This document shows, piece after piece, positions 1-4,274 of a DNA stretch of 4,274 bases; the stretch's first letter is position 1; the number at the start of each line of letters is the position of its first letter. Source of the stretch: a virus (lineage: Duplodnaviria > Heunggongvirae > Uroviricota > Caudoviricetes). Position numbers and translations under genes: made by a program. The notes beneath the pieces are model-generated. The model did not search any database. It saw only the letters and a program-made list of their open reading frames with translations, and was not told the origin of the DNA. Location of the stretch: positions 1 through 4,274 of the IMG/VR virus record IMGVR_UViG_2617270974_000007. One strand, given 5' to 3'.

Positions 1-1386
1 GGGGTCGATGGGTGACTCACTGACCGGGCTGATTTTGTTCGCCGCTTTGGCCTCCTCGAGGATGTAGCGATAATCCACCTCCGCACCATCGGTAACGGTC
101 AGAACGCCCATTTCCACCCATTTCTGAAAGCGTTCGGCTGTCCGTCGATCTTCATTTTTCTCGACGCTGTACACCGTGTCATACGGTACCCAGAAACGCG
201 GGGCCACACTGTAGTAATGCGTTTTACCGTCAATCTCGCGGGTATAAAGTCGCGCCATGCTGTTCATATCCAGTTTACGCGCCAGGTCAAAGGCCAGAAT
301 GCACGGCTGCCCCTCGAACTGCTCAAGGGTCAGTGATTTATCCTCGCAGCTCTGCCAGCTCACCAGGTTGAAATACGCCGAACGCGCCGACACCCAGATA
401 TTGAGGTGTTTTGTTTTAAAGACGTTTGCCAGACGGGCGTTATTTTTCGCACGCTGCTGCTGACTTAACAAAAATTCGCGATAAACCGACACGCCAATAT
501 TTGGATTGGCTTTTTCCAGCACCTGCGGGTCGGTCCAGTCGTCACCTTCATCAACGGTATAGATGATCCCGAACAGTTCATCGTTAGGCACCGAGCCATT
601 GAGCATCTCGATGACTTCCCGCCGCTTGTCGTAGCACGGCCCCTCAATGTTGTACCCGGCGGTGGTGATGGCCCACATCAGTGGCTGACGTCGCGCCCCC
701 ATCCCGGTAAGCATCGTGGTATAAAGCGCATCGGTGGCGTGCTCGTGATATTCATCCACCACGGCGCAGTGGGGTGATGAACCATCACCGGGGTTACCGA
801 TCAGCGGTTCAAACCGCGCGCCATCCTCCGGACGGTTCATGTTTGAGGCGTTAACCTCAATCCCGAACGCTTCCGTCAGCATGGGTGTGCGTTTACACAT
901 CAGTCGCGCCGGGCGAAAGACTTCCCACGCCTGTTTCTCTGTCGTGGCACCGGAATACACTTCCGCGCCAAACTCGTTATCACAGGCAAAACAATACAGG
1001 GCGACACCGGCAGAGATTGCCGATTTGCCGTTCTTACGGGGGATTTCGGTATACACCTCCCGGAAGCGGCGCAGCCGGGTACCTTTATTGACCCAGCCAA
1101 ACGCACAGCAGATCACAAAGAGCTGCCACGGCTCCAGCGTGATGGGCATCCGTTTGAATGCCCACTCACCCTTGGTATGCGGCAACAGCTGAATAAATTT
1201 GGCGGCCCGTTCAGCCAGGTCCTTGTCGAAGCGGTACCGAAACGACTTACTTTTTTCCGCCATCAGGTCATCAAGATGGCGCTGGCAGGCCTGAATCACA
1301 AACTGGCAGGCCACAATCTTTCCGCGCACGACATCCCGGGCATACTGATTGGCAGCATTTACGTTGGGGTAAGATTTCCGGCTCAT
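1..1386 (-). CDS. terL: Phage terminase large subunit, N-terminal 462 codons; the C-terminal end lies beyond the window start
   Basis: Minus-strand frame is open from ATG at 1386..1384 to base 1, with no stop, which is why it is not in the ORF track. Translation starts [41 protein letters not shown]. It contains a deviant Walker A motif EIPRKNGKS (about 1021..1047) and a Walker B-like hhhhDE motif [10 protein letters not shown], as in terminase ATPase domains. The ATG overlaps the upstream gene's stop as ATGA. Plus-strand ORFs in this span are antisense shadows. Confidence 0.9.
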
Positions 1387-1877
1387 GATTCGATGATTTT
1401 CAGAAACGGGTTAGTGGCTTTCTTCTGTCCCGCCAGGCCAATCAGACGCTGGCGGCTGCTGGGGTCGAGTCCGAGCATTGCCCCCGTGCTGCTCATCTCG
1501 GACTCCTGTTCTTTTTTGGCGGTCAGCTCAGGATTTTTGACCATACCGCCCATTGCACCGGTGATGGTGTTGCCCTGTCTGGCAATATTTTTCACGGCAC
1601 GTCGCCAGAACTCGTAGGCCACGCACCACCGCTCAAGCACCGCGAGGTCAGTCACGCACAGCAGGCCCTGACCGCAGAGTTCTTTAGTTGTCAGTTGCCA
1701 CATGATCGTAGCGAGAGGGAGATCTTCTTCAGCGAACCACTCCGGTGGCTCAACACCTTTGATGGGCGTAAAAACAGGTTCATCTTTATTCAGGGCTCGC
1801 TTGCCGGGGTTTCCGGCCAGCGCCTTGCGCGCCGTTGGCTTGGGGCGACGCCCGGAACGCCCCGCCGTTCCAGCCAT
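1383..1877 (-). CDS. terS: Phage terminase small subunit, P27 family
   Basis: Complete minus-strand ORF. Preferred start is ATG at 1877..1875, 8 nt after an AGGAG ribosome-binding site (1890..1886); the track's GTG at 1886 sits directly against that site. Product starts [34 protein letters not shown], with the GNPGKR motif I recognise from P27-type small terminases. Stop TGA at 1385..1383 overlaps the terL start. Confidence 0.85.
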
Positions 1878-1885
1878 ATGCGGCA

Positions 1886-1890
1886 CTCCT
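1886..1890 (-). promoter_or_regulatory. Shine-Dalgarno sequence AGGAG for terS
   Basis: Minus strand reads AGGAG-TGCCGCAT-ATG, giving an 8-nt spacer to the ATG at 1877. Confidence 0.5.
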
Positions 1891-2002
1891 GGTTAAATTT
1901 CATTTTTCGCGGGTATAAAAAAACGATGGGGCGGGCAGTCCGGAAGACGTCAGGTCACAGGGATTTGACCCGCCCCTCCCCTCTGGCAGTGGGAACTGGT
2001 TC
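1891..2002. other. HNH-terS intergenic region; candidate cos packaging site with a GC-rich inverted repeat
   Basis: Noncoding gap between the HNH stop (2005..2003) and the terS ribosome-binding site. It holds an 8-bp inverted repeat GGGGCGGG (1928..1935) / CCCGCCCC (1969..1976) around a roughly 33-bp core with small palindromes TCCGGA (1939..1944) and GACGTC (1946..1951). On the minus strand it is followed by ATCGTTTTTTTAT. In HK97-like phages cos lies between the HNH gene and the small terminase gene, so the placement here is by position only. Confidence 0.35.
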
Positions 2003-2353
2003 TTACTTCAGCCGTTCACGGGCCGTCTTCGCCTTATGACACGGCCAGCACAGGCTCTGCAGATTACTGTCGGCATCAGAGCCGCCATGCGCTTTAGGGA
2101 TGATGTGATCAACGGTTTTCGCTTCACGCACCACACCGGCACGCAGACATAACTGACATAAACCTTTGTCACGTTTCAGCACACGCGCGCGGATAACGTC
2201 CCACTTCGAACCGTAGCCGCGCTGATGACGGGATTGTCCAGGTTTGTATTGCTTCCAGCCTTCGCTTTTGTGGCTTTCGCAATAACCTGACGGGTCTGTG
2301 GTTATAGAGCGGCAGCCGCGAACACGGCAGGCCTTTGGGATTCGTGGTGGCAT
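2003..2353 (-). CDS. HNH homing-type endonuclease, packaging-associated
   Basis: Complete 116-aa minus-strand ORF. It has an N-terminal Cys-rich segment (CRVRGC...C..H), an HNH core DHIIPKAHGGSDADSNLQSLCWPCH and a second zinc-binding Cys pair. Its position immediately upstream of terS/terL is characteristic of cos-type packaging modules. Confidence 0.85.
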   Translation of the reverse strand: MPPRIPKACRVRGCRSITTDPSGYCESHKSEGWKQYKPGQSRHQRGYGSKWDVIRARVLKRDKGLCQLCLRAGVVREAKTVDHIIPKAHGGSDADSNLQSLCWPCHKAKTARERLK

Positions 2354-2563
2354 GGGTGTTCCAAAATAAATAAACGCTAGCGAATTCTAGTAGCTTGAAT
2401 TGAGTGTGATGGCCAGTACTGAACTTGAATCCGATTCGGTGTCAGCTTGGTTTTAGGCGATTACGCACAATTTGTTTTCCCTCATCAGACCAGGTTTTTA
2501 ACCCATCATTATATATATACCCATCACCAAACTACGGCTTCCAGTAGGTTACTGTGTTTAGCA

Positions 2564-2593
2564 TGAGTATTTTGTGGTATAAGAAAATACTCA
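2564..2593 (+). promoter_or_regulatory. Perfect 10-bp inverted repeat TGAGTATTTT-(10 bp)-AAAATACTCA upstream of the small plus-strand ORF; candidate operator or 5' UTR hairpin
   Basis: Arms at 2564..2573 and 2584..2593 are exact reverse complements. The spacer GTGGTATAAG contains a -10-like TATAAG (2578..2583), and a weak -35-like TGTTTA (2555..2560) lies 17 bp upstream. The repeat ends 19 nt before the ATG at 2613. The promoter assignment is by eye only. Confidence 0.35.
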
Positions 2594-2612
2594 ATTCTTG
2601 GGAGAAGAAAAC

Positions 2613-2894
2613 ATGCCAAAAATTCAATTTGATGCAAAAAGTGGTGAAATGAAGGTTGAGGAAGAAATTTCCAAGATCACCATTGATGATAAAGGCTTAG
2701 TTAAAGCTGAAGAGTCTGTAGTTAATGGAAATACCGTTAAGTACTTTGAGTATGAAAATGGTAGCCATATCACTATTACCCAAAAAAACGGATCCTCTGA
2801 GATTTCATCTCATAATATCCAGACAACAATAAGCGCTGACCCTGAAAAGCCTGGTTTTGTGACTATGACTTACAGAATGGGGTCAGGTAGCTAA
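2613..2894 (+). CDS. Hypothetical small protein (93 aa) in an AT-rich moron-like cassette; function unknown
   Basis: ORF with ATG at 2613, 8 nt after a GGAG ribosome-binding site (2601..2604); the track's TTG at 2598 overlaps that site and is unlikely. Product is MPKIQFDAKSGEMKVEEEISKITIDDKGLVKAEESVVNGNTVKYFEYENGSHITITQKNGSSEISSHNIQTTISADPEKPGFVTMTYRMGSGS. It is hydrophilic, mildly acidic, with no signal peptide or transmembrane segment and no motif I recognise. GC is about one third (20 of the first 60 nt), against clearly GC-rich neighbouring phage genes. It is on the opposite strand to the phage genes and is followed by a terminator. Confidence 0.6.
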   Translation: MPKIQFDAKSGEMKVEEEISKITIDDKGLVKAEESVVNGNTVKYFEYENGSHITITQKNGSSEISSHNIQTTISADPEKPGFVTMTYRMGSGS

Positions 2895-2921
2895 CTTTCA
2901 TTTCAACAAGAGCGGAAAATC

Positions 2922-2957
2922 AAAGCGGCTCATATTGAGCTGCTTTTCATTATTTTC
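2922..2957 (+). terminator. Rho-independent terminator, possibly bidirectional
   Basis: Stem GCGGCTC (2925..2931) pairs with GAGCTGC (2937..2943), with one G-U pair and a 5-nt loop ATATT, then TTTTCATTATTTT. It starts 30 nt after the ORF stop. On the minus strand the same hairpin is followed by TTTGATTTTCC, so it could also stop transcripts coming from the lysis side. Confidence 0.6.
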
Positions 2958-3164
2958 TGCATCCACACTTTCGCAATGGCCGCGATCATGCCCTTGAGAC
3001 CATGTGTCAGGGGTATCTCGTGAATCCCTCATAACTAACCGGAAGCTGACTGGCTATCAGCCTAGAGCACCGGTGCGCTTCTTCCCGTTAACCCTCACCA
3101 GTGCGCTCTCAGCTTTTTACCTGAAACTGGCTACCAGCAACTTTGAGTATTCGGGGCAGCGTCA

Positions 3165-3434
3165 TTACTGCTGCATTGACACTACTTGCTGCGGTCTTTC
3201 CGCTTTACAGCTTAATGGCCAGCTCCTCTCTGCCTCAATTTTACGAATATCAGCTTTATCACTATTACAGGCAGCCAGAGCCGACAACAGACTCACATTC
3301 AAATCCAAGCTTCCACCGTAGGTCAATGGATCAGGAATAACCGGTTGCGGGGTTTCAGCGGTCAGGTTCGCCGGTAGTGGTATCACCGGAACTGGCACGT
3401 AAACTGTCCGCGTACCGGCGCAACCGGTCAGCAG
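3165..3434 (-). pseudogene. Rz1-like outer-membrane spanin lipoprotein, N-terminally truncated by the IS insertion
   Basis: Minus-strand frame is open from the IS junction to TAA at 3167..3165. It reads LLTGCAGTRTVYVPVPVIPLPANLTAETPQPVIPDPLTYGGS..., i.e. a lipobox LTGC followed by a proline-rich stretch, the hallmark of Rz1-type o-spanins. No signal-peptide start is left on this side of the IS. The track shows only the GTG-initiated 77-aa part (3165..3398). Confidence 0.4.
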
Positions 3435-3435
3435 C
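3355..3435 (-). pseudogene. Possible C-terminal remnant of an Rz-like inner-membrane spanin, overlapping the Rz1-like frame
   Basis: A second minus-strand frame is open from the IS junction to TGA at 3357..3355, giving AADRLRRYADSLRASSGDTTTGEPDR. An open frame ending inside the start of an Rz1-like frame fits the overlapped Rz/Rz1 gene arrangement. A 26-aa fragment is weak evidence on its own. Confidence 0.25.
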
Positions 3436-3436
3436 G

Positions 3437-4274
<838 letters not shown>

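Follow-up and report, generated by a model that had tools for sequence, protein, structure and literature searches.

The non-coding gap between the HNH endonuclease gene and the small terminase gene terS in the window, by which we mean the whole 4,274-nt stretch of DNA that was analysed, is in all likelihood the cos site of a temperate phage of the SfV/SfI/P27 type integrated in E. coli, a cos of the HK97 style that depends on an HNH protein. The cos element itself is already known, having been mapped in SfI and annotated in phiP27, and is ordinary and widespread. An earlier note on this DNA had placed a candidate cos between HNH and terS, in a packaging module like that of HK97, and this placement is borne out by a sequence one base away from the cos region of SfV, by the presence of the SfI cohesive-end decamer and by alignment with the annotated phiP27 cos-site. 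The packaging site of the prophage can now be placed to the base, with the predicted overhang at 1928-1937. Such a position helps to define prophage genome ends and to predict the elements that are packaged or hijacked by related helper phages, and it is useful for the design of cosmid-like delivery vectors. About one complete E. coli genome in five carries this unannotated 125-bp element (gap found at a coverage of at least 80% in 1118 of 5426, ~21%, mostly with at least 95% identity), and among the E. coli records listed the gap is without an annotated feature.

Prophage and packaging genes

The window is an E. coli prophage with the genes of interest on the minus strand. Over positions 1-3436 it shares 100% identity with a prophage of E. 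coli strain 300033, the match ending exactly at 3436, and according to its RefSeq annotation this twin is complete for head, tail, lysis, regulation and replication genes. Its genes for tail, HK97-type protease and capsid, portal, lysis, antiterminator, replication and repressor are those of a lambdoid/HK97-like phage. The ORF list, RefSeq and Pfam agree on the order HNH, gap, terS and terL, all on the minus strand. The HNH gene (2003-2353, 116 aa, Pfam HNH E = 2.8e-16) is the last before cos and encodes a protein with an N-terminal zinc ribbon and an HNH domain, terS (1383-1877, 164 aa) encodes a small terminase of the P27 family (Terminase_4, Pfam E = 2.3e-21), and terL (1-1386), cut by the window edge, matches Pfam TerL_ATPase and TerL_nuclease. 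RefSeq annotates HNH, terS and terL alike in the 300033 prophage and shows no feature between HNH and terS.

The gap was first described as 112 bp long, a figure that needs correcting. With the HNH stop codon at 2003-2005 and the terS ATG at 1877-1875 (RefSeq, identical prophage) the non-coding interval on the minus strand that holds cos, given also by the ORF list, is 125 bp (1878-2002), and the start at 1891 given before omits the terS ribosome-binding site AGGAG (1886-1890) together with its spacer.

The proteins point to an HK97-like terminase whose small subunit is not detectably related to that of HK97. The HNH protein of the window shares 38% identity with HK97 gp74 (E = 2e-10) and 34% with N.phiGamma, the nickase of phage Gamma (E = 3e-16), and full-length TerL, taken from the identical prophage, is 26% identical to HK97 gp2 across 522 aligned positions (E = 7e-30). 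No similarity was detectable between TerS of the window and HK97 gp1, and HK97 gp1 matched no Pfam family.

Two further features lie upstream of these genes. An AT-rich stretch (2354-2894, GC 0.37-0.39 against ~0.55 on either side) separates the lysis cassette from HNH and carries on the opposite strand an ORF of 93 aa (2613-2894), annotated as hypothetical and with no Pfam match above the cut-off. This stretch looks like an acquired moron-type insert, since in SfV Rz/Rz1 directly abut HNH with no such stretch in between. Further upstream an ISEc31-like element of the IS3 family (3437-4274, 99.4% identical to annotated copies), with its orfB containing an rve domain at 3445-4191 on the minus strand, is inserted in the Rz1-like gene lysC. 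This gene is intact in the 300033 prophage, where it would cover window positions 3165-3536, and as the identity to 300033 ends at 3436 and the insertion element starts at 3437, the spanin gene is truncated in the host of the window.

An intact cos could stand idle in this host if the prophage were defective, which we consider unlikely, though less so than the terminator and dyad readings discussed below. The interruption of lysC by ISEc31 at 3437 lies only 1.4 kb upstream and the window covers only 4.3 kb of the prophage, the rest of which may carry further lesions. With a lysis gene interrupted, particle release may be abnormal. DNA packaging is not, however, stopped by the loss of a spanin. 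HNH, terS, the part of terL inside the window and the cos region show no damage and are almost identical to their counterparts in viable phages, and a related helper phage can likewise act on a cos in cis.

Predicted cohesive end and conserved blocks

Comparison of the window from HNH to terS (1380-2360) with five E. coli and Salmonella phage records gave 93.6-95.5% identity over the full length, and the portions of this region that lie at the ends of the records of SfV, SfI, SfII and SfIV, which are serotype-converting phages of Shigella flexneri, are 97-99% identical to the window. From block A, described below, to the terS ATG the sole difference from SfV is at 1961, a position that is variable in the family. 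The cos of SfI, SfV, SfII and SfIV is thus essentially the same sequence, with the same decamer TGCCCGCCCC and the same order of HNH, cos, terS and terL. The window differs from these phages in having an E. coli host and in carrying the AT-rich insert and the insertion element upstream of HNH.

The ends of SfI have been determined by Sun et al., who compared run-off sequencing from virion ends with the prophage and obtained a 10-nt gap, 5'-TGCCCGCCCC-3' (PMC3636060). This decamer matches the minus strand of the window exactly at 1937-1928, where it consists of the terS-proximal arm of the inverted repeat discussed below plus two bases. A gap rather than an overlap between the run-off reads indicates 3' overhangs; the 3' polarity is our own deduction from this gap and is not given in PMC3636060. 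The deposited records agree with this position. The phiP27 (Stx2e phage) GenBank entry has a misc_feature 'cos-site', CGCCCGCCCC, that aligns with block B of the window. In the linear records of SfI, Burkholderia phi644-2 and Edwardsiella EPP-1 the first base is homologous to 1927 and the right end is formed by the decamer equivalent to the overhang, and the terminus of the HK97 record is also at the junction homologous to 1928/1927. Cleavage at the window copy would be expected from its near-identity to these relatives, and 10-nt 3' overhangs would be expected there by analogy with SfI, HK97 and the record ends of phi644-2 and EPP-1.

The SfV (NC_003444) and SfIV (NC_022749) records are cut 7 nt upstream of the SfI overhang, at 1944/1945, between the two palindromes. 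These deposited ends are probably not true cohesive ends and were given no weight, because the SfV cos is termed 'postulated' in the SfI paper (PMC3636060) and the SfIV record was linearised by analogy.

The wider family was examined using 43 loci gathered via the TerS protein with one genome per species, to which phage records were added. An alignment anchored on one motif contained 47 sequences, 43 of them distinct, from Enterobacterales, Gilliamella, Burkholderia and Cupriavidus, and ran with zero gaps over ~95 nt. Absence of conservation among related phages had been set beforehand as a result that would speak against cos; instead three blocks are kept at invariant spacing across the 43 distinct sequences in this ungapped alignment. 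It is the sequence blocks and their spacing that are conserved and not the dyad.

Block A, on the minus strand at 1958-1981 (GGGGAGGGGCGGGTCAAATCCCTG), is the G-rich/TCAAATC block on the last-packaged side of cos, with the family consensus ggGGagGGG.gGgtcAAATC.CTg, and it includes the upstream repeat arm (1969-1976). It is followed on the same strand by a spacer of 16 nt (1942-1957) with almost no information and a constant length, in which lie GACGTC and the first bases of TCCGGA. Block B (1928-1941, minus strand) is GGAC followed by the 10-nt cohesive end (1937-1928), and its family consensus reads GgAC then YGCCcgC. Block C (1893-1921, minus strand), TTTTTATACCCGCGAAAAATGAAATTTAA, covers +7 to +35 from the top-strand nick and takes in most of the T-run at 1917-1923; its family consensus is TTTTTATaCCCGCGAAAAATGAAATTTAA. 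No other stretch of the alignment is conserved as well as block C, which is near-invariant even in phages with a TerS only 49-53% identical (phiP27, phi644-2). It keeps a fixed distance to the nick, whereas the interval between it and the terS ATG differs in length by ~50-60 nt in loci of Xenorhabdus, Photorhabdus and Morganella. In phiP27, where TerS is of the same family (49% identity), the three blocks are laid out with identical spacing and the same perfect 8-bp repeat is present; it differs from the window in a first overhang base of C rather than T, in its spacer and in a block C variant ending in CGCGAAATTAAAAATTT.

The site bound by HK97 TerS runs from +15 to +29, counted downstream from the cut (PMC11331095). 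Given this shared placement, its near-invariance and its fixed distance to the nick, block C is probably the binding site of the P27-family small terminase, in the manner of lambda cosB. Block A is placed like lambda cosQ and may be a docking or termination signal for TerL/HNH. The assignment of block C to TerS and of block A to TerL/HNH is suggested by their positions and by how they co-vary with the protein families.

From these elements a packaging scheme can be proposed. P27-family TerS would bind block C, just inside the left genome end, on concatemeric phage DNA, and TerL, helped by the HNH protein encoded immediately upstream, would make two nicks 10 nt apart. The top-strand nick (minus strand of the window) is predicted after ...CCCGCCCC, between 1928 and 1927, and the nick in the other strand between 1937 and 1938 (5'-GGGGCGGGCA^GTCC-3' on the plus strand); two such nicks would give 10-nt 3' overhangs consisting of the decamer and its complement. 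Packaging would then proceed from 1927 towards terS and terL and stop at the next cos, a direction that would make the G-rich/TCAAATC block the last conserved element to enter the head. The pairing of proteins with blocks and of strands with nucleases is inferred in this way, and this very prophage may still package DNA.

The cos of lambda follows the same logic, its nicking site having on one side a small-terminase site just inside the left end and on the other an upstream element that is packaged last. It differs in its 12-nt 5' overhangs, in needing no HNH protein, in its unrelated small terminase gpNu1 and in having no known sequence similarity.

Terminator and dyad readings of the gap

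The structures that had drawn attention to the gap are present in the sequence. The GC-only inverted repeat of 8 bp is formed by GGGGCGGG (1928-1935) and CCCGCCCC (1969-1976), which are 100% complementary and 33 nt apart, and between the arms lie the two 6-bp palindromes TCCGGA (1939-1944) and GACGTC (1946-1951). On the coding minus strand the downstream arm is followed 4 nt later by a run of seven T (1923-1917). The repeat by itself is within chance, as 229 of 2000 dinucleotide-preserving shuffles of the gap (11%) contain a perfect inverted repeat of at least 8 bp, whereas the conservation of the region among relatives is far beyond chance.

The earlier note offered as a fallback that repeat and T-run form a terminator, and of this the T-run after the repeat stands while the Rho-independent terminator finds little support. 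Such a terminator would end lysis/HNH transcription ahead of the head genes, either instead of cos or alongside it. On the mRNA-sense strand GGGGCGGG...CCCGCCCC can pair ahead of the seven U, and a compact hairpin of -9.8 to -18.1 kcal/mol ending 0-2 nt before the T-run is found in 8 of 40 distinct relatives, mostly from Xenorhabdus. The stem in the window however encloses 33 nt, the local fold right before the T-run reaches only -3.4 kcal/mol and the RNA fold of the whole gap is unremarkable (z = -0.78). Among the relatives 32 of the 40 have no terminator-like hairpin, and their consensus fold has an energy of -1.7 kcal/mol with a covariation term near zero. A terminator/promoter consensus scan of 1700-2600 gave no match, nor did an Rfam search of 1700-2700 at E <= 1. 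The gap thus does not hold the compact, conserved and GC-rich hairpin with a short loop and an abutting U-run by which an intrinsic terminator is recognised. In lambdoid phages, moreover, the late-operon transcript has to cross cos in order to take in terS and terL. The T-run belongs to a block that is conserved in sequence and not in pairing and is better explained as part of block C, and we regard a terminator here as improbable.

In most of the Xenorhabdus prophage relatives the equivalent of the overhang lies in a hairpin loop; the hairpin is compact, borders directly on the T-run and has the look of a canonical intrinsic terminator. Six of these hairpins, homologous to window 1917-1950, reach -9.9 to -18.1 kcal/mol, and the Xenorhabdus relatives have an additional 50-60 nt between block C and the terS start.

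Still less probable is that the dyad symmetry, meaning the 8-bp repeat with its palindromes, is the working element, either as a symmetric site where a dimeric nuclease would bind or nick, or as a cruciform. The cosN of lambda does have partial two-fold symmetry, the SfV/SfI/P27 subgroup has the repeat in perfect form and many relatives can pair some G-rich with some C-rich stretch, although in differing registers. Of 41 distinct relatives, however, only 6 pair the arms completely (8 of 8) at the homologous positions and 27 pair them there at no more than 3-5, and there are no convincing compensatory changes in the arms among these 41 sequences. The palindromic core had been likened to nicking sites, yet the mapped overhang lies on one repeat arm, the terS-proximal one (1928-1937), and not in the core between the arms. 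HK97 and phi644-2 have their ends at the same place and lack the inverted repeat. The sequence around the two nicks, GGAC/TGCCCGCCCC/ATCG with slashes at the nicks, is without local two-fold symmetry, and the family does not conserve a two-fold symmetry centred on the nicks of the kind expected of a lambda cosN-type symmetric nicking site. Neither palindrome keeps the importance given to it, GACGTC lying in the non-conserved spacer and TCCGGA being kept in the family only in its GGA, which is part of the conserved GGAC. The dyad reading is largely refuted by this comparison with relatives. A headful (pac) packaging site was rejected in view of the HK97-like terminase module with its HNH partner and of the conclusion of the SfI authors, drawn from virion ends, that packaging is by cos and not headful (PMC3636060).

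Two halves of cos and a possible HNH nick site

The cos of HK97 has 10-nt 3' overhangs and its cleavage is stimulated by the HNH protein gp74 (PMC9410871, PMC11331095), and compared with the window its TerL and HNH are homologous and its TerS is not detectably related. When the joined HK97 ends were scored against the family profile, in the register given by the terminus of the HK97 record, the upstream half agreed with the profile in 17 of 21 highly conserved columns (+29.9 bits, the next best register scoring -20.6) and the downstream half did not match (-57.9 bits, 9 of 28 conserved columns). Block A, the GAC/CG boundary (the slash marking the upstream edge of the overhang) and the genome end are in the exact register of the window, and the nick-to-terS ATG distance is 50 vs 51 nt in the window/HK97 comparison. 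HK97 differs in the absence of the inverted repeat, in a downstream half that cannot be aligned and in a distance from the HNH gene to the genome end of 319 nt against 75 nt in the window. This half-match suggests that the upstream half of cos goes together with TerL and HNH, and the downstream one with TerS. Homology of block C to the HK97 TerS site, both of which have ACCCG beside an A/T tract, is not claimed as there is no in-register alignment.

A similar division is seen in the cos of Bacillus phage Gamma/Wbeta, whose HNH is the nickase homolog compared above. The Gamma record has CGCCGCCCC at both ends with GTAC before it, and GGGGCGGGTC is found exactly 39 nt upstream of the AC/CG overhang boundary, the same distance as in the window. 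Scored against the family profile, block A of Gamma matches at 14 of 20 conserved columns (+7.8 bits against -16.9, which singles out this register). The Gamma cos differs from the window in an overhang of 9 rather than 10 nt and in an unrelated downstream half. The upstream module of block A, fixed spacer and AC/YG occurs in one register in phages of E. coli, Burkholderia and Bacillus with homologous TerL and HNH, and the downstream module changes with the small-terminase family.

The upstream edge of the overhang is itself strongly constrained. Directly upstream of the overhang AC is found in 40 of 40 distinct family sequences, and the next base is a pyrimidine in 38 of the 40 (GACCGC in 16, GACTGC in 13, TACTGC in 7 and TACCGC and GACGGC in 2 each). 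Read on the bottom strand, the AC/YG boundary is 5'-CR^GT-3'. Xu and Gupta found that zinc-ribbon HNH proteins encoded beside terminase genes are strand-specific nickases; in vitro N.phiGamma nicks CG^GT (AC^CG), its catalytic domain nicks ACCG, ACCC, ACTG as well as ATCG, and N.phi105 nicks YG^GTY (PMC3592412). They drew no connection from this specificity to cos (PMC3592412). The conserved AC/YG edge matches the published nick specificity of these terminase-linked HNH nickases, and the HNH protein of the window has the same architecture. A tentative reading, to which we give somewhat less than an even chance, is that cos is bimodular, with HNH making the upstream bottom-strand cut at AC/YG and TerL the top-strand cut 9-10 nt away. 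If true, the match would give a concrete explanation, open to test, of the dependence of these terminases on an HNH partner, and would be of modest wider interest. The division of labour between HNH and TerL is still treated as an open suggestion in recent papers (including PMC11331095), and a division by strand may already have been published.

This reading does not extend cleanly to all phages of this kind. In phi105 the 7-nt cos given in the annotation (GCGCTCC) starts 1 nt further downstream than the AC^CR nick reported for its own HNH, and the spacing from AAATC to GAC is 1 nt shorter. Pseudomonas phage D3 has the GGGGCGGGTCAAAAC block with GGAC 3 nt closer and then ACCG, and is 1-3 nt off register; its record carries no cos annotation. 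A caveat to the assignment of the bottom-strand nick to HNH and the top-strand nick to TerL is that the overhang of the Wbeta group has been reported as 5' by PhageTerm (PMC8878798).

A G-rich element with a TCAAATC-like sequence, ~39 nt upstream of AC/CG, recurs at the right genome ends of HNH-encoding cos phages. It spans Gram-negative and Gram-positive hosts and is exact in HK97 and Gamma.

Follow-up and report, generated by a model that had tools for sequence, protein, structure and literature searches.

An AT-rich, single-gene cassette between the lysis and packaging genes of an SfV-like Escherichia coli prophage appears to be a moron with a cargo of no characterized family

The 4,274-nt stretch of DNA analyzed here (the window) belongs to an SfV/SfIV/ST64B-like prophage of E. 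coli and carries, between its lysis and packaging genes, an AT-rich cassette of about 610 bp with a single gene, ORF93. Comparative evidence supports the view that this insert is a genuine moron. As a type of element the cassette is ordinary; its cargo is without any characterized relative. The best explanation of the locus as a whole, and a reasonably probable one, is a self-contained moron whose lone product would be made in the lysogen and bind another protein.

Table 1. Features of the window, in order of position.
Feature	Position	Strand	Basis or detail
TerL	1-1386	-	ORF call and Pfam
TerS	1383-1886	-	ORF call and Pfam
HNH endonuclease (packaging accessory), left neighbor	2003-2353	-	Pfam HNH, E = 2.8e-16; RefSeq annotation
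Putative moron cassette (AT-rich replaceable module)	2354-2962	+	HNH start codon to conserved region 3' of lysC
Inverted repeat TGAGTATTTT N10 AAAATACTCA, candidate operator	2564-2593	.	Arms 2564-2573 and 2584-2593, 10/10 complementary
Candidate core promoter, extended -10 TGgTATAAG in block GTGGTATAAGAAAA	2574-2587	+	TG 2575-2576, hexamer 2578-2583
Shine-Dalgarno GGGAG	2600-2604	+	8 nt 5' of ATG
ORF93, sole cassette gene	2613-2894	+	93 aa, 10.2 kDa, pI 5.1; predicted soluble, all-beta
Predicted intrinsic terminator hairpin	2912-2960	.	Inner stem 2922-2946, outer arms 2912-2920 and 2952-2960, T-rich tails on both strands
lysC 3' part (Rz1-type spanin) and, from about 3353, lysB 3' end, right neighbor	3165-3436	-	IS-truncated
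ISEc31 (IS3-like) copy, partial in window	3437-4274	-	99.9% identity to annotated ISEc31; rve and HTH_21 domains

The phage genes of the window lie on the minus strand throughout, and the start codon of the HNH endonuclease gene forms the fixed left junction of the cassette. To the right, an ORF at 3165-3398 (-) retains a match to Pfam LysC (E = 4.1e-13). An earlier note on this DNA had spoken of lysis remnants, and remnants they are, because the ISEc31 copy that starts at 3437 cuts lysB/lysC; both genes are uninterrupted at three other loci (L001, L002, and L012), and the homology of the window to intact relatives stops at 3436. The ISEc31 copy itself lies outside the cassette.

Base composition sets the cassette apart, with a GC content of 0.378 across 2354-2962 (0.369 for the ORF alone) against 0.559 in positions 1-2353 and 0.530 in positions 2963-3436. 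A GC dip is likewise present around the distant homologue described below (locus L009). In six of six relatives compared (L003-L006, SfIV, and vB_EcoM-689R6) homology to the prophage ends at 2353, and in L003, the closest of them, it picks up again at 2963; the comparative junctions thus fall at 2353/2354 and 2962/2963. The AT-rich block of about 600 bp between GC-rich phage genes that the earlier note had described is therefore confirmed, and the limits it had drawn, 2354-2960, agree with the comparative ones almost to the base. Among 5426 complete E. coli genomes the flanks are present in 1173 and the cassette in two.

Comparison with related prophages, a check that the earlier note had proposed, identifies the site as an insertion hotspot. 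The site is empty in SfIV, where a gap of 291 bp between Rz1 and HNH has no gene inside (PMC3851460), and at least six unrelated genes occupy it in other prophages. These include a 131-aa plus-strand ORF (strain UTAK-5), phrog_30030, DUF2513/phrog_585 together with phrog_9518, phrog_31491, and phrog_5789. All share the insertion site and the left junction at the HNH start codon, with mutually exclusive cargo. The UTAK-5 cassette resembles that of ORF93 in being AT-rich and antisense, whereas the occupants as a group are unrelated to ORF93 in sequence and lie mostly on the late-operon strand. None of them is found in PADLOC, and a function is known for none.

Morons were defined in HK97 and the lambdoid phages (Juhala et al., 2000; Hendrix et al., 2000), and on that definition as restated in PMC2629481 the cassette resembles them in several respects. 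It separates two genes that lie side by side in the related phage SfIV, its GC content departs from that of its surroundings by being lower, a predicted terminator follows its gene, and virion production does not need it. For a promoter of its own there is a candidate, which is atypical (extended -10 only, with G as the final base of the hexamer). SfIV itself is described as having a comparable AT-rich moron (39% GC) elsewhere, in the interval from Q to the lysis genes (PMC3851460). The proposal of the earlier note that the insert is an acquired, self-contained, one-gene moron is supported by the finding of a replaceable module at a hotspot, by what looks like a separate and more recent spread of the cassette (see below), and by a product of no characterized family.

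The only plus-strand ORF that the earlier note had remarked upon, opposed to every phage gene of the window, is annotated identically by RefSeq in two complete E. coli genomes, as the "hypothetical protein" WP_033866617.1; a literature search under this accession returned no match. A start at the TTG at 2598 was considered and rejected, since Shine-Dalgarno spacing, the RefSeq annotation, and a conserved MP N-terminus all point to 2613. On length alone the ORF makes a modest case, as an ATG-initiated ORF of at least 93 aa arises by chance in 32 of 2000 segment shuffles (1.6%), and ORF93 is taken to be a gene because it has homologues. Two of these are close (90-98% identity, L008 and L012) and one is distant (41%, protein P0003 of locus L009), so that the lack of conservation in orthologous regions, which the earlier note had named as counting against its reading, is not what was found. 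The chance level of 1.6%, together with the lack of a known function or family, is what could be said for ORF93 being no gene but a frame left open by chance in AT-rich spacer DNA, with coincidental signals around it. This interpretation is effectively refuted. The alignment with the 41% homologue is full-length and free of internal gaps, and between the two genes synonymous change is saturated while nonsynonymous change is restrained (pS 0.88, pN 0.37). The start, the Shine-Dalgarno site, and the terminator layout are conserved, conservation of the ORF exceeds that of its flanks, the structure prediction is confident, and the index places the identical protein in 527 sample blocks. Replacements among the close variants are mostly conservative. 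On the other side, the dN/dS between those variants is only about 0.47, from 14 substitutions. By these comparisons of sequence, ORF93 is a real, selectively maintained gene.

The cassette seems to have spread separately from, and more recently than, the phage genes that flank it, because its identity in L008 (95% for the ORF and 85-88% for the noncoding cassette flanks) exceeds that of TerL, TerS, and HNH (76-80%). In an unrelated lambdoid phage the 41% homologue occupies this same junction, and there too it is antisense. In all, the gene is found at this junction, antisense, in three backbones: one with a P27-type TerS and holin_8/3_7, one with a P27-type TerS, holin_3_1, and an extra gene, and a Terminase_3/DUF2280 phage. 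The suggestion of the earlier note that ORF93 might be one component of a system finds no support in the gene neighborhood, as no adjacent gene is common to the three backbones; any partners could therefore only be host proteins or be encoded elsewhere. Hosts of the cassette include E. coli, Salmonella, Citrobacter, and Enterobacter. INPHARED phages gave no match in near or distant DNA searches or by tblastn, nor did plasmids or, in two scans, GTDB species representatives. IMG/VR yielded no further subfamily-B loci, and complete E. coli genomes lack the subfamily-B DNA. The cassette would have been moved by recombination into a permissive hotspot of Enterobacteriaceae lambdoid prophages, between the last lysis gene and the HNH/terminase genes.

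Since the cassette is antisense to the Q-dependent late operon, it should be readable only from its own promoter. Transcription would proceed from the candidate extended -10 block, in which TGnTATAAGAAAA is identical in four of four upstream regions, that of the 41%-identity homologue included, and lies 29-30 nt from the start codon each time. A consensus promoter scan found no plus-strand site, and it missed the candidate because the TGnTATAAGAAAA block lacks a good -35 and its hexamer ends in G. T is near-universal at the last position of -10 hexamers. The G found here and the missing -35 mean that the promoter may be weak, activator-dependent, or misplaced. The Shine-Dalgarno site has equivalents in L008 (AGGAG) and L009 (AAGGGA). 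The transcript would end at a strong hairpin terminator, with a predicted fold of -23.7 kcal/mol (z = -5.9), sites predicted on both the plus and minus strands, and comparable hairpins 3' of the stop codon in L008 and L009; the terminator is probably bidirectional.

The palindrome that straddles the candidate -10 probably serves, in this lineage, as the operator of some regulator. In L008 one position is altered on both arms (G:C to A:T) with symmetry kept, and one outer position is mismatched; in the distant homologue L009 the palindrome is not conserved. A perfect arm of at least 10 nt was reached in 5 of 300 shuffles, which makes the repeat only moderately unlikely by chance. The ribosome-binding site, the inverted-repeat site, and (in silico) the terminator that the earlier note had ascribed to the gene are thus all recovered, with equivalents or counterparts of the first and last in both homologous loci.

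A promoter-overlapping palindrome is the usual layout of autoregulated toxin-antitoxin operons, and single small prophage genes can be toxic. On these grounds ORF93 might be an effector of toxicity or of abortive infection, or belong to a toxin-antitoxin pair, with restraint coming from autoregulation through the palindrome or from a small partner encoded antisense to it or nearby, but such a role is highly improbable. Type II systems need two adjacent co-oriented small genes, and here the terminator stands directly 3' of the ORF93 stop codon. Upstream there is no conserved small ORF, those present beginning with TTG and being broken or altered in L008 and L012, which leaves ORF93 as the one conserved ORF. 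An Rfam scan of the window found no RNA family, and neither PADLOC nor Pfam gave a toxin or antitoxin match. An acidic all-beta protein is moreover a poor candidate for a DNA-binding autoregulator, and ORF93 has no membrane-active segment.

The protein itself, judged from its sequence, is soluble, cytoplasmic, mildly acidic, and about 10 kDa in size. It has no transmembrane segment, signal peptide, lipobox, cysteine, or catalytic motif; its maximal hydropathy (KD19) is 0.17, against 0.27 for P0003, and its GRAVY is -0.63. The AlphaFold (AF2) model, built on only three sequences, is a nine-strand antiparallel beta meander (pLDDT 86.3, pTM 0.68). The single product of the cassette would accordingly be a beta meander of about 10 kDa without a catalytic motif.

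Profile searches with ORF93 against Pfam, PHROGs, NCBIfam, and PADLOC produced no match that passed the threshold, and there was none in PDB or BFVD, which bears out the statement of the earlier note that the protein has no recognizable motif. A weak match to Pfam Hexapep_UGP3_C (E = 9e-4) was below the cut-off and is not shared by P0003. The sole match in PADLOC-DB 2.0, to Specificity_I, was not significant (E = 0.018, 12 bits, 42 residues) and P0003 had none. A reading as a MORN-variant or YwqK-like repeat, prompted by the motif "YFEYENG," was also discarded, as the MORN and MORN_2 models of Pfam matched none of three family members at E up to 10. A word-indexed search of 5.8 billion proteins returned near-identical copies only, to which its profile version added P0003 alone. 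Exhaustive phmmer against 1.84 billion representatives gave one true relative; six further matches, all to long repeat proteins (fn3, Big_5, Flg_new, and Lipoprotein_17), are mutually unrelated and reflect generic beta-hairpin composition. Among 15 billion proteins, relatives of ORF93 form only two small clusters, all from Enterobacteriaceae.

The closest positional counterpart of ORF93 is found in lambda. Its bor gene, reportedly described by Barondess and Beckwith, is said to lie just beyond Rz/Rz1, antisense, and to encode about 95-97 aa. The two share a map position after Rz/Rz1-type spanins and before the packaging genes, antisense orientation, similar size, and a single-gene cassette. 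Lambda Bor, however, is an exported outer-membrane lipoprotein, whereas ORF93 has no export or lipidation signal and no sequence match to it (none to Pfam Lambda_Bor, even at E up to 10), and the relation is one of positional analogy only, not homology. The mirrored position and orientation, and the occurrence of the gene in an avian pathogenic strain, in isolates from humans, and in Salmonella, could be taken to indicate a role in lysogenic conversion or virulence outside the cytoplasm, either as a Bor-like protein or as a secreted effector. Such a function is very unlikely for a protein without a signal peptide, lipobox, cysteine, or hydrophobic stretch, whose acidic N-terminus is unlike type III secretion signals and whose carriers also span commensal and environmental Enterobacteriaceae. 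Classical exclusion proteins, for their part, are mostly membrane proteins, and ORF93, with neither a transmembrane segment nor a lipoprotein anchor, is unlike those of the membrane type (Sie, Imm, Cor, and HK97 gp15-like).

A different timing of expression may also be considered. The palindrome could silence the gene in the prophage, the protein then acting upon infection or induction as a lytic-cycle accessory that inhibits a host defense or tunes the phage's own lysis or packaging. Small, soluble, acidic proteins without a family are typical of anti-defense genes, the gene always adjoins the lysis and packaging modules, and a perfect operator-like palindrome over the -10 implies repression in some condition. 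This account is nevertheless unlikely. The palindrome is single in 24.6 kb of prophage, the immunity region included, and is therefore not an obvious CI/Cro operator, and in the lytic cycle transcription of an antisense gene placed within the late operon would run into that of the late genes. ORF93, whose net charge is only -4, is no DNA mimic. The backbones vary in their types of holin, endolysin, and terminase, so there is no consistent partner module, and the phage can dispense with the gene, given that nearly all relatives lack it.

Expression in the lysogen is the favored reading: ORF93 would be made there and would act without a neighboring gene, through protein binding rather than catalysis. 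That it is a lysogen-expressed cytoplasmic protein binder is a best guess, offered with low confidence. DicB of Qin and proteins of the Kil type are small, soluble prophage products that act by binding a protein of the host and may keep out superinfecting phages as a side effect. ORF93 is like them in being a short cytoplasmic protein without an enzymatic motif, encoded by a prophage accessory gene, and unlike them in sequence, fold, and genomic position, and the resemblance serves as a working model, not as a result. By this analogy a part in phage-phage conflict may tentatively be suggested, in which ORF93, as a soluble protein, would modulate a protein of the host or of the incoming phage as DicB-type proteins do. 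A role in host physiology or fitness is rather unlikely and modulation of the phage's own lysis or packaging more unlikely still, while some other role altogether is conceivable, if doubtful.

The genes with which temperate phages alter their hosts, whether for exclusion, defense, anti-defense, or virulence, are housed in morons. The present cassette offers a clean, minimal test case, with one gene, set boundaries, a naturally empty site for comparison, a fold predicted with confidence, and cultivable E. coli carriers. The lysC-HNH junction of SfV-like prophages is likewise a cargo hotspot worth mining, because none of its other occupants has a known function either. Should ORF93 have no phenotype, it would be another orphan prophage gene; should it have one, the biology of phage-host conflict would gain a new family of small proteins and perhaps a new fold. 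In a bolder and unlikely version, ORF93 would found a new family of prophage-expressed, single-gene cytoplasmic factors with a small beta-meander fold not seen before, which block superinfecting phages or host defense by binding a specific host or phage protein. If that were true, the spread of the cassette from promoter to terminator among unrelated lambdoid phages would reflect selection for this blocking activity.

The window covers part of a temperate E. coli phage of the SfV/SfI/SfIV/ST64B type; every phage gene in it is encoded by the minus strand. Prophages of E. coli 300033 and of the APEC strain E19025 match window bases 1-3436 at 100% and 98.9% identity, respectively. In RefSeq, both run from a Q-like antiterminator through two holins, a GH19 endolysin and lysC to an opposite-strand hypothetical protein, HNH, TerS, TerL and portal, beyond which come head genes of the HK97 type and those for a contractile tail. 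The ISEc31 copy sits in the lysB/lysC spanin overlap, where intact relatives (e.g., L012, a locus with a close ORF93 homologue) instead show the 5' part of lysC and lysB. Because the element splits these genes, only lysis remnants were visible in the earlier note, as it had described. This copy of the prophage is probably unable to complete lysis and may be defective. In some assemblies with an identical ORF93 (L017 and L023, both 2041-3537) TerL is called at 498 aa versus 577, leaving a gap before TerS, which suggests a damaged packaging gene in some carriers. The 116 bp that separate TerS from HNH (1887-2002) correspond to the termini of the linear SfI, SfIV, SfV and ST64B records, in which HNH is the final gene, and for this reason probably contain the cos site; if so, the cassette lies ~350-960 bp away.

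Features of the window and their positions
Feature	Position	Strand	Remarks
TerL fragment	1-1386	-	TerL_ATPase + TerL_nuclease
P27-type small terminase (TerS)	1383-1886	-	Terminase_4
HNH endonuclease	2003-2353	-	
Inverted repeat	2564-2593		perfect, 10 bp, 10-nt spacer
Invariant block	2574-2587		GTGnTATAAGAAAA; L009 7961-7974
Shine-Dalgarno site	8 nt 5' of ORF93 ATG		GGGAG
ORF93	2613-2894	+	93 codons
Outer stem, nested with terminator hairpin	2912-2920 / 2952-2960		
Terminator hairpin, stem	2922-2946		after ORF93 stop, T-rich tail; -23.7 kcal/mol, z = -5.9
lysC, 3' part	3165-3398	-	Rz1-type spanin gene
ISEc31 copy	3437-4274		IS3-like; 99.9% identity with copies found across many E. coli genomes

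The cassette is a self-contained, mobile, single-gene unit located at a hotspot. Its GC content is 37.8% (2354-2962), compared with 55.9% to the left and 53.0% to the right, and among 5426 complete E. coli genomes it was found in just 2, against 1173 with the flanking HNH region. In all six relatives compared (L003-L006, SfIV, and vB_EcoM-689R6) homology to the window breaks off precisely at the HNH start codon (2353), and in the closest of them, the UTAK-5 prophage (L003), it restarts at 2963. The AT-rich block among GC-rich genes that the earlier note had placed at 2354-2960 coincides nearly base for base with the exchanged module. The sharp, recurrent 2353/2354 junction suggests either that recombination favours this point or that selection acts on the HNH coding sequence alone; since homology stops at the HNH ATG, the sequence upstream of HNH, with its ribosome-binding site, is supplied by each cargo separately. 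Comparison of lysC-HNH junctions (L003 1955-2532, L004 2373-2933, L005 2089-2759, L006 2007-2201, L016 3012-3518) found the cassette replaced by other cargo. UTAK-5 carries another AT-rich cassette with a 131-aa antisense ORF; other occupants are a 186-aa phrog_30030 protein, a DUF2513 protein with a 64-aa protein, a second, different 64-aa protein, and a 168-aa phrog_5789 protein. At least six mutually unrelated cargo genes are represented (the 131-aa ORF, phrog_30030, DUF2513/phrog_585, phrog_9518, phrog_31491, and phrog_5789). In SfIV the lysis genes orf50-53 are followed by HNH orf54 (PMC3851460), and the Rz1-HNH interval is a 291-bp gap holding nothing else. With contents that vary by prophage and an empty site in SfIV, the lysC-HNH site is therefore a cargo hotspot. 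In L008, an IMG/VR contig, the cassette lies within a phage whose TerL, TerS, and HNH are just 76-80% identical to those of the window, while the ORF is 95% identical and the non-coding flanks of the cassette 85-88%. As both values exceed those of the three phage genes, the cassette appears younger than its surroundings and independently moved, and this comparison suggests that it spread separately from, and later than, the surrounding phage genes. The variable cargo, the SfIV gap and the L008 identity contrast all support the proposal of a horizontally acquired moron, a self-contained insert in a phage operon.

Judged by its sequence, ORF93 is a real gene under selection. It is the sole plus-strand ORF of the segment, opposite to every phage gene as first noticed, and its length by itself is moderately unusual (matched in 32 of 2000 shuffles). 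An exhaustive search of 1.84 billion representatives returned one genuine remote relative, P0003 of phage L009; this protein (91 aa, 41-42% identity, E = 2e-19) aligns end to end with no internal gaps. The remaining phmmer matches, repeat proteins from unrelated families, were rejected as kin. A comparison of the two genes shows saturation at synonymous sites (pS 0.88) and restrained non-synonymous change (pN 0.37). Replacements among close ORF93 variants are mainly conservative and concentrated in the N-terminal third, which could mark a specificity-determining edge, and residues 33-88 are near-invariant within the subfamily. The variable residues are 5, 6, 19, 21, 27, and 32, with residue 27 (window 2691-2693) being K, Q, E, A, or T. 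The clustered proteins, each labelled hypothetical, belong to E. coli, Salmonella enterica, Citrobacter freundii, and Enterobacter.

The inverted repeat, ribosome-binding site and terminator attributed to the cassette were all located. T-rich runs flank the hairpin on both strands and the terminator scan flags the minus strand too; the hairpin is probably bidirectional, and may also halt un-antiterminated minus-strand leakage from the lysis genes towards HNH/terminase in the lysogen. The ORF93-like and P0003-like subfamilies share a Shine-Dalgarno site and a strong post-stop terminator hairpin of differing sequence. Also invariant in both, amid otherwise diverged upstream regions, is a TGnTATAAGAAAA block 29-30 nt 5' of the start codon, provisionally a candidate extended -10 promoter. 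Its hexamer ends in G, not the near-universal T, and there is no -35, which is why the promoter consensus scan missed it. The GTGnTATAAGAAAA block would be either an unusual promoter or the target of something besides sigma-70. In the window lineage the palindrome, equalled in 5 of 300 shuffles, brackets the -10-like element. In L008 one position is altered on both arms with symmetry kept and one outer position is mismatched; the palindrome was not found in the L009 upstream region. It is plausibly an operator for some regulator, an obvious CI/Cro site being disfavoured by the lack of a second copy in 24.6 kb of prophage, immunity region included. A short (TA)n run in the leader (window 2507-2520, cattatatatatac; ~605-618 in L012) may be the place where the L012 leader, 2 bp shorter, differs from the window, and this length polymorphism breaks the frames of spurious upstream ORFs. 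The 259-bp leader contains no conserved small ORFs, and an Rfam search found no RNA. Because late transcription runs the opposite way, ORF93 would depend on its own promoter, which is how accessory genes expressed from prophages are arranged. The terminator would insulate cassette and late operon from one another; going by established lambdoid biology, Q-modified polymerase would read through it in lytic growth. ORF93 is very probably a genuine, independently transcribed moron gene, and its expression in the lysogen is somewhat favoured.

The ORF93 protein (10.2 kDa, pI 5.1, GRAVY -0.63, net charge -4) contains no cysteine, tryptophan, lipobox or hydrophobic stretch (maximum 19-residue hydropathy 0.17) and is predicted to be soluble and cytoplasmic. 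This soluble profile and the missing lipobox exclude envelope proteins of the Bor, Cor, Imm, and Sie kinds. Lambda bor has an analogous map position and orientation, but Bor is an envelope protein. AlphaFold2, run on three sequences only, predicts an all-beta protein (mean pLDDT 86.3, pTM 0.68) of nine consecutive antiparallel strands with tight G/N turns between them. As the earlier note had found no motif, so Pfam, PHROGs, NCBIfam, and PADLOC did not recognize the protein, the PDB sequence profile gave no recognized relative, and Foldseek of the model against BFVD had a best E of 0.12. The stretch KYFEYENG...KNG, which we took to resemble MORN-variant hairpin repeats, was rejected as such when the profile search did not bear it out. 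Invariant polar residues (D25, K31, E33, E34, E46, E63, S65, H67, N68, and D76) fit no recognized catalytic motif and could form a binding surface. ORF93 lacks the size and features of an enzyme and so would most probably act by binding another protein.

The protein in its exact form occurs in 527 indexed sample blocks; in every context read, HNH lies on one side and lysC/lysB on the other, in a prophage of the same type. In L008 an additional phrog_13198 gene and another holin family intervene. L009 is a different lambdoid phage, with Terminase_3, a DUF2280 small terminase and Mu F-type head genes; there P0003 lies between lysis and packaging genes as the sole antisense gene, in a local GC trough, with a metallopeptidase-like gene, a 63-aa gene and a KilA-N gene as neighbours. 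No gene travels with the family among the window-type, L008 and L009 contexts, so ORF93 would work alone or with partners encoded elsewhere (host or another phage), and the suggestion that it is one component of a larger system finds no support in its neighbourhood. PADLOC matched none of the other cargo genes of the hotspot, none of which is functionally characterized, and as these occupants also lack an assigned function the site gives no clue by association. A role in phage-phage conflict is possible, if tentative; some other function is nearly as likely, one in host physiology less so, and an effect on lysis or packaging of its own phage least likely. ORF93 represents an orphan protein family already listed as hypothetical in databases, and its cassette will not surprise a specialist; its merit lies in being a tidy experimental candidate, and the lysC-HNH hotspot is possibly worth systematic mining.

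Follow-up and report, generated by a model that had tools for sequence, protein, structure and literature searches.

The inverted repeat at positions 2564-2593 is, in the reading that we favour with moderate confidence, a palindrome specific to one lineage that overlaps the putative core promoter of a moron, in which the conserved functional element would be the extended -10-like centre. Perfect arms occur only in the E. coli/Salmonella-type lineage of the cassette and are degraded or absent elsewhere. The symmetry of the arms most likely represents a young, lineage-specific palindrome in AT-rich promoter DNA, which may have originated by chance or from an imperfect palindrome that was perfected or maintained by replication template-switching, and if the arms act at all, they would do so at the DNA level, with a dimeric protein bound there and occluding the promoter.

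The window, i.e. the whole 4,274-nucleotide stretch of DNA that was analysed, belongs to an E. coli prophage whose head genes are of the HK97/P27 type and whose tail is contractile, and all of its phage genes are located on the minus strand (Table 1). The cassette is positioned between the spanin genes and the HNH/terminase genes, on the opposite strand to both. The HNH start codon (2353) marks the end of homology with 890 other E. coli prophages, which is restored at approximately 2963, and the GC content is 0.35-0.40 over positions 2401-2900 compared with 0.51-0.62 in the flanks (~55%). In related prophages, the same slot contains other cargo, namely a plus-strand ORF of 131 aa (L017) and an S1 peptidase (L019). 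The homology break, the dip in GC content, the cassette's own terminator-like site, and the presence of other cargo in the slot together indicate that positions 2354-2962 constitute a classical moron cassette. As judged from the DNA, the segment is a moron by insertion, base composition, and terminator, the last being identified by a pattern match; a weaker terminator-like site is present at 2940-2928 on the minus strand. Its own promoter may be represented by the conserved extended -10-like block, which has a weak consensus score in the window. The proposal of an earlier sequence-only reading that the gene is part of a cassette was borne out, with the addition that the cassette is inserted and has its own terminator-like site. 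The cassette is rare, being found in 2 of the 5426 complete E. coli genomes, with 100% identity; the exact cassette protein was nevertheless present in 527 assembly blocks, with related proteins in further sets of 72, 41, and 141 blocks, and no DNA or protein match to the cassette was obtained in phage and plasmid collections.

Table 1. Features of the window and upstream types of the related cassettes
Feature	Position	Strand	Sequence	Pairs	Remarks
TerL, partial	1-1386	-			
TerS	1383-1886	-			
HNH endonuclease gene	2003-2353	-			Left neighbour of cassette in late operon
Inserted cassette (moron)	2354-2962	+			609 bp, antisense to late operon
Weak -35-like hexamer	2555-2560	+	TGTTTA		17 bp upstream of TATAAG
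Left arm of inverted repeat	2564-2573		TGAGTATTTT		About -26 to -17, spacer of putative promoter
Conserved core, candidate extended -10	2574-2587	+	GTGGTATAAGAAAA		i.e. (G/A)TGnTATAA(G/A)AAA
Right arm of inverted repeat	2584-2593		AAAATACTCA		About -6 to +4 of putative promoter
Shine-Dalgarno-like sequence	2600-2604	+	GGGAG		8 nt before ATG 2613
Cargo gene	2613-2894	+			93-aa ORFan WP_033866617.1 ('hypothetical protein')
Intrinsic-terminator-like hairpin and T-run, cassette end	2922-2946	+	TCATTATTTT after the stem	11	Pattern match
lysC remnant (Rz1-like spanin gene, overlapping Rz)	3165-3436	-			Right neighbour of cassette, cut by IS element
IS3-family element ISEc31	3437-4274				99.5% identical to ISEc31 copies
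Clade 2 cargo gene, example	L003 6001-6276				
E. coli/Salmonella type (window)			TGAGTATTTT-GTGGTATAAG-AAAATACTCA	10/10	
L016 type			Centre G2577A (TGA TATAAG)	10/10	
L014/L231			T2573C	9/10	Innermost pair broken
Citrobacter type			TTAATATTTT-ATGGTATAAG-AAAATATTCA	9/10	
L046 type			Citrobacter type with extra T in T-run		
L229/L230 type			TTAATATTTT-ATGGTATAA-AAAACACTCA	7/10	
Clade 2a			TTCACT-N17-TATAAG AAAAAACCTA		No repeat
Clade 2b			TTCACA-N17-TATAAG AAAAATCCAA		No repeat

Morons of lambdoid phages, such as lambda bor and lom and the HK97/HK022 morons, are described as autonomous accessory cassettes (Juhala et al. 2000; Cumby et al. 2012; both cited in PMC7067206), and antisense orientation to the lytic genes is given as a characteristic of accessory loci (PMC7067206). 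The gene of the window resembles these morons in being a single gene that is located between two conserved phage genes and is absent from close relatives. The cassette likewise has a base composition unlike that of its flanks, its own terminator-like site, and an antisense orientation to the lytic genes, and its slot carries different cargo in different prophages. It differs from them in that both its promoter and its expression in the lysogen are putative and in that the protein belongs to no described family, so that no lysogenic-conversion phenotype can be assigned.

Several other features of this region were also observed. The spanin/HNH junction is a hotspot for cargo (2354-2962 in the window, 1923-2500 in L017, and 1476-2500 in L019); the 131-aa ORF of L017 is preceded by the palindrome ATGAGATCTCAT, and the S1-family peptidase gene of L019 is on the minus strand. 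A second inverted repeat is present at the left cassette edge of the Citrobacter and L229 lineages in two forms, AGCTACTAGA/TCTAGTTGCT and AGCCACTAG/CTAGTGGCT (L013 1635-1658 and L229 222-245, equivalent to approximately 2373-2396 of the window), between which a T:A pair is replaced by C:G with both sides changed. Read on the minus strand, this repeat precedes TTTATTTATTTT, close to the HNH start on its upstream side, and so looks like a terminator; the window contains CGCTAGCG...CTAG at this position instead. The gap between the HNH and TerS genes (1887-2002) contains G/C-rich runs (GGGGCGGGCAG ... CCCGCCCCTCCCC), and in HK97-like phages with an HNH gene beside the terminase genes the cos site lies in a position of this type. 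On the right side, the identity of the window with intact prophages ends at 3436, indicating truncation of Rz/Rz1 (lysC), and this prophage copy is thus probably lysis-defective through the insertion of ISEc31 in the spanin region.

The cargo protein is acidic (pI 5.1), and its AlphaFold2 model is all-beta, with nine beta strands and a pLDDT of 85.5; no significant structural neighbours of this model were found. Searches of Pfam, PHROGs, PADLOC, and NCBIfam yielded nothing above threshold, with weak sub-threshold matches in the first three only, and protein patterns identified no relative in the GTDB representative genomes. The protein, acidic and predicted to be all-beta, shows no DNA-binding fold, and nothing points to a role as a DNA-binding autoregulator. 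Close variants belonging to the same clade were collected by cluster look-ups, and their contigs were then compared. Citrobacter-type cassettes (L013 1874; P0002 and P0018) have a GTG start codon, not ATG, and the Shine-Dalgarno sequence AGGAG, and frameshifted versions of the protein (72 aa) are present in metagenome contigs. An exhaustive HMMER search identified one true distant clade (clade 2), consisting of P0003, P0019, and P0020 (91 aa, 41-45% identical, about 42%), and the matches P0004-P0009 were rejected as homologues, being repeat proteins that match short beta-hairpin stretches. Clade 2 is found in P22-like prophages (Terminase_3, DUF2280) of Citrobacter, Enterobacter, and E. coli, where the gene again runs against the late genes and has the lysis region on one side and the packaging genes on the other, with only 82 bp to a divergent gene. 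The two clades thus occupy analogous antisense positions in two unrelated backbones, one with an HNH/P27-type terminase and the other with a P22-like Terminase_3.

The arms of the repeat are exact reverse complements (10/10 pairs) separated by the 10-bp loop GTGGTATAAG (2574-2583), which contains TATAAG at 2578-2583, and the repeat ends 19 nt (ATTCTTGGGAGAAGAAAAC, 2594-2612) upstream of ATG 2613, the RefSeq-annotated start of WP_033866617.1; the geometry given in the sequence-only reading was confirmed on both counts. The first four A residues of the right arm are shared with the conserved core block. No other perfect inverted repeat with arms of 10 bp or more and a loop of 0-20 occurs in the 4274-bp window. 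When dinucleotide-preserving shuffles were scored for at least one such repeat, 7 of 2000 contained one for the 259-bp intergenic region, 35 of 2000 for the cassette (607 bp), and 17 of 300 for the whole window. The repeat is improbable in a short region, as had been claimed; it is unusual locally and is not extraordinary across many windows, with about one chance case expected per 17 windows of 4 kb.

The centre of the repeat is better conserved than its arms. With the distinct upstream haplotype as the unit of comparison, the core block is invariant, apart from the alternatives given in Table 1, across both clades (11 upstream haplotypes) and lies 27-30 nt ahead of the start codon. Between the clades, 13 of its 14 positions match, compared with identities of 57.5% in coding DNA and 36% at third codon positions, which are saturated, and a match of this extent despite saturated third positions indicates that the core block is under selection. 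In extended -10 elements of the TRTG type, a single base separates TG from the hexamer and position -16 is a purine, and the core block can be read as an element of this kind. The observation that the repeat brackets a -10-like TATAAG was strengthened, because TGnTATAA(G/A)AAA is the one upstream block common to all relatives, at a constant distance from the start codon. The block resembles extended -10 promoters such as galP1 in its TG before TATAAN, its purine at -16, its poor -35 region in the lineage of the window, and its A-rich discriminator, and differs from them in that the hexamer ends in G or A in the family of the window, whereas the final T of these promoters is highly conserved; the consensus T was found at the last position in no member.

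Candidate promoters were scored with a crude sigma-70 matrix built from textbook base frequencies. In clade 2, TTCACT or TTCACA with TATAAG at a spacing of 17 bp, the hexamer being preceded by TGC, is the top plus-strand candidate, with scores of 7.7 and 9.0 bits, and 9.0 bits was reached by 80 of 1000 shuffles. The corresponding candidate in the window, TGTTTA-17-TATAAG, scores 0.7 bits, and the best plus-strand candidate in its upstream region, ATGAGT-17-AATACT (5.0 bits), is formed by the arms and is equalled or exceeded in 991 of 1000 shuffles. A promoter/terminator scan of the window detected no plus-strand promoter and no terminator at the repeat on either strand. In view of the score of 0.7 bits, the G at -7, and the outcome of the shuffles, the promoter is assigned here from how well the block is conserved and where it lies, and not from its consensus strength, and with G or A at -7 the promoter may be weak or factor-dependent, or the block may be no promoter. 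If the assignment is correct, the left arm would form the spacer, and the right arm the discriminator and start region. Transcription would start at approximately 2590, or at approximately 2598 from the overlapping ATGAGT-17-AATACT candidate; a start inside or after the right arm would leave the left arm untranscribed, and the mRNA would thus lack the hairpin.

Other signals were noted in and around the core. Positions 2574-2582 also form a mini-ORF in every haplotype (GTG GTA TAA, GTG ATA TAA, ATG GTA TAA, or GTG CTA TAA); a conserved Shine-Dalgarno sequence before these three codons is absent across the haplotypes, and the same bases are explained by the extended -10 reading. A sigma-54 promoter was rejected: the TGG at 2575-2577 is not followed by GC 10 nt downstream, and its last G varies (TGA in the L016 type and TGC in clade 2). 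On the minus strand of clade 2, the -35-like hexamer TTGGCA lies over the cargo start codon (L037 1474-1512; L003 5973-6012), with TAAAAT at a distance of 15 bp (L037, clade 2b) or AATTAT at 16 bp (L003, clade 2a); this candidate would be directed towards the packaging genes and scores up to 10.8 bits, a value reached by 34 of 1000 shuffles.

The sequence-only reading had named conservation in related cassettes as a check on the repeat, and the arms were found to be poorly conserved, with 9/10, 9/10, and 7/10 pairs in close relatives and no repeat in the ~42%-identical clade, where no inverted repeat was detected upstream of the gene. Absence of the repeat from otherwise similar cassettes, an outcome of the kind that the same reading named as refuting its proposal, was observed to a large extent: one base, which breaks the innermost pair, is all that separates L014/L231 from the window over the 80 upstream nt that were compared, and this holds for L014 across the full 609-bp cassette as well. 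Cassettes whose proteins share 90% identity or more already show the decay to 9/10 and 7/10 pairs. Pair 2 is broken by G2565T in the Citrobacter type, in which G2567A and C2590T keep pair 4 with both sides changed; the L229 type has G2565T and G2567A without C2590T, plus T2588C. The E. coli and Citrobacter types differ at 4 of 30 positions in the arms and loop, 30 of 210 in the rest of the upstream region, and 14 of 282 in the coding sequence, indicating that the arms evolve like the neutral-looking flanks and that the gene is under purifying selection. The stability of the predicted hairpin is not conserved. In the window it has an energy of -10.2 kcal/mol (z = -5.1; none of 200 shuffles as stable), compared with -8.0 kcal/mol in L014, -1.3 kcal/mol (z = -0.2) in the Citrobacter type, -2.5 kcal/mol in L046, and 0 and -0.4 kcal/mol in clade 2.

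The statistics for pairing were not significant. Counted over eight haplotypes, pairing was 75.6% compared with 72.2 ± 1.8% in shuffles (reached by 40 of 500), and the covariation score was reached by 28 of 500 shuffles; because false positives with related sequences are stated for the tool, neither value was taken as support. In a simulation at the substitution rate of the flanks, at least one compensated pair arose with a probability of 0.076, at least 9/10 pairs with 0.23, and both together with 0.02. The double change G2567A and C2590T is the sole evidence for selection on the arms and is suggestive at best. The L229 type, with G2567A and without C2590T, indicates that the uncompensated intermediate persists in nature, and template-switch mutation at imperfect palindromes, which introduces both-sided changes in one step, is an alternative source of a compensated pair (PMC7202029).

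Another explanation of the repeat is that a dimeric repressor, encoded by the host or elsewhere in the prophage, binds both arms, covers -26 to +4, and blocks RNA polymerase; with 20 bp between their centres, the arms share one face of the helix, and the cargo gene would be off until a signal, a regulation specific to the E. coli/Salmonella-type cassette. We regard this as rather unlikely. In its favour are the perfect and locally rare dyad, which overlaps the putative core promoter around TGGTATAAG and brackets the conserved -10-like block, and the both-sided change in the Citrobacter type, which keeps the half-sites alike (chance 0.076). The palindrome upstream of the other cargo gene in the same slot (L017) also makes operators in such cassettes plausible. 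LexA boxes, lac O1, and toxin-antitoxin operators are palindromes over the -10/start region, usually 14-22 bp in length with little or no non-symmetric centre, and known palindromic operators have half-sites that are conserved among orthologous promoters and an identifiable cognate regulator. The dyad of the window is like these operators in its location over the putative core promoter, from which a bound dimer would exclude polymerase. It differs from them in its 10-bp arms with a 10-bp gap, in the lack of conservation of the arms, and in that no regulator is evident; a non-symmetric gap of 10 bp between 10-bp arms is unusual among known operators. Near-identical cassettes retain imperfect arms, clade 2 lacks them and keeps the core, and the arms change as fast as the flanks. 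The cassette contains no regulator gene, its sole product being acidic and all-beta, and the identical repeat coexists with different immunity repressors (XRE-type in L001 and the LexA-like YmfK in L002), which argues against a prophage repressor. When 24.6 kb of the prophage, immunity region included, was searched for the half-site with one mismatch allowed, only the two arms and one chance-level match were obtained, and a 42-mer search of the 5426 complete E. coli genomes recovered only the cassette itself. The exact arms with variable spacing gave at least 120 matches in viral and genome collections, in unrelated taxa, which is close to the approximately 95 expected by chance (596 Gb x 11 spacings / 4^18), and the sole enterobacterial match among those listed was the same cassette. 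The operator for a dimeric repressor that the sequence-only reading had put forward thus gained no support from conservation, a cognate regulator, or a second site. Two known boxes were also considered and rejected: CTGT-N8-TGAG at 2552-2567 does not fit the LexA consensus CTGT-N8-ACAG, and TAAGAAAATACTCA, which we take to resemble the RcsAB box at 10 of 14 positions, is in the wrong position for activation. Owing to the symmetry of the arms, both strands also read (T/A)TGAGT, 17 bp, AATACT, and polymerase could accordingly bind either way and start rightward at approximately 2598, into the cargo gene, or leftward at approximately 2559, towards HNH/terminase, the two being mutually exclusive. 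This arrangement is highly improbable. TTGAGT-17-AATACT (8.8 bits) and ATGAGT-17-AATACT (5.0 bits) are the top candidates on the minus and plus strands, respectively, of 2354-2625, but such scores are ordinary for AT-rich DNA, being reached by 392 and 991 of 1000 shuffles, respectively, and neither the Citrobacter type nor clade 2 retains the hexamers. In bidirectional sigma-70 promoters, -7T and -11A pair reciprocally and 18 bp separate the two starts (Warman et al. 2021, as described in PMC10268837), and a G or A at -7, which places C or T at -11 of the opposite strand, does not provide this geometry. It is likewise improbable that the palindrome, as the same promoter on both strands or as the sole operator for a repressor, couples expression of the cargo gene to antisense late transcription or shields it therefrom.

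The remaining explanations place the function of the repeat in RNA. If transcription started upstream of 2564, the arms would form a 10-bp stem 7 nt before the Shine-Dalgarno sequence that stabilises the mRNA or modulates translation. Given its composition the stem is strong, it folds within the surrounding sequence with the Shine-Dalgarno sequence left free, and one of its pairs covaries, yet this possibility is very doubtful: the scan of the window gave no sigma-70-like plus-strand promoter upstream, and plus-strand candidates starting before 2564 score at most 4.4 bits, below the 5.0-bit best candidate that was itself matched by 991 of 1000 shuffles. The Citrobacter type has neither of the two G-C pairs of the stem, the pair statistics over the eight haplotypes are not significant, and clade 2 has its 82 bp to the divergent gene without a hairpin. 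No Rfam family matched the repeat at a permissive threshold. The 5' UTR hairpin offered by the sequence-only reading is therefore disfavoured by the candidate starts at approximately 2590 and 2598 and by energies that fall from -10.2 through -8.0 and -1.3 to 0 kcal/mol. A pairing of TTTAGCAT (2557-2564) with ATGCCAAA (2613-2620), which was seen in folds, needs a start upstream of the conserved block and was consequently not adopted. An intrinsic terminator was also rejected, since the repeat was called on neither strand and has two G-C pairs, a 10-nt loop, and the tail ATTCTTGGG. In the antisense RNA, the hairpin might instead be a processing or pause site in the late (minus-strand) transcript upstream of HNH, which requires the late operon to read through the cassette in antisense. 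On the late strand, the cassette does have the lysis genes on one side and HNH/terminase on the other, and in the minus-strand fold the stem recurs as part of a larger structure (-16.5 kcal/mol, z = -2.7; 1 of 200 shuffles as stable). This is nevertheless extremely unlikely: no T-run follows the stem on either strand and no terminator was called, the stem is 210 nt from the HNH start codon, its stability is lost in relatives, and prophages with other cargo or without the repeat keep the same late genes. The lineage-specific palindrome over a conserved extended -10-like centre, which we prefer, has points against it as well. A 10+10 repeat is locally rare (7 of 2000) and is centred almost exactly on the -10-like block, where an operator would sit; the both-sided change in the Citrobacter type has a probability of 0.076, or 0.02 together with at least 9/10 pairs; and the promoter candidate of the window scores 0.7 bits, its TATAAG lacking T at -7. 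The view that the gene looks regulated whichever of operator or hairpin applies was left unsupported, as neither the arms nor the hairpin energy is conserved.

These data indicate that the cassette is an uncharacterised addition to a well-known kind, the morons. The window carries a textbook moron with an uncharacterised ORFan, confidently predicted to be all-beta. In Enterobacteriaceae, two unrelated prophage backbones carry this ORFan, and what is conserved upstream of it is a non-consensus extended -10-like block, not the palindrome. For an operator, the natural haplotypes with 10/10, 9/10, 7/10, and 0 pairs around an unchanged core would constitute a ready-made allelic series. If the palindrome were a two-strand promoter or sole operator, it would represent a lineage-specific regulatory layer that was acquired after the moron moved between phage types, and if the arms were an operator, the cassette would show in compact form how a cargo gene that moves horizontally can acquire repression of its own.
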